Assembly: GCA_963789955.1 (NCBI GenBank)
Contig: CAWBMV010000037.1
Coordinates: 448,001-512,000 of the forward strand
DNA from: an uncultured Candidatus Rokubacteria bacterium
GTDB taxonomy: Bacteria; Methylomirabilota; Methylomirabilia; Rokubacteriales; CSP1-6
Length of the DNA: 64,000 bases
Direction: 5' to 3'
In this document: positions 1-64,000 of the stretch, piece after piece
How positions within the stretch are numbered: position 1 is the first letter of the stretch
Layout of the letters: each line of letters opens with the position of its first letter
Translations under genes and position numbers: made by a program
Notes under the pieces: model-generated
Databases searched by the model: none
The model's input: the letters and a program-made list of their open reading frames with translations, nothing else
Told to the model about the DNA's origin: nothing

Positions 1-69
1 CCGGCCAAGCGCGTCTGCAAGTTCCGTCTCGCCAAGAGCCTGAAGGACGCGGTGCTTGGCAAGAAGTAG
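1..69 (+). CDS. HU/IHF-family DNA-binding protein, C-terminal fragment (partial at window edge)
   Basis: Frame 1 reads PAKRVCKFRLAKSLKDAVLGKK*, typical of the HU C-terminus (PAK-x-x-KF...LKDAV). Confidence 0.8.
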   Translation, partial: PAKRVCKFRLAKSLKDAVLGKK

Positions 70-187
70 GACTGGACATCGCGCGGGGGGCGCTCGGCCC
101 GCCGCTGCCCCAGCTCCCTCACTCGCGTCTGCGACCGTTCCGCGGGTCTGGCAGGGAATCGGATACCGGCCCCTGCCGGACGCCGCG

Positions 188-595
188 ATGGCCCGCCCGC
201 TCTTCGATTTCGCCGCGGTCTCCTGGCCCCCCACCGACGACATCGCCGTCGCGTGGGGCGCCACGGATGGCGGTCAGCGTCTCATCGGCGCCGTGATCGG
301 AGAGCGGAGCGGTCAGGCCATGCTGCTGCACGGACCCGTGGTCACTGTCGAGACCGATCCACTCGAAATCGCCTCGCAGCTCGTTGCCGCCGTCCTCGAT
401 CACGCCGCGGCTTCCGGCGTGGTCACCATCTTCGCGCGACCGCAGAGCCTCGATCGGGTCTGGGTGCGCTTCGGCTTCATCCCGGTGCCCGAAGGCACGT
501 TGCCTCCCGATCTCGCGGGTCGGCCCGGGAGCGGTCTCTACGCCTGGCGTGGCGGCACCGCGTTGTGGACGCTTCGCGAACACCTTCGCGACTGA
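188..595 (+). CDS. Hypothetical GNAT-like (ArgA-type acetyltransferase fold) protein; start uncertain
   Basis: Reads 'LIGAVIGE...LLHGPVV...IASQLVAAVLDHA...WVRFGF', a degenerate GNAT pattern; stop abuts the cofD ATG. Confidence 0.5.
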   Translation: MARPLFDFAAVSWPPTDDIAVAWGATDGGQRLIGAVIGERSGQAMLLHGPVVTVETDPLEIASQLVAAVLDHAAASGVVTIFARPQSLDRVWVRFGFIPVPEGTLPPDLAGRPGSGLYAWRGGTALWTLREHLRD

Positions 596-596
596 C

Positions 597-1534
<938 letters not shown>

Positions 1535-1538
<4 letters not shown>

Positions 1539-2431
1539 GGAACGGCGCCGGGTCACGCCTCGTCGTCGCCGTGCCGGTCAAGGACCTGACCCACGCCAAG
1601 CAGCGGCTGATGGGCGCGCTCTCGGTCGCCGAGCGCGGCGAGCTGGCGCGGGCGATGCTGCGCGACGTGCTCCGCGCGCTCGCGGCCGCCGACCTCGACG
1701 GCGTGTGGGTCATCACGCGCGACCCCGCGGCCACGGCCATCGCGCGCGGGCTCGGCGCCGAGGCCGTCTCGGAAGCGGAGAACCGCGGCCATACGGCAGC
1801 GGTCGCGCTCGCCCAGGCCGAGGCCGTCCGCCGAGGCGCGCGCATCTTCGTGACGGTGCCGGGCGACGTGCCGTGTGTCACCGCCGACGAGCTGAGAGCG
1901 CTCGCCGACGGCGTGCGAGAGGGCGCGCCGATCTTCGTGCCCTCGCGCTCCGGTCTCGGCACCAACGGCGTCGCGCTGGCGCCGCCCGACGCGATGGCGC
2001 TGACGTTCGGCGAGCCGTCCTTCGCGCGCCACCTCGAGACGGCGCGCGCCCGCGGCCTCACGCCGCGCGTGCTCACCTTGCCGGGACTCGGGCTCGACGT
2101 CGACTCGCCGGAGGACCTCGCGACGCTCCTGGCCGAGCGCAGCGCCACCGAGACTCACCAGCTCGTCTCCGCCTGGCGCCGCGCCCCCAACCTCGTGCGC
2201 CTCCGACAGATGAACCACGCGTCGCCGGGCTCGCGTCTGTCTCAGGCCTCGCGCACCACGGGGCCCGCAAACGCCAAGCCGGACGTCGGCCGACGCGATG
2301 AATACACCGTGCGGAGCCACGCCGCTCCTATCTCAGGCCACCCTCGGTCAAGCCGGCCTCGAGGACCTCGCTACAATGACTCGCTACGAGGTGATCGGCG
2401 TCGCAGGCATCGGCGAGGTGCGGCCTGGTGA
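1535..2431 (+). CDS. cofC: 2-phospho-L-lactate/PEP guanylyltransferase; homologous part ends near 2180, C-terminal tail is probably read-through
   Basis: Motifs VPVKDLTHAKQRL, PGDVP, GTNG, FGEPSFARH, LDVDSPEDL; ATGA overlap with cofD. Confidence 0.9.
2308..2379 (+). repeat. Dispersed ~73-bp element, copy A (includes putative RBS and ATG of cofE)
   Basis: 66 of 74 aligned columns identical to the reverse complement of 19684-19756 (manual alignment). Confidence 0.85.
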
Positions 2432-3125
2432 CGACATCGCGCAGCTCATCGTCGAGGCGGCCGCGCGTCAGGCGACGCCCGTCCTGTCCGGCGATCTGCT
2501 CGTGATCGGCCAGAAGATCGTGTCGAAGGCCGAGGGCCGGCTCGTGAAGCTCGCGGACGTGCAGCCCTCGCCGATCGCGCTGGCGATGGCACCCGGGCTC
2601 GCCAAGGATCCGCGCCTGGTCGAGGTGATCCTCGCCGAATCGCGCCGCGTCGTCCGCATGGACAAAGGCGTCCTCATCACCGAGACCCATCACGGCTGGA
2701 TCTGCGCCAACGCCGGCATCGATCAGTCGAACGTCGACGCGGATTCGGTCGCGCTCCTGCCCGAGGATTCCGACCGCTCGGCGCGAGCGGTGCGGGATCG
2801 CGTGCGCGCGCTCCTCGGTGTCGACGTGTTCGTGATCGTCACCGACACGTTCGGCCGGCCCTGGCGCGAGGGGTTGACCAACGTGGCCATCGGCATCGCC
2901 GGATTCGCGCCGCTCCTGAGCTACCTCGGCGAGCGCGATCCGGCCGGCCGCCCGCTGCAAGCCACCATCCTGGCGCTCGCCGACGAGCTCGCCGGCGCGG
3001 CGGAGCCGGTCATGGGCAAGCTCGACCGCATTCCGGCCGCGATCGTGCGCGGGCTCGCGCTCAGGCCGAGCGAGGAAGGCTCGAAACCGCTCCTGCGCGA
3101 GCCGGCGCGCGATCTCTTTCGCTGA
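2376..3125 (+). CDS. cofE: Coenzyme F420-0:gamma-glutamyl ligase
   Basis: Motifs GDLLVIGQKIVSKAEGR, CANAGIDQSN, TDTFGRPWREG, ADELAGAA. Confidence 0.95.
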   Translation: MTRYEVIGVAGIGEVRPGDDIAQLIVEAAARQATPVLSGDLLVIGQKIVSKAEGRLVKLADVQPSPIALAMAPGLAKDPRLVEVILAESRRVVRMDKGVLITETHHGWICANAGIDQSNVDADSVALLPEDSDRSARAVRDRVRALLGVDVFVIVTDTFGRPWREGLTNVAIGIAGFAPLLSYLGERDPAGRPLQATILALADELAGAAEPVMGKLDRIPAAIVRGLALRPSEEGSKPLLREPARDLFR

Positions 3126-3136
3126 ACGGTGAGGCC

Positions 3137-3782
3137 ATGAACATCGCGATTCTCGGGGGAACGGGCAAAGAAGGGGCCGGGCTGGGCACACGCTGGGCGC
3201 TGCTCGGCCATTCGATCATCATCGGCTCGCGCGACGCCGAGCGGGCGAAAGCCAAGGCCGCCGAGCTCCGCGAGCAGACGCAGAAGCTCCCGATCATGGG
3301 CGAGTCCAACGCCGAGGCGGCACGCCTGGGCTCCGTGATCGTCGTCGCGCTGCCGGCGACGGGGCTCGCGGCCACGCTCCCCGAGGTGCGGGACGGCTGC
3401 CGCGGCAAGGTCGTCATCTCGCACGGTCGTGCCGCTCACGTTCGGCGGCCCGCGCCTTTTCACGCCGCCGCCGGCGGGGTCGTCGGCGGAGGAAGCGCAG
3501 GCGCTCCTGCCCGACGCCAAGGTCGTCGCGGCCTTCCACCACATCGCCGCCCACGAGCTGTCCGAGACCGAGCACGCGATCGAGTGCGATCTGCTCCTCT
3601 GCGGTGGTGACGCCTCCGCCAAGGAAGTCGTCGGTGAGCTGGGGCGCTCGATGGGGCTCCGGCCGATCGACGTCGGCGGGCTCAGCAACGCCGGACCGCT
3701 CGAGGGCATCACCGCGGTCCTCGCCACGATCAACCGGCGCTACAAGCTGAAGAACTCCGGCATCAAGATCACCGGCCTCTGA
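3137..3782 (+). CDS. npdG: NADPH-dependent F420 reductase (frameshift near 3420)
   Basis: IAILGGTGKEGAGL..IGSR in one frame; GSSAEE..VVAAFH..IDVGGLSN..INRRYK in the next. Confidence 0.9.
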
Positions 3783-3798
3783 GCCGCCCGCTCGCCGC

Positions 3799-4255
3799 TC
3801 AGGCGCGAGAGACGGCGAGCCCGAGGTAGACGATCACGACCGCGAGCAGCAGCACGACGCGATCCATCCACGCGATCGCCGAGAGCGCCGGGCTCGGATC
3901 GTCGCCGGCGGCCACCGCGCGCGTCAGACGCGGCACCTGCGCGAAATCACGCTGACCGGCGACCGCGACCGCCGCGAGCACGAGCATGAACTTGAGCGCC
4001 AGCAGGAGCGCGGCGCCGCTCTGCAGCACGCGATCGAGCGGGCCGAGCAGGGTCACGTTGTAGAGCCCGGTCAGCACCACCAGGGCGACCGCCGACCCAT
4101 GTGACGCGCCGGCCGCGGCGCAGCATCTCGGCCAGCGGCGTGCCGCTGTTCCGCCGAGCCGCGGGCATGACCACGTGAGCCTGATACATGAGCCCGCCGA
4201 TCCACACCACGACGCCCAGCAGATGGAGCCACACCGAGACGAGCGACGTCGTCAC
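3799..4255 (-). CDS. CopD-like four-helix membrane protein (frameshift near 4090)
   Basis: 'WLHLLGVVVWIGG' N-terminal motif; 'VLTGLYN..LALKFMLV' continues in another frame. Confidence 0.65.
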
Positions 4256-4944
4256 GAGGCCCCGTCGGCCAGGCGCGCCACCACGCGCTCGACGTCCGCG
4301 AGATTGCTGAAGAGCACGTCGGGGCGGTGCCCCGCCAGCTCCTCGACCGGGTACTGACCCGTCGCGACCGCGACGGCCACCGCGCCGCAGCCGCGGGCGC
4401 ACGCGATGTCCAGCGGGGTGTCGCCGATGATCGTGACGCGATCGAACGTGAACTCGTGACCGAGGGCGCGCGCCCGCTCGCGCGCGATCGCGGGCAGGCG
4501 CAGCCGGTCGGCGTCGTCGCCGCCGTAGGCGGCCACGCGGAAGAACGGCCAGAGACCGGTCGGCTCGAGCTTGATGCGGGCTCCGGCTTCGATGTTCCCG
4601 GTCAAGAGCCCGACGACCGCGTCCGGCCGCGCGCCGAGCCGCCGGACCACCTCCGCGACGCCGGGCAAGACCTGGATCCGAGAGCCGTCGCCGATGATCC
4701 GCGTGAGCTCGCGCGCGTAGGCCTGGAAGCACGCGTCGACGCGCGCACGAATCCGCTCGCCGTCCAGGCCGGCGTCGGTCATCAGCTCGTGGACGATGCT
4801 CAGGTCGGTCCGCCCGCGGAAATCGTAGCGCTCGATCGTGCCGGCGGTGCCGTACGTTTCCTCGAGCGCGCGCGCGAACGCGGTGCGGCCGGCGCCGCGC
4901 ACGCTCACGAGCGTGCCGTCGATGTCGAACAGGAAGAGCCGCAC
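4252..4944 (-). CDS. HAD-superfamily hydrolase
   Basis: FDIDGTL motif I, LLTGN motif II, IIGDTPLD motif IV. Confidence 0.9.
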   Translation of the reverse strand: MRLFLFDIDGTLVSVRGAGRTAFARALEETYGTAGTIERYDFRGRTDLSIVHELMTDAGLDGERIRARVDACFQAYARELTRIIGDGSRIQVLPGVAEVVRRLGARPDAVVGLLTGNIEAGARIKLEPTGLWPFFRVAAYGGDDADRLRLPAIARERARALGHEFTFDRVTIIGDTPLDIACARGCGAVAVAVATGQYPVEELAGHRPDVLFSNLADVERVVARLADGAS

Positions 4945-4945
4945 G

Positions 4946-6154
4946 CTATTGGGACGCGAGGCGGCGGAGGCGGGTGACCACCGCGGGCACCGCATCGAGC
5001 ACGAGGTCGATCTCGCTCGCCGTGGTCCAGCGGCCGAGCGTGAAGCACAGCGAGCCCTCGGCCGTGTCACGGTCGCAGCCGATCGCCCGCAGCACATGCG
5101 ACGGCTCGCCGGTCATGGCCGTGCAGGCCGCGCCCGACGAGGCGGCCACGCCGCGAAGATCGAGATCGGTCAAGGCGCTCTCGGCCTTCACGCCGGGCAC
5201 GACGATCGACGCATGCTGCGGGAGCCGATCCGCGCCGCGGGCGCCGGTCAGGCGAGCGTCCGGAATGCGCGCGAGCAATCCGGCGAGCAGTCGATCACGC
5301 AGCTCGCCGAGCCGCGCCACTTCGCTCGCGACCTCGACCCGCGCCAGGTCGGCCGCGACGCCCATCCCGGCGATCGCCGGCAGGTTCTCGGTGCCGGCGC
5401 GATAGCCGCGCTCCTGTCCGCCGCCCACCGTGAGCGGCGCGAGCTTGACCGACGCGCGCGCCCAGAGGGCGCCGGCGCCCGGCGGCCCGTAGAGATCGTT
5501 CGACGAGAGCGTGAGCAGGTCGATGCGGCAGTCGTCGACGAGGAGCGGGACGCGTCCGGCGGCGCCCACCGCGTCGACGTGGAACGGCACGCCGCGCGCG
5601 CGCGCGATGCGGCCGATCTCGCGAACGGGCTGGATCGTGCCGATCTCGTTGTTCGCCGCCATGACCGAGACGAGCGCCGTCTCGTCGCGGATCGCGTTCG
5701 CCACCGCCTCCGGGTCGATGCGGCCGTCGGCGTCCACGCCCACGTAGGTGACGCTCCAGCCGCGCTTCTCGAGGTCGCGACACGAATCGATCAGCGAGAT
5801 GTGCTCGATCGCTGAGGTGACGATGTGCCGGCCGGCGGCCCGCTGGGCCAGTCCCTTGACGGCGAGGTTGTTCGCCTCGGTGGCGCTGGCGGTGAAGATC
5901 ACGCCGCCGGGTGTCGCGGCGAAGAGCCGCGCGACCTTGGCCCGGGCTCCGTCCAGGGTCGAGCGGGCTTCGAGCCCCAGCGAGTGCTGGGCGTTCGGAT
6001 TGCCGACGCCCCCCTCGAAGAACGGCCGCATGACCGCCACCACGCGGGGATCGACCGGGGAGAAGCCCGCGTAGTCGAGGTAGACGCGGGCCCCCGCGGA
6101 GGGGAGCCCGGTTCTAGCGAGCCTTTCGGACGAAGAAGCGGAAGACCGCGCCAT
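4946..6154 (-). CDS. IscS/NifS-like cysteine desulfurase family protein with Asp in place of the PLP lysine
   Basis: Motifs VYLDYA, GNPN, FTASATEANN, ANNEIG, GGGQE.GYRAGTEN, SSGAACT; SxHK is replaced by SSND. Confidence 0.88.
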   Translation of the reverse strand: MARSSASSSERLARTGLPSAGARVYLDYAGFSPVDPRVVAVMRPFFEGGVGNPNAQHSLGLEARSTLDGARAKVARLFAATPGGVIFTASATEANNLAVKGLAQRAAGRHIVTSAIEHISLIDSCRDLEKRGWSVTYVGVDADGRIDPEAVANAIRDETALVSVMAANNEIGTIQPVREIGRIARARGVPFHVDAVGAAGRVPLLVDDCRIDLLTLSSNDLYGPPGAGALWARASVKLAPLTVGGGQERGYRAGTENLPAIAGMGVAADLARVEVASEVARLGELRDRLLAGLLARIPDARLTGARGADRLPQHASIVVPGVKAESALTDLDLRGVAASSGAACTAMTGEPSHVLRAIGCDRDTAEGSLCFTLGRWTTASEIDLVLDAVPAVVTRLRRLASQ

Positions 6155-6350
6155 TTCTCTGCATCTCCAAGAGCTCGTTGCCGGTTCGCATCGACCAGCT
6201 CTTCATGTCCGCCTCGGAGCCGGGATCGTCCGACGTGACCTCCAGCACCTGGCCCGGATCCATGTGCTTGAGCGCCTCGCGCGTCTTGACGATCGGCATC
6301 GGGCAAAAGAGCCCGAGGCAATCGAGCGTCTTGTCGGCAACGACGGGCAT
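6114..6350 (-). CDS. tusA: TusA/SirA-family sulfur carrier
   Basis: LDCLGLFCPMP and SDDPGS motifs; 78 aa. Confidence 0.9.
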   Translation of the reverse strand: MPVVADKTLDCLGLFCPMPIVKTREALKHMDPGQVLEVTSDDPGSEADMKSWSMRTGNELLEMQRNGAVFRFFVRKAR

Positions 6351-6494
6351 ATGGGCTATTTCCTTGAAAATTCTGACATCGACCGTGGTGCTCACGCAAT
6401 CTTTCCTGCCGAGGTTAGCACAGGCCTCGAATCGGCCGCTCGCAATGCCCGTTCTCCTGTGGGGACTGCTCGTCCACGGGCCGGTCCCCTCCGC

Positions 6495-6500
6495 TATACT
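6495..6500 (+). promoter_or_regulatory. Putative sigma70 -10 hexamer (TATACT) just upstream of the structured region
   Basis: TATACT in GC-rich intergenic DNA; no convincing -35. Confidence 0.35.
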
Positions 6501-6504
6501 CCGT

Positions 6505-6724
6505 GGCCTCCGGCCGCGGCACCCGCAGGTTGCCGCCCGCGGGGACATCAGGTTCACGGCAATCTGCGCGCCCGGCTCCGGAGCAACCACGCTCGGGTCC
6601 ACGGGTGTCGTTGAAGGCCCGCCGAGCCTACGAGAGGCGGGGCCGATAGACTGGGTGTCATGAAGCGTCGTCCTGCATGTCGCAGGGTATACGACGGACG
6701 TTGCCACGGTCGTCGGCTGGAGCC
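6505..6724 (+). ncRNA. Candidate structured non-coding RNA or 5' leader (multi-stem, family unknown; strand inferred from the -10 box and G-U pairs)
   Basis: Closing helix 6508-6520/6709-6722 encloses four hairpins: 6524-6535/6557-6568, 6570-6606, 6616-6644, 6666-6696. Confidence 0.45.
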
Positions 6725-6799
6725 GACCGCTGCTACCCTGAGGCTCATGCTGTCGCGCGCGACGAGAGGTCTGCGCCCGCCTTCCACTGCCCACGGCCC

Positions 6800-7693
6800 A
6801 TGGACCTAGAGCATTTCGGTCTTCGCGAGCGTCCGTTCTCGAACGCGCCCGATCTTCGATTCGTCTATATGGGCGCGCACCACGAGCAGGCGCTCGCGTA
6901 TCTGCTCCACAGCGTGGAGGCGCACGCGGGGGTCGTCCTCCTCACCGGAGAGAGCGGTGTCGGCAAGACGACGACGTGTCGCGTGCTCCTGAACCGGCTG
7001 CCCGAGCGCGTCGACGTGGCGTTGATCCTCAATCCCGTGCCGACTCCCGCGGAGCTCGTTTCCGTCATCTGTGACGAGCTCGGGGTGCCCCACGGGATGG
7101 AGGTGTCCGCCCCGATGGTCCTCGACACCCTCCACCGGGAGCTGGCGGTCCGTCGCAGCACGCGGCGCACGGTTCTGATCGTGGACGAAGCGCAGAACCT
7201 GAGTCTGGAGGTGTTCGAGCAGCTCTGCGTTCTCTCGAACTTGAAAACCGACGGACGGAAGCTTCTCGAGATCATCCTGGTCGGCGAACCGGAGCTCATG
7301 GAGCTCGTGGCGCGCACGGCTCTGCATCCGCCCTCGCAGGCGACGACGGGCTACTATCTGATGCCCTTCGCGGAGGACGAGACCTGCGCGTACGTGCGCC
7401 ACCGGCTGGCCATCGCGGGCGGCCGCGACGTTTTCGAGAACGAAGCGCTGCGAGACGTGCATCGTCTGTCGTCCGGCGTCCCCCGTCTGATCAACACCAT
7501 TTGCGATCGGGCGCTCTCGAGAACGGTCGCGCAGGGGCGTCGACGCGTCGACCGGGCCACCGTCCGCGCGGCCGCGCGCTCCACTTTGGCTCCCGCCGCC
7601 GCCGACTCAGCGGCGCTCGAGACTCGGGCAGACGTAGCTCGGGAAGCGGGTCCGCGGGTCAAGTACGTGACGACCCCGCGGGGGCGGCGGTAA
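6800..7693 (+). CDS. exeA: ExeA/GspA-family AAA ATPase (probably fused to the downstream TM/GspB segment across frameshifts)
   Basis: HFGLRERPFSNAPD, Walker A GESGVGKTT, Walker B IVDEAQNL, SSGVPRLINTICDRAL. Confidence 0.85.
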   Translation: MDLEHFGLRERPFSNAPDLRFVYMGAHHEQALAYLLHSVEAHAGVVLLTGESGVGKTTTCRVLLNRLPERVDVALILNPVPTPAELVSVICDELGVPHGMEVSAPMVLDTLHRELAVRRSTRRTVLIVDEAQNLSLEVFEQLCVLSNLKTDGRKLLEIILVGEPELMELVARTALHPPSQATTGYYLMPFAEDETCAYVRHRLAIAGGRDVFENEALRDVHRLSSGVPRLINTICDRALSRTVAQGRRRVDRATVRAAARSTLAPAAADSAALETRADVAREAGPRVKYVTTPRGRR

Positions 7694-8343
7694 GGGCGCG
7701 GCGGCCGCTCCGGCTGTGGCTCGTGAGCGGCGCGCTCGCTCTCAGCGCGATCATGATCGGCGCCGTGCTCCTGGGTCCCCGTTCGGCGAATGTCGGGGCG
7801 CCTTCGCCCGAGTCGCCTGCCCCGACGGAGACCGCCGGCACGGTCGAACCGTCAGGTCAAACGGCACCGGCGGGGCCGCTCCGCCGCGCAGCGAGCAACC
7901 AACTGCAGCCGCGCGTGTCGACGCGACCCGGCAGCCAGACACGGCTCCGGCATCGACCGAGCCCGTCGTGACGGCGCGGCCCGCCCCGGCCCAGCCCGAC
8001 GATGCGCCCCACCCCGCCGGTGGCGAGTTACGCTCCGGCGTCGCCGGCGCCGTCGGACGAGAGCCCGCGGCAGCGACGCCGGCGGGCTCGCGCCGAGCTT
8101 GGGGGAATCGCCTCACCGCCCCCAGCCTCCATTGAGGCCCTTCCTCCCCAGGAGCTGCCGCTCAAAATCGAGATGCTCGTCTGGGCGCCCGAGCCCAGAG
8201 AGCGGATGGTCTATGTAAACGGGCACAGATACGTTGAAGGCGAGACGCTCGCGAACGGCGCGATCCTTCAGCGAATCGAACAGGATGGCATCATCGTGAT
8301 TCAGGCGGGCCAGCGCCTTCGGTTGCGGTCCGAGACGCGATAA
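7690..8343 (+). CDS. TM helix, Pro-rich linker and GspB/ExeB-like C-terminal domain (frameshifted)
   Basis: TM segment 'LWLVSGALALSAIMIGAVLLG'; C-terminus 'LPLKIEMLVWAPEPRERMVYVNGHRYVEGETL..ILQRIEQDGIIV' resembles T2SS GspB. Confidence 0.6.
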
Positions 8344-8411
8344 GGCGCTTCCCGATAGCTTTCGCTCAGCAGATCGTGTAGTTACGACACACCGCTCAAA
8401 CTTTTCCTGCG

Positions 8412-8440
8412 TTGACCGCCTGCAGCGGCAATAGAATAAT
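8412..8440 (+). promoter_or_regulatory. Putative sigma70 promoter for the GGDEF gene, possibly short-leader or leaderless
   Basis: TTGACC at 8412, AT-rich TAGAATAAT at 8432-8440, ATG at 8447, no SD. Confidence 0.3.
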
Positions 8441-8446
8441 TGTGTC

Positions 8447-9400
8447 ATGTCGCGTGAGTCCGGCGATATCGCGTCCACGGGCCGCCTGCTGAGGCGTAAA
8501 GTCCTGCTGGCGCTCACTCTTTCGTCGCTGATTCCGCTACTGGTGCTGGCCTACGTGGTGTACCGCTACGTGCGGCCCGACCTGCACCCGGCGGACGTCA
8601 TGAAGTTCTACGGGCTCCACGCCCTCCTGCTGTTCACAGTCCTCGCCATGGTCGGCGGGGCATACATCATCTGGGATCTCGGCCGCGCCTTCGCGAAGAT
8701 CGCCGAGCTTCTCTCGCGGGAGCCGAAGCTCGCCGAGCTGGGCGGCCGCAGCGACGAGGTCGGCACTCTCATGCGGTCGTTCTCGAACATGCTCGGGACC
8801 GTCGAGCAGCAGGCGATCGACATCAACACGTTCGCCATGCGGCTCGACGCCGCGTACCGCGAGCTCGAAGCGACCAACGCCAAGCTCAAGGAGACCTCGT
8901 TCAAGGACGAGGTCACCGGTCTCTACAATCGACGCTTCTTCTCGCTCCGCCTCGAGGAGGAGATTTCACGCTTCAGGCGGTTCAATCACCCGGTTTCCGT
9001 CGTGGTGCTCGACCTTGACGGGTTCAAGAGCGTCAACGACGAGTTCGGCCACGCGGTCGGCGACGAGACGCTGCGCGATGTCGGTCAGATCCTCATGAAG
9101 CACTCGCGCGGCATCAACGTCGTCTCCCGATACGGCGGCGACGAGTTCGCCGTCCTGCTGGTCGAGACGTCCAAGAGCGGCGCTCGGCTCTACGCGGACC
9201 GGATACGGCAGGTCGTCGCGACCTTCCCCTACTCGCACGGCACGCGCGTCACCGCGAGCTTCGGCGTCGCCAGTCTTCCCGACGACGAAGCCTCGACGTC
9301 GGAGGAGCTGTTCCGCGCCGCCGACGGAGCGCTCTACGCTGCGAAGCGAGCGGGCAAGAACCAGGTCGTGGCGGCTGGTCCGGGTCAGAAGGTAGATTGA
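8447..9400 (+). CDS. Membrane diguanylate cyclase (2 TM, HAMP-like, GGDEF)
   Basis: DEVTGLYNRR, DLDGFKSVNDEFGH, RYGGDEF, ADGALYAAK. Confidence 0.92.
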   Translation: MSRESGDIASTGRLLRRKVLLALTLSSLIPLLVLAYVVYRYVRPDLHPADVMKFYGLHALLLFTVLAMVGGAYIIWDLGRAFAKIAELLSREPKLAELGGRSDEVGTLMRSFSNMLGTVEQQAIDINTFAMRLDAAYRELEATNAKLKETSFKDEVTGLYNRRFFSLRLEEEISRFRRFNHPVSVVVLDLDGFKSVNDEFGHAVGDETLRDVGQILMKHSRGINVVSRYGGDEFAVLLVETSKSGARLYADRIRQVVATFPYSHGTRVTASFGVASLPDDEASTSEELFRAADGALYAAKRAGKNQVVAAGPGQKVD

Positions 9401-9401
9401 C

Positions 9402-10466
9402 ATGGGGCAGCGAGAGGTTCTGATCGTCGACGACGATCGGCAGGTCCGTGACGTCCTGCACCAGATCTTCCTCGGCGCCGGCTATAAATGCCTCCTCGCC
9501 AACGACGGCCAGGAAGGGGTCGAGGTGTTCCGCGGCGCGATCCGCGAGGCGCGCTCCCCGCTGACCGTCACCGACCTCAAGATGCCGGTCATGGGCGGCA
9601 TCGATCTGCTCCAGCAGGTGCGCCAGGCCGACCCCGACGCCGCCGTCATCGTGCTCACCGGTGCGGCCGACGTGAAGACCGCGATCTCGAGCCTCAAGCT
9701 CGGCGCGTACGACTTCATCATGAAGCCGGTGAACGTCGACGAGCTCCTCATCGCCGCCGATCGCGCGCTCGAGCGCCGCCAGCTCTTGCTGGAGCACCGT
9801 CACTACCAGGAGCTCCTCGAGCGGCGCGTCGAAGAGGCCACGCGTGGGCTGGCACAGCTCAACCGAGAGCTGCAGGATGCCTACCGGACCACCCTCGAGG
9901 CGCTCGGCTCCGCCCTCGACACCCGCGACGTCGGCACCGAATCACACTCGCGCCGCGTCCACGGCTATGCGCTGGCGACCGCGCGCGTGTACGGCGTGCC
10001 GGAGCCGGATCTTCCGGCCCTGGCTCACGGCGTGCTGCTGCACGACATCGGTAAGATCGGGATCCCCGACGGCATCTTGCTGAAACCGGGCCCGTTGACA
10101 GAAGACGAGTGGAAGATCATGCGGCGTCACCCGGAGATCGGCAAGCAGCTGATCGAGAAGATTCCCTTCCTCCAGGGCGCCGTGCCGATCGTCTATTCGC
10201 ACCACGAGAAGTGGGACGGGAGCGGCTATCCGCGGGGCCTCAGGGGCGAGGAGATTCCACTGGGGGCCCGGATCTTCATGGTGGTCGACGCCTTCGACGC
10301 GATCACCTTCGATCGTCCGTACTCGAAGGCCCAGCCCTTCGAGGTCGCCAAGGCCGAGATCAAGCGCTGCTCGGGCAAGCACTTCGACCCCACCGTCGTC
10401 ACGGCGTTCTTCAACGTGCCGGAGACGTTACTCGAGGAGATCCGAAGGAAAAGCGTCGAGCCCTGA
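9402..10466 (+). CDS. Response regulator with HD-GYP phosphodiesterase (RpfG-like)
   Basis: REC domain (VDDD, TDLKMP, KP); LHDIGK; HHEKWDGSGYP. Confidence 0.92.
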   Translation: MGQREVLIVDDDRQVRDVLHQIFLGAGYKCLLANDGQEGVEVFRGAIREARSPLTVTDLKMPVMGGIDLLQQVRQADPDAAVIVLTGAADVKTAISSLKLGAYDFIMKPVNVDELLIAADRALERRQLLLEHRHYQELLERRVEEATRGLAQLNRELQDAYRTTLEALGSALDTRDVGTESHSRRVHGYALATARVYGVPEPDLPALAHGVLLHDIGKIGIPDGILLKPGPLTEDEWKIMRRHPEIGKQLIEKIPFLQGAVPIVYSHHEKWDGSGYPRGLRGEEIPLGARIFMVVDAFDAITFDRPYSKAQPFEVAKAEIKRCSGKHFDPTVVTAFFNVPETLLEEIRRKSVEP

Positions 10467-10477
10467 ACGCGCCGGGC

Positions 10478-12641
10478 TCAGGCCCGCGCGTCCATCCCGA
10501 GCTCTTCACACAGGCGGCGCACCCGCGCGAAGGCCGCCACCAGGTCGTCCTCGGAAAGCCCCAGCTCCAGACCGCGCTTCACGAGCCCGTGCAGGTCGCC
10601 GGCGGCGACGATCGCTTCGTCGCGGCTTCCGGCTTCGGCGAGACGACGGATCGACAGCGCGCGCACCGCGGCGATGCCCTCGAGCGCGCGAACGACCGCC
10701 CCCCGCGTCTCGGCCTGACGCTCCGGGCCGATCGACGTGAAGCGGAGCGCGTGGATCAGCGGGTCGAGCGCTTGTTCGTAGTCGCCCGCATCGAGCCGCC
10801 GGCTCCCGAGCTCCGCGTACCCCCACCAGAGCCGCTGATCGACCTCGTCACGCCGTGTCGGTGGAAGCGCGTCGGAGGGGATCGTCTGGAGCAGGTCCTC
10901 GGCGCGCTGAAGCGCTCCCACCGCCTCGGACTCACGACCCTCCTGCATGCCGAGGATCGCCTGCGCCGTCAGCTGACCGATCTCGCCGCCGAACGTGCCG
11001 GAGATCAGGCCGCGAAACCCGGCGGCGCGCGCCGCCGGCAGCGTGGGATCGTCCAGCGCCTCGTGAAGGATCTGTCGTGCGCCCGAGAACTCCTGCCGCT
11101 GCAGCAGGGACGTCGCGGCCTGTTCGTAGGCCTGCCAGAGCGCCTCGTGCGAGGCCGCGTGCGCGTCGGTCAATGCGGTGTCGGCCGGCACCACCGCCAG
11201 CCCGCGCTCGGTCCACGCGATGGCCGCGCGGGTCAGCGCTATCCGATCGCCCGCGTCGTGGCTCCCGGCTCGCGCGAGCCGCGCCTGGGCGGCCTCGAGC
11301 GCGAGCGTGGCCAGATGGCGGCGATACGTCGACCGCTCGGGCTCCGCGGCCGAGTCGATCGACGATTCGAGCGCCGCATGCGCGCCGTCGTCGTCGCCGA
11401 GCGCTTGTTTCGCGAGCCCGACCACCGACCAGAGCGCCGCGGTCTCGCGTGAAGGACCGGCCGCGGGCTGCCGCTGCATCTCGGCCAGCGCCGGCTCGCC
11501 GGCGGACAGGACCTCGCCGAATCGCTTCTCCTGATACAGCACGAAGCACCGCTCGACCAGCGGTGTGTCTCGACCGAGCGTCGTCTCGCCTCTCGGCCCG
11601 GCGTCCGGAGGCGGCAGCGGGATCCTCGTGGACGCCTCGACCGGAGCCAGTGGTGCGACGTGGCTCGACGGAGGCTCCACGCCGGACCGCTCTTGCGGCC
11701 CAGGACGCAGCACCCGGTGTGGCCGCGCGTGCGGCGAGATCTTGCTCCGGCGCCGCCTCGGCGGCTCCGGAGGCTGCACGGGCTGCGGTGGCTCCACGGG
11801 CTCCTGCGGCGGAGCGACAGGCTCGAAATGACGGTGGAATGCGCACGATCGGTTGCGGCCCGGGCTCGATGATGGGCGGCGCCGGCTCGATCGGCTTCGG
11901 CTCGGCCTCGACCTCGGACGGCACAAGGTCGACCACGGGCTCCGGCTCGAACCACGATGACTCGGGTTCGAGTCGCGGCGACGCGGCCTCGAACGGGGGC
12001 GGCTCGCTCTCGAAACGCGGCGGCTCGGGTTCGTTCGGTGCCGACTCGTGTTCAAACCATGGTTCGCGTCGTGACGGCTCCGGCTCGAATCGAGGTGGAT
12101 CGGCCTCGAACCGCGGTGGCTCGGGCTCGATCGGTTGCGGCTCTGGCTCGATCGTGAGCGGCGTGTCGTCGGCCCGAGCGCGCGCGGGCTCGATCGGCTC
12201 GGGCTCGACCTCGACGGCCGGCGGTGCGATGTAGGCAGGCTCCGGTGGCGCCACGGGCTCCTCGATCGGTTCGGGCGGCGTGGGCGCCGTGAGCGGCTGC
12301 TCGGGCTCCGGAGAGCGTTCCGGAACGACGTATCCGACGGGTCGAAGGGGGCGCATTTCTTCGCGCGGCAACGGAGGCGGCACATAGTCGGCCGGCGGCG
12401 GAAATGCGAATCCGCCGGCCGGTCGCGTGGCAGACGGCGAGTCGACCAGCCTGCGCGGCAGGATGCTCTGAGCCGGGCGCGGGGGCGTGACGGTCAGGGA
12501 CGGACGCGCCGGCGTCGGCTCGACCCCGGAGTGGCGCGGGCGACGCGACCGAGTCGGCCACACCAGCTCGAGGACACCGAGCACGAGCAGCGCGCACGCG
12601 CCAACGACGGCGGCGAGAATGAGCGCTTCTTCACTCAGCAC
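10478..12641 (-). CDS. Membrane-anchored protein with Pro/Glu-rich linker and C-terminal TPR-like helical domain (frameshift near 11830)
   Basis: N-terminal TM, EPEPPRF-type repeats, helical Ala/Leu-rich C-terminal 400 aa. Confidence 0.6.
11880..12210 (-). repeat. Degenerate 21-bp (7-aa, EPEPPRF/IEPEP) coding repeats
   Basis: IEPEPQPIEPEPPRFEADPPRFEPEPSRR..EPEPPRFESEPPPFE..SWFEPEP. Confidence 0.65.
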
Positions 12642-12764
12642 GCGAGGTTAACCCGCCTCAGCACCTACGACCATTGAACCTGGGACATGGTAGTCACGGC
12701 AAGAAGAATTGGTCGAGCCGAACGCCGCGAATTTTAATGCTAGCATGCGAGCAGGAGGACATTC

Positions 12765-13919
12765 ATGCGCCGCGTCGCCGTGATCGGGGTCGGAGTGACG
12801 AAATTCGGGCTGCACGACCGCACCTCGGCCGAGCTTTTCGCCGAGGCCGCGCGCGACGCGCTGACAGACGCCGGCGTGCCCGCGAGCGCCGTCCAGGCCC
12901 TCTACTACGGCAACGTGGTGGGCGGCGAGACCGAGCATCAGCTCCACACCGGGCCTCAGGCGGCCTCCGTCCTGGGCATCCCGACGGTGCCCACGACCCG
13001 CTTCGAGACCGCGTGCGCGAGCTCGCACGCCGCGTTCCGTCACGCCGTGATGGAGATCGCCGCGGGGGTCTCGGACGTCATCCTGGTCGGCGGTGCCGAG
13101 CGCGTGCTGAATGTCTCCACGGCCGAGTCGACCGAGTACTTCGCGTACGCATCCGACGCGGTGTGGGAGCAGCCGCTCGGTCTGACCTTCCCCGGCGTCT
13201 TCGCCCTGATCGCCCGGGCGCACATGCAGAAGTACGGCACGACCGAGGCCCAGATGGCCGCGGTCGCCGTGAAGAACCACCGGCACGGCGCGCTGAACCC
13301 GAAGGCGCAGTTCCAGAAGCCGATCACGATCGAGCAAGTCCTGAAATCCGCCTACGTCGCCGACCCGCTCAAGCTCTACGACTGCTGCCCGTTCTCCGAC
13401 GGCGGCGCGGCGGTGGTCCTCGCCTCCGAGGAGGTCGCGCGCAAGCATCGCAAGCCCGTGTGGGTGCTCGGCTCCGCGGCCGCGTCGGACTGGATGCTGC
13501 TCGGAGACAAGCGCGATCTCTCGCGCGTGCCGGCGACCGAGCGCGCCGCGGCCGCGGCGTACCGGCAGGCCGGGATCGGCCCGTCCGACGTGGACGTCGT
13601 CGAGCTGCACGACTGCTTCACGATCGCCGAGATCGTGGCCACGGAAGGGCTCGGCCTCTTCGAGGCGGGCGCCGGCGGCCGCGCGGCCGAGAAGGGCCTC
13701 ACGGGTCTCGGCGGGGAGATTCCGGTGAACCCGTCGGGCGGGCTGAAGGCCAAAGGCCATCCGATCGGCGCGACCGGCGCCGCGCAGGTGGCGGAGATCG
13801 TGACCCAGCTCCGCGGAGAGGCCGGGCCGCGCCAGGTCGAGGGCGCGCGCAAGGGGCTCACCCACACGCTCGGCGGCAACACCGCGACGGTCCTGGTGAG
13901 CCTCTTCGGCCGTGACTGA
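12765..13919 (+). CDS. SCP-x-type thiolase
   Basis: ETACASS, ELHDCF, NPSGGLKAKGHPIGATG; GGAGG RBS. Confidence 0.92.
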   Translation: MRRVAVIGVGVTKFGLHDRTSAELFAEAARDALTDAGVPASAVQALYYGNVVGGETEHQLHTGPQAASVLGIPTVPTTRFETACASSHAAFRHAVMEIAAGVSDVILVGGAERVLNVSTAESTEYFAYASDAVWEQPLGLTFPGVFALIARAHMQKYGTTEAQMAAVAVKNHRHGALNPKAQFQKPITIEQVLKSAYVADPLKLYDCCPFSDGGAAVVLASEEVARKHRKPVWVLGSAAASDWMLLGDKRDLSRVPATERAAAAAYRQAGIGPSDVDVVELHDCFTIAEIVATEGLGLFEAGAGGRAAEKGLTGLGGEIPVNPSGGLKAKGHPIGATGAAQVAEIVTQLRGEAGPRQVEGARKGLTHTLGGNTATVLVSLFGRD

Positions 13920-14295
13920 GCCGACCATCACCGCCCGCGCGTTCTTCGAGAAGGCGCGCGGAGGACAGCTCACCGCCATTCGCTGCGGCGCGTGCGGCGA
14001 GCTTGCGATGCCCCCCAAGGAGCTGTGCCCGAACTGCCACGCGCATCAGTGGCAGCCGGTGACCCTCGCCGGCGACGGGACGATCGCGAGCTTCACGGTG
14101 ATCCGTGTCGCGCCCCGGGCGCACGCGGCCGACGTGCCCTATGGCGTGGCGGTCGTGCGGTTGAAAGAGGGCGTGTCCATCCTCGGCCGGATCGTCGACA
14201 TTCCGCTCGACCAGCTCACCGTCGGCTTGCCCGTCCGGTTTCGTCCGCTCATCGCGAAGGACCTGACGACGTCGGTCGGCTTCGGGCCTGTCTAG
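13912..14295 (+). CDS. DUF35/ChsH2-like Zn-ribbon OB-fold protein (thiolase partner)
   Basis: CGAC..PPKELCPNC, GTIASFT, overlaps the thiolase stop. Confidence 0.9.
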   Translation: MTEPTITARAFFEKARGGQLTAIRCGACGELAMPPKELCPNCHAHQWQPVTLAGDGTIASFTVIRVAPRAHAADVPYGVAVVRLKEGVSILGRIVDIPLDQLTVGLPVRFRPLIAKDLTTSVGFGPV

Positions 14296-14296
14296 C

Positions 14297-15169
14297 TCAC
14301 GCCTTCTTGGCGTTGCGCGAGTCGAAGTCGGGCCAGAAGCTCCTGACGAAGCGCTCCGCGGTGCCGCCGACCAGACGCTCGCGCACCGATTCGCCGAGGC
14401 CGGCCCGGTCCAAGGTCTGGTAGATCTCCTCGAGCGTGCCGGAGCCCGCGGGATGGTCGGTGCCGAACATGATCCGCTCGCTATGGGGCCCGATACCCTC
14501 GAGGAGCAGACGCTTCTCGGTGTCGTACTCCTTGAGAACGTAGCGCCGGTCCCAGAAGCTCGAGAAGACGTTGGTCATCTCGAGCCACACGTTGTCGTAG
14601 CGCTCGACGATCCGCCAGGCATCGTCGAACCGCGGGAAGAGCGAGTGGGCGAAGACGACTGGTAACGTCGGAAACAACCGCGCGATCTCCTCCATCGTCT
14701 CCGGCGGCAGGCTCAGACCGTAGAACTCTTCGTAGCCCGTGTGGAAGACGACCGGCCGCCGCCAGCGAGCCAGCCGCTCGTAGGCCGGCATCATCCGCGG
14801 ATCCAGCGGATCGAACGACTGGATGAACGGGTGGAACTTGAAGCCGAGAAACCCGTACTCGCCGAGACACCGCTCGACGATCGCGCCCTTGTCCTGGTCG
14901 GCGGCGTTGAGCCCGCCGAACGGAATGATCCACGGGTAGCGCTGGTGCAGCTCGAAGTTGAACCGGTTCACCGGCTCGGTCTCGTCGTCGCGAATCGGAT
15001 AGACGAGATTGAAGATGTAGTCGACCGGGATCGTGTCGTAGTAGGCGATGCACTGCTCGAGCGTCACGCTGCGCGGAATCGGGTGCTCCGGGTAGAACCC
15101 GTGCATCCACTTCATGAGCCCCGCCAGCCGCCGGCGGGGCAAGAGATGCACGTGGCAGTCGATGAGCAC
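14297..15169 (-). CDS. Amidohydrolase_2 family metal-dependent hydrolase
   Basis: IDCHVH, GFKFHP, FHTG, FAH, MFGTDHP. Confidence 0.88.
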   Translation of the reverse strand: MLIDCHVHLLPRRRLAGLMKWMHGFYPEHPIPRSVTLEQCIAYYDTIPVDYIFNLVYPIRDDETEPVNRFNFELHQRYPWIIPFGGLNAADQDKGAIVERCLGEYGFLGFKFHPFIQSFDPLDPRMMPAYERLARWRRPVVFHTGYEEFYGLSLPPETMEEIARLFPTLPVVFAHSLFPRFDDAWRIVERYDNVWLEMTNVFSSFWDRRYVLKEYDTEKRLLLEGIGPHSERIMFGTDHPAGSGTLEEIYQTLDRAGLGESVRERLVGGTAERFVRSFWPDFDSRNAKKA

Positions 15170-15209
15170 GGCTAGGCGAGCTCGAGGAGGCCCGCGGCGA
15201 CGACGGGCA

Positions 15210-15965
15210 TCAGACGGTGGAGTAGCCGCCGCTCACGCTGATCGTCTGCCCGGTGACCCAGCCCGCGAGATCGGAAGCGAGGAACGCGACCAGCGGCGCG
15301 ACGTCCTCGGGCTTGCCGAGGCGGCGGATCGGATAGAACGCGAGGATCCGCTCGCGGTTCTTCGCGATCCACTCCTGGTCGGAGTGCGAGGTCTCGATCC
15401 AGCCGAGCGCGAGGGAGTTCACGGTGATGTTCTGGCGGCCGAGCTCCTTCGCGAGCGTCCGCGTGAGGGACAGCACCGCGCCGCGCGCGCCGGCCGACAC
15501 GCCGAGACGCTGCTGGCCCACGCGCGCCGAGTCGCCGACGATGCTGATGATGCGACCGCCCTTCTGGGCCGCCAGCTTCGGCGCGGCCGCGTGGCAGACG
15601 TTGAAGACGCCGTAGAGGTCGACGTCCACCTGGCGCTTCCACTCTTCGGGCTTCGTCTCGAGAAACAGCTTCGCCTCGACGTAGCCCGCGTTGTTGACGA
15701 CGACGTCGAGACGGCCCAGCTCGGCGACGATGCGGTCGATCATCCGGCCGACGGCGGCGTAGTCGGCCACGTCGGCCTGATAGGCCACCGCGCGACCGCC
15801 CAGCTTCGCGATCTCCGCCACGAGGGATTCGGCGTCGGCCTTCGAGTGCATGTAGTTGACGGCGACGGCGGCGCCTTCGCGAGCCAGGGTCAAGGAGATC
15901 TCGCGGCCGACGTCCCGCCCGCCCCCGGTGACCAGCGCGACCTTCCCGGCGAGCCCGAGATTCAT
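15210..15965 (-). CDS. SDR oxidoreductase
   Basis: VTGGGRDVG, NNAG, RRLGKPEDVA, VTGQTISVSGG; canonical YxxxK is replaced by SAGAR. Confidence 0.88.
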   Translation of the reverse strand: MNLGLAGKVALVTGGGRDVGREISLTLAREGAAVAVNYMHSKADAESLVAEIAKLGGRAVAYQADVADYAAVGRMIDRIVAELGRLDVVVNNAGYVEAKLFLETKPEEWKRQVDVDLYGVFNVCHAAAPKLAAQKGGRIISIVGDSARVGQQRLGVSAGARGAVLSLTRTLAKELGRQNITVNSLALGWIETSHSDQEWIAKNRERILAFYPIRRLGKPEDVAPLVAFLASDLAGWVTGQTISVSGGYSTV

Positions 15966-18330
15966 CGCTTCGCTCCCGGGGCGCCCCCGAGGAGCCGGAA
16001 GAGTCGATCGGGGCTGACCGGCAGCTCGGCGACCTCGATCCCCAGCGGCGACAGGGCGTCCGCGATCGCGTTGGCGATGGCCGCGGGGGCGCCGATGGTC
16101 CCGCCCTCGCCCATGCCGCGGAATCCCCCGAGCGTGACCGGTGACGGCGTCTCCAGATGGTGCACTTCCATCATCGGAACCTCGCACGCCGAGGGCACGA
16201 CGTAGTCCATCAACGTGCCGCTGAGGAGCTGGCCGTGGTCGTCGTAGACGATCTCCTCCAGGAGCGCGGCGCCGATGCCCTGCGCGACGCCGCCGTGAAC
16301 CTGACCGTCCACGATGAGCGGGTTGACCATGCGGCCGCAGTCCTCGACGACGACGTAGCGCAGGGTCTTCACCTCGCAGGTGGCGCGATCCACCTCGACC
16401 ACCGCCACGTGCGTCGCGTTCGAGGCGGTGCCGTAGTACGGATCGTAGAACTTCGTCGCCTCCAGCCCCGGCTCGAGCCCCTTCGGGAGCTGGCGCGCAC
16501 CCGAGTAGGCCGCGCGGGCGATCTGCCGGACCGCCACGCTCCGGTCGCGCATCCCGCGCACGGAGTATCGGCCGTCGACCACCGTGACGTCGGCCGGGTC
16601 GGCTTCGAGCAGATGACCGGCGATCAGCACCATCTTCTCGCGGATCGCTCGGCCGGCGAGGATGGCGGCGCCGCCGGCCAGCACGAGACTGCGGCTCGCG
16701 TAGGTGCCGGTCCCGTAGGGCGAGATCTCCGTATCGCCGTGGAGCACGCGCACGTCCTCGATCGGCACGCCGACTTCGTCCGCCACGATCTGCGCCAGGG
16801 TCGTCTCGAGGCCCTGGCCGTGCGAGGCGACGCCGAACACCGCGGTGACCTTGCCCGCGGGGTCGAAGCGGATCGTCGCCGCCTCGGTCCCGGTCGAGAC
16901 GGGCATGCCCGGCGACACCGGGATCGCGGAGCCGATGCCGGTGAGCTCGACATACGACGCGACACCGATCCCGAGCCAGCGCCCGTCGGCCCGCGCGCGC
17001 GCTTGCTCGTCGCGGGCGGCCTTGTAGTCGAGGGCCTCGCGTGCCTTCACGAGCGAGCCGGTGAAGCTCGACTGTGTCCCACACGATCCCCGACGGGGAC
17101 TTGTAGGGAAAGTCTTCGTCCCGGATGAAATTGCGGAGCCGGATCTCGGTCGGATCGATCCCGAGCCGGCGCGCGGCTCGATCCATCAGGCCCTCGATCA
17201 CGAACACGGCGGGCGGCCGCCCGACGCCACGGTACGGCCCGAGCGGCGCCTTGCAGGTCGCCACGCCGCGCGTCCGCCCCCGATAGGTCGGTACCTTGTA
17301 GGGCCCGGGCAGGAAGCTGATCGTCTGCACCGGCTCGATGGCAGCGGTCCACGGATAGATCGAGTAGGCGCCGACGTCGGCGGTGACCTGCGCGCGAAGC
17401 CCGACGATGGTGCCGTCCGCGTTCAGGCCGAGCTCGGCGTCGACGATCTCGTCCCAGGCGTGCGTGGTCGAGAGCAGGTCCTCGCGGCGATCGCCGATCC
17501 ACTTCACCGGGCGCCCGAGTCGTCGCGCCATCACGCACGTGGCGATCTCCTCGGGGTAGAGCGAAGCCTTGGCGCCGAAGCCGCCGCCCACGTCGTTCGC
17601 GATCACGCGGATCTGGTGCTCCGGCATGCTCAGCAGGTCGGTCAAGATGTCGCGCACGAGACCGGGGCACTGCGCGGACGACCGCAGGGTGAGCGTCTGG
17701 CTGCCGGTCGCGTAGTCCGCGAGGCAGCCGCGGTTTTCCATGCAGACCGGCGTGTGCCGGTGGAAACGAAACCGCTCGCGCACGACGAGCGCCGCGCCGG
17801 CCAGCGCGCCGTCGACGTCACCGCGGGCGAACTCGCGGCTCACGAGCAAGTTCGTCCCGGCGTCCTCGTGCAGCACCGGGCTCGCCGGATCGAGCGCCTC
17901 GTCGGTGTTCTTCACGACCGGCAGCGGCTCGAACTCCACGACGATGTGCTCGACGGCGTCCTCGGCCACGTAGCGGCTCTCGGCCGCGACCATCACGATC
18001 GCCTCACCCACGTGACGCACCTTGCCGAGGGCCAGCGGCGGAAAGCTCGTGGTCTTGACGCTCGGCGTCTTGGACTCGGCGCGCACCGGTTTCGCCGCGC
18101 GCGCGATGTCCTCGCCGGTCAGCACCGCCGCGACGCCGGGCAGCGCGAGCGCCGCCGACGCGATCGATGCGCACGAGGCGGGCGTGGGCGTGCGGCGAGC
18201 GGAGGAAGGCCGCGTAGAGCATCTGCGGCGGACGGTGGTCGTCGACGTAGCTGCCCTGCCCGGTCAGAAGACGGGGATCTTCGCGCCGCGCCACGCGGGC
18301 GCCGACGAGCCGCGGCAGGTTCACTCCCAC
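15962..18330 (-). CDS. Xanthine dehydrogenase/CoxL-family molybdopterin large subunit (frameshifts near 17075 and 18165)
   Basis: [50 protein letters not shown]. Confidence 0.9.
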
Positions 18331-18345
18331 GAGCTCTCTCCGAAC

Positions 18346-18819
18346 CTAGCGCCCGGAGGCGAGGATGGGCGCGGCGGCCCGGACCGCGTTGACGATCCCC
18401 TGATAGCCGGTGCAGCGGCAGAGGACGGCCGAGATGCCCTCGCGGATCTCGCGATCGGTGGGCGACGGGTTCGTGCGCAGGAGGTCGAGCGCGGTCATCA
18501 GCATGCCCGGCGTGCAGAAGCCGCATTGCAGCCCGTGATGGTCGCGGAAGGCCTCCTGCAGCGGGTGGAGCTTGCCGTCGCGCATGAGCCCCTCGACGGT
18601 GGCGAGCTCGGCGCCGTCGGCCTGGACGGCGAGCATGATGCACGAGCGCGCCGCCTCGCCGTTGAACATGATCGTGCACGCCCCGCAGATCCCGTGCTCG
18701 CACCCGACGTGCGTGCCGGTGAGTCCGAGGTCCTCGCGGATGAAGTCGACCAGCAGCTTGCGCGGCTCGCAGCGCCCCTCGTGGGCGACGCCGTTCACTT
18801 TCAAGCGGACCGTCACCAT
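18346..18819 (-). CDS. CoxS-type (2Fe-2S) small subunit
   Basis: GCEHGICGACT, QCGFCTPG, CRCTGY. Confidence 0.95.
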   Translation of the reverse strand: MVTVRLKVNGVAHEGRCEPRKLLVDFIREDLGLTGTHVGCEHGICGACTIMFNGEAARSCIMLAVQADGAELATVEGLMRDGKLHPLQEAFRDHHGLQCGFCTPGMLMTALDLLRTNPSPTDREIREGISAVLCRCTGYQGIVNAVRAAAPILASGR

Positions 18820-18820
18820 G

Positions 18821-19687
18821 TCAGCCACGCGCGACTCCGATCGCCCTCGTGAGGGCGCGCTTCGTGAGCACTCCAGTGAGGTGACGCCGATAGTCGGCCG
18901 AGGCGTGAATGTCGGCGTCGGGATCGACGAGCTCGGTGGCCTTCCGCGCCGCCGCCTCGATCGCCGCCTCGCCCAGCCCCTCGCGCTCCAGAATCTCTTC
19001 GGCGGCGCGTAACCGCACCGGCACGGGCCCGGCCCCGGCGGTGGCGAGACGCGCCAGCTTGCAGCGTTGCCCTTCGCGCACGACCATCGCCGCGATGCCG
19101 ACGATCGCAAAATCGCCGTGGCGTCGCGCGAACTCCTCGAGCGCGTAGCCGGCGCCGGCCGGCATCGCGGGCAGCCGCACCTCGGTGAGGATCTCGTCGG
19201 GCGCCAGATTCGTCGTGAGATACGTCTGGAAGAGATCGGCCGCGCGGATCACCCGCTCGCCCTTGGCGCCGCGCGCCACCACTTCCCCGTCGAGCGCCGC
19301 CAGCACCGCCGGGTATTCGGCCGACGGATCGGCGTGGGCGATCGAGCCGCCGATGGTGCCGCGCGTGCGAATCGGCAGGTGCCCGACCCAGCGCGTGGCC
19401 TCTTTCAGGAGCGGCACCCGCTGGGCGACGACCGGTGAGAACTCGATCGTCCGCTGCCGGGTCATCGCGCCGAAGCGAACCTGGCCGTTCTCCTCGCGGA
19501 TGTAGGCGAGCGACGCGATCCGGTTCAGGTCGACGAGCGCGGCCGGGCGCGCTAGTCGGAAGTTGAGCAGCGGCATCAGGCTCTGGCCGCCGGCCAACAC
19601 CTTGGCGTCGCCGCCGTAACGGCCCAGCGCCGCGAGCGCCTCGTCGAGGCTCGCCGGAGCGTGGTACTCGAACTTGGGTGGTTTCAT
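18821..19687 (-). CDS. CoxM-type FAD-binding medium subunit
   Basis: MKPPKFEYHAP, AGGQSL, RGTIGGSIAHADP, RRHGDFA, ASADYR. Confidence 0.95.
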   Translation of the reverse strand: MKPPKFEYHAPASLDEALAALGRYGGDAKVLAGGQSLMPLLNFRLARPAALVDLNRIASLAYIREENGQVRFGAMTRQRTIEFSPVVAQRVPLLKEATRWVGHLPIRTRGTIGGSIAHADPSAEYPAVLAALDGEVVARGAKGERVIRAADLFQTYLTTNLAPDEILTEVRLPAMPAGAGYALEEFARRHGDFAIVGIAAMVVREGQRCKLARLATAGAGPVPVRLRAAEEILEREGLGEAAIEAAARKATELVDPDADIHASADYRRHLTGVLTKRALTRAIGVARG

Positions 19688-19756
19688 TGTAGCGGGGTCC
19701 TCGAGGTCGGCTTGGACCGAGGGTGGCCTGAGAGAGGTGCGAGTGGCTCCGACACG
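19684..19756 (-). repeat. Dispersed ~73-bp element, copy B (includes putative RBS and ATG of the coxM-like gene)
   Basis: Reverse complement is about 89% identical to 2308-2379. Confidence 0.85.
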
Positions 19757-19892
19757 CCCGTTCTCCCGTCGCACTCCGAGTTGTGGCTCCGACACGCCCG
19801 TTCTGACGGTTGCGTTTCGAGTCGTGGCTCCGACACGCTCGTTCTCACCGTCGCACTCCGAGTTGCGGCTCCGACACGCCGTTCTCACCGTT
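19743..19892. repeat. Intergenic tandem repeat, ~41-bp unit, about 3.7 copies
   Basis: Units G(T/C)GGCTCCGACACGC..GTTCT... start at 19743, 19783, 19824 and 19865. Confidence 0.9.
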
Positions 19893-22320
19893 GGCGTGCG
19901 GCTTGGCGACGTGCCCGATCCATTGCTGTCCAGAGCTTCGATGGGGTCATGGGCAGCTCGTTGATCCGGATGCCGAGCGGCGCGAGCGCGTCGCTGACGG
20001 CGTTCGCGATGACCGCCGGAACCGTCATCGACGAGGATTCGCCCAGTCCCTTCGAGCCGAGCGGCGTCAGCGGAGACGGCGAGACGATGTGCGCGATGTC
20101 GATCTGCGGCGCCTCGCTCGCGGTCGGGACGAGATAGTCCATGAACGTTCCGGTCAGGAACTGACCGTGCTCGTCGTAGGCGAGCTCTTCGTAGAGCGCG
20201 CCGCCGAGCCCGTGGAGCGCGCCGCCGTAGATCTGTCCCTCGGCGATCATCGGGTTGATGATCGTGCCCGCGTCGTGCACGGTCACGTAGCGCAGGATCG
20301 TGATCGCCGCCGTCTCGGGATCGACCTCCACGGCCATCACCTCGGCGATGAAGCCGTACGTGTTGGACGAGTTCACGCGGTCCTCGGCGTCGACGGCCTT
20401 CGCGACCGTGAAGCCGAACACCGCCGTCGCCTGGAGGGCGGGCTCCATCCCGTCCGGCAGCGACTCGGTGTTCCAGTGTGCGCGGCCGGCCAGGTCCTTG
20501 ATGGAATAGGACGGCCCCTTTCCGGTCCGCGGTCGCACGGCGCCGTCCCGGAACTCGAGCGAGGCGGCCGGCAGCTCCATCAGGTGCGCGCCGTATTCCA
20601 CGAGCTTCGCCTTGAGCTTGCGGGCGGCCAGCGCGACGGCACTCGTCCCGACCGAGCCGAACCGGCTCGAGTAGGTGCCCGACGAGATCGACCACACGCG
20701 CGTGAACGTGTCCATCTCGTCGACGACGGTGACGTCCTGCGGCGCGAGCCCGAGCTCGTCGGCGACGATCTGCGACACCACCGTCTGGTGGCCCTGGCCC
20801 TGAGGCGTCGTGCCCAGGATCGCGATGACCCGGCCGAGAGGATCGATCTTGATCGTGGCCGCGTCCACGGCGCCCGACTTCGGCAGATACTCGGGCTTCG
20901 CGCGGAACTGCGGGTCGAGCGCGGTCGCGACGTAGCCCATGTTCGACACCGAGGGGTCGACGGCCAGCGCGAGCCCGATGCCGACGTAGCGGCCCGCGGC
21001 GCGCGCCTTCGCCTGCTCGCGACGAAGCTCGTCGTAGCGCGCCAGCTCCAGCGCCTTGTCGAAGACGGCTGGATAATCGCCGCTGTCGTACAGCCCGCCG
21101 GTCGGCGTGCGATAGGGAAACTGATCGGGCTGCACGAGGTTGCGGCGCCTCACTTCGACCGGATCGAGGCCGAGCCGGTCGGCGAGCCGGTCCATCATGC
21201 CCTCGGTCTCGAAGTAGAGGTGACCGCACGCGTAGCCGCGGTTCGGCCCGGTCAGGCTCTTGTTGGTCATGACCACCGAGGCGTCGACTTCGAGATTCTG
21301 AAAGCGGTAGGGCCCGACGAAGTTCCCGGTCGGACGGAAGCTGCAGCCGGGCTCCGGGCTGCGGATGTAGCCGCCGACATTGTCGAGCCACTTGAACCGC
21401 ATCCCGAGGATCGTGCCGTCCTTGCGCGCCGCCACCTCGCGGTAGGCCACGCGATCCGTCCCGCTCGACGACGCCAGCAGATGCTCGCGCCGGTCCTCGA
21501 TCCACTTGACCGGCACCCCGAGCCGCATCGCGGCGAGCGCGATCAGGGCGATGTAGGGGTAGATCGACGACTTGATACCGAACGAGCCGCCGATGTCGGT
21601 CGGCACGATGAAGCGCAGCTTGTTCTCGGCGAGACCGAGGACCCGCGCGGTCAGCGGGTGCATGATGAACGGCCCCATGAAGTTCGACCACACCGTGCAC
21701 ACGCCGTCGATCGGATCCCAGCGCGCGATGACGCCGTAGGTCTCGATCGGCGTCGAGCCGTACTTCGGAAACGCGAAGCGCTCGGTCAGGACCACGTCGG
21801 CCTCGCGGAAGGCGCGGTCGGGCTCGCCGTAGACGAGCCGGCGGTGACCCGCCAGGTTCGAGCCGACGGCCTGATGCAGAACGGGTGCCGAGGCGTCGAG
21901 CGCGCGCTCGGGATCGACGACCACGGGGAGCGGATCGTAGTCCACCCGGACGAGATCGGCGGCGTCCTCGGCCACGTAGCGGTTCTTGGCCACGACCACT
22001 GCCACCGGCTCGCCGACGAACCGCACGCGGTCCGTCGCCGCGCAGTAGTAGTGGATCGGCGCGGTCACGCCGACCGAGAAGGGCTTGGTGTACCGGGCGA
22101 CGTCCGCGCCGGTGAGAGCGCCGTCCACGCCGTCCAGCGCCAGCGCCTCGGACAGATCGTAGCCGCGGATCGCCGCGTGAGGCAGCGGCGAGCGCACGAT
22201 CGCCGCGTGGCGCACGTTGCCGACCGGCGGGTGGTCGTCGATGTAGGTTCCGCGCCCGGTGAGGAGCCGCGCGTCCTCGACGCGCTTGACCGACTTCCCG
22301 ATCCAGCGAGCCTCGCTCAC
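19885..22320 (-). CDS. Molybdopterin large subunit, xanthine dehydrogenase family (resembles HmfA, 2-furoyl-CoA dehydrogenase type)
   Basis: RVEDARLLTGRG, DIGGSFGIK, PNRGY, PSVSNMGY, QGQGHQT, SISSGTYSSRF, KGLGES; the HmfA resemblance is from recall, not a search. Confidence 0.85.
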   Translation of the reverse strand: MSEARWIGKSVKRVEDARLLTGRGTYIDDHPPVGNVRHAAIVRSPLPHAAIRGYDLSEALALDGVDGALTGADVARYTKPFSVGVTAPIHYYCAATDRVRFVGEPVAVVVAKNRYVAEDAADLVRVDYDPLPVVVDPERALDASAPVLHQAVGSNLAGHRRLVYGEPDRAFREADVVLTERFAFPKYGSTPIETYGVIARWDPIDGVCTVWSNFMGPFIMHPLTARVLGLAENKLRFIVPTDIGGSFGIKSSIYPYIALIALAAMRLGVPVKWIEDRREHLLASSSGTDRVAYREVAARKDGTILGMRFKWLDNVGGYIRSPEPGCSFRPTGNFVGPYRFQNLEVDASVVMTNKSLTGPNRGYACGHLYFETEGMMDRLADRLGLDPVEVRRRNLVQPDQFPYRTPTGGLYDSGDYPAVFDKALELARYDELRREQAKARAAGRYVGIGLALAVDPSVSNMGYVATALDPQFRAKPEYLPKSGAVDAATIKIDPLGRVIAILGTTPQGQGHQTVVSQIVADELGLAPQDVTVVDEMDTFTRVWSISSGTYSSRFGSVGTSAVALAARKLKAKLVEYGAHLMELPAASLEFRDGAVRPRTGKGPSYSIKDLAGRAHWNTESLPDGMEPALQATAVFGFTVAKAVDAEDRVNSSNTYGFIAEVMAVEVDPETAAITILRYVTVHDAGTIINPMIAEGQIYGGALHGLGGALYEELAYDEHGQFLTGTFMDYLVPTASEAPQIDIAHIVSPSPLTPLGSKGLGESSSMTVPAVIANAVSDALAPLGIRINELPMTPSKLWTAMDRARRQAARQR

Positions 22321-23406
22321 TATGACCCGGCGAGCACGAACGGCACGTTGGCGTTCTTCGCGACCGCGCGCAGCTGATCCATGAGGTCGTCCGGAATCGG
22401 CACCCCCTGCTCGAGCCGCTCCTTCTTGTTCGCCCGCTCCGGATCGCCCGCGACCAGCACCGGCTGATTGGCGTCCACTCGCTTGGCGTTGTGCAGCACG
22501 TCGATCACCTGGTCGAGATCTTCTTCGAACTCGCCCTCCGCGCGAAACGCGCGCGGATCGATCGCCATGAAGAAGTGACCGATGTTGTGCGGGTCGGACG
22601 TCTTCTGCGTCTGGTTGCGGATCGGCGAGAACGAGGCGCCGGCGAGCGTGCCGGCCAGCACGTGCACCATCACCGCGAGCCCATAGCCCTTGTGGCTGCC
22701 CGCCTCGCGCGAGCCGCCGAGCGGGCGTGATGCCGCCGTCGCGATCGCTGACGTGCTGGAAGCCCTTCGCCGAGTCGGTCACGGTCTTGCCGTCGCCGTC
22801 GACGACCCAGCCCGCCGGCAGCGGCTTGTGGTTGAGCTTGTACACCCGGACTTTTCCCGCGGCGACCGTCGTCGTCGCCATGTCGAGCTCGAACGGCGCG
22901 TTGCGCTTCGCCGGGGCCGCGAACGCGAGTGGATTCGTGCCCATGACCGGCTCGGCGCCGAACGTGGGCACCATGGTGACGCCGCGGGTGGCCGAGGTCA
23001 CCATGCCGATCACGCCGCGATCGGCGGCGATGCGCGCATAGCACCCGGCGGCGCCGAAGTGGTGCGAGTTGAACACCGCGACGACGCCGACGCCGACCGT
23101 GAGGCACTTGTCGACCGCGAGATTCATCCCGTGGGCGGCGGCCGGGTGGCCGAGCGAGGCGTCGGCGTCGATGAGCGCCATCGCCGCCGTCTCGCGCACC
23201 TTCTTGAAGCTCGGGCGCATGTTGAGGCGCCCGTTGCGAAACTCCTGGTCGTAGGTCGGCAGCATCCCGATGCCGTGCGAGTCGACGCCTCGCAGATCGG
23301 TCTCCACCATCATGTCGGCGGTGGTGTCGGCGTGGGCCTCCGACATCCCCCACGCCCGGAAGACGGACACGAGCTGACGGTGAATCTGCTGGGCGGGAAC
23401 TCGCAT
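22320..23406 (-). CDS. Ldh_2 (malate/L-lactate/sulfolactate dehydrogenase-like) oxidoreductase (frameshift near 22725)
   Basis: DLRGVDSHG, NSHHFGAAG, GTNPLAF, LDMATT, GHFFMAIDP. Confidence 0.88.
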
Positions 23407-23434
23407 GGCCCGTTCTCCGAGTCGCGCTGACCGT

Positions 23435-24184
23435 TCAGCCGCGGCCGACGAACGGCATCTTGTTGGCCATCACGGTCATGAACAGCACGTTCGCATCGAG
23501 CGGCATCCGCGCCATGCAGAGCACCGCGTTCGCCACGTTCTCGACGTCCATCGTCGGCTCGATCATGGTCGTGCCGTTCGGCTGCGGGACACCCTTCGCC
23601 ATCCGCTCGGTCATCGGGGTCGCAGCGTTGCCGATGTCGATCTGGCCGCAGGTGATGTCGTACTTTCTGCCGTCCAGCGACGTGGCCTTCGTGAGGCCGG
23701 TGATCGCGTGCTTGGTCGAGGTGTACGGCGCGGAATTGGGCCGCGGCGTGTGGGCCGAGATCGAGCCGTTGTTGATGATCCGCCCGCCGCGCGGGTTCTG
23801 GTCCTTCATGATCTTGAAGGCTTCCTGGGTGCACAGGAACGAGCCCGTCAGGTTGGTGTCGACGACGGCCTTCCACTGCTCGACGGTCAAGTCCTCCAGG
23901 AGGCCGGCGGCGCCGATCCCGGCGTTGTTGAACAGGAGATCGAGACGGCCGAACGCGCTCTTGGTCTGGGCGAAGAGGGCGCGGATGGCCTGGGGATCAC
24001 ACACGTCGGTGGGGATGGCCAGGGCGCGAGAGCGTGCGTCGCCCGCCTCGGCCACGACCTTCTCGAGGGCGTCCTTGCGCCGTCCGGCGAGCGAGACGTG
24101 GTAGCCCTCTCTCAACAGCGCGAGCCCGACCGCCCTGCCCACTCCGCTTCCGGCACCCGTCACGATCGCGACTTTCTTGTCCAT
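23435..24184 (-). CDS. SDR oxidoreductase
   Basis: [27 protein letters not shown]. Confidence 0.92.
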
Positions 24185-24310
24185 ATCTCGATCTCCTGAT
24201 GGCCTTTGATGGTCGATGTCGCCGACTCTACCACCGATGCGACGCTTTTTGCCGGGCAGACCGGCGAGGTTCTCGGGCATCATGGGGCACCCCTCGGGAG
24301 GCGAGAACGT

Positions 24311-25156
24311 ATGGGCCGGATCGTGTATGCGGCGGCGATGTCGCACGTGCTCTACCCCGACTACTACGGCCAGAACGTCGGGCCGCACGGACGGCGAATG
24401 GTCGAGGACCTGATCGCGGTGGTCCGCGACATGGGACGCACGCTCCTCACGACCGCGCCCGACGCCCTCGTGGTGGTCGCCGACGATCACCTGAACGTCT
24501 TCTCGTTCGACGCGATCCCCGCGCTCTGCGTCCGCGTCGGACGGTCGGTGAATCGCATGGTCCAGGACGACGCGATCGAGTTCGATCGCGCCCTCGACGG
24601 CCTGCCCGAGCGCTATCCGGTCCACGAGGACCTCGCCAACAGCATCCTGGAAAAAGGGATGCAGTCCGGGTTCGACTTCGCGGCGTCGTGGTCGGCGCCG
24701 CTCGATCACGCGTTCCTGAGTCCGGTCTCGACCCTGTACGGCGATCGACCGGTGCCGCCGCTCGTCCCCTTCTGGGTCAATTGCTTCGTGACGCCTCAGC
24801 CGACCGCGAAGCGCTGCTTCGAGGCGGGGCGTCACATCGCGCGGGTCGTGGCCGAAGGTCCGTGGAATGTCGCGATCATCGCCACGGGCGGGCTCAGCCA
24901 CTTCCCGGAGCTCTCCCTCGCGCGCGTGGGCCAGTCGGATCCGGTCTTCGACCGCCGGATCGTCACGCTGATGGAAGCGGGCGACCACGAGGCGATGACC
25001 GCGCTCACGGCCAAGGAGCTTCACGACAGCGGGTCGCACGAGCTGCTCAACTGGCTCGTGCTCCTGGGTGCGGTGAGTCCGGCGCGCGCGACGGTCCGCT
25101 TCTTCGGCGAGATGGGCCGCGTGGATCTGGCGGCGCTCCAGTGGGACGTGGCATGA
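24311..25156 (+). CDS. LigB-family extradiol ring-cleavage dioxygenase, catalytic subunit
   Basis: [25 protein letters not shown]. Confidence 0.85.
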
Positions 25157-25368
25157 GCCGCTACGAGACGAACGTGGTGCTCTACCGCCTGAAGAAGGAT
25201 GCGGCCTTCCGCGACCGGTTCCGCGCCGATCCTCGCCGGGCGCTCGCCGACGCCGATCTCACCGACGAGGAGCGCGAGGCGTTCGTGCGCTGGGATGCGC
25301 GCAAGCTGAACGACCTCGGCGGCTTGCTACACCTCCTGATCTCGATCCCCGGCCTCGGCGCACACTGA
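25153..25368 (+). CDS. LigA-like small subunit
   Basis: 71 aa, '[27 protein letters not shown]'; ATGA overlap with the LigB-like gene. Confidence 0.75.
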
Positions 25369-25374
25369 GCGGGG

Positions 25375-25497
25375 CTACTTCGCCTCGGCGGCGCGCTCGG
25401 CCGCGAGCGGCTCGTCGTGATGAGCCGCGAGCTTGACCTCCAGGACGGCCGCCAGGGCGACGACGAGCACGAGCAGGGTCAAGACGAACTTGGGCAT
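25375..25497 (-). CDS. Small hydrophobic hypothetical protein (40 aa)
   Basis: Strong GAGGAGG RBS; MPKFVLTLLVLVVALAAVLEVK. Confidence 0.4.
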   Translation of the reverse strand: MPKFVLTLLVLVVALAAVLEVKLAAHHDEPLAAERAAEAK

Positions 25498-25678
25498 GTT
25501 CCCCTCCTCTGCGTCGTGCCGTGGCAAGAACGATGCCGCCTCAGCGGCTCTGACCACACCCGCGTGGATTCAGCCGGTTACACGCTCGCGACACGGTATC
25601 GATGCCCAGACTCCGGGCGCGCCCGGGCGCTCTTCGCCTGAAGATCGGGCGCGCTGCCCGAGGCTGCTGGCTTCACAT

Positions 25679-26848
25679 CTAGAGCTCGCGAAGAGCGGAA
25701 GCGATCTGGGCGCGCGCCGCGCGCACGGCCGGCGGCACGCCGCCGATGAGCCCCATCAGCAGCGCGAACGCGAGCCCCATCGCCAGGAGACCGGGCGTGA
25801 CCCTGAACGCGAAGGCCAGGTGCGAGAAGGTCTGCCAGTTGATCGTGCCCGTCGTGAGGCCGTTCAGCGGCAGGACGACCACGCAGCCCAGGAGGCCGCC
25901 CACGAAGGCGATGCAGAGCGACTCGACCACGAACGACACGACCACGCTCCCGCTCCCGAACCCGAGGGCCCGGAGCGTGGCGATCTCGCGCGTGCGCTCG
26001 GAGACCGCCGAGTACATCGTGTTCAGCGCGCCGAAGACGGCGCCGATGCCCATCACGATCGCGATGATCGAGCCGAGCACCGTGATCAACGTCGTCAGCT
26101 GACGCGACTGCTTGGCGTAGTAGTCGATCTCGCGGTCGATCTGCACGGTCACGCGCGGATCGGAGGTCAGCGCGTCCTTGAAGGAGGTCAGCGCGTCGGG
26201 CGACGTGAGGCGCACGGTGGCCGACTGGAACATGTTGAGCGGACGCTGGTAGACCTGCCGGAGCACGCTGTAGTCGCACCAGAGCTCCGAATCGTACGCG
26301 CTGCCGCCGCTGTCGAACACGCCCACCACGGTCCAGGTGCCGCCGCCGAAGCGCACGGTCTTGCCGAGCTCGAGGCCGTCGTAGCTCGCGGCCACGTTGC
26401 TGCCCACCAGCAGCTCCGACAGCCCGGGCTGGAAGGCGCGCCCCGCGACGATCTTCACGGTCGGCCGGACGGTCAGCGCCTTGGGCGATACGCCGCGGAC
26501 CTGAGCGTTGCCGTCGACGCCGCGCCCCTTGAGCGGAAACGAGGCGATCACGACGACCTCGGGGCTGACCAGCGGGCCGCCATCGCCGCGCTCGACTCCG
26601 GGCGCGTCCTCGACCACCCGCACCTGCTCGAGCATCACGCTGCTGTCCATCTCGGACGTGGCGCCGGCGCGCCGGACGATCGCGTTGCGGGCCGATCCGG
26701 AGGCCACCAGGGTGGCCTCGAAGCCGCGCGCGAGCGAGAGCATGGCCACGAAGACGCCGACGGTCCCGGCGATGCCGAGCACGGCCACCACGGTCGACGT
26801 CCATCGCGCGCCGAGACTCCGGACGTTGTAGACGATCGGGATGGCCAT
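25679..26848 (-). CDS. MacB/FtsX-type ABC exporter permease
   Basis: ERTREIATLRALGF; 4 TM plus periplasmic domain. Confidence 0.9.
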   Translation of the reverse strand: MAIPIVYNVRSLGARWTSTVVAVLGIAGTVGVFVAMLSLARGFEATLVASGSARNAIVRRAGATSEMDSSVMLEQVRVVEDAPGVERGDGGPLVSPEVVVIASFPLKGRGVDGNAQVRGVSPKALTVRPTVKIVAGRAFQPGLSELLVGSNVAASYDGLELGKTVRFGGGTWTVVGVFDSGGSAYDSELWCDYSVLRQVYQRPLNMFQSATVRLTSPDALTSFKDALTSDPRVTVQIDREIDYYAKQSRQLTTLITVLGSIIAIVMGIGAVFGALNTMYSAVSERTREIATLRALGFGSGSVVVSFVVESLCIAFVGGLLGCVVVLPLNGLTTGTINWQTFSHLAFAFRVTPGLLAMGLAFALLMGLIGGVPPAVRAARAQIASALREL

Positions 26849-26849
26849 C

Positions 26850-27990
26850 TTAGATCCGCCTCAGCGCGTCGACGACGCGCAGCCGGCTCGCGGACAGCGC
26901 GGGAAGGATGCCGGCCGCGAGACCCACCCCGAGCGCCAGCATGATCCCGGTGACGAGCGATCGCGGCGACACGTAGAAGAACGGCATCAGGCCTCCGGTC
27001 GGATCGCCGCGCAAGGTGAAGAGCTTCGCCAGGCCGAGACCCACGCCGCCGCCCACCACGGCGACCGCCATCGTCTCGACGATGACCAGCGCCAGCACGA
27101 AGCCGTCGCGGAAGCCGACCGCCTTCAGCACCGCCAGCTCGCGCGTGCGCTCGCGGACGGCGATCGCCATCGTGTTGCCGGTCACGAGCAGGAGCGTGAA
27201 GAAGACGACGCTGCCGACGCTCATGATCAAGAGCTGGATGTTGCCCATCTGCTTCACGAACGAGGCCGCGAAGGCCTTCTCGGTGTCGGTCTTGGTCTCG
27301 GTCGGCGAATTCGCGAACTGATCGTCGATCGCCTTGCACCAGGCGGACCGCGTCGTCGGGATTGGCGATCCGGATGACGTACCAGCCCACCACGCCCTTC
27401 GTGAACGTCTTCCGCTCGTCGAAATAGTCCCAGCGGAACCAGAACTGCGTGGTGTCGTCCTGAGGGCGCCGCCCCCGGTAGATGCCGCGGATGTTGAACT
27501 CCCAGCTTCCCGGGAAGATCGCGCCCTTGATCGGGATGCGGTCGCCGAGCTTCCACTTGAAGCGCTCGGCCAGCGCCTCGCCCACGATCGCGCCCTCCTT
27601 GTCGCCGAGGAACGCCTGCCACTGGTCGTCCGGCACGAGGAACTCCGGGTACATCTCGCGATAGCTCTCGCGATCGACGGCGAACTGGGGAAAGAAGTTG
27701 CGTTCGTCCTGGTACACGCCGCCGAACCAGTTGGCGAACGTGACTTTCGTCACGCCGGGGATCCGGGCCAGCCGGTCACGATAGGCGAGCGGCAGCGGCT
27801 GGATGATCGAGACGCGGTTCAGCACCACGAGACGATCGACGCCGGCCACGTCGACGCCTTGCTTGAAGGCGCCGTCGACCGCGGCCAGGATGCCGAAGAG
27901 AAAGAGCGCCACCGCGAACGATCCGGCCGTGAGCGCCGTGCGCGTTTTCTTTCTGAGCAAGTTGCTGACGACGAGATGCAGGTACTTCAT
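26850..27990 (-). CDS. MacB/FtsX-type ABC exporter permease (frameshift near 27335)
   Basis: SNLLRKKTRT at the N-terminus; ERTRELAVLKAVGF in the second frame. Confidence 0.88.
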
Positions 27991-28007
27991 CGATTACGCT
28001 GGCTATC

Positions 28008-28733
28008 TCACCGCGCGCCGCCCGCGGTCACGGACTCGACGAGCACGCCCTTCTCCAGATGGAGCACGAGGCGCGCACGCTCCGCGGCCAGCGGGTCGTG
28101 GGTCACCATCAGCACGGTCTTGCCGTGCTCGCGGACCAGGCGGTCGAGCAGATCGAGAACCTCGTCGGCGCTCTTCCGGTCGAGGTCGCCCGTCGGCTCG
28201 TCGCAGAGCAGGAAGGTCGGGTCGGCCACGATCGCGCGCGCGATGCCCACCCGCTGCTCCTGTCCACCCGAGAGCTGCCGCGGATAGTGACGCATCCGAT
28301 CGCCCAGCCCCACGACCTGCAGCGCCGTTTCGACGTGTCGCCGCCGGTCCGCCTTCGAGAGGCTCGTGAGCAAGAGCGGCAGCTCGACGTTCTGAAACGC
28401 GGTGAGCACGGGAATCAGGTTGTACATCTGGAAGACGAACCCGACGTGGCGGGCGCGCCAGGACGTCAGCTTGGCCCCGGACATGCGCGTGATCTCGTCG
28501 CCCGCCACCGTGACGCTGCCGGCCGACGGCACGTCGAGCCCGCCGAGCAGGTTGAGCAAGGTCGTCTTTCCCGAGCCGCTCGGCCCCATGAACGCCACGA
28601 AATCGCCGGCGTCCACGTCGAGATTGAGCCCTTGCAGCACGTGGATCTCCTCGCCGCCCCGGCGATAGGTCTTGCCGAGCCCTCGCGCGATGATCAGGCC
28701 CTTGCCGTCTCCGCGACCATCGATGCTGACCAT
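28008..28733 (-). CDS. ABC ATP-binding protein (LolD/MacB-like)
   Basis: GPSGSGKTT, LSGGQEQR, CDEPTGDLD, VTHD. Confidence 0.93.
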   Translation of the reverse strand: MVSIDGRGDGKGLIIARGLGKTYRRGGEEIHVLQGLNLDVDAGDFVAFMGPSGSGKTTLLNLLGGLDVPSAGSVTVAGDEITRMSGAKLTSWRARHVGFVFQMYNLIPVLTAFQNVELPLLLTSLSKADRRRHVETALQVVGLGDRMRHYPRQLSGGQEQRVGIARAIVADPTFLLCDEPTGDLDRKSADEVLDLLDRLVREHGKTVLMVTHDPLAAERARLVLHLEKGVLVESVTAGGAR

Positions 28734-28802
28734 GCATCTCCTGTTGTATCGGCACGCCTCAGCGACCGGGAGCCCCGGCCTACAGCGGCACGACCGTTCT
28801 GG

Positions 28803-30012
28803 CTAGCGCTTCACGCGTACGGCTTGCCCGTCGCGTAGTTGCTTGGCTCCGGTGGTGACGACCTGCTCGCCGTCCGAGAGGCCGGCGATGACTTCCTGGT
28901 CGTTGCCGCGCGCCTGGCCGAGCCGCACCGCGCGCCGCTCGACCTTTCCATCGCGATGCACGAACACCGCCGGTCGTTCCACCCTCGTCGACCAGCGCGG
29001 CGCGCGCGATCAGCACCCGTCCCGCGGTCGCGGGCGCGGCGCGCTCCTCGCCGAGGAACGTGACCTTGACGCCCATGTCGGGAAGAATGCGCGGGTCGAG
29101 GCGGTCGAAGGTCGCCCGCACCTTGACCGTCGCCTTCTGGCGATCGGCCGTCGGGATCACCGTGCGCACCTTGGCCGGGATCTGCCAGTCCGGGTAGGCG
29201 TCGAGCACGGCCGTGACCGGCTGCGCGGCCTTCACCCGCGCGATGTACGACTCGTTCACGTCCACCTCGATCTCGAGCGAGGCCATGTCGACGATCGTGG
29301 CGATGCCGGTGCGCGTGAAGCCGCCGCCGGCGGAGACCGGCGACACCATCTCGCCGCGCTGCGCGTCCTTGGAGACCACGATGCCGCCGAAGGGCGCGCG
29401 CACCGTGCAGTTGTCGAGATCCTGCTGCGCGACCTTCACCCGCGCCTCGGCGGCGCCGACCTGCTCGCGGGCCAGCGCGATCCTCGCCTTGAAGCTGTCG
29501 ACCGCCATCTTGGCCTGGTCGCGGCTTTGCTCGGCCACCAGCTTGCGGTCCCAGAGCTCCTCGACCCGCTTCAGCTCGCGCTCGGCGTTGTCGAGGTTCA
29601 CCTGCAGGTCGCCCAGGGTCGCCGCGGTGGCGGCACGCTCGGCCATCGCCGAGATGAGCCGGGCCCGCGCGTCGGAATCGTCGAGCCGGGCGAGCACCTG
29701 ACCCGGCTCCACCTGCATTCCCTCGTCGACGTAGATCTCGTTGACCCGCGCCGTGATCTTGGCGGCGATGGTCGCCCGCTGGCGAGGCGTGACGTACCCG
29801 CTGGCGTTCAGCAGCGCCGCGCGGCCTCCCTTGTCGGCGCGTGCGGCCGCCACCTCGACCTCCGGAGGCTTCTCGCGCAGCGCGACGAACAGCACGGCGG
29901 CGACCGCGAGCAGCACCACGAGCCCGATGGCGATCGCGCGCCAGCCGAGCCGCCGCGGCGCACGCCGGGCGCGCTCGTCGATCCGGAGGGCCGAGAGATC
30001 GGGGCTGCTCAT
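28803..30012 (-). CDS. Membrane fusion (MacA-like) periplasmic adaptor (frameshift near 28970)
   Basis: ASGYV, GQVLARLD, APFGGIV, EVDVNESYI, ILPDMGVKV. Confidence 0.9.
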
Positions 30013-30091
30013 CAGCCCAGGGTACCAAGTCCTCGCGGGGCGCGCCCGCCGGGAGACATTGTCGGATACTCTACCGGCAAGGAGGCGTCGC

Positions 30092-31096
30092 GTGAACCAA
30101 CCGTCGGGGCTCGTGCGCCTGGTGCTCGTGCAGCTGGAGAAGCTCGGGGAGATGGGCTTGCCCCGCGACCTGCTCCTGCGCGAGGCCAAGATCGACGAGC
30201 GCCAGCTGCGCGATCCAGACGGACGCATCCCGCTCGACGCGGTCACGCGCCTCTGGCACGCCGCCGCCTCGCGCGTGCCCGACCCGGCGTTCGGACTGCG
30301 TATCGGCGCACAAACCTCGGTGCGTGAGTGGGGCCTCGTCGGCTATGCGGTCGCCCACAGCAGCACCCTCGGCCACGGCCTCAATTGCTTCGCCCACTAC
30401 AGTCGAGTCGTCTCGGACGCGCTGGTCGTCCGGATCGACGCCGAGCGCGACGCGGCCTGGGTGCGACTGGACGTCCAGCCGGCGCTGCGCGCGTTCAGGC
30501 CCGCCGTCGACGCGCGCCTGGCGGCCCTCTTGTCGGCGTGCCGCGAGATGGTCGGCGGGCCGGTGACACCGCTCCTCGTCCAGCTCTCGTACCGACAGCC
30601 CGCCGACGTCAAGGAGTACGAGCGATTCTTCGGCGCGCCACTGGAGTTCGGCTCGCTGGCCTCGTCGTTTCTCCTGCGGAGCGAGGATCTGACGCGACCG
30701 GTCGCGGTCGCGGACCAGACCCTGGTCGGCTATCTCGAGACCCTCGCCGACCAGAAGCTCGCGAGCATCGGCACGGAGCGCTCGCTTCGCGAGCGGGTGC
30801 GCCGCGCGCTGTGGTCCGAGCTGAGCGAGCGAACACCCACCCTGGAGGGCGTCGCCCGCAGCCTGGGAGTCAGCGCGCGGACGCTCCAGCGGCAGCTGCG
30901 GCAGGAAGGGGCCAGCTTCGCGAAGCTCCTGGCGGAGCTTCGGCGCGAGATGGCGCCGGCGCTCTTGCGCGACGGCCAGTACGGTGTTTCCGAGGTGGCG
31001 TTCCTCCTGGGCTACGAGGATCCGAGCGCGTTTCGCCGGGCATTCCAGCGGTGGTTCCGACGCTCGCCCCGATCCTTCCGCAGCGCCACCGACTGA
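30092..31096 (+). CDS. AraC-family transcriptional regulator
   Basis: GLVGYA ligand-binding domain; SARTLQRQLRQEG and VAFLLGYEDPSAFRRAFQRW HTH motifs. Confidence 0.92.
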   Translation: MNQPSGLVRLVLVQLEKLGEMGLPRDLLLREAKIDERQLRDPDGRIPLDAVTRLWHAAASRVPDPAFGLRIGAQTSVREWGLVGYAVAHSSTLGHGLNCFAHYSRVVSDALVVRIDAERDAAWVRLDVQPALRAFRPAVDARLAALLSACREMVGGPVTPLLVQLSYRQPADVKEYERFFGAPLEFGSLASSFLLRSEDLTRPVAVADQTLVGYLETLADQKLASIGTERSLRERVRRALWSELSERTPTLEGVARSLGVSARTLQRQLRQEGASFAKLLAELRREMAPALLRDGQYGVSEVAFLLGYEDPSAFRRAFQRWFRRSPRSFRSATD

Positions 31097-31203
31097 CACC
31101 CTCCCAGAAAGCGCCGCTGTCGTCGCCGACCCGAAACTTGTCGCCCGCGGCCACGGTGCACCGGCCCGAAGCTCGGTAGCATCAATGAAGTATGGGCGCC
31201 TCG

Positions 31204-31575
31204 ATGTCCGAGCTCGCAGGCCTTCACGTTCTGGTGATCGACGACGACCAGCTGGCCCGCCATTTCCTGCGATCAGTGCTCGAGTTCTCGGGCGCGGTCG
31301 TCACCGCCGCCAGCACCGGGGATGCCCTGCGGGCCGCGCTCATCGCCGACGTCATCGTCTGCGACCTGGCGTCGGCGGAGGCGGCCGGGCGCGAGTTCAT
31401 CGTGCAACTCCAGCAGGTGCACGTGCGCCTGGGTCGCAGTGTCCCGGTCATCGCGCTGCTGCCGGCCGGCGTCCGCAGCGCGCGCACCCGTGCCGCCGGC
31501 TTCCAGATGCATCTGATGAAGCCCGTCGACGGCGACGAGCTCCGCGCCGCGGTGCTCGAGATGGCTCGCCGCTAG
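31204..31575 (+). CDS. Single-domain response regulator
   Basis: VIDDD, VCDL, AGFQMHLMKPVD. Confidence 0.8.
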   Translation: MSELAGLHVLVIDDDQLARHFLRSVLEFSGAVVTAASTGDALRAALIADVIVCDLASAEAAGREFIVQLQQVHVRLGRSVPVIALLPAGVRSARTRAAGFQMHLMKPVDGDELRAAVLEMARR

Positions 31576-31613
31576 CTCCACACCGCTCCGATCGTCCCGC
31601 GGTCCGCCGAGCT

Positions 31614-32289
31614 CTAGAGCGCGATCAGCCCTTGTCGCACGCCGAACGTGACCGCCTCCGTGCGGCTCGCGGCGCCCAGCTTGGCCAGGATCGAGGCCAC
31701 GTGGAACTTCACCGTCTGGCTCGAGATCCCGAGCCGCGCCGCAATGGTCCGATTGCTCATTCCTTCAGCCAGCATCTCGAGGATCTCGAGCTCGCGTGGT
31801 GTCAGCACCGGCGCGCGATCGCGGCGCTCCGCCGCGCGCGCCTCGGCCGACGCCTTGCAGCGCATCGGGATGAAGGACGACGAGGCCGGCTTTGGCGGCG
31901 GCGATCGCCGCGCCGAGCTCCTCGGCGGTCGCGTCGTCGCGAAGGACCGCGCGAACCCCCGCGCGGCGCGCCTGGGCCGTCCAGGCCGCGAGCGGATCAG
32001 ACGCGAGAAGCACCACGGCCGCGACACCCGGGAACCCGCGAAGGATCTCGAGCGCCTTCGCCGTCGCGTCCGACGACAGCGCCAGCACGACGACGGCAAG
32101 AGCGTGGTCCTCGAGACGGCGTCCGAGCTCCGCTGAGCCGCTGACCGTCACGGAGAGATCGGAGCGGCTCCGCAGCATCGCCTCGATGCGCGCGGCGACC
32201 AGCCCACTGCCGGCGACCACGAGAACCGGGGTCGAACGCTCGCGCTCGCTTTCGCGCGAAGGAAGTCGCCGGCGCTCCGCCACGCTCAC
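31614..32289 (-). CDS. NarL/LuxR-family regulator with degenerate receiver (frameshift near 31865)
   Basis: LTPRELEIL..GMSNRTIAARLGIS..TVKFHVASILAKL..SRTEAV; receiver lacks the acidic pocket. Confidence 0.85.
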
Positions 32290-32840
32290 ACCCGTGCGCC
32301 GCGCACGAAGTGAGTGACCTGACTCATGGGCACCGCCAGGGCCAAGGGGCCGGCGGCCCGCGAGTTCACTCCGACGACACGTCCGGCGGCGTCGGCGAGC
32401 GGGCCGCCGGAGTTACCGGGCGCCAGGCGCAGGTCCGCCTGTATCCACGAGCGGCCGCGCCGATCGATCGGCCCGACCGCGCAGACGATCCCGGTCGCCA
32501 GCGCGCCACGAACCCCGAGCGGATGGCCGACGGCGGCGACGAACGATCCGATCCGGATGCTCTCGGACTCCGCGACGGACGCGGATGGCAGGCCCGTCCC
32601 GGGCACGCCGAGCAGCGCGAGGTCGGCGTCGGAGTCGCGGGCCAGCACGCGCGCGTGGACGCATCGGCCGTCGACCAGTCGCAGGGTCACCTCGGGGCGT
32701 CGCACGACGTGCGCGTTCGTGACGACGAAGCCCTGCGGCCACAGCACGCCGGATCCCAGAAGCTCACCGGCGTCGGTCACCTCCACGGTCACCCGGCGCA
32801 GCTGCTCCGCCAGGGCCGCGATGTCGATCACCGCGTTCAT
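32286..32840 (-). CDS. Trypsin-like (S1C) serine protease without PDZ
   Basis: Catalytic triad motifs TNAH, DLALL, PGNSGGP. Confidence 0.88.
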   Translation of the reverse strand: MNAVIDIAALAEQLRRVTVEVTDAGELLGSGVLWPQGFVVTNAHVVRRPEVTLRLVDGRCVHARVLARDSDADLALLGVPGTGLPSASVAESESIRIGSFVAAVGHPLGVRGALATGIVCAVGPIDRRGRSWIQADLRLAPGNSGGPLADAAGRVVGVNSRAAGPLALAVPMSQVTHFVRGARV

Positions 32841-32862
32841 GGCTCTTCCTTCCTCGGCGCGC

Positions 32863-33765
32863 CTAGGTGCGCCGCGGGCGCTCGCCGACGGTCACCGGCA
32901 AGTCTCTCGGCTCGCCGCCGCGAAGTACCGACGCGGTGATGCTCTCGCCGACGCGATCCGGCCTGAGGGTCGCCTTGAGATCGGTCGGATCGGTGATGCG
33001 ATTGGCGCCGAGCGAGACGATCACGTCGCCGATCGAGAAGCCCGCCGCGGCGGCCGGGCTGCCCGACTGCACCTCGACGACGATCACGGCGGTCTGCTGA
33101 TCGAGCGCGAGGCGCTGCCGCAGCTGTTCCGGCAGACGCACGGGCTGGGTGCTCACGCCCAGGTACGCGCGCGGAATCCGGCCGCGGCGCAATAGCTCGT
33201 CGACGACACGATTCACCGCCGCCGCGGGAATGGCGAGGTGCCAGTGCCGCGAGGCGCCCGAGGTGTTGATGCCGACGACGCGTCCCTGCACGTCGACCAG
33301 TGGGCCGCCGGAGAAGCCCGGATAGAGCGTGAGGTCGAGGTGGAGCAGCTCGGTCGCCGCGCCGCGCGCTCGTTTTCCTTCGCCGATCGAGCTCACCACG
33401 CCCCAGCTCGCTCGCGGGCCGGCGCCGAGCGCCAGCACGATGTGGCCGACACGGACCGCGTCCGAGTCGGCGATGTCGGCCACGGGGACGCCGGGCGCGT
33501 CGACCTTGAGCACGGCGAGGTCGATCGTCGGGTCACGGCCGGCGACCCGTGCCGTGAGGGCGCGGCCGTCGGGGCCGGTGATCGTCACTTCCTCGTCGGC
33601 GTGCACCGTGTGGTCGGCGGTCACCACCAGGCCCGGGCGCCAGTGCACACCAGTCGATGCGAGCCGGGGGCGTCCGGCGACCGTGAAGACCGCGCGCCCG
33701 GCGCGCTCGACCGCCGTGGCGAGATCGTTCGAAAGGCTCTGCAGTCCGTCCATTCGATCCTCCAT
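32863..33765 (-). CDS. HtrA-like serine protease with PDZ, no signal peptide
   Basis: TADH, DLAVL, PGFSGGP, YLGV, SPAAAAG..GDVI. Confidence 0.88.
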   Translation of the reverse strand: MEDRMDGLQSLSNDLATAVERAGRAVFTVAGRPRLASTGVHWRPGLVVTADHTVHADEEVTITGPDGRALTARVAGRDPTIDLAVLKVDAPGVPVADIADSDAVRVGHIVLALGAGPRASWGVVSSIGEGKRARGAATELLHLDLTLYPGFSGGPLVDVQGRVVGINTSGASRHWHLAIPAAAVNRVVDELLRRGRIPRAYLGVSTQPVRLPEQLRQRLALDQQTAVIVVEVQSGSPAAAAGFSIGDVIVSLGANRITDPTDLKATLRPDRVGESITASVLRGGEPRDLPVTVGERPRRT

Positions 33766-33870
33766 CGATCAGGGTATCGTTCACCGCCAGCATGCTCGCC
33801 TGGGATCGGGCAAGGAATCGCCCGAATGGGTGGGCGGTGAGAATGGTACGGAGGGTGCTGCTCGGCGCCT

Positions 33871-35068
33871 CTAGTGGCCGGAGCCCGGGACCGCGACGCC
33901 CTTGAAGGTCGCGAGGCGCTTGGCCATGGGCGTATTGCGGCTCCGCCCGACGCGCACCTGGCCATCGACGACGACGCAGGAGATGCCGGGGATGTCGCCC
34001 CTCGCGATCGCCGTCAGCGCGTCGGCCGCGAGCGACGCCGACGGCGCGTCACACACGACCAGATCGGCCGGGGCCCCCACCGCGATCGTCCCGGTACCGG
34101 ATGCCAGGCGAAAGGCGCGCGTGTTGTTGCCGGTGGCAAGCGCGATGACGACCTCCGGCGGGAGATCACCGAGCGAGGCGAGCTCGCAGATGCTCTTGAG
34201 GACGCCCAGGGGCATCACGCCGGTTCCGGTCGGCGTGTCGCTGGCGACGCACACGCGCGGCAAGGCGCCGGCTTCACGCGCCTGTTGCACGATGTGGAGC
34301 GCCGAACGCAGGTTGCCGGCCTGGACGATCTGCAAGGCCATCTGCGACTCGGCGATGATCCGGTCGATCCCGCGCTCGTCGAGCGACGTCGTGCCGCCGT
34401 TGACGTGGCCGCACACGTCGGGTCTCAGCTGCAAGAGGACCTCGTGGTTGATCGGGCTCGAGCCGGGGATGGACGAGCCGCCGCTGTGCGACATGACGCA
34501 CAGACCGTGCTTCTGGGCCAGACGCACCTCGGGCTCGCCGTCCCACGGCTGCGCGTAGCCGCCGAAGCCGTACTTCGCGTGACGCACGCCGTGCCTCGCC
34601 ATCTCGGCGAAGTCCTCCGTCCGTGAGCCCCGGCTCGAGCACCACCGAGCCCGCGTTGACCTTCATGCCGTTCGGATGAAAATGCTCGAAGCACTTCGCC
34701 GCGGCGATCGCCAGCGCCTTCGACCGCGGCCGCATCGTGCGGCCGGCCGGGCGCGTGCACCCCTTCGCCCGCCGACACCACCGCAGGTGATCCCGCCGTG
34801 CACGTACGAGTCGAGGAAATCCACCGTCTTCTGTCTGGGCGTGTAGTCCCCCAGCACCACATGGCAGTGCGAATCGATCAACCCCGGAATCACCGTCGTC
34901 CCCAAACAATCCACGACCACATCCGCCGCCACCGCGCCAGTCCGAGAAGCCGCCCCAATCGCCGCGATCCGCCCGTCCGTCGACCAGAATCGCCTCAGCC
35001 TCAAGCCGAGGCGCCGTCAGCACTCCGGTCGCAACCGCTCCGATGTTCACGAGACCTAGCGTTGGCAC
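33871..35068 (-). CDS. Enamidase-like amidohydrolase (several frameshifts, 34610-34990)
   Basis: IPGLIDSHCHVVLGDYTPRQ..VHGGIT, SHSGGSSIPGS, GHVNGG, SDTPTGTGV.PLG. Confidence 0.8.
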
Positions 35069-35101
35069 GAAGCCTCCTGAGGATTCACGTGTGCGCGTTG
35101 A

Positions 35102-35272
35102 CAGGTCGACGGGGGTGGCGGCCGGGTGCGGTCGGGGTCGAAGGGACCAGTTCCCTCCAAGCGCCAGCGGACGTCAAGCGCCCGGATGGAGCCCAGACCG
35201 AGCGGGCAGCGCACGCGTGCCGCGTGGTCGTCTCGACCCCGACCGCGCCCGGCCGCCACCCCCGTCGGCCTG
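35102..35272. repeat. MITE/REP-like element: 48-bp imperfect inverted repeats around a 75-bp spacer
   Basis: 35102-35149 CAGGTCGACGGGGGTGGCGGCCGGGTGCGGTCGGGGTCGAAGGGACCA is near-complementary to 35225-35272. Confidence 0.8.
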
Positions 35273-35293
35273 CCGCATCGCGCACGCGACGCA

Positions 35294-36739
35294 TCAGTAC
35301 TCGCCGAGGCAACGGTCGACCAGAGCTTTGGCCGCTGCTCCAGTCGTACGACCGGAACATGCGGCGGTTGACGACGGGCTGCGACGCCGAGTAGAACATC
35401 TCGTACTGGAGCTGGCGCCCGCCGAACTCGGTGCCGACGAAGTCCCAGATGAGCTTCACGAGCTTGATGCGCTCGCGCGCCCCGATGCCCGCCGCCTGGT
35501 AGTAGCGCTCGGTGTCGGCGCGCGTCTCCGCGCTGGTGAACGCGGCCTCCGACGACGGCACGGTCTGGAACGCGCCGCCCGCCAGCTCACGGAGCGTGCG
35601 CATCATGTCCACGATCAGCCGCCGCTGGAGCCCCATGCCGGCGTAGATGTACTGCGGGTGCGGCCGCGCGTACCCGCGCGTGATCAGCGGATCAGCGCTC
35701 GGCGGCCTTGACGAGCGCGTCGAACGCCGCGCACAGGGACGCGATCTCGCCGCCGAGCGTGGCCTGGACGCCGGCGTCTCCCGTCCGCGGTCTGGATCTC
35801 GGCGAGGCGCATCGCCAGGCCGGCCATGAACTCGAGCTTCACGCCGAACCGGACCAGCGCCTGGAAGTTCGCCGTCGTGTGCGAAGGCGAGTCGTGGAAC
35901 TGCGCGTTGACGAGGTCCACGTTCCGGTAGATGAAGACCTGCTCCCAGGGCACGACGACGTCGTTGAAGACGACGGTGGTGTCGACCTCGTCGAAGCGGG
36001 ACGAGAGCGGGTAGTCGAAGACGCTCGTCGCCTGCGAGGCAAACGGCCGCCGCGGATAGAGGCGCAGCCCCTCGGCGTTCATCGGCATGACGAGTGAGAT
36101 CGCGTAGTCCTCGTCACCCGGCACCAGCGGCGTGATGTAGGAGACGAAGAGCCAGTCGGCCATCGTCGCGGAGGTGGCGATCGCGTGGGCCCCGCGAACC
36201 ACGATACCGGCCGACGTCTCGCGCACCACGCCCGGATGCAGGAACGGCTCTGGGTGACGATGCGCGGGCCGCGAGCGGTCTACCTGCGGCGGCACGATCG
36301 CATAGGTCACGTAGAGATCTTCGTCGCGAGCGCGCGCGTAGAAGCGCTCCACGTGGTCGCCGAAGCGCGCGCCGCCGCCGTCGAAGAGGTGGCGCCAGGC
36401 CGAGAAGGCCGTGAGCACGCACGCCACGTGGTCGGGCGTACGCCCCATGAGCCCGAACGAGGGCTCGGCCCAGAACCGATGGAGGCGCCGGCGCGCGGCG
36501 AGATCCTCGGCCGAGCGCGGCACGAGCCACATGTTGCTGTGGCGCGCCCCCGTCGTCGCATCGGCGAACGTGAGGGCCGGGTCATTCTCGGCGGCCTTCG
36601 CGCGATCGTAGGTCTCGGCGATTCTCCGGATGGGCTCGACGAACGCCGGGTGCTTGGTGACGTCGTCCACATGCTCGCCGTCGAGGTACACCGCCCGCCC
36701 GTCCCGGAGACTCGCGACGTACGCGTCACCACGGCGCAT
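35294..36739 (-). CDS. 4-hydroxyphenylacetate 3-hydroxylase (HpaB)-family flavin monooxygenase (frameshifts in the 3' third)
   Basis: YVASLRDGRAVYLDGE, GLMGRTPDH, PPQVDR, DYPLSSRFDE, WDFVGTEFGGR..YEMFY. Confidence 0.88.
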
Positions 36740-36822
36740 AAGCGCGCCAACCTTGCCACAGGCCGCCGGTAATGACAAACGCCGGTCGCTCGCCGGCCGA
36801 GGCGCCACCATGATTCGTGATA

Positions 36823-37338
36823 ATGTCCGGCACCGTGAGGCGCCCGCCCCTCGCCGTCGTGCTCGTCGCCCTCGTGATGCTGGCGCTCGGCGAGACGGCC
36901 GGCGCCGCGATGTCGCGGCTCAAGCCCGAGATCCAGCGCTACGCCGCGGCTCGTGTCGCCGCCAATCCGGCGGCCCACGGCGTCTCCGGCTCGGCCGAGT
37001 ACGACGACGAGGTCCGCGATCGCGCGATCTTCACCGCCGAGGCCGGCCTGTCGTTCTTTCACCTGCACGGCGAGGGCGTCGGCCTGGTGCTGTTCTTTTC
37101 GACCGCGCTGGTCGCGGCCGTCGTGCCCTCGTGCCGCGCGCGCACCGTCCTTTATGTGCTGCTGACGCTCGGCGGGCTCTTTCCGCTCGGCTATCTCGTG
37201 TACGGCGCCGCCGTGCTCGAGCTCGGGCGCGACGCCGGCACCGAGCTGGCCGAGCGCTGGCTCCTCACGCCGCTCGGGATCTCGGCGATCGCGGGGCTCG
37301 TCGGCCTGTGGCTCGCGGCCGCGCGTCGGCACCCATGA
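36823..37338 (+). CDS. Uncharacterised membrane protein with FHLHGEG motif
   Basis: About 4 hydrophobic helices; paralog of the next gene. Confidence 0.7.
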   Translation: MSGTVRRPPLAVVLVALVMLALGETAGAAMSRLKPEIQRYAAARVAANPAAHGVSGSAEYDDEVRDRAIFTAEAGLSFFHLHGEGVGLVLFFSTALVAAVVPSCRARTVLYVLLTLGGLFPLGYLVYGAAVLELGRDAGTELAERWLLTPLGISAIAGLVGLWLAAARRHP

Positions 37339-37880
37339 CCGACGCCGAGTCCCCTACCTGGCGAATCCCGCCGCGCTGGGTGCTGCTCGTCGCCGTGCTC
37401 TCGATCGTCGCGGCCGAAGTCGGCGGCGGCTCGATGGCGCGCTTCAAGGTCGAGCTGACCCGCTGGGCTCGCGACGGCATGCTCGCGCACCCCACCGTCC
37501 ACGGCCTGGTCGGCGTGCGCGACGTCGACGAGCGCATCCTCGACGAGGCGCTGGTGAAGTTCGACGCGGGACTCCGGCTCTTTCACATGCACGCGGAGGG
37601 CATGGGGCTCGTGATCATCGCCACCTCGATGGTCGCGGCCACCGTGATCCGGAGCGTCGCGACGCGCCGGGCGATCATCGCCCTTCTCACGGCGGGCGGG
37701 GCGGGCTATCCTGTCGGCTACCTCGTATGGAGCGCGCTCATCCCGTCGTACGGCCTGGAACGAGCGAAGACGATCGCCGAGTGGCTCGTCTGGGTTCCGT
37801 TCGGCAGCGCCACGATCGTCGCGCTCTGGGGCCTCGCCGGGCTCGTCGCGTGGTCGATGCTCGAGCGAAGACGAGCGTGA
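37335..37880 (+). CDS. Uncharacterised membrane protein with FHMHAEG motif
   Basis: ATGA overlap; shares HGxxG, AGLxxFHxHxEGxGLV and PxGY with the previous gene. Confidence 0.72.
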   Translation: MTDAESPTWRIPPRWVLLVAVLSIVAAEVGGGSMARFKVELTRWARDGMLAHPTVHGLVGVRDVDERILDEALVKFDAGLRLFHMHAEGMGLVIIATSMVAATVIRSVATRRAIIALLTAGGAGYPVGYLVWSALIPSYGLERAKTIAEWLVWVPFGSATIVALWGLAGLVAWSMLERRRA

Positions 37881-38531
37881 CCGGCCGCGCGATCCTCGCT
37901 CCGACCGTCCTCGCCGCGCTCGTGGTGGTCGCCGCGCCCATATCGCCCGCCTCGGCGCATCACGTCGGCGCGTACGTGCCGAAGGACAACGCGATCACGA
38001 CGAACTTCAAGCAAGTGAAGTTCTCGGTTCAGGCCGGCAAGTACGACGTCGCGCGCCGGCTGTTCGACTCGGGCGCGCTGCGGGCCGAGATGCGCGCTCA
38101 CGCCGCAACTCTGCCGGCCGGCCTCGAGGACGGCACGCGCGCCGCGCTCACCGCCGGTGACGGGCCCGAGGTCGAGCGGAGGCTCATGATCTTCTTCGCC
38201 GCGCTCTCGCGCGACCTGGCTCTCGAGGCGGATCGTCAGATCGCGCGACCCGACGCCACGGCCGACAGCCCGTGTCACCACCGGACGCAAGTTCCTCGAG
38301 GCGATCTGGCGCTACTACAACCTCGTCGACTTCGCCGTCGCGTCGCGCGACGACAAGGCCTCGGTCGCCCTCCGCCTCGCGTTCGACGAGGCCGAGACGT
38401 ACGTGAAATCACCGGCCGCCGGGGTCACTCCGGTCGATCCGGCGGGAATCCGGCAGCCGCTCCAGCGAATCGCGCAGGTCCTCTCGACCCTGATCGCAGC
38501 ATCGTCACCGACACCAAGGAGGAGCACATGA
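37877..38531 (+). CDS. Exported alpha-helical hypothetical protein, mature N-terminus His-His (frameshift near 38270)
   Basis: Signal peptide ending PASA followed by HHVG; C-terminus (RKFLEAIWRYYNLVDF..) in a shifted frame overlaps the next ATG. Confidence 0.62.
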
Positions 38532-39745
38532 AGCGCGTGACATGGGGATTCACCGTGCTGGTCGCCATCGCCGCGCTGGTCTGGATCGCGGCGCCGGCCG
38601 TCTCGCAGCAGAAAGTCGTCAAGATCGGCGACCTCGGCTCCAAGGTCGGCGTCTTCGAGGGCTACGGCAAGTATCAGACGTGGGGCATGCAGATGGCGGT
38701 CGAGGAGCTGAACGCCAAGGGCGGCGTCCTCGGCCAGAAGATCGAGATCGTCTCCGAGGACGACGAGACGAAGCCCGCGCCGGCCGTGCGCAAGGCCGAG
38801 AAGCTGATCCTTCAGGACGACGTGAAGCTCCTGGTCGGCGCCGTCTCCAGCGGCGCGACCCTGGCGGTGATGGACGTCACCAAGAAGCACAAGACCATCC
38901 ACTGGAACTCCGTCTCGTGCGCGGAGTTCATGAGGACCACGAAGTTCCACAAGTACTACTTCTCGAACCAGCCGGACTCGCGGATGCAGGCCACCGGCCT
39001 GGCCAAGTACATCGTCGACAAGATGGGCAAGAAGGTCTACATCTTCTACACCGACTACGCGATGGGCCAGTCGGACGGGCGCCAGTTCAAGACCGCGCTC
39101 GAGAAGCTCGGCGGCGAGGTGGTCGGCGTCGCCGGCGCGCCGCTGGACACCAAGGACTTCAGCCCCTGGTTCGGCGCCATCAACCAGTCGGGTCCCGACG
39201 TGCTGTTCCTCGCCTTCGCCGGCACCGACTCGCTCCGGCTGATGACCCAGCTGCACTCGTTCGGCATGACGAAGAAGTACAAGCTCGCCGGCATCGACTG
39301 CTTCCTCCTGCAGCAAGACCTGCCGTCGATCGCCGAGCCGATGGAAGGCTTCGTGCAGCTGAACCACTTCTCGCCGTACAACCCCGACGCGAACATGCAG
39401 GCCTACAACGCGCGGTTCAAGAAGAAGTTCGGCACCGACGCCAACATCGCCGCCGGCTCCTACGACGCGGTGCTGTTCTGGGCGGCCGCGGTCGAGAAGG
39501 CCAAGTCGTTCGATCCCGACAAGGTGGCCGAGGCGCACGAGGGCATGTGTGTCGACAACACCCACATCGGCCGCCAGTGCATCCGCAAGGAAGACCACCA
39601 GGTCATCATGGACATGCACCTCTACCAGGTGAAGGGCGGCAAGAATCTCCCGATCGCCCGCATCGCCGGCAGCGACACGATCGGCGACGCGATGGTCGGC
39701 AAGGATCCGGTGGAAGGGTTCACCTGGGAAATCAAGAAGAAGTAG
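38528..39745 (+). CDS. Branched-chain amino acid-type ABC substrate-binding protein
   Basis: Signal peptide, VEELNAKGGVLGQKIE..EDD, DYAMGQ; AGGAGG RBS. Confidence 0.92.
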   Translation: MKRVTWGFTVLVAIAALVWIAAPAVSQQKVVKIGDLGSKVGVFEGYGKYQTWGMQMAVEELNAKGGVLGQKIEIVSEDDETKPAPAVRKAEKLILQDDVKLLVGAVSSGATLAVMDVTKKHKTIHWNSVSCAEFMRTTKFHKYYFSNQPDSRMQATGLAKYIVDKMGKKVYIFYTDYAMGQSDGRQFKTALEKLGGEVVGVAGAPLDTKDFSPWFGAINQSGPDVLFLAFAGTDSLRLMTQLHSFGMTKKYKLAGIDCFLLQQDLPSIAEPMEGFVQLNHFSPYNPDANMQAYNARFKKKFGTDANIAAGSYDAVLFWAAAVEKAKSFDPDKVAEAHEGMCVDNTHIGRQCIRKEDHQVIMDMHLYQVKGGKNLPIARIAGSDTIGDAMVGKDPVEGFTWEIKKK

Positions 39746-39819
39746 TCGCGGCGGGGGAGTCGAGAGGGGGGCGCAGGCTGTACGCATCTCGTGCAGACGG
39801 AGCCCCCTTCTCCTAAAGA

Positions 39820-40698
39820 ATGGACTATCTCGTCGCGGTCCTGCTGCCGCAGCTCCTGCACGGCCTCGTCTTCGGGGCCGCGCTGGGGCTGCTGGCGCTG
39901 GGCCTGACCGTGATCTTCGGACTGCTCGGCGTCATGAACTTCGCCCACGGCGAGCTGTACATGCTCGGCGCTTACGCCGGGATCGCCGTGATCGGCGTGA
40001 CGCACTCGTTCTGGGCGGCGCTCCTGGTGGGGCCGCTGGCGGTCGGCGCGATCGGTGCCTTGACCGAGGTGACGACGCTCCGGCCCCTCTATCGCCGTGA
40101 GCCCCTCTACGGGCTCATCCTGACATTCGGTCTCGCGCTGGTGTTCCGCGAGGGCGCGCGTCAGATCTGGGGCGGCGACATGCGTCGCATCATGCCGCCG
40201 TTCGCCGGCTCGACGCCCCTGCTCGGCATGACCTATCCGAACTACCGCCTGTTTCTCCTGGCGGCGTCCTCGGCGATCCTCCTGGCGATCTGGCTCTTCT
40301 TCACACGGACCCGCGCGGGCATCCTCGTTCGGGCCGCGGTGCAGGACGCCGAGATGCTCGACGGCCTCGGCGTCAACGTTCCGCGCGTCTTCACCCTGAC
40401 CTTCGCGGGCTCGGCCGCTCTCGCGGCGCTGGCCGGCCTCCTGCTCGCCCCCATCTTCACGGTCTACCCGCAGATGGGCGTGGAGATGATCCTGCTCGCG
40501 TTCATCGTCGTCATCCTCGGCGGCATGGGCTCGATGGGCGGCTCGGTGATCGCCGCCTTCGTCATCGGCCTCGCCCAGAGCCTCTTGACGCTCTGGATGA
40601 ACCCGCAGCGGGTCGCGATCGCGATCTTCGCCATCATGATCGTGATCCTGATCGTCCGGCCCCGGGGATTCTTCGGCCGCGAGGGCGTGCTTGAGTAG
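39820..40698 (+). CDS. LivH-type ABC permease
   Basis: GLTVIFGLLGVMNFAHG, VILGGMGS. Confidence 0.93.
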   Translation: MDYLVAVLLPQLLHGLVFGAALGLLALGLTVIFGLLGVMNFAHGELYMLGAYAGIAVIGVTHSFWAALLVGPLAVGAIGALTEVTTLRPLYRREPLYGLILTFGLALVFREGARQIWGGDMRRIMPPFAGSTPLLGMTYPNYRLFLLAASSAILLAIWLFFTRTRAGILVRAAVQDAEMLDGLGVNVPRVFTLTFAGSAALAALAGLLLAPIFTVYPQMGVEMILLAFIVVILGGMGSMGGSVIAAFVIGLAQSLLTLWMNPQRVAIAIFAIMIVILIVRPRGFFGREGVLE

Positions 40699-41656
40699 AG
40701 CGGTTTATGGGCGCGTGGTTTCGCGGTGGGCGGTGATCGTGTGGTTATTACTGACGCTGCTGCCGGCCGTGCCCTTCATGTCGAAGTTCTATCTCTTGCT
40801 CGCCTTCGACGCGCTCCTCTTCGGTACGATCGCCATGAGCCTCGATCTGCTCATGGGCTACACGGGGCTCGTCTCGTTCGGTCACGCCGCGTTCTTCGGA
40901 CTCGGCGCCTACGCGAGCGCGGTCCTGCTCGAGCGGGGGATCGTGTCGCTGTGGGCGTGCCTTCTCTTCGCGATCCTGGTGGTCGGCCTCTACGCGCTCG
41001 TGGTCAGCTTCTTCGCCACGGCGCGGCGCGGGATCTACTTCGCGCTGCTCACCTTGATCTTCGCCGAGGTCGTGTACACGTTCTTCCGCTACACGCAGAC
41101 CTTCGGCGGCTCGGACGGGATCCAGGGCGTGGCCGCCCCGCGCCTCATCGGCGACTTCGCGATCGACACGCCGCTGCGCAACTACTACCTGGTGCTGGTG
41201 TACCTGGGGCTCGCGTATCTCGCCTGCCGCGTGCTCGTCACCTCGCATTTCGGCCGCGTGCTCGTCGCGATCCGCGAGAACGAGGACCGCGCGCGGTTCC
41301 TCGGCTACAACGTCCAGCGCTACAAGATGGCCGTCTGCATGATCTCGGCGCTGCTCACCGGTCTCGGCGGCGCGCTCTACCCGGGACGCTCGGCGTTCGC
41401 GACGCCCGACCTCATGCTGTGGACCGTCTCGGGCGAGTTCATCATCATGGTCATGATCGGCGGGCTGGGGACCTTGGCGGGCCCCGTCGTCGGCGGCGCA
41501 TTCTTCGTCCTGCTGCAGGAGAAGGTCTCGTCGTACGTGGACTGGTACTTCATCGTGATCGGTCTGGTCCTGATCTTCATCGTCCTGTTCATGCCCAGGG
41601 GCCTGCTCGGGATCCGTGAGCTCCTCGGCGGCCGTCGATGGCGCACGACGGCGTAG
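40691..41656 (+). CDS. LivM-type ABC permease
   Basis: GYTGLVSFGHAAFFG, AIRENE, IGGLGT. Confidence 0.92.
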   Translation: MSRAVYGRVVSRWAVIVWLLLTLLPAVPFMSKFYLLLAFDALLFGTIAMSLDLLMGYTGLVSFGHAAFFGLGAYASAVLLERGIVSLWACLLFAILVVGLYALVVSFFATARRGIYFALLTLIFAEVVYTFFRYTQTFGGSDGIQGVAAPRLIGDFAIDTPLRNYYLVLVYLGLAYLACRVLVTSHFGRVLVAIRENEDRARFLGYNVQRYKMAVCMISALLTGLGGALYPGRSAFATPDLMLWTVSGEFIIMVMIGGLGTLAGPVVGGAFFVLLQEKVSSYVDWYFIVIGLVLIFIVLFMPRGLLGIRELLGGRRWRTTA

Positions 41657-42400
41657 TCCTCGAGGTCGAGTCGCTTTCCAAGAGCTTCGGCGCCCTCGCG
41701 GCGCTCTCGAAGGTGAGCTTCGCCGTCCGGCAGGGCCAGATCTTCTCGGTGATCGGGCCCAACGGCGCCGGGAAATCCACGCTCTTCAACCTGATCTCCG
41801 GGCTTCACGTGCCCAGCGCCGGCCGTGTGCGGTTCCGGGGGCGCGAGATCGCCGGGCTCGCGCCCGAGGCGATCAACCGGCTGGGCATCGCCAAGACGTT
41901 CCAGATCACGAACATCTTCCCGGAGATCTCGGTGTTCGAGAACGTGCGCGTCGCCGCGCAATCGCGCGCGCGCGAGTCGGGGCGGCTCGCCTCGCTCTGG
42001 CGTCTGCCCGACGTCGGGACGAACGTCGGCGGAGCTATTGGGCGCGTTCGGGCTCGCGGCCAAGCGCGACGAGCTGGCCGAGAATCTCTCGCACGGTGAG
42101 CAGCGCTACCTCGAGATCTGTCTGGCGCTCGCCACCGAGCCCACCCTCCTGCTCCTCGACGAGCCCACGGCGGGCATGACGCCGGGCGAGACGAAAGAGG
42201 CCACAACGCTCGTGCGTCAGATCGCCGCGGCGCGCGGCCTGACGGTGCTCCTGATCGAGCACGACATGTCGGTGGTCATGGGGATCTCGGACCGGGTCGC
42301 GGTGCTCCACTTCGGCGAGAAGATCGCCGAGGGCGCGCCGGAGCAGATCCGCAACGATCCTCAGGTGATCGAGGCCTACCTCGGGCCGCCGGAGGATTGA
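41638..42400 (+). CDS. LivG-type ABC ATPase (frameshift near 42030)
   Basis: GPNGAGKST; LSHGEQR, LDEPTAG, IEHDM. Confidence 0.9.
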
Positions 42401-43109
42401 CCTGCTCAAGGTCAAGGACGTCCACGTCGGATATGGTGCGACGCCGATCCTCTTCGGCGTGTCGCTCGAGGTACGCGCCGGCGAGGCGGTTGCGCTCCTG
42501 GGCCGCAACGGCATGGGCAAGACGACCTTGATGAAGACGGCGATCGGCTTTCTCGCTCCCTGGCGGGGCTCGATCGAGTTCGAGGGCGTCGATCTCCGGC
42601 GCCGCGCCCCGCACGAGATCGCCCGGCTCGGCGTCGGCTTCGTGCCCGAGAATCGCCGCATCTTTCCCGGGCTCACCGTCCGAGAGAATCTCGAGCTCGG
42701 CCTGTCGGCCGCCCCCGACCGTTCCGCCGCGCTCCGGCGCAAGCGCCTCGACGAAGTCTTCCACCACTTCCCGAGACTGCAGGAGCGGATCGAGCAGCCG
42801 GGCAAGACGCTCTCCGGCGGCGAGCAGCAGATGCTGGCGATCGCGCGCGTGATGATGGCCGGCGCGCGGCTGATCCTCATGGACGAGCCCACGCAGGGGC
42901 TGGCGCCCGCCTTCATCCGGCACATCCGCGACATGATCTCGGAGCTCAAGCGTCTGGGCGTGACCGTGCTGCTGGTCGAGCAGAACGCGCGGGTCGCGCT
43001 CTCCGTGTGCGATCGTGGCTACATCATGGAGAAGGGCTCGATCGTGTTCGAGGCCTCGTCGCGCGAGCTTCGCGAGAGCCCGGTGACGCGTGAGAAGCTG
43101 GGCGTCTAA
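42396..43109 (+). CDS. LivF-type ABC ATPase (start uncertain)
   Basis: GRNGMGKTT, LSGGEQQMLAIAR, DEPTQGLAP, VEQN. Confidence 0.9.
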   Translation: MDLLKVKDVHVGYGATPILFGVSLEVRAGEAVALLGRNGMGKTTLMKTAIGFLAPWRGSIEFEGVDLRRRAPHEIARLGVGFVPENRRIFPGLTVRENLELGLSAAPDRSAALRRKRLDEVFHHFPRLQERIEQPGKTLSGGEQQMLAIARVMMAGARLILMDEPTQGLAPAFIRHIRDMISELKRLGVTVLLVEQNARVALSVCDRGYIMEKGSIVFEASSRELRESPVTREKLGV

Positions 43110-43137
43110 CGCGATCTTCGGAGCGGGCCGGCGCGAC

Positions 43138-43721
43138 GTGCTGCTCCGCGCCGCGCTCGCGATCATTCTGCTGGGCGCGGTCTTCTGGCTCCTGCCGCTG
43201 CGCCGCGCCGGCGAGGACGGCGGCCATCACGGCCGCCCTGGATCCGTTCGAGAAGGCCGGCGTCGTCGAGCTCAAGGAGGGCCAGAAGGCGCCGGCGCTC
43301 GCGCTCGCCACGCTCGATGGCGGGCGCACGACCCTGGCGGATCATCGCGACAAGCTCGTCGTCGTCAACTTCTGGGCCACCTGGTGCCAGCCCTGCGCGC
43401 TCGAGATGCCCTCGCTGGAGGCGCTGTGGCGCCGCTACCGCGACCGCGGGCTGGTGGTGGTCGCGGTCTCCGTGGATCGCGGGTCGCCCCGCAATCTGCT
43501 CGAGCCATACGTGCGCAACTTGAAGCTGACGTTTCCGATTCTCCTGGACCCCGACGCCAAGCACGTCCGACGGCTGGCGCGTGACGGCGCTCCCGGCCAC
43601 CTTTCTGATCGCCCCGGGCGGCGACGCGACGGGGATGGCCGTCGGCGCGCGCGAATGGGACAGCGCCGAGATGAAGGCGCTCGTCGAGCGCCTGCTACCC
43701 GGCGCGCACAGGCACAACTGA
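43138..43721 (+). CDS. TlpA/ResA-like thioredoxin (frameshifts near 43200 and 43560)
   Basis: N-terminal TM; NFWATWCQPCALEMPSL; LPATFLI..GAREW. Confidence 0.85.
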
Positions 43722-43802
43722 TGGCGACGACCCTCTCTGGACGGCGGGCGCCGATCGTCGCAGAATCCCTCGGTGGGGCCCCAACTTGACGGAGGAACGA
43801 AC

Positions 43803-44544
43803 ATGTTCACGAGCGATCGCCGCGGATTTCTCACAGGCACGGCCGCGAGCCTCGTGGTCGCCGGGCTCACCGGCGCCGCGCGGGTGGCCGCCGCGCAAAC
43901 CGGGAGCACGAAGATGAAGCCCACAGCGCAAGATGTCCTTCTCGTGATCGACGTCCAGAACTGCTTCACGCCCGGCGGCTCGCTGGCAGTGAAGGAGGGC
44001 GACCAGATCATCCCGCTCATCAACCGGCTCGCCACCGGCTTCGAGCACGTGGTGCTCACGCAGGACTGGCACACGCCGGGACACGTCTCCTTCGCGTCGT
44101 CCCATCCGGGCAAGAAGCCGTTCGAGACGACCCAGCTGCCGTACGGCACGCAGGTCCTGTGGCCGGATCACTGCGTGCAGGGCACGCCGGGCGCCGACCT
44201 CCACAAGGATCTCCGGATCCCGCACGCCGAGCTGATCATCCGCAAGGGCTATCGCAAGCAAATGGATTCGTACTCCGCGTTCTACGAGGCCGACGGCAAG
44301 ACGCCGACGGGGCTCACGGGTTATCTGAAGGATCGCGGGCTCAACCAGGTCTTCCTGCGTCGGACTCGCGACCGACTTCTGCGTCGCCTGGTCCGCGATG
44401 GACGCGCGCAAGGCGGGCTTCGGCGCGCTGGTCATCGAGGACGCCTGCCGCGGCATCGACGCCGACGGCTCGCTCGCGAAGGCCTGGAAGGACATGCTCG
44501 GCGCCGGGGTCAAGCGCATCAAGTCGACGGACATCGCCGTCTAG
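43803..44544 (+). CDS. pncA: Nicotinamidase/pyrazinamidase with Tat-like signal (frameshift near 44355)
   Basis: IDVQN, TQDWH, WPDHCVQG, IIRKG..DSYSAF, GLATDFCV; N-terminal SDRRGFL. Confidence 0.88.
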
Positions 44545-44554
44545 GAGCAGCCGC

Positions 44555-45250
44555 CTACGAGATGGCGCGCGCGATCAGGAAGGCCGCGGCGGCCGCGACG
44601 CCGCCGATGAGAAGGGTCTGCAGTGCGGTCCGCACCGGCCAGACCCCGGTCAGGCGGCCGCGGATCCAGCCGAAGACGAGGAGCGCGGTGCCGGTGACCG
44701 CGATGGACCAGGGCAGCGCGGTGTGCGCGCTCGGGAGCAGCATGTAGGGGCAGAGCGGAATGAGCCCGCCGACGACGTAGGCGGCGGCGATCACTGTGCC
44801 GCTGGTCACCGCCCGACGCGGGTCGGGCTGCTCGAGCCCGAGCTCGAAGCGCAACATGAAGTCGCGCCAGGCCTCCGGGCGCCGGCGCAGCGCCGCGACG
44901 ACGGGGGCGCTCTGCTCAGCGGTGACGCCGTAGCGCTCGAGCAGCTCCTCGACCTCGCGGGCTTCGAGCTCGGGCTTCTGTCTGATCTCGAGCTCCTCGC
45001 GCTGCCGCTCGCTCGCGTAGTGCTCGACGTCGCTCTTGCCGGCCAGATAGCCGCCGAGCCCCATCGCGATGGAGCCGGCGACGATCTCGGCGAGGCCGGC
45101 CGTCACGACCACCGCCGTCGAGTCGACGGCGCCGGTGAGCCCGGCGGCCAGCGCGAACGGCACGGTGAGACCGTCGGACAATCCGATGACGGCGTCTCGC
45201 ACCATGAGGCCGGCGGTGAAGTGCTGCTCAACGTGTGGCGTGTATGGCAT
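44555..45250 (-). CDS. VIT1/CCC1 Fe/Mn transporter
   Basis: RDAVIGLSDGLTVPFALAAG, SIAMGLGGYL. Confidence 0.92.
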   Translation of the reverse strand: MPYTPHVEQHFTAGLMVRDAVIGLSDGLTVPFALAAGLTGAVDSTAVVVTAGLAEIVAGSIAMGLGGYLAGKSDVEHYASERQREELEIRQKPELEAREVEELLERYGVTAEQSAPVVAALRRRPEAWRDFMLRFELGLEQPDPRRAVTSGTVIAAAYVVGGLIPLCPYMLLPSAHTALPWSIAVTGTALLVFGWIRGRLTGVWPVRTALQTLLIGGVAAAAAFLIARAIS

Positions 45251-45316
45251 TGTCCCATCCCCCAGCTGGGCGCGCTCGGCAGGCCTGCGCGATCCCGGCC
45301 CTGCTAGAGTGATCGC

Positions 45317-45583
45317 ATGAAAACGTACCTGGTCGTCTTCGCGAGTGTGCTTCGTCGCCGAGCTGGGTGACAAGACCCAGATGGCCACCCTGCTGTATGC
45401 CACCGATCCGAGCGACCGGCAAGCTCGGGCGTGTTTCTCGCGGCGGCGTCCGCGCTCGTTCTCTCGACCGCACTGGCGGTCGTCATCGGCGCCCACGCCG
45501 GCGATTGGATCTCGCCGAAGGTACTCAGGACGGTCGCTGGGCTCGGCTTCATCGCGGTCGGCGCGTGGGTGCTACTGACCTGA
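45317..45583 (+). CDS. TMEM165/GDT1 (UPF0016) family protein (frameshifted)
   Basis: FVAELGDKTQ motif; 3 TM. Confidence 0.82.
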
Positions 45584-45613
45584 CGCCACGAGCGCGGCGC
45601 GCGCGAGGCTAGC

Positions 45614-46054
45614 TCACTTCCCGCGCACGGTCAGGACCGGACACGACGCAGCCGCCACGACTCGATCCGCGACGCTCCCGACGAAGAGCTTGGCCAGCCC
45701 GGCGCGGCCGTGGGTGCCCATCACGATCAGATCGACCCGCCGGGCCCGGGCGAATCGCACGATCTCTTCGGCCGGTGGCCCCTCGAGCACGAATCCCCTC
45801 GCCTTGACGCGCGCCTTCTTCGCCTGCGCCAGCAGCTTGCCGAGCTGCTTCTGCGCGAACTCGCGCGCGGATCCGGCGAGGTCGTCGTACATCTTCGCCG
45901 AGATGTAGGCGTCGCCGGGTATCGGCACGACCGGGCTGACGACGTTGATGAGCAGCAGCTCGGCGCGATTCGACTTCGCCATCTCGATGGCCTTTTTCAA
46001 GGCGGCGCGAGAGAACGAGGTGAAATCCGACGGGTGCAGAATACGGCGAGTCAT
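45614..46054 (-). CDS. Universal stress protein
   Basis: ILHPSDF, DLIVMGTHGR.G..FVGSVA..CPVLTV. Confidence 0.92.
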   Translation of the reverse strand: MTRRILHPSDFTSFSRAALKKAIEMAKSNRAELLLINVVSPVVPIPGDAYISAKMYDDLAGSAREFAQKQLGKLLAQAKKARVKARGFVLEGPPAEEIVRFARARRVDLIVMGTHGRAGLAKLFVGSVADRVVAAASCPVLTVRGK

Positions 46055-46071
46055 CGATAGCCCCCCCTGGG

Positions 46072-47061
46072 TCAGTACAGGTGACACGCGACGGCGTGCC
46101 CGGCCGTCATCGCCTTGAGCTCCGGCTCGACCCGCGAGCACTGCTCCATCGCGAACGGACAGCGCGGATGGAAGTGGCACCCCGAGGGTGGATCGATCGG
46201 CGACGGCACCTCCCCGCTCAGGATCATGTCGTCGCGCGGCGCGTCCGGATCGGCCGGCAACGCGGCCGAGAAGAGCGCCTTCGTATACGGATGGAGCGGG
46301 TTCCGGTAGAGCGACTCGGTGTCGGCGTGCTCGACGATCCGGCCGAGGTACATCACCGCGGTGCGGTGGGCGATGTAGCGCACCGTCGCCAGATTGTGCG
46401 CAACGAGCAAGAAGCTCAGCTGCTGCCTCGCCTGCAAATCTTTCAACAGATTCATGATCTGGGCGCGGATCGACACATCCAGGGCCGACACCGGCTCGTC
46501 GAGGACGATCAGCTCGGGCGAGGCGGCCAGGGCGCTCGCGAGCGCGATCCGCTGTCGCTGGCCGCCGCTGAACTCGTGCGGATAGCGCGCGGCCGCGCTC
46601 AGCGGCAGGCCGACCTGGTGCAGGACCTCCTCGACGCGCTCGAGCTTGCCGCGGCGGGTGACGCGGCGATTCACCACGAGCGCCTCGGCGATCGTCTCGC
46701 GGACGCGAAGCCGCGGATTCAGAGACGACCACGGGTCCTGGAAGACGGCCTGGACCCGCGTGTGATAGCGGCTCAGATCCCCGCCGCGAAGCGCGTGGAC
46801 GTCGCGGCCGTCGAGAAGGACGCGGCCGGCGGTCGGTTGCTCGAGCCGGAGCAGCAGGCGCGAGGTCGTCGTCTTGCCGCAGCCGGACTCGCCGACCAGG
46901 CCGAGCGTCTCCTGGTGTCCGATCGTGAAGCTGATCCCGTCGACGGCCTTCACGTGCCCCGTGGTGCGCCCGGCGAGCAGCCCGCGGGTGACGGGGAAAT
47001 GCTTCGTGAGGCCCTCGGCGCGGATCAGCGGCTCGGCGGCGATGGCTCGATCCTCCAGCAC
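46072..47061 (-). CDS. Oligopeptide ABC ATPase (DppF/OppF-like; start uncertain)
   Basis: GESGCGKTT, FSGGQRQR, DEPVSALD, CHFHPRC. Confidence 0.92.
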   Translation of the reverse strand: MLEDRAIAAEPLIRAEGLTKHFPVTRGLLAGRTTGHVKAVDGISFTIGHQETLGLVGESGCGKTTTSRLLLRLEQPTAGRVLLDGRDVHALRGGDLSRYHTRVQAVFQDPWSSLNPRLRVRETIAEALVVNRRVTRRGKLERVEEVLHQVGLPLSAAARYPHEFSGGQRQRIALASALAASPELIVLDEPVSALDVSIRAQIMNLLKDLQARQQLSFLLVAHNLATVRYIAHRTAVMYLGRIVEHADTESLYRNPLHPYTKALFSAALPADPDAPRDDMILSGEVPSPIDPPSGCHFHPRCPFAMEQCSRVEPELKAMTAGHAVACHLY

Positions 47062-48020
47062 GCGGCCTCGTGCGCCGGTCCGACGGGCATGGTTGGAGGG
47101 TACTCGCGGCGGCAACGGTCGTCCACGTACGCGCAACGGTCCGCGAAGCGACAGCCGCCCGGGAGATCGTGAAGCGGTGGCGGCTGGCCCTCGATCGAGG
47201 GCAATCGCGCGACGGTGCCCTCCATGCGCGGCACCGACGCCATCAGCGCCTCCGTGTAGGGATGCCGTGGCGCGCGGAAGAGCGCGCGCGTCGGCCCCAT
47301 CTCCACGATCCGCCCGGCGTACATCACCGCGACCCGGTCGCACATGCGCGCGACGATCCCGAAGTCGTGCGTGATGAAGAGCATGGCGAGGCCGGTGCGA
47401 GCCTGGATCTCCTTCAGCAGCGCCAGGTACTGGAGCTGGATCGTGACGTCGAGGGCGGTCGTCGGCTCGTCGGCGATGAGCACGCTCGGCTCGCCGGCCA
47501 CGGCGATCGCGCCGACGACTCGCTGCTTCATGCCGCCGCTCATCTGATGCGGGTAGGCGCGCATGCGCTGCTCGGGCGCCGCGACTTTCACCCGCCGCAG
47601 CGCCTCCTCGGCCCGGCTCGTGAGCGAGCCACCACCGTCGGTGCGATGGAGGCGGAGCGCCTCGAGGATCTGATCCCCGATGGTGAACACCGGATTGAGC
47701 GACGTTTGCGGGTCCTGCAGGATCATCGAGACGCGGCGCCCGCGAACGCGGCGCATCTCCGACTCGCTCTTCGTGACGAGATCCTCGCCGTCGAGGAGCA
47801 CCTGGCCCTCGACGATGCGCCCGGCCGGCTCGGGCAGGAGACGAACGATCGAGAGGCCGGTCATCGTCTTGCCGCAGCCCGACTCGCCGACCAGCCCGAG
47901 CGTCTCGCCGGCGCGCAGCGAGAAGCTGACGCCGTCCACCGCGCGCACGACGCCCCAGCGCGTGTGGAGATACGCGCGAAGGCCTCGCACCTCCAGCACG
48001 ACGGGGGCCTCGGCATCCAA
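47025..48020 (-). CDS. Oligopeptide ABC ATPase (DppD/OppD-like; start uncertain)
   Basis: GESGCGKT, MSGGMKQR, DEPTTALD, HPYT. Confidence 0.92.
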   Translation of the reverse strand: MDAEAPVVLEVRGLRAYLHTRWGVVRAVDGVSFSLRAGETLGLVGESGCGKTMTGLSIVRLLPEPAGRIVEGQVLLDGEDLVTKSESEMRRVRGRRVSMILQDPQTSLNPVFTIGDQILEALRLHRTDGGGSLTSRAEEALRRVKVAAPEQRMRAYPHQMSGGMKQRVVGAIAVAGEPSVLIADEPTTALDVTIQLQYLALLKEIQARTGLAMLFITHDFGIVARMCDRVAVMYAGRIVEMGPTRALFRAPRHPYTEALMASVPRMEGTVARLPSIEGQPPPLHDLPGGCRFADRCAYVDDRCRREYPPTMPVGPAHEAACWRIEPSPPSR

Positions 48021-48034
48021 CGCGCCGTGGCTCC

Positions 48035-48907
48035 TCAGACTTGCCTGAGCCGTGGATCCAGCCAATCGCGCAGCCAGTCGCCGAACAGGTTGAAGGCGAG
48101 CACGACCAGCATGATCGCGGCGCCCGGCACGACCGAGAGCCACCAGGCGCTCGCGATGTGGCTGCGGCCGTCGGCCACCATCTGGCCCCACGACGGCGTC
48201 GGCGGCGGGATGCCGGCGCCCAGGAACGAGAGCGAGGCCTCCACGATGATGACGAAGCCGATGTGGAGGGTCAGCAGCACCATGAACGTGTTGAGGACGT
48301 TCGGCACGATGTGGACGGCCATGATCCTGAGATGCGAGCAGCCGTGCACCCGGGCCAGCGCGACGAAATCGCGCGCCTTCACCGCCAGGACCTCACCGCG
48401 GACCACCCGGGCGAAGCGCGCCCAGATGAGCACGGTGATCGCGATGGCGATCGTCTGCAGGCCCTGGCCGAGACTCACCGCCAGCAGCAGCGCGATGAGG
48501 ATCGTCGGAAACGTCAGGGTCGCGTCGACCACGCGCATGAGGAAGCTGTCGACGCGGCCGCCGAGGTAGCCGGAGACGATCCCGACGATCAGCCCGATGC
48601 CCCCACCCGCCAGGAGCGCCACCGCGGCGACGATCAGGCTCACGCGCGCACCGTAGATCAGCCGGCTCAGCAGGTCCCGGCCGAGCACGTCGGTCCCGAG
48701 CAGGTGCTTCGCGCTGCCGCCCTCTTGCCACGCGGGCGGCCGCAGCTTGTCGGGCAGCGACTGCTCGGTGGGCGAGTGCGGCGCGATGAGCGGCGCCAGC
48801 ATGGCGACGAAGACCATTACCGCGATGATGACGAACGAGATCCAGGGCAGGCGCGCGAGGTCTCCGCGCCGTCGTGGGCCGGCTTCGTCGGGCGCGGTCG
48901 AGGCCAC
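48035..48907 (-). CDS. Peptide ABC permease (DppC-like)
   Basis: HLLGTDVLGRD, EASLSFLG.G.PPP. Confidence 0.92.
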   Translation of the reverse strand: MASTAPDEAGPRRRGDLARLPWISFVIIAVMVFVAMLAPLIAPHSPTEQSLPDKLRPPAWQEGGSAKHLLGTDVLGRDLLSRLIYGARVSLIVAAVALLAGGGIGLIVGIVSGYLGGRVDSFLMRVVDATLTFPTILIALLLAVSLGQGLQTIAIAITVLIWARFARVVRGEVLAVKARDFVALARVHGCSHLRIMAVHIVPNVLNTFMVLLTLHIGFVIIVEASLSFLGAGIPPPTPSWGQMVADGRSHIASAWWLSVVPGAAIMLVVLAFNLFGDWLRDWLDPRLRQV

Positions 48908-48935
48908 GAACGGAATCGCTCCTCGACGCGTGCCA

Positions 48936-49855
48936 TCAGGCGTACCGCACTCGGGGGTCGAGATAGGCGTAGAGAATGTCCACGCCGAGGTTGACGCCGA
49001 GCACGATGATCGCCTTGAGCAAGATCACCGCCTGCAGCAGCGGATAGTCGCGGAAGATCACCGCCTCGTAGGTCAACCGTCCGACGCCGGGCCACGCGAA
49101 GACGGTCTCGGTCACGATCGCGCCCGTGATCAGGAGCGCGAAGTAGACGCCGAACAGCGTCGTGACGGGGATCAGCGCGTTGCGGAGGCAGTGCTTCCAG
49201 ATGACCACCGTCTGCGAGAGGCCTTTGAGCCGCGCGAGCTTGACGAACTCGCTGCCCATCACCTCGAGCAGGCTCGAGCGAACGAGCCGCATCATGCCGG
49301 CCACCAGGAACAACCCGAGCGTGATCGCCGGCAGCACGTAGTGGCTGGGCCCTCCCATGCGGGAGGACGGCAGCAGGCCGAGCTTGATGCTGAAGACGTA
49401 GATGAGCACGATGCCGAGCCAGAACGACGGCGTGGCGATCCCCACCACCGCGATCGCGCTCGAGATTCGATCGATCGATCGTCCCGCGATAGACCGCGGC
49501 CAGCACGCCGAGCGGAATCGCGATGACCAGCGCCCCGACCATTGCCAGCGGGAGGAGCTGCAAGCGTGTTGGGCAAGCGTTCGAAGAACACCTCGGCCGC
49601 CGGCTTGCGGTATCGGATCGACTCGCCGAGATCGCCGCGCAGCAGGCCCCCGAGGAACAGATAGAGCTGCTCGTGGACGGGCCGATCGAGGCCGAGCGCG
49701 TGCAGGAAGTGCGCGCGGTCTTCCTGGGTGGCGTCCTCACGCAGGAGGAGGTCGGCGGGATTTCCGCTCACGCGCGCCAGCGCGAAGATGATCAGCGCCA
49801 GCACGAACAGGAGCACCACGCTCTGCGCGAGCCGCCGGAGGACGAATCGCTGCAC
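48936..49855 (-). CDS. Peptide ABC permease (DppB-like; frameshifts 49460-49580)
   Basis: GDLGESIR, PSFWLG, ARLKGL, TETVFAWPG. Confidence 0.9.
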
Positions 49856-49868
49856 GGTACCTTCCGCC

Positions 49869-51504
49869 TCAGGGCCAGGGTTTCGCTTCCGGGCGCGGCA
49901 TGCGCTCGGTCACGTCGCCGAACTCGTGGCGCCCCGGGATCGGCTTGAAGTACCCGACGCTCTTGGGATTCACCGCCCAGGTGCCCATGCCCTCGACGAT
50001 CGGGACGGCGATCCAGCTCTTGGCCACGAGCTCGATCATGCGGTTCGTCGCCGCCGTGCGCTTCGCGTCGTCCCTCTCGGCGACGACCGCTTCGTAGGCA
50101 CTTGTCCGCGTCGACGCACAGAGTCGGACAGCTCTGCGGATCGCCGAAGAGGTGCTGCACGCCCTTCGAGACGAACGTCGTGGCGTAGCGCGGGATCGGC
50201 TCGGGCCGCCCGGCGGTGCGGTACATCGACGCCGTCCCGACGAGCCCCTTCTGCTCGCCGCGCCCCATCGGATCGAACGCCCCCCACTCGACGGTTTTCA
50301 TCTCGACCTTGACGCCGATCTTCTCCCAGAAGCCGGCGACGGCTTCGCCGATCGGGACCATGAACGGCGTACCGGGAAGCGCGGTGTTCCAGAACGTCAT
50401 CTTGAAGCCGTTGGCCTGGCCGGCCTCGGCGAGGAGCTGCTTGGCTCGGGCCGGATCGTAGCGGAGCGCGGTCCGAGACCAGTCTTCCCACCGCGGCACG
50501 GTCATATCGCTCGAATACTTGAACGCCGCGAACGGCATCGGCCAGCGGGCTTCCTTGCCCATGACGTGGTCGATGATCTGCTGGCGGTCGATGGCAAGCG
50601 AGAGCGCCTCTCGCACGCGGACGTCGTTGAGCGGCGAGGCCTTGGTCTCCGGCCGGTAGAGGCCCCAGAACTGATAGACCGCCTGCATCGTGCCCGGCAC
50701 GCTGACGATCTTCATCCCGCCGGCGCGCGCCTCCTTGACCGCCTCGGGACCGATGCTCGCGATCGCGGCTTCGCCGGTGCGCACCATCGCCAGGCGCGTG
50801 CTCTGCTCGGGCACGAGCAGCAGGGTCAGCCGTTTGAACTGCGGCGTACCCCGCCAGTGCGGATAGGTCACCGCTTCGTACTCGATGCGGTCGCCGGGCA
50901 CGCTCCGGACGAACTTCCACGGACCGCTGCCGACCGGCTTGTCACGAAATCCCTTGGCGCCGACGGTCTCGATGTACTTCTTGGGCATGACCGAGCCTTC
51001 CATGAAGACGGCCCGGGAAAGGCTCGCGGCGAACTGCGGGATCACGCCCTTCGTATAGACGCGGACCGTGAGGTCGTCGACGACCTCGATCCGGTCGATC
51101 GCGCGGCGCAGCGCGGCAGCGCCCGACGAGATCGACTCCGGTGACATCACCCGCTCGAGGCTGAACTTGACGTCCTGCGCGGTCAGCGGATCACCGTTGT
51201 GGAAGCGCTGGCCCTTGCGCAGGTAGAAGGTCCAGCTCTGCGCGTCCGCCGCGAGCTGCCACCGCTCGGCGACCCCCGGGCCGATCCCGCCGTTCTCGAG
51301 ATCGAAGCCGACCAGCGAGTCCCAGATCGGCGCTTGATAGTGCGCGTGCGGCGCGCGCGTGTCCATGATCGGGTCCATGACCTGGGCGCCCAGGGTGTCC
51401 AGCGCGATGACGAGCGTGTCCTTGTCGGCGGCATCCGCCGTTGAACGCTCGCCCGCGACCAGAAGACCGCTCAGCGCCAGAGCCAGCAGGCTCACAATGC
51501 GCAT
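49869..51504 (-). CDS. Peptide/nickel ABC substrate-binding protein, family 5 (3' frameshifts)
   Basis: Signal peptide, FHNGDPLTAQDVKFS, PVGSGPW, VREALSLAIDR. Confidence 0.9.
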
Positions 51505-51511
51505 CTCTTTT

Positions 51512-51641
51512 TCTCCTTGAGCTACAGCGCGCCTCGGCCGGCGGGGCCCCGCCCGCGACGGCCTGTGGCGTGCACTCTCCTTGAACCACAGCGCACCTCA
51601 GCCGGCGGGGCCCCAGCCCCGCGACGGCTTGCGGCGCGCAC
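51512..51641. repeat. Direct repeat, ~64-bp unit x2, in the SBP leader
   Basis: TCTCCTTGA..ACAGCGC.CCTC.GCCGGCGGGGCCCC..GCGACGGC.TG.GGCG.GCAC at 51512 and 51576. Confidence 0.8.
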
Positions 51642-51772
51642 CACCGCGGGGATGAGCTCGACGGGTGCCGAGCCGGTCCCGCATTCTTCACGGCGCCGCC
51701 GGCCGGTGTCAAGCGGCTGTGCTTGATGTATGATCGGGCGGCCAGGGCATCCAGACTCCGTGCAGGAGAGGA

Positions 51773-53566
51773 TTGGACTTCATGGATCCGCCCTTGACCC
51801 CCGGCCGCAGCATCCAGAGGCGTCTCGTCGCGGTGGCGTTTGCCGATGTCGCCGACTTCAGCAAGCTCATGGAGTCGGACGACACCCAGACCATTCTCAA
51901 GTGGAAGGCGCTGCGGGAGAACCTCCTCGAGCCGAAAATCGCCGAGCACGGTGGACACCTGCTACAGGTGATGGGCGACGGCCTCTTCATCGAGTTCGAG
52001 AGCGTGGTGTCCGCCGTCCGATGGGCGCACGACGTCCAGCGGGCCATCGCCCAGTCCGCCGACGACAGTGACCGTGAGCACCTCTCGATGCGCATCGGTA
52101 TCAACGTCGAGGACGTGATCGTCGACGGCGACAAGCGGCACGGCGACGGCGTCAACATCGCCGCCCGGATCCAGCAGCTGGCGAGCCCGGGCGAGGTCGT
52201 CATGACCGCCGCCGTACGCGACTACGTATGGAACAAGCTCGGGGTCGAGCTGACCGACCTCGGCGAGCGCCAGCTCAAGAACATAAGCCGGCCCGTGCGC
52301 GTCTATCGGCTGGAGCGGGAGAGCGACATCCGTGCTCCCCGCCGCCTCGTCCAGCCGCACTTGACCTGGAACAATCGTCCATCGATCGCCGTGATGCCGT
52401 TCAAGAATCTCGGCGGTGATCCACGCGAAGAGTATTTCGGCGAAGGCATCACCGAGGACATCATCGGCGCCCTGGCGCACAACCGGTCGCTCCTCGTCAT
52501 CGCGCGGCACTCGACCTTGCAGTACCGCGACCGGCACGCCGACGCCCGGCAGATCGCATCGGAGCTCGGCGTGCGATACGTCCTCGACGGCAGCGTTCGG
52601 CGTCAGGTGGAAAAGCTTCGGATCGCGGTCGACTTGATCGACGCCGGCCAGAACCGGACGATCTGGGCGGAACGGTACGACGGAGCTGTCGCCGAGCTGT
52701 TCGAATTCCAGGACCGCATCGCCGCGAACGTGGTCGCGACGATCGAGCCGCGCGTGTACGAGGCCGAAGCCGAGCGCGTGCGCAGCAAACCGACTGACAG
52801 CCTCGACGCCTACGATTGCGTGCTCCGCGCCTTCCCGTTGCTCTACACCTCCGACGAGCGCGCGTTCATGGCGGCCGGCACCTTCCTCGATCGCGCGATC
52901 GAGCTGGATCCTTCCTACGCGCAGGCGTGGGCGCACAAAGCCTGGTGGTACATCCTGCTCATCGGCGAATGGAGATCGAGGGCAACTGCGGACGATCTGA
53001 CCAAGGCCTTGCTCACCGCGCAGAGAGGTCTCCAGCTCGATCAGACGGACGCGTTCGTGCTCGCGGTCGCTGCCCACACGGAGGCGTTCATTGGTAGTCG
53101 GCCTGAAAGCGCTCTCGAAATGTCTGAGCGCTCGCTTCAACTCAACAAGAATTCGGCGTTCGCGTGGCTGATCAATGCCGTCATCTGCTGCTATCTCGGA
53201 CGGCCGGACGAGGCGCTAGACAGGCTGCGCAACGCGTGGCGAATGAGTCCGTTCGACCCGCTCACGTTCTTCTTCTGGGGCGTTGCCGGATTCGCGGAGT
53301 TCATCGCGGGGAGGTATGAAGAGTCCCTGGTCTGGCTGACGAAAGCGCTACGAAGCCACCCCGAGCATCTTGCCGCCCACCGGAATCTCGCGGCCTGCCT
53401 GGCTCAACTGGGCCGGCTCGAAGAGGCGAAAGTGGCCGCCGCAGACCTCCTGGCGCGCGAGCCTACCTTTCGAATCTCGGCGTTCGAGTCGAAATATCCG
53501 CTGCGCCGCCCGGACGATCGCGAACGATTGATCGCAGGGCTTCGTGCAGCCGGCTTACCCGAATAG
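51773..53566 (+). CDS. Class III adenylate/guanylate cyclase - TolB_N-like - TPR protein
   Basis: FADVADFS, MGDG, GDGVNIAARIQ; PSIAVMPFKNL..YFGEGITEDII; C-terminal TPRs ending GLRAAGL. Confidence 0.9.
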   Translation: MDFMDPPLTPGRSIQRRLVAVAFADVADFSKLMESDDTQTILKWKALRENLLEPKIAEHGGHLLQVMGDGLFIEFESVVSAVRWAHDVQRAIAQSADDSDREHLSMRIGINVEDVIVDGDKRHGDGVNIAARIQQLASPGEVVMTAAVRDYVWNKLGVELTDLGERQLKNISRPVRVYRLERESDIRAPRRLVQPHLTWNNRPSIAVMPFKNLGGDPREEYFGEGITEDIIGALAHNRSLLVIARHSTLQYRDRHADARQIASELGVRYVLDGSVRRQVEKLRIAVDLIDAGQNRTIWAERYDGAVAELFEFQDRIAANVVATIEPRVYEAEAERVRSKPTDSLDAYDCVLRAFPLLYTSDERAFMAAGTFLDRAIELDPSYAQAWAHKAWWYILLIGEWRSRATADDLTKALLTAQRGLQLDQTDAFVLAVAAHTEAFIGSRPESALEMSERSLQLNKNSAFAWLINAVICCYLGRPDEALDRLRNAWRMSPFDPLTFFFWGVAGFAEFIAGRYEESLVWLTKALRSHPEHLAAHRNLAACLAQLGRLEEAKVAAADLLAREPTFRISAFESKYPLRRPDDRERLIAGLRAAGLPE

Positions 53567-53634
53567 CTGGTGCTGTTCGGCGGGAATGTGAGTAGTCGGG
53601 TGTCTCACGCTTCGGGTGCAAGGGGGATGCGCGC

Positions 53635-54579
53635 ATGGGCTACGGCTACGGGTACGGCTACGGTTACGGGTATGGCTACGGTTACGGGTACGGCTACGGC
53701 GGCGGGCAGGGCGGCGGTGGGGCGCTCAAGAACATGCCCCTGGAGCTCGCGCCCAAGCCGTGGACGCTCGACTACACGCCGGACCTCAGCGGCAACCCGG
53801 ATCTCCCGCAAGGCCAGCTGCCTGGCGCGGGCCTCCAGTACCCGCACAACCTATGGGACCCGGCATTAGTCGCGGGGCTCGCGGCGACCGAGTTCGCGGC
53901 GCAGATTACTACCTGGGGAGCATTTAATACTGATCCGGCGGTCTTGACGCCGGCGGAACTGGGCTGGAACGGTTCCGCATCGTCTAACCAGACGTTCATC
54001 ACGAACGAGCTCAACTATTTGCTGGCCCTCATGGCCGACGACCGCGACCGCTACATGCCGGAGATCCTCGCGCAGGCCGAGGGCGCCCCGCTCTATTGGT
54101 TCCAGTTGCTGAACTTGGGCGCGGGCGAAAGGCCCGCGACGAACGCGCTGATCAACTTCGCTCAGCGCGTCGGGGAAATCGCCGCGCTCCACTTCAAGAA
54201 CATCTACGCGCGGGTACGCCCGTCGATGCTATGCGCGGGACTTCTGCTGCCCTTCGGGCCACCGCGCCATCCCGCGTTTCCGAGCGGACATTCACTCACC
54301 GGGCACCTGACCAGCTACATTCTCAAAGAAATCACCGAGGTCCAGAACAGTGTCGGCACGGAACTAGTATGGCTTGCCGACCGCGTCGCAAAGAACCGCG
54401 AGCGTGCCGGGCTTCACTACCCTTCCGATAGCGCCGCCGGGCAGAAGCTAGCACAGAAGATCGAGAGCTGGTTGGTGTCGCCGGCCGGGAACACCGCGTG
54501 CCCCATGTTCGCGGCAATACTCGATCGCGCAAAGAAGGAGGCTACGGCGGTCACCGCTACTGCAAGCCAGTGGTGGTAG
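53635..54579 (+). CDS. PAP2/vanadium haloperoxidase-superfamily enzyme with N-terminal (GY)10 tail
   Basis: Motifs KNIYARVRP (K-x6-RP), HPAFPSGH, RERAGLHYPSD; AAGGGGG RBS. Confidence 0.85.
   Translation: MGYGYGYGYGYGYGYGYGYGYGGGQGGGGALKNMPLELAPKPWTLDYTPDLSGNPDLPQGQLPGAGLQYPHNLWDPALVAGLAATEFAAQITTWGAFNTDPAVLTPAELGWNGSASSNQTFITNELNYLLALMADDRDRYMPEILAQAEGAPLYWFQLLNLGAGERPATNALINFAQRVGEIAALHFKNIYARVRPSMLCAGLLLPFGPPRHPAFPSGHSLTGHLTSYILKEITEVQNSVGTELVWLADRVAKNRERAGLHYPSDSAAGQKLAQKIESWLVSPAGNTACPMFAAILDRAKKEATAVTATASQWW
53638..53697 (+). repeat. (GGN-TAY)10 coding repeat with 18-bp higher-order periodicity
   Basis: ggc tac ggc tac ggg tac / ggc tac ggt tac ggg tat / ggc tac ggt tac ggg tac / ggc tac. 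Confidence 0.95.
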
Positions 54580-54605
54580 AGGTCGAACGGCGAGAGGTCA
54601 CCGAC

Positions 54606-57215
54606 TCAACTGATCATGACCGTGACCAAGCCGAGATTGTTATCGCAGGCGACGAGGATGTTGATCGGACTCGCGATACTGACACAGGGATGCTTGGTCG
54701 CCGGGTCGATGTTCGAGAGGTCCGCGTCGCAAGAAGCCGCGGCGAGGATCGCGTATGCCTGAGGAGCGCTGGGCGGCGTCCAGCTGAACGGACCAAAGGT
54801 CTTGGCCCCGCGCGTCGAGCCCGTTCGGCCCGGCACGGTGCCGGTCTTGCTCCCCACTGGCTGCCATTTGCTGTCGGGATAGTCGGGGATCACGCCGGCC
54901 ACGACAGGCGTGACCCAGACATCGACACGTGTATTCGTGGCCGCTACCGCACCGCGATTGTGCACCTTCACGTGGATCCTTCGCGTTGCCGACCAGACGA
55001 ACTTCGTCACCTTCAAAGAGTTGGGATTCGCGCGCCAGGCGGATCCAAATAGATCGACCGGAGAGTACGGTCCCTCCGGCTTGGGCCGCAGATCCTCGAT
55101 GTGGAGATCGACGGTGGCTACCTCATCCGCCCCGCTCACCGTCGGAGAGGGCTCCGGCATGGCGCTGAGGCCCTGCCGTTCGAATGCCCACCGGACGACC
55201 TTCTGGATCGTCCCGCCGACGTAACCACCCGGTCCGGGAGCCGTCGCCGTAGCCGTCTCGACATTCCTCATCAGCTCCGCGAACTGGCCGGGCGACGTCG
55301 ACGGCGTCACCACCGCGGGCCCAAGCGACTGGATCGTGCGCATGATCAGATACGCACAATAGTCCGCCGCCTTCTGGCGTTCCGATACGGCGGGAATGGG
55401 TTTCCCACCAGCTATCGTCTGCGAGTCCCCGCCGATCGCGCGATAGAGACGAAACAGCGACGACGAGAGGATCTGCTCGGCCCAGTAGCCGCGCTTGTCG
55501 GAGAGTCCGGGGACAACAAAATACACTTCGCGCTGGTACAGCGGGCCGGTCCAGCTCCACCCGTCCCGCGCAGCGCGGTCGTGCCGGCGCGGAATCAGCA
55601 CCCAGGGGAACGTGACGCCGCGCCATGGACCATTGTTGGCCAGCGTCGCATTCTGGTCGTTAGCGAGCTGGGAGCCGGGATCGGACAAGATCGCCGCCAG
55701 CGCGTCGCCAGCACTATGAGCGAAGCGGAATTCGAGATCTCCAACCGCCGCCGTGATCAGGACATGGCTGTACTCGTGCCAGCACCAGCGCGGGTCGCTC
55801 GCCACCCCGAGCGGTGATTTTTCAACCGCCGACGGCATGTTGGCGGGGAGCCGCCCGACAGCACTTTCGAGATCGCCGAGCGCCAAGCGGACTTCGATGG
55901 TTCCCTTGCTCGGCTTTCCGTCCGAGTCAGGTCGCAGGGTCCAGCGGACCTGCGCATTGACCGTTCGGCCGTCGCCGTACCCAGGCACGATGCCCGCGCG
56001 ATATCGCACATCGATCGGCCGTTCGACGAACTTGAAATAGTCGGCCGGCGACAGGCCGTATTGCCTCAGTCGCTGGAACAAGTCGCTCGTGTGGTAGAAG
56101 GCGTTGACGGCTGCGAACGTGTTGGTCCGGACGTGGTCGTGGACCGCCGGCGCGACTTCTTTGGTGGCGCCTTCCGCCAACGGCGGATCGACCAGACGCG
56201 AGTTGGTCACCCAGAAATCGGGATCGGGAGGCACGTGGGGGTCGGGGTCCACGAGCTGCACGTTCGGGCCGGACCCGGCCGGAAGATTGCCAAGCTGCGT
56301 GTTGACGCGCTCGGGATCGAGCACCAGCCAGGAGCGGCTCGGGCGGAGCCGCGTGAAATGCTTGGCTCCGTTTCGAGAGATGGGATCCTGGACGAACAGG
56401 TCGGCGTCGGCCGACGCGATCAACGGCCGCCGAGCCAGCGGCTCGAGACGGTCCGGGAACTTGTCGTTCGCGCGCATGACCAGCAGATACGAAGTCTCCT
56501 CGTACGGATGATCGTCATCGGCGTAGTTCGGCAGTATGGCGGTCTTCGCGAAGATGATCGGAGACTGCTTCTCGTGCTCGCTCGGCAGTCTCACACCGAC
56601 CTCGACAACCTCGACCTCCTCCGGCAGACCGAACGCCCTCGCGATGCGCTCGGCGCTGTGCTCGAGCATGGCGGCAGATATTCTCTCCACCGGTGGCTGG
56701 GGCAAGGTCGAGGCGACGGACGTGATACGGATCAGGTTTTGCGCCGCCGGCGGCCCTGTCTGAATCAGGATCCGCAGACCTTGGCCGCCGAACAAAGGGG
56801 TGGGCGCCGACATGGTCGGCGCCGCGAACCAGAGACCAGCGAGCAGTACGGCCGTCCGATCGAGTACGGTGCCGGTCCTCGGACGAGACGGAGCGTTGAG
56901 CCCGGCCTGGCGCGTGACCCAGTAGGAATGCCGCGGATCCGTGGAATCGCGTAACCAATAGAGCGCCGTCTCCGGCAGCGTGCTGATCGACGGGTTGTCG
57001 AGAAGATCAGCCAGCCATTCGGGCGGAAGCTGCAGCCGCGTGTTGGCAAGCGCCAGATACCGATTGGCGATATCGAAGAGCCCGGACCACCCCGTCCCGG
57101 CCTCGTCCCAGACTTCCTCGTACGGATAGCCGTCGTGGCGGACCAGTGAAACAGGCAGCCCGGTCGGGGGCTCGACGAACACCGCTGGGTGGTTTGGGTT
57201 CCAGGGCACCGGCAT
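54606..57215 (-). CDS. 869-aa divergent M36/M4-like HExxH zinc metallopeptidase with C-terminal beta-sandwich
   Basis: AAVNAFYH, VNA, WHEYSH, FAHSAGD, RRHDR; C-terminal VKVHNRG..DNNLG; GAGGGAGG RBS; no signal peptide seen. Confidence 0.68.
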   Translation of the reverse strand: MPVPWNPNHPAVFVEPPTGLPVSLVRHDGYPYEEVWDEAGTGWSGLFDIANRYLALANTRLQLPPEWLADLLDNPSISTLPETALYWLRDSTDPRHSYWVTRQAGLNAPSRPRTGTVLDRTAVLLAGLWFAAPTMSAPTPLFGGQGLRILIQTGPPAAQNLIRITSVASTLPQPPVERISAAMLEHSAERIARAFGLPEEVEVVEVGVRLPSEHEKQSPIIFAKTAILPNYADDDHPYEETSYLLVMRANDKFPDRLEPLARRPLIASADADLFVQDPISRNGAKHFTRLRPSRSWLVLDPERVNTQLGNLPAGSGPNVQLVDPDPHVPPDPDFWVTNSRLVDPPLAEGATKEVAPAVHDHVRTNTFAAVNAFYHTSDLFQRLRQYGLSPADYFKFVERPIDVRYRAGIVPGYGDGRTVNAQVRWTLRPDSDGKPSKGTIEVRLALGDLESAVGRLPANMPSAVEKSPLGVASDPRWCWHEYSHVLITAAVGDLEFRFAHSAGDALAAILSDPGSQLANDQNATLANNGPWRGVTFPWVLIPRRHDRAARDGWSWTGPLYQREVYFVVPGLSDKRGYWAEQILSSSLFRLYRAIGGDSQTIAGGKPIPAVSERQKAADYCAYLIMRTIQSLGPAVVTPSTSPGQFAELMRNVETATATAPGPGGYVGGTIQKVVRWAFERQGLSAMPEPSPTVSGADEVATVDLHIEDLRPKPEGPYSPVDLFGSAWRANPNSLKVTKFVWSATRRIHVKVHNRGAVAATNTRVDVWVTPVVAGVIPDYPDSKWQPVGSKTGTVPGRTGSTRGAKTFGPFSWTPPSAPQAYAILAAASCDADLSNIDPATKHPCVSIASPINILVACDNNLGLVTVMIS

Positions 57216-57439
57216 GACGGTCCTCCCTCAGGGATCGTGAAGAAGGCTCTTGCGGCAACTCGACGACATCATGTCACGGTTGGCGTTCGAACACAGCCCA
57301 GATGCAGGCGCCCGGGGCGCGCCGGGCCTCCGCGATGACCCGCATCGCGCACTACCTCCCTGCGCGCTTCCCGTGCTACGCTCCTCGCCTCCGGAGCCGA
57401 ATTCTTCTCTGACGACGAGGAATCCGTGGAGCGTGCGGC

Positions 57440-58342
57440 GTGAGCCACAGCCAGACGAGTCTCGAGGTTCGTGACGCGCGCCTGGCCGCAGTCGTCGGCC
57501 CCGACGTCACCTTCGAGAAGATCGCCAGCGGCTGCCTCTTCACCGAGGGACCGCTCTGGCATCCGCGCGGCCGCTACCTCCTCTGGAGCGACATGCCCGG
57601 TGATCACCTGCGTCGCTGGTCGGCAAGCGACGGCGTCACCACGTTCCGCAAGCCGTGCGCGAAGTCGAACGGGCTCACGTGGGACCGCCAGGGTCGCCTG
57701 CTCGCCTGCGAGCACGCCACGAGCCGCGTGACGGTGACCCTCGCTGACGGATCCACACAGCCGGTCGCCACGCACTGGAACGGCAAGGAGCTGAACAGCC
57801 CCAACGACATCGTGTGCGCCGCCGACGGCGGCGTCTACTTCAGCGATCCACCGTACGGTCGCGCCGAGTTCTTCGGCGTGCAGCGCCCTCAAGAGCTCGG
57901 CTTCCAGGGCGTCTTTCGGGCAGGCGCCGATCCGAAGTCCCCCACGCTGCTCGTCGACGACTTCGACCGCCCCAACGGACTCTGTTTCTCGCTCGACGGA
58001 CGGCGTCTCTTCGTGAACGACACGGCCCGGCAGCACATCCGCGTCTTCGACGTGAAGAGCGACGGGACCTTGGCCGGCGGCCGCGTGTGGGCCGAGACGA
58101 AGGGCGAGGGCAAGGGCGCGCCCGACGGAATGAAGCTCGACTCGCAGAGCAACGTCTACTGCTGCGGGCCGGGCGGGATCCACGTGTTCAGTCCCGACGC
58201 CGTCGACCTCGGCGTGATTCGCGTCCCGGAGTACACGGCCAACATGGCCTGGGGCGACGACGATCTCCGCTCTCTTTACATCACCGCCTCCACCTCGGTA
58301 TACCGTATCCGCGTACGGGTCCCGGGGCTGGCGGCGCTCTGA
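57440..58342 (+). CDS. SMP-30/gluconolactonase family protein
   Basis: FTEGPLW, SNGL, NSPND, FSDPPYG, PNGLCFS, PDGMKLD. Confidence 0.93.
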   Translation: MSHSQTSLEVRDARLAAVVGPDVTFEKIASGCLFTEGPLWHPRGRYLLWSDMPGDHLRRWSASDGVTTFRKPCAKSNGLTWDRQGRLLACEHATSRVTVTLADGSTQPVATHWNGKELNSPNDIVCAADGGVYFSDPPYGRAEFFGVQRPQELGFQGVFRAGADPKSPTLLVDDFDRPNGLCFSLDGRRLFVNDTARQHIRVFDVKSDGTLAGGRVWAETKGEGKGAPDGMKLDSQSNVYCCGPGGIHVFSPDAVDLGVIRVPEYTANMAWGDDDLRSLYITASTSVYRIRVRVPGLAAL

Positions 58343-58390
58343 GCGACGACTATCCCCCGGACGAAACGACTCTCGATAGGAGGCTCTCTC

Positions 58391-59574
58391 ATGCTGCACG
58401 TCCTCACCCTGCTTCTGGCCGCACTCCTGGCATTCCCCCTCGCCGCCGAGGCGCAGAAGCCGATCAAGGTCGGTATGCCCATGCCGCTCTCGGGCCCGCC
58501 CGCCCTCTTCGGCGATCCCGCGTCGAAGGGCGCCCAGATGTTCGTCGACGAGATCAACGCCAAGGGCGGCGTGCTCGGCCGCAAGATCGAGCTGCTCGTG
58601 CGCGACTCCAAGGCGGACGCCAACGAAGCGGTTCGCGTGGCGCGTGAGCTCATCCTGAAAGAGAATGTCGACTTCCTGGTCGGCACCCTGACCTCGGCCG
58701 AAGGGCCGGCGGTCTCGGTCGTCGCCAAGGAAAACAAGATCGTCTTCATCGCGCCGATCCCGAAGACCGATCAGCTCACCGCCGCCGACAAGCTGCATCC
58801 GTACGTGTTCCGCGTGGCGGCCACCACCACGATGGAAGGGCGGAGCGCCGCCGAGATCGTCGCGAAGTGGCCGGTGACGAAGATCGCGACGTCAGCTTCG
58901 ACTACGCCTACGGCCAGGACGTCACCAAGGCGTTCATCGAGCACCTGAAGAAGATCAAGCCGAGCGTCGAGATCGTCGACCAGCAGTGGCCCAAGCTCGG
59001 CGAGCAGGACTACAACCCGTTCATCAACGCGCAGATGGCCAAGAAGCCCGAGGCCATCTTCTCGTCGATCTGGGGCGGCTTCTTCGTGACCTACTCGAAG
59101 CAGGCCAAGGCGCTCGGCGTCTTCGACGCGATCAAGTACAACTTCATCGGCGTCGGCGAGGCGGCCACACCGGAGACGACGAAGTCGATGGGCGCGGACT
59201 ACCCGGTCGGCATCTGGGGCAACTCGTACGACGCGTTCTACTGGGGCGAGACGGCGGCGCACCGCGACTACACGGCGCGGCTGTCGAAGTATCTGAAGGA
59301 CGAGTATCCGTCGTCGTGGGCGGTCCAGGGCTACATCGGCATGCAGTTCCTGACCGAGGCGATCAAGAAGGCCGGGAGCACGGATTCGGACAAGGTCGCC
59401 AAGGCGCTGCTCGGGCTGACGGTCGAGACGCCGGTCGGCCCGCTGACGATCCGCGAGAAGGACCACCAGGCCAACCGCGGCCAGCTCTACGGCAAGACGG
59501 TGAAGGACCCGAAGTATCCGTTCGCCATCATGAAGCCCGTGACGTATGTCGATCCGTCGAGGTTCATGGACTAG
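58391..59574 (+). CDS. Branched-chain amino acid-type ABC substrate-binding protein (frameshift near 58890)
   Basis: Signal peptide, EINAKGGVLGRKIELLVRDSK, DYAYG, IREKDHQ. Confidence 0.9.
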
Positions 59575-59578
59575 GTAG

Positions 59579-60463
59579 GTGCCCGACGCGTCGTTTGTCT
59601 TCGCGCAGAGCCTGAGCGGCCTCACGGCCGCGATGTTCCTGTTCCTGATCGCGTCGGGCCTGTCCTTGATCTTCGGGGTGCTGCGCGTGCTCAATTTCGC
59701 GCACGGCACCTTCTACATGCTGGGCGCGTATCTCGCGTACCAGTTCATGCTGTGGCTCGGGCCGGGCCCGGGCCTCTTCTGGATCGCCGCCCTCGGCGCG
59801 GCCCTCGGGATCGCGCTGCTGGGCGGCGTCGTCGAGCGCCTGCTCTTCCGTCACCTCTACGGCAAGGAAGAGCTGTATCAGCTCCTCTTCACCTATGCGC
59901 TCGGACTGATCCTCAGCGACGCGGCGAAGATCGTCTGGGGAACGCAGCAGAAGTCGGTGAGCCGGCCGCCGGAGCTGGCCGGCTCCTTCATGCTCTTCGG
60001 CACCACGATCCCGCAGTACAACTTGTTCATCATCGTGCTCGGACCGAGCATCGCGCTGGCGTTCTGGTTCGTGTTGCAGCGCACGCGAGCGGGCCGCTTC
60101 ATCCGCGCCGCCGCCCTCGACCGCGAGACGCTCGGTGCGCTCGGCGTCAACGTCAACGCGCTGTACACAGGGGTCTTCATGCTGGCGTCGTTCCTCGGCG
60201 GCCTCGGGGGCGCGCTGATCAGTCCGATGCGCGCCACGACGCCGGGGATGGACACCGAGGTGATCGTCGAGGCATTCGTGGTCGTCGTGATCGGCGGACT
60301 CGGCTCGCTCTGGGGGACGTTCCTCGGCGCGGTCGTCTACGGGCAGGTGCTCTCGTTCGGGATCCTGTTCTTCCCGCGCTTCTCGATCTTCGCGGTCTTC
60401 GCCCTCATGGCGGCGGTGCTCATCATCCGCCCGTGGGGCCTCCTGGGACGGCCGCTCCGGTGA
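59579..60463 (+). CDS. LivH-type ABC permease
   Basis: GLSLIFGVLRVLNFAHG, VVIGGLGS. Confidence 0.93.
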   Translation: MPDASFVFAQSLSGLTAAMFLFLIASGLSLIFGVLRVLNFAHGTFYMLGAYLAYQFMLWLGPGPGLFWIAALGAALGIALLGGVVERLLFRHLYGKEELYQLLFTYALGLILSDAAKIVWGTQQKSVSRPPELAGSFMLFGTTIPQYNLFIIVLGPSIALAFWFVLQRTRAGRFIRAAALDRETLGALGVNVNALYTGVFMLASFLGGLGGALISPMRATTPGMDTEVIVEAFVVVVIGGLGSLWGTFLGAVVYGQVLSFGILFFPRFSIFAVFALMAAVLIIRPWGLLGRPLR

Positions 60464-61437
60464 ACGCGCGCGGACTCGCGGCGGACGCGGTGTTCGTGGC
60501 GGCGCTCCTGGTCCCGGCGCTCGGCTCGCGCTTCTACACGTTCCTGGCCAACGACGTGATCATCTGGGCGCTCTTCGCGACCAGCCTGAACCTGCTCGTC
60601 GGCTACACCGGGCTCGTGTCCTTCGGCCACGCCGCGTACTTCGGCGTCGGCGCGTACGTCACCGGCATCCTGATGAAGAGGCTCGCGGTGCCGTTCTTCC
60701 TGGCCTGGCCGGCGGCCGGGATCTTCGGCGCGGCGTGCGCGCTCGTCTTCGGCTTCTTCTGCGTGCGGCTCACGCGCATCTACTTCGCGATGCTCACCCT
60801 CGCGTTCGCCCAGATCGTGTGGGCGATCTGCTTCAAGTGGAACGAGCTCACCGGCGGCGAGCAGGGCATGCCGGAGATCCCCTACCCGGACTTCGGCTGG
60901 CTCGAGCGCGTGGGCGCCAGCGTGCCGCTGCTGAGCTGGCGAACGGCCGAGTACTTCTACTTCCTCACGGTGGTCCTGGTCGCGGCGAGCCTGTGGGCGC
61001 TCCATCGCGTCGTCCACTCGCCGTTCGGCCGCATGCTGACGACGATCCGCGAGAACGCGGAGCGCGCCGAGTTCATCGGCATCAACGTGCGGCGGTACGA
61101 GCTCGCCGCGTTCGTGCTGGCCGGCGCGTTCGCCGGGCTCGCCGGCGGGCTCTTCGGCATCTTCAACCGCGGCGTGTTCCCGGATTTCGCGTACTGGACG
61201 AAGTCGTCCGAGGTGCTGATCATGACCTTGCTCGGCGGCATGGGGACCTTCCTCGGCCCGAGTATCGGTGCGCTCGTCCTGATTCTCCTGAACCAGCAGA
61301 TCGTGTCGTACACCGAGTACTGGCCGCTCGTGCTCGGCACCGTCCTGGTGGTGCTCCTGTTCGGCTTCCCGGGCGGCATCGCCGGCGCCGTCGGCGCGCT
61401 CTCGGGGCGCCTCTTCCGTCGGGTGCGCCGTGCTTGA
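60460..61437 (+). CDS. LivM-type ABC permease
   Basis: GYTGLVSFGHAAYFG, YFAMLTLAF, IRENAERA. Confidence 0.92.
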   Translation: MNARGLAADAVFVAALLVPALGSRFYTFLANDVIIWALFATSLNLLVGYTGLVSFGHAAYFGVGAYVTGILMKRLAVPFFLAWPAAGIFGAACALVFGFFCVRLTRIYFAMLTLAFAQIVWAICFKWNELTGGEQGMPEIPYPDFGWLERVGASVPLLSWRTAEYFYFLTVVLVAASLWALHRVVHSPFGRMLTTIRENAERAEFIGINVRRYELAAFVLAGAFAGLAGGLFGIFNRGVFPDFAYWTKSSEVLIMTLLGGMGTFLGPSIGALVLILLNQQIVSYTEYWPLVLGTVLVVLLFGFPGGIAGAVGALSGRLFRRVRRA

Positions 61438-62167
61438 GGTGCGCGACCTCGTCAAGGTCTTCGACGGCTTCGTGGCCGTCGGGGGCGTCAGTCTCGACGC
61501 GCCCCGCGGCAGCATCGGCGCCATCATCGGCCCCAACGGCGCCGGCAAGACGACCCTCTTCAATCTGATCACCGGCCATCTCGAGCCCGATCGCGGCCAC
61601 GTGAAGCTCAACGGCGTCGACGTGACCGGCGTCGCGCCGCACGATCTCTGCCGGCTCGGCGTGGGCCGCTCGTTCCAGCGGACCAACATCTTCCCGCGCC
61701 TCACGGTCTTCGAGAATGTCCAGGCCGCGTTCCTCTCGCATCGCGGACGCGGCTGGAACCTCGTGACACCGGTCGAGCGCCTGTATCGGGACGAGACGCT
61801 CGGGCTGCTCGAATCGATCGGGCTCATGGACCGGGCGGGCGAGGTCGCGGGCTTTCTTTCGCACGGCGGCCAGAAGCAGCTCGAGCTGGGGCTCGCGCTG
61901 GCCCTCGAGCCGGAGATCCTGCTGCTCGACGAGCCGACCGCCGGCATGTCGGCGACCGAGACGCGGGAGGCCATCCGGCTCATCGAGCGCATCGCGCGCG
62001 AGCGCGGGCTCACGCTGCTCTTCACCGAGCACGACATGGAGGTCGTCTTCTCGATCTCCGAGCGGATCACGGTGCTCCACCAGGGGCGTGTGATCGCCAA
62101 CGGAACGCCCGACGAGGTCCGGCGCGACGCAGGCGTGCGCCGCGTCTACCTCGGAGAGCGGCACTGA
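61430..62167 (+). CDS. LivG-type ABC ATPase
   Basis: GPNGAGKTT, LSHG, DEPTAGM, EHDM. Confidence 0.93.
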   Translation: MLEVRDLVKVFDGFVAVGGVSLDAPRGSIGAIIGPNGAGKTTLFNLITGHLEPDRGHVKLNGVDVTGVAPHDLCRLGVGRSFQRTNIFPRLTVFENVQAAFLSHRGRGWNLVTPVERLYRDETLGLLESIGLMDRAGEVAGFLSHGGQKQLELGLALALEPEILLLDEPTAGMSATETREAIRLIERIARERGLTLLFTEHDMEVVFSISERITVLHQGRVIANGTPDEVRRDAGVRRVYLGERH

Positions 62168-62883
62168 TGGCCGGGCCGTCCGAGCCGGTCCTCGCGGTCG
62201 AGGACATCCACACGGCCTATGGCTTGTCGCGCGTGCTGTTCGGGGTGTCGCTTCGAGTGGCGCCCGGCGAGTGCGTGTGTTTGCTCGGCCGCAACGGCGT
62301 CGGCAAGACCACGACCATGCGCTCGATCATGGGACTCACGCCGCCGGCGAGCGGCCGGGTCGTGTGGAAGGGCCGCGACATCACGCGCGAAGCGCCGTTC
62401 CGCGCGGCCGGCCTGGGCATCGGGTTCGTCCCGGAGGACCGCCGGATCTTCGCGGATCTCACCGTGTGGGAGAACCTCGACGTCGCCGAGCGCCGGACGC
62501 GGCCGGGCGGCTTCACGACCGAGCGCGTGTTCGACCTGTTTCCGGCGCTCCGCCAGCTCCGCGACCGGCCGGGCGGCTTCTTGTCCGGCGGCGAGCAGCA
62601 GATGCTGACGATCGCGCGAACGTTGATGGGGAATCCCGAGCTCTTGCTCCTCGACGAGCCCTCCGAGGGCCTGGCGCCGCTCGTGGTCGATCACCTGCAG
62701 GAGCAGATCGGCCGGCTCAAGGCCGACGGGCTCACGATCTTGCTCGCTGAGCAGAACGTGGACTTCTCGCTCGATCTCGCGGATCGCGTCTACGTGCTCG
62801 AGAAGGGGCACATTCGCTACGAGGGCACGTCGCGTGAGTTCCGCGAGAACGCGTCGATCCGCCAGCAGTACCTGGCGCTCTAG
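62167..62883 (+). CDS. LivF-type ABC ATPase
   Basis: GRNGVGKTT, LSGGEQQML, DEPSEGLAP. Confidence 0.93.
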   Translation: MAGPSEPVLAVEDIHTAYGLSRVLFGVSLRVAPGECVCLLGRNGVGKTTTMRSIMGLTPPASGRVVWKGRDITREAPFRAAGLGIGFVPEDRRIFADLTVWENLDVAERRTRPGGFTTERVFDLFPALRQLRDRPGGFLSGGEQQMLTIARTLMGNPELLLLDEPSEGLAPLVVDHLQEQIGRLKADGLTILLAEQNVDFSLDLADRVYVLEKGHIRYEGTSREFRENASIRQQYLAL

Positions 62884-63254
62884 GCCCTGGCCAGCGCCCG
62901 CTGAACGGCGTTGAAGAACGTTTCCTCGTCGAACGGTTTGGCGAGAAAGTCGACCGCGCCTCCCTCCCTCGCTCGCTCGGCCAGCGGAACGTCGCCGTGG
63001 CCGGTCATGAAGATGATGGGGATGTCGTGACCGGCGACCGCCAGCACCTCCTGCAGCTCGAGCCCATTTTGGCCCGGCATCCTGATGTCGAGGACGAGAC
63101 AGGCGAGCCGCGCGCAGTCACCTCGCTCGAGAAATCCACGCGCCGACGCGTACGTCTCGACCCCGAAACCCTGCGATCGGAGCAACCGAGAGAGACTTCG
63201 CCGGACCGATGGGTCATCGTCGATCACGGCGACGATCACCTCGCCCTGGCTCAC
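62880..63254 (-). CDS. FixJ/TodT-like single-domain response regulator
   Basis: IDDDPSVR, VLDIRMP, TGHGD, FLAKPF. Confidence 0.9.
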   Translation of the reverse strand: MSQGEVIVAVIDDDPSVRRSLSRLLRSQGFGVETYASARGFLERGDCARLACLVLDIRMPGQNGLELQEVLAVAGHDIPIIFMTGHGDVPLAERAREGGAVDFLAKPFDEETFFNAVQRALARA

Positions 63255-64000
63255 GCCGACTCCTTGCCGGCGACAGGAAGCGAGAAGTGGAACGTCGCTC
63301 CTCCCAGCGAATTGTCGACGGCCCAGATGAGTCCGCCGTGAGCCTCGATGATGGACTTCGAGATCGCGAGGCCCATTCCCATCCCCGAGGACTTCGTGGT
63401 GTAGAACGGTTCGAACACCAGGTGTTGCGTGCCCTGGCGGAATCCCGTCCCGGCGTCCTGCACGGACACGTGGACCGCCTCGACCTCGGTGTTCTCGGTC
63501 CGCACCGTGATGGTCCGCTCGTCCTCGGCACACTCGGCCATCGCCTCCATGGCGTTGAGGAGCAGATTCAGGACCACCTGCTGCAGCTGAACGCCGTCCC
63601 CGCTGACGAACACCGGATCCGGGTCGAGCTCCAGCCTGACCGAGAGGTTGCGAATGATCGCATCGCTGCTCAGGAGCTTTGCCACGTCCCGGATCACGAC
63701 ATTGAGATCGAGGAGCCTGAACTGGACGTCCTCCTTCCGGAGCAGGCTACGCAGACGCCGGATGACCTCGCCCGCACGCTTGTCGTCGTCGACGATGTCC
63801 TTCAGGATCTCCCGGACCTCGAGGAGATCGGGCGGCGTCGCCTCCAGGAAGCGCAGGCCGGCCTGAGCGTTGGCGAGAATCCCGGTCAGCGGTTGGTTCA
63901 GCTCGTGAGCCAGCGACGCGGTCAGCTCGCCCATCGTCGAGACGCGCGTGAAGTGCGCCAGCTCCTGGCGGCTCTGCTGCGCTTCGAGCTCTGCACGCTT
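63251..64000 (-). CDS. FixL/NtrB-type sensor histidine kinase, C-terminal part (partial at window edge)
   Basis: AHELNQPL H-box, NLLLNA N-box, DAGTG, FYTTK, GMGMGL. Confidence 0.93.
   Translation of the reverse strand, partial: KRAELEAQQSRQELAHFTRVSTMGELTASLAHELNQPLTGILANAQAGLRFLEATPPDLLEVREILKDIVDDDKRAGEVIRRLRSLLRKEDVQFRLLDLNVVIRDVAKLLSSDAIIRNLSVRLELDPDPVFVSGDGVQLQQVVLNLLLNAMEAMAECAEDERTITVRTENTEVEAVHVSVQDAGTGFRQGTQHLVFEPFYTTKSSGMGMGLAISKSIIEAHGGLIWAVDNSLGGATFHFSLPVAGKESA

Follow-up and report, generated by a model that had tools for sequence, protein, structure and literature searches.

A conserved three-gene cassette as a candidate intracellular peptide-coded switch in Gram-negative bacteria

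An accessory insert with three intact genes

The DNA analyzed here (the window) is a 64,000-nt stretch of contig CAWBMV010000037.1 (GCA_963789955.1) from an uncultured Candidatus Rokubacteria bacterium. It holds three intact open reading frames without internal stops, at 51773/51782-53566 (+), 53635-54579 (+) and 57215-54606 (-), with the first two co-directional and the third, encoding a peptidase, convergent, as an earlier reading of the sequence alone had reported. That sequence-only reading also placed the trio between two transporter loci; on the right, the immediate neighbor is a gluconolactonase gene (PF08450), and the transporter comes after it. Frameshifts are present in flanking genes of the window assembly.

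The genes lie on an insert of ~5.6 kb (51719..57362), the approximate bounds of which were mapped from empty sites in three same-genus genomes (G025, G157 and G015). The syntenic site is empty in 5 of 15 same-genus genomes, supporting the module part of the earlier proposal: the trio is a co-inherited accessory block with a patchy distribution (full-length matches in 4/151 genomes of the phylum). Divergence has been faster in the insert than in the flanking DNA, both in G118 (85% DNA identity vs 89-94%) and in G156 (75% vs 89-91%). Positions 51773-57215 have a GC content of 64.8%, compared with 68.3 +/- 2.0% in 2455 equal-sized genome segments (5th percentile), and GC3 values lie at 0.79-0.83 in the trio and at 0.85-0.97 in 18 flanking genes. 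A dip relative to genome and flanks is therefore present but modest, and the 55-60% GC previously given for the island was an overstatement to which spot counts had led.

A sigma-70-like promoter match (9/12, by consensus only) precedes the cyclase gene at 51706..51734 (+). The motifs found in upstream regions were only GC-rich palindromes, with CRP-like boxes in 1/44, 1/44 and 1/41 regions. Contigs from two soil metatranscriptomes overlap parts of the cyclase, tail and PAP2 sequences at small shares (0.11 and 0.06), and one run also covers short peptidase pieces; we do not count these matches as evidence of expression because the flanking DNA has coverage as well and carried-over DNA may be the source.

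The first gene (51782..53566, +) encodes a class III cyclase (about residues 14-180), a TolB_N-like domain (about 200-325) and a TPR superhelix (about 345-597), as assigned from Pfam and alignment evidence, the TPR region by Pfam TPR matches and alignment to the consensus TPR. Residues are numbered from the TTG at 51773 (P0001); the ATG at 51782, ten bases past AGGAGAGG, is the more likely start. The protein retains D25 and D69, which we take to be the metal-binding Asp residues, and N128 and R132, presumably the transition-state Asn and Arg. Its base-specificity pair is Q65/K121, where the aligned sites in PDB 3mr7 are K/D, a Lys/Asp pair that we assume to be adenine-selecting. Judged from this alignment, the Lys/Asp pair is absent and the charges are swapped; the enzyme here likely makes a cyclic nucleotide whose base is not adenine, or makes little of any product. 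Across the family the specificity residues change rapidly, D69 is kept in 79/93 and N128 in 84/93 proteins, and one Burkholderiales clade has lost cyclase catalytic residues, so a cyclic nucleotide is not the output throughout the family.

The second gene (53635..54579, +) encodes a soluble 314-residue enzyme of the PAP2/haloperoxidase fold, identified by motifs, fold and sequence match. The active-site motifs are intact (K188-x6-RP, H212-PAFPSGH219 and R255-x5-H261-x3-D265), PF01569 is matched by all 74 of 74 PAP2 alignment members (E <= 0.01), and a conserved N-terminal arm is present besides the repeat tail described below. The best fold match is a class A acid phosphatase (Z 20.1, rmsd 2.8 A over 203 residues), with Z scores of 18-20 to this class as opposed to 12-14 to vanadium haloperoxidases, and the best sequence match is again to class A acid phosphatases (E 1e-11). 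The HPxFPSGH loop, with its invariant H212, resembles that of algal bromoperoxidases (HMM E 2e-9), and in the nearest Atlas clusters VCPO_2nd is present in 17-24% of the members. A search for longer PAP2 fusions (719-2050 aa) found none, which is weak evidence. We lean towards a phosphatase of class-A-like type, with nucleotides or other phosphomonoesters as its substrates, rather than a haloperoxidase.

The third gene (54606..57215, -) encodes an 869-residue zinc peptidase, recognized by motif, fold and profile evidence. It comprises a predicted FTP/PepSY-like propeptide (1-272), an M36/M4-type catalytic domain (274-703) and a CARDB/Ig-like region (700-869). The zinc site is H480-E-x-x-H484 with H500 at the third ligand position; H500 is invariant (66/66) and aligns with the Glu within SEGFPD of an M36 relative, and by this alignment the third ligand is His in place of Glu. 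Fold searches gave Z 21.3 to 7qp3 and 19.7 to thermolysin, and the protein is homologous to stand-alone M36-FTP-CARDB proteins (probability 99.7); Pfam M36/M4 had no match among 11 family members, and the peptidase profile returned chance matches only from PDB sequences. Retention of the propeptide is predicted from an Atlas feature match of 0.91 to clusters that are 63% FTP and 23% PepSY (138/256 features shared), in a region that has no Pfam match and was barely covered by fold searches. Weak peptidase matches in G093 and G106 were rejected as cassette members, as they are stand-alone M36 proteins in genomes without a PAP2 match. No signal peptide is evident in any of the three proteins, as the sequence-only reading held: N-terminal hydropathy over 11 residues peaks at 1.76, 0.36 and 0.89, compared with 2.67 for a flanking solute-binding protein, and none of 59 PAP2 proteins has a signal-like N-terminus.

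Co-occurrence, the repeat tail and the TPR groove

All three genes are present in 67 of the best 80 peptidase loci, in Rokubacteria and Proteobacteria, and 12 of the 13 incomplete loci stop at a contig edge. Homologs of the trio thus almost always co-occur, and the case that would have spoken against the island, that they are never found together, does not hold. Of 106 loci with all three genes, 16 have been rearranged without losing any of them, and over 60 triplets the distances between proteins are correlated (Spearman 0.75 for TPR-peptidase, 0.58 for PAP2-peptidase and 0.55 for PAP2-TPR). The trio is a conserved module that is gained and lost as a block. Two loci (L035 and L086) have the enzyme and protease with no cyclase-TPR gene in 5-10 kb on either side, and no general fourth gene was found among 1113 called neighbors (genes of at least 60 codons). 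In distant relatives the protease class is swapped, with S8 or A4 replacing the M36-like enzyme while the TPR protein and tailed PAP2 are retained, and the cyclase is replaced by DNA-binding wHTH/SARP or sigma-54 domains. The layout of TPR transducer, repeat-tailed PAP2 and cytoplasmic S8 protease occurs on six plasmids and in G154. Cultured carriers include Bradyrhizobium, Vineibacter, Ramlibacter and Roseateles. Our literature searches found no published description, though neighborhood tables in comparative-genomics supplements could contain the module; the bacterial cassette is real and widespread, and apparently undescribed.

The PAP2 enzyme begins with exactly ten Gly-Tyr units (53638..53697, +), as first noticed from the sequence, followed by a Gly-rich linker. 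Whether homologs keep such low-complexity tails had been posed as a check, and they do: a repeat tail starts the PAP2 partner in 143 of 147 assessable loci. The 26 unit types include GY, GT, GA, GQ, GM, GV, GE, NQ, DQ, SM and NK, in strict alternation, mostly Gly-X, over ~20 to about 85 residues; GY tails occur at 23 loci from many assemblies. The units are written in mixed synonymous codons, which rules out a microsatellite or assembly-artefact origin. Of 5251 codon pairs separated by one period, 1825 (35%) are identical, which does not exceed the 36-67% predicted for random codon use. These sequences indicate that the tail is kept by selection at the protein level, family-wide.

Covariation of the tail unit with the cyclase TPR groove is the strongest signal, and one that the sequence-only reading missed. 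In 46 dereplicated triplets, the tail unit is followed most closely by cyclase columns Y474 (0.62), V470 (0.51), G503 (0.49) and F500 (0.48), while the maxima elsewhere are 0.31 in the PAP2 core and 0.47 in the peptidase; of 264 pseudo-labels, one reaches the covariation maximum and four reach the top-5 mean. The co-varying residues V470, Y474, F500, G503, V504, F507 and N538 occupy TPR positions 9, 13, 2, 5, 6, 9 and 6, and the groove positions given in PMC1261162 are 2, 5, 6, 9, 12 and 13. On that definition, 18 groove positions average 0.225 compared with 0.056 at 84 others in the same repeats (p = 8e-5, with columns that are not independent). By this mapping, the best tail-tracking columns fall on the peptide-binding face of the last three TPRs (aa 462-547; 53156..53413, +).

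Individual residues follow the same pattern, with N538 in 8/8 GY tails and 0/55 others, and F474 in 14/14 GT tails and 3/48 others. In a tree-based test of columns picked after the data were seen, GT-F474 agreed in 5/5 independent pairs (p = 0.0625, where 0.05 cannot be reached) and GY offered only 2 pairs; GA-L470, GA-I503 and GQ-T470 were unsupported, and one further GT column gave mixed pairs. The groove residues of L106 (GQ) and of L109 and L113 (GA) differ from those of other loci sharing their tail unit. In the peptidase, I541 is the only column that tracks the tail unit well, so sequence support for tail-specific cleavage is weak.

A proposed peptide-coded switch and the alternatives to it

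Together, the co-occurrence, the near-universal tail, the groove covariation, the catalytic residues kept in all three proteins and the absence of export signals lead us to propose an intracellular peptide-coded switch, to which we give a probability of roughly 0.55, in which the tail is likely both a ligand of the TPR groove and a substrate of the zinc protease. That the PAP2 tail is the ligand of the cyclase TPR is, from the covariation, a likely component of this model. At 20-80 residues a tail could engage several TPR domains together, and we speculate that it would hold them at once and so cluster the output domains. Class III cyclases, and the winged-helix/SARP or sigma-54 AAA+ domains of the relatives, are output domains that act as oligomers. 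The protease is probably a propeptide-inhibited zymogen, activation of which would break the tail down to short peptides of identical sequence that dissolve the cluster or fill the groove; proteolysis would thereby flip the state of the cyclase and release the phosphatase domain.

The sequence-only reading raised the possibility of a defense cascade, and in an abortive version the TPR-cyclase would sense a phage or plasmid product, the protease would strip an inhibitory tail, and the phosphatase would drain nucleotides (or a haloperoxidase make hypohalite) until the cell halts. The patchy spread, the faster divergence of the insert in G118 and G156, the sensor-protease-effector layout, the fast-changing cyclase specificity residues and an export-less class-A-like phosphatase would all suit a conflict system. 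However, of 140 immediate neighbors the 118 scanned gave mostly transport and metabolic matches, besides a single transposase, a single small HNH protein and a pair of UvrD helicases, and none to an integrase; PADLOC 2.0 (including Pycsar) gave no match for four PAP2 and five peptidase proteins and a weak PycC match for the cyclase (3e-5); and 50,697 phage records held no match to the cassette. That the groove follows the tail encoded in its own cassette also speaks for a ligand of self origin. Defense is thus not supported so far and we consider it unlikely; the gene neighborhoods agree better with a switch serving regulation or stress.

The suggestion of a peptide-modification system, in which the tail would be a multi-core, RiPP-like precursor modified by the PAP2/haloperoxidase (e.g., by Tyr halogenation) and released by the protease as a small product, draws on the fusion of enzyme to repeat peptide, the dedicated protease, the bromoperoxidase-like loop and VCPO_2nd cluster members, and the extra HEXXH and ThiF genes at one Rhizobium plasmid locus. 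This reading ranks lower, since no side chain open to modification is common to all tail units; moreover, no PAP2 core column tracks the unit, the fold is nearer class A acid phosphatases, and no exporter or tailoring gene recurs in M36-type loci, all of which make it decidedly unlikely. Gly-X-type alternating repeats may form sheets, and a tail of up to about 85 residues in strict alternation goes far beyond what one TPR groove needs, so we also considered a silk- or amyloid-like strand that polymerizes or sequesters the enzyme under control of the protease and TPR protein. Charged units (GE, DQ, NK) would be poor sheet formers and a purely physical role leaves the match of groove residue to side chain unexplained; we regard this as very unlikely by itself, although it may operate alongside the peptide-coded switch. 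That the genes are chance neighbors and the repeat a product of slippage or misassembly would have in its favor the frameshifts in flanking genes of the window assembly; this explanation is refuted by the co-occurrence, the mixed repeat codons and the many assemblies with GY tails.

If the peptide-coded switch is true, it would represent a novel intracellular use of a peptide code as a switch: Gram-negative bacteria of soil and water would possess an orthogonal TPR-peptide code that stays inside the cell throughout. We know of no input for cyclase/wHTH-TolB_N-TPR proteins, and one branch of them would gain a ligand. The natural allelic pairs, GY with G503/N538 and GT with S470/F474/T503, are directly swappable, which makes the reading testable and the pairs potentially reusable as orthogonal protein switches. 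Three questions of enzymology also arise: a HEXXH+His peptidase of thermolysin fold, cyclases in which the specificity pair has its charges reversed, and a PAP2 enzyme intermediate between the class A phosphatases and the bromoperoxidases. We put at even odds the fuller hypothesis of a new class of system, in which TPRs read an enzyme's own tandem barcode as lock and key and are clustered by it, a metallo-, serine or glutamic zymogen protease erases it, the product of the charge-swapped cyclase may be a cyclic nucleotide different from cAMP, and a thermolysin-fold peptidase uses three His ligands.

Comparison with known systems

Each protein has relatives from which it departs. With class A acid phosphatases (PhoN, PhoC; PDB 2a96, 7f17) the PAP2 enzyme shares all three phosphatase motifs at 17-21% identity, and it differs in its tail and N-terminal arm, in an invariant His before PSGH, and in lacking an export signal where those enzymes are periplasmic with signal peptides. 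The cofactor motifs and HPx(F/Y)xSGH loop are common to vanadium haloperoxidases (VBPO 1up8/1qi9, VCPO 1idq, NapH3 8cxl), but the cassette enzyme is about half their length, with Z only 12.4-13.6. The peptidase shares the catalytic fold and HEXXH with M36 fungalysin and M4 thermolysin, and may share an FTP/PepSY-like propeptide with them; their third ligand is Glu, whereas here that position holds His500, in a protein without a signal peptide. Relative to the S8-protease layouts, this branch is marked by an M36-like metallopeptidase with a His ligand, by tail units that are mostly dipeptides and by a protease gene that is usually convergent.

The cyclase matches TIGR04510, a putative peptide-modification-system cyclase, weakly (55.6 bits against a cutoff of 400), and in FxSxx-COOH systems a zincin metallopeptidase is associated with a peptide, according to PMC7159879, the main text of which mentions no PAP2 or haloperoxidase. 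Those systems have separate small precursor genes and no tailed PAP2 enzyme.

With the RRNPP (RNPP) systems of Firmicutes the cassette shares a TPR regulator layout, a lineage-specific candidate peptide and a protease; PlcR-PapR with NprB, as described in PMC4147580, combines a cytoplasmic TPR receptor bearing an N-terminal output domain, a lineage-varying peptide and a peptide-maturing protease. The RRNPP peptide is a small secreted pre-pro-peptide, whereas the candidate peptide here, a tandem repeat of 20-80 residues, is joined in one chain with a 285-aa enzyme, and no small recurrent peptide gene was seen among called genes of at least 60 codons. An N-terminal HTH or Rap domain in RRNPP proteins contrasts with a class III cyclase and TolB_N-like domain in the cassette, the hosts of which are Gram-negative, with no signal peptide in any gene. 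By analogy, we slightly favor the view that the cassette works like RRNPP signaling without being a member of that family.

An accessory three-gene insert

All three genes are intact, as the sequence-only reading had proposed. They encode a class III cyclase-TolB_N-TPR protein (51773 or 51782 to 53566, + strand), a PAP2-fold protein of 314 residues that begins M(GY)10 (53635-54579, + strand), and, from a convergent gene (57215-54606, - strand), an 869-residue HEXXH peptidase that returned zero matches in Pfam and NCBIfam. No member of the trio appears exported, again in line with that reading. The PAP2 and peptidase genes each occur once in the genome; a second cyclase-TolB_N-TPR paralogue (G000:C15:157797-159672), matched in two pieces, is without a PAP2 or peptidase partner. 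The trio had also been described as a low-GC island. The dip is genuine but smaller than claimed: at 64.8% GC the block falls at the 5th percentile of 2455 genome windows (68.3 +/- 2.0%), and its GC3 is 0.79-0.83, where 18 flanking genes have 0.85-0.97.

The trio sits in an accessory insert, for which 15 same-genus genomes were compared. Five (G025, G157, G015, G152 and G155) have an empty site with the flanks joined, two carry the insert (G118 at 85% identity, G156 at 75%), and the remainder are broken or unresolved. Three empty sites place the ends at ~51719 and ~57362. A GC-rich, palindromic REP-like element occurs twice beside the left end (51527-51640); the intergenic piece containing it gives 171 blastn hits within the genome, and a copy is still there at the G025 empty site. 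The full-length peptidase was found in 4 of 151 genomes drawn evenly across the phylum, and the close relatives carry the label Rokubacteria. Mid-gene frame changes in flanking housekeeping genes (43773-44747, 48936-49855 and 58391-59574), which by inspection we take to be isochorismatase-like, ABC permease and solute-binding protein genes, are probably assembly indels. Module genes are likewise frame-shifted in several MAG loci (L010, L050, L055 and L061).

Co-inheritance and the repeat tail

The sequence-only reading proposed that the three genes form one module and asked whether PAP2 homologues keep a low-complexity N-tail; both points held up in homologous loci. A peptidase profile search of genomes gave 381 matches; in the best 80 loci, PAP2 was present in 74 and all three genes in 67, 12 of the 13 incomplete loci run into the end of their contig, and no cyclase is present in L035. 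With a PAP2 profile, metagenomes yielded 358 matches, the best 80 of which included the peptidase in 69, the cyclase in 53 and all three in 44, missing partners falling mostly at contig ends; these two sets of loci are partly redundant and mutually related. L086 is without a cyclase, a sigma-54/AAA/TPR gene replaces the cyclase in L152, and a different gene occupies the peptidase's place in L115. Hosts include Rokubacteria, Alpha- and Betaproteobacteria, one acidobacterial MAG and one planctomycete MAG. The window's layout recurs in 90 of 106 three-gene loci, with four other layouts in the remaining 16.

Two local variations were also seen. In L035, from an Acetobacteraceae genome with no cyclase gene nearby, an RtcB-like gene (12477-13646) separates the peptidase from an (NQ)n-tailed PAP2. 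A LuxR-HTH (weak PAS) regulator is directly upstream of the peptidase in ten loci of Burkholderiales type (L029, L042, L044, L048, L051, L060, L071, L074, L078 and L080), three of which were scanned; the cyclase is degenerate in many of the ten.

The low-complexity N-terminus is kept in 143 of the 147 loci with a visible PAP2 start; of the other four, three are truncated where their contig stops and one carries a frameshift. The repeated unit is GT (35), GY (23), GA (19), GQ (15), GM (12), GV (5), DQ (5), GE (4) or SM (3), rarer units run up to eight residues, and tails span 10-87 residues. The unit at L061 was rejected as an artefact of a frameshift. Codons one period apart were identical in 35% of 5251 cases, which is not above random codon use, and the repeat is therefore selected as protein. 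In a quick tree, units track enzyme clades yet reappear on distant branches (GY at L034, GT at L102, GV in two clades).

Covariation of the TPR groove with the tail

Each alignment column received a score for how strongly it tracks the tail unit, computed inside bins of equal sequence distance. Across 63 dereplicated cyclases, the top columns were V470, G503, Y474, H532, V504, N538 and F507. Using whole-module distance in 46 dereplicated triplets, each the cyclase, PAP2 and peptidase of one locus, the cyclase was led by Y474 (0.62), V470, G503 and F500; in the enzyme core no column exceeded 0.31, and the peptidase peaked at 0.47. The maximum was reached by 1 of 264 pseudo-labels and the top-5 mean by 4. 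In a consensus-TPR alignment, most top columns are helix-A positions 2, 5, 6, 9 and 13, which PMC1261162 lists with the ligand-contacting positions. Mean score was 0.225 at 18 groove positions vs 0.056 at 84 others (p = 8e-5, the columns not being independent). N538 accompanies GY tails in 8/8 cases vs 0/55 for other tails, G503 accompanies them in 8/8 vs 1/54, and F474 accompanies GT tails in 14/14 vs 3/48. Independent origins are scarce, with two pairs for GY and five for GT (p = 0.0625), and tree-based tests of the GA and GQ units gave no support for groove association. The cyclase TPR likely reads the tail.

Enzymes, proposed switch and wider relatives

The predicted PAP2 structure (pLDDT 91) matches class A acid phosphatases best (Z 18-20), with haloperoxidases second (Z 12-14). 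Its catalytic motifs are all invariant or nearly so, and the invariant His212 recalls bromoperoxidases. In the peptidase model (pLDDT 86.5), the catalytic domain is of M36/M4 type (Z 21.3) and the C-terminal domain is CARDB-like; residues 1-272 resemble FTP/PepSY propeptides, which we regard as a lead. The third zinc-ligand site is His500 in 66/66 peptidases and Glu in a stand-alone M36 relative. The best tail-tracking peptidase column, I541, is two residues N-terminal to the invariant R543, a site that would, by analogy with thermolysin, be the S1' pocket. Stand-alone M36 genes with an FTP propeptide, a CARDB-like end and the Glu ligand occur in related Rokubacteria (L165:1498-3723 and L166:1489-3750, both - strand), possibly as relatives of the cassette peptidase's ancestor; the L165 gene adjoins a cyclase-ATPase gene. 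Catalytic residues are kept in the window cyclase, and one Burkholderiales clade has lost them. The base-selecting pair in 93 cyclase homologues is K/R + D in 22, E/Q/D + K/R in 47 and other in 24, and is like-charged in 0/93.

Best supported, with a probability of roughly 55%, is the hypothesis that the module works as a switch inside the cell. The cyclase would bind the repeat tail in its TPR groove, the multivalent tail would bring output domains together in clusters, and cleavage of the tail by a zymogen protease would change cyclase output and free the phosphatase. What is shown is that the genes are inherited together, that the tail is conserved, that groove residues covary with it and that the active sites are intact; the rest of the switch is a model. 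An anti-invader cascade seems unlikely, at perhaps one chance in five in our judgement: PADLOC holds no model for the PAP2 enzyme or peptidase, phage records gave zero matches to the module, and its variable neighbours are mainly transport or metabolic genes (118/140 scanned). We consider it more doubtful still that the tail is a RiPP-like fused precursor, and that it polymerises seems slightly less probable again.

Across wider relatives of the proposed switch, a tailed PAP2 stays together with a TPR transducer and a protease of some kind; the output domain and the class of protease can be swapped. Distant tailed PAP2 proteins abound, with 420 representatives at E <= 1e-30. In six loci opened from 101 matching plasmid records, a SARP- or wHTH-type TPR gene is followed by a PAP2 gene with an (NK)n, (SFN)n, (SFG)n or (GGI)n tail and then an S8 protease; the TPR gene of the Neorhizobium record is apparently split and putatively of this type. 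One genome (G154) combines sigma-54-TPR, an (NA)n enzyme and S8, and L128:3468-12365 holds two complete cassettes face to face, one with a GM tail and M36-like peptidase, the other with an AGN tail and A4 glutamic peptidase. On Rhizobium plasmid pRlX4 (L173:11357-13899), the genes after an S8-type cassette carry the annotations HEXXH peptide-modification protein and ThiF adenylyltransferase, and a large patatin-like membrane protein (L175:3776-6664) is divergent from the Terrarubrum cassette.

No published description of the module, of which the window carries the metallopeptidase, dipeptide-tail branch, was found in the main texts searched, mainly of open-access papers. In its proposed way of working the module resembles PlcR-PapR-NprB signalling (PMC4147580), but it does not count as a member of that system, differing in its precursor, export and output features.
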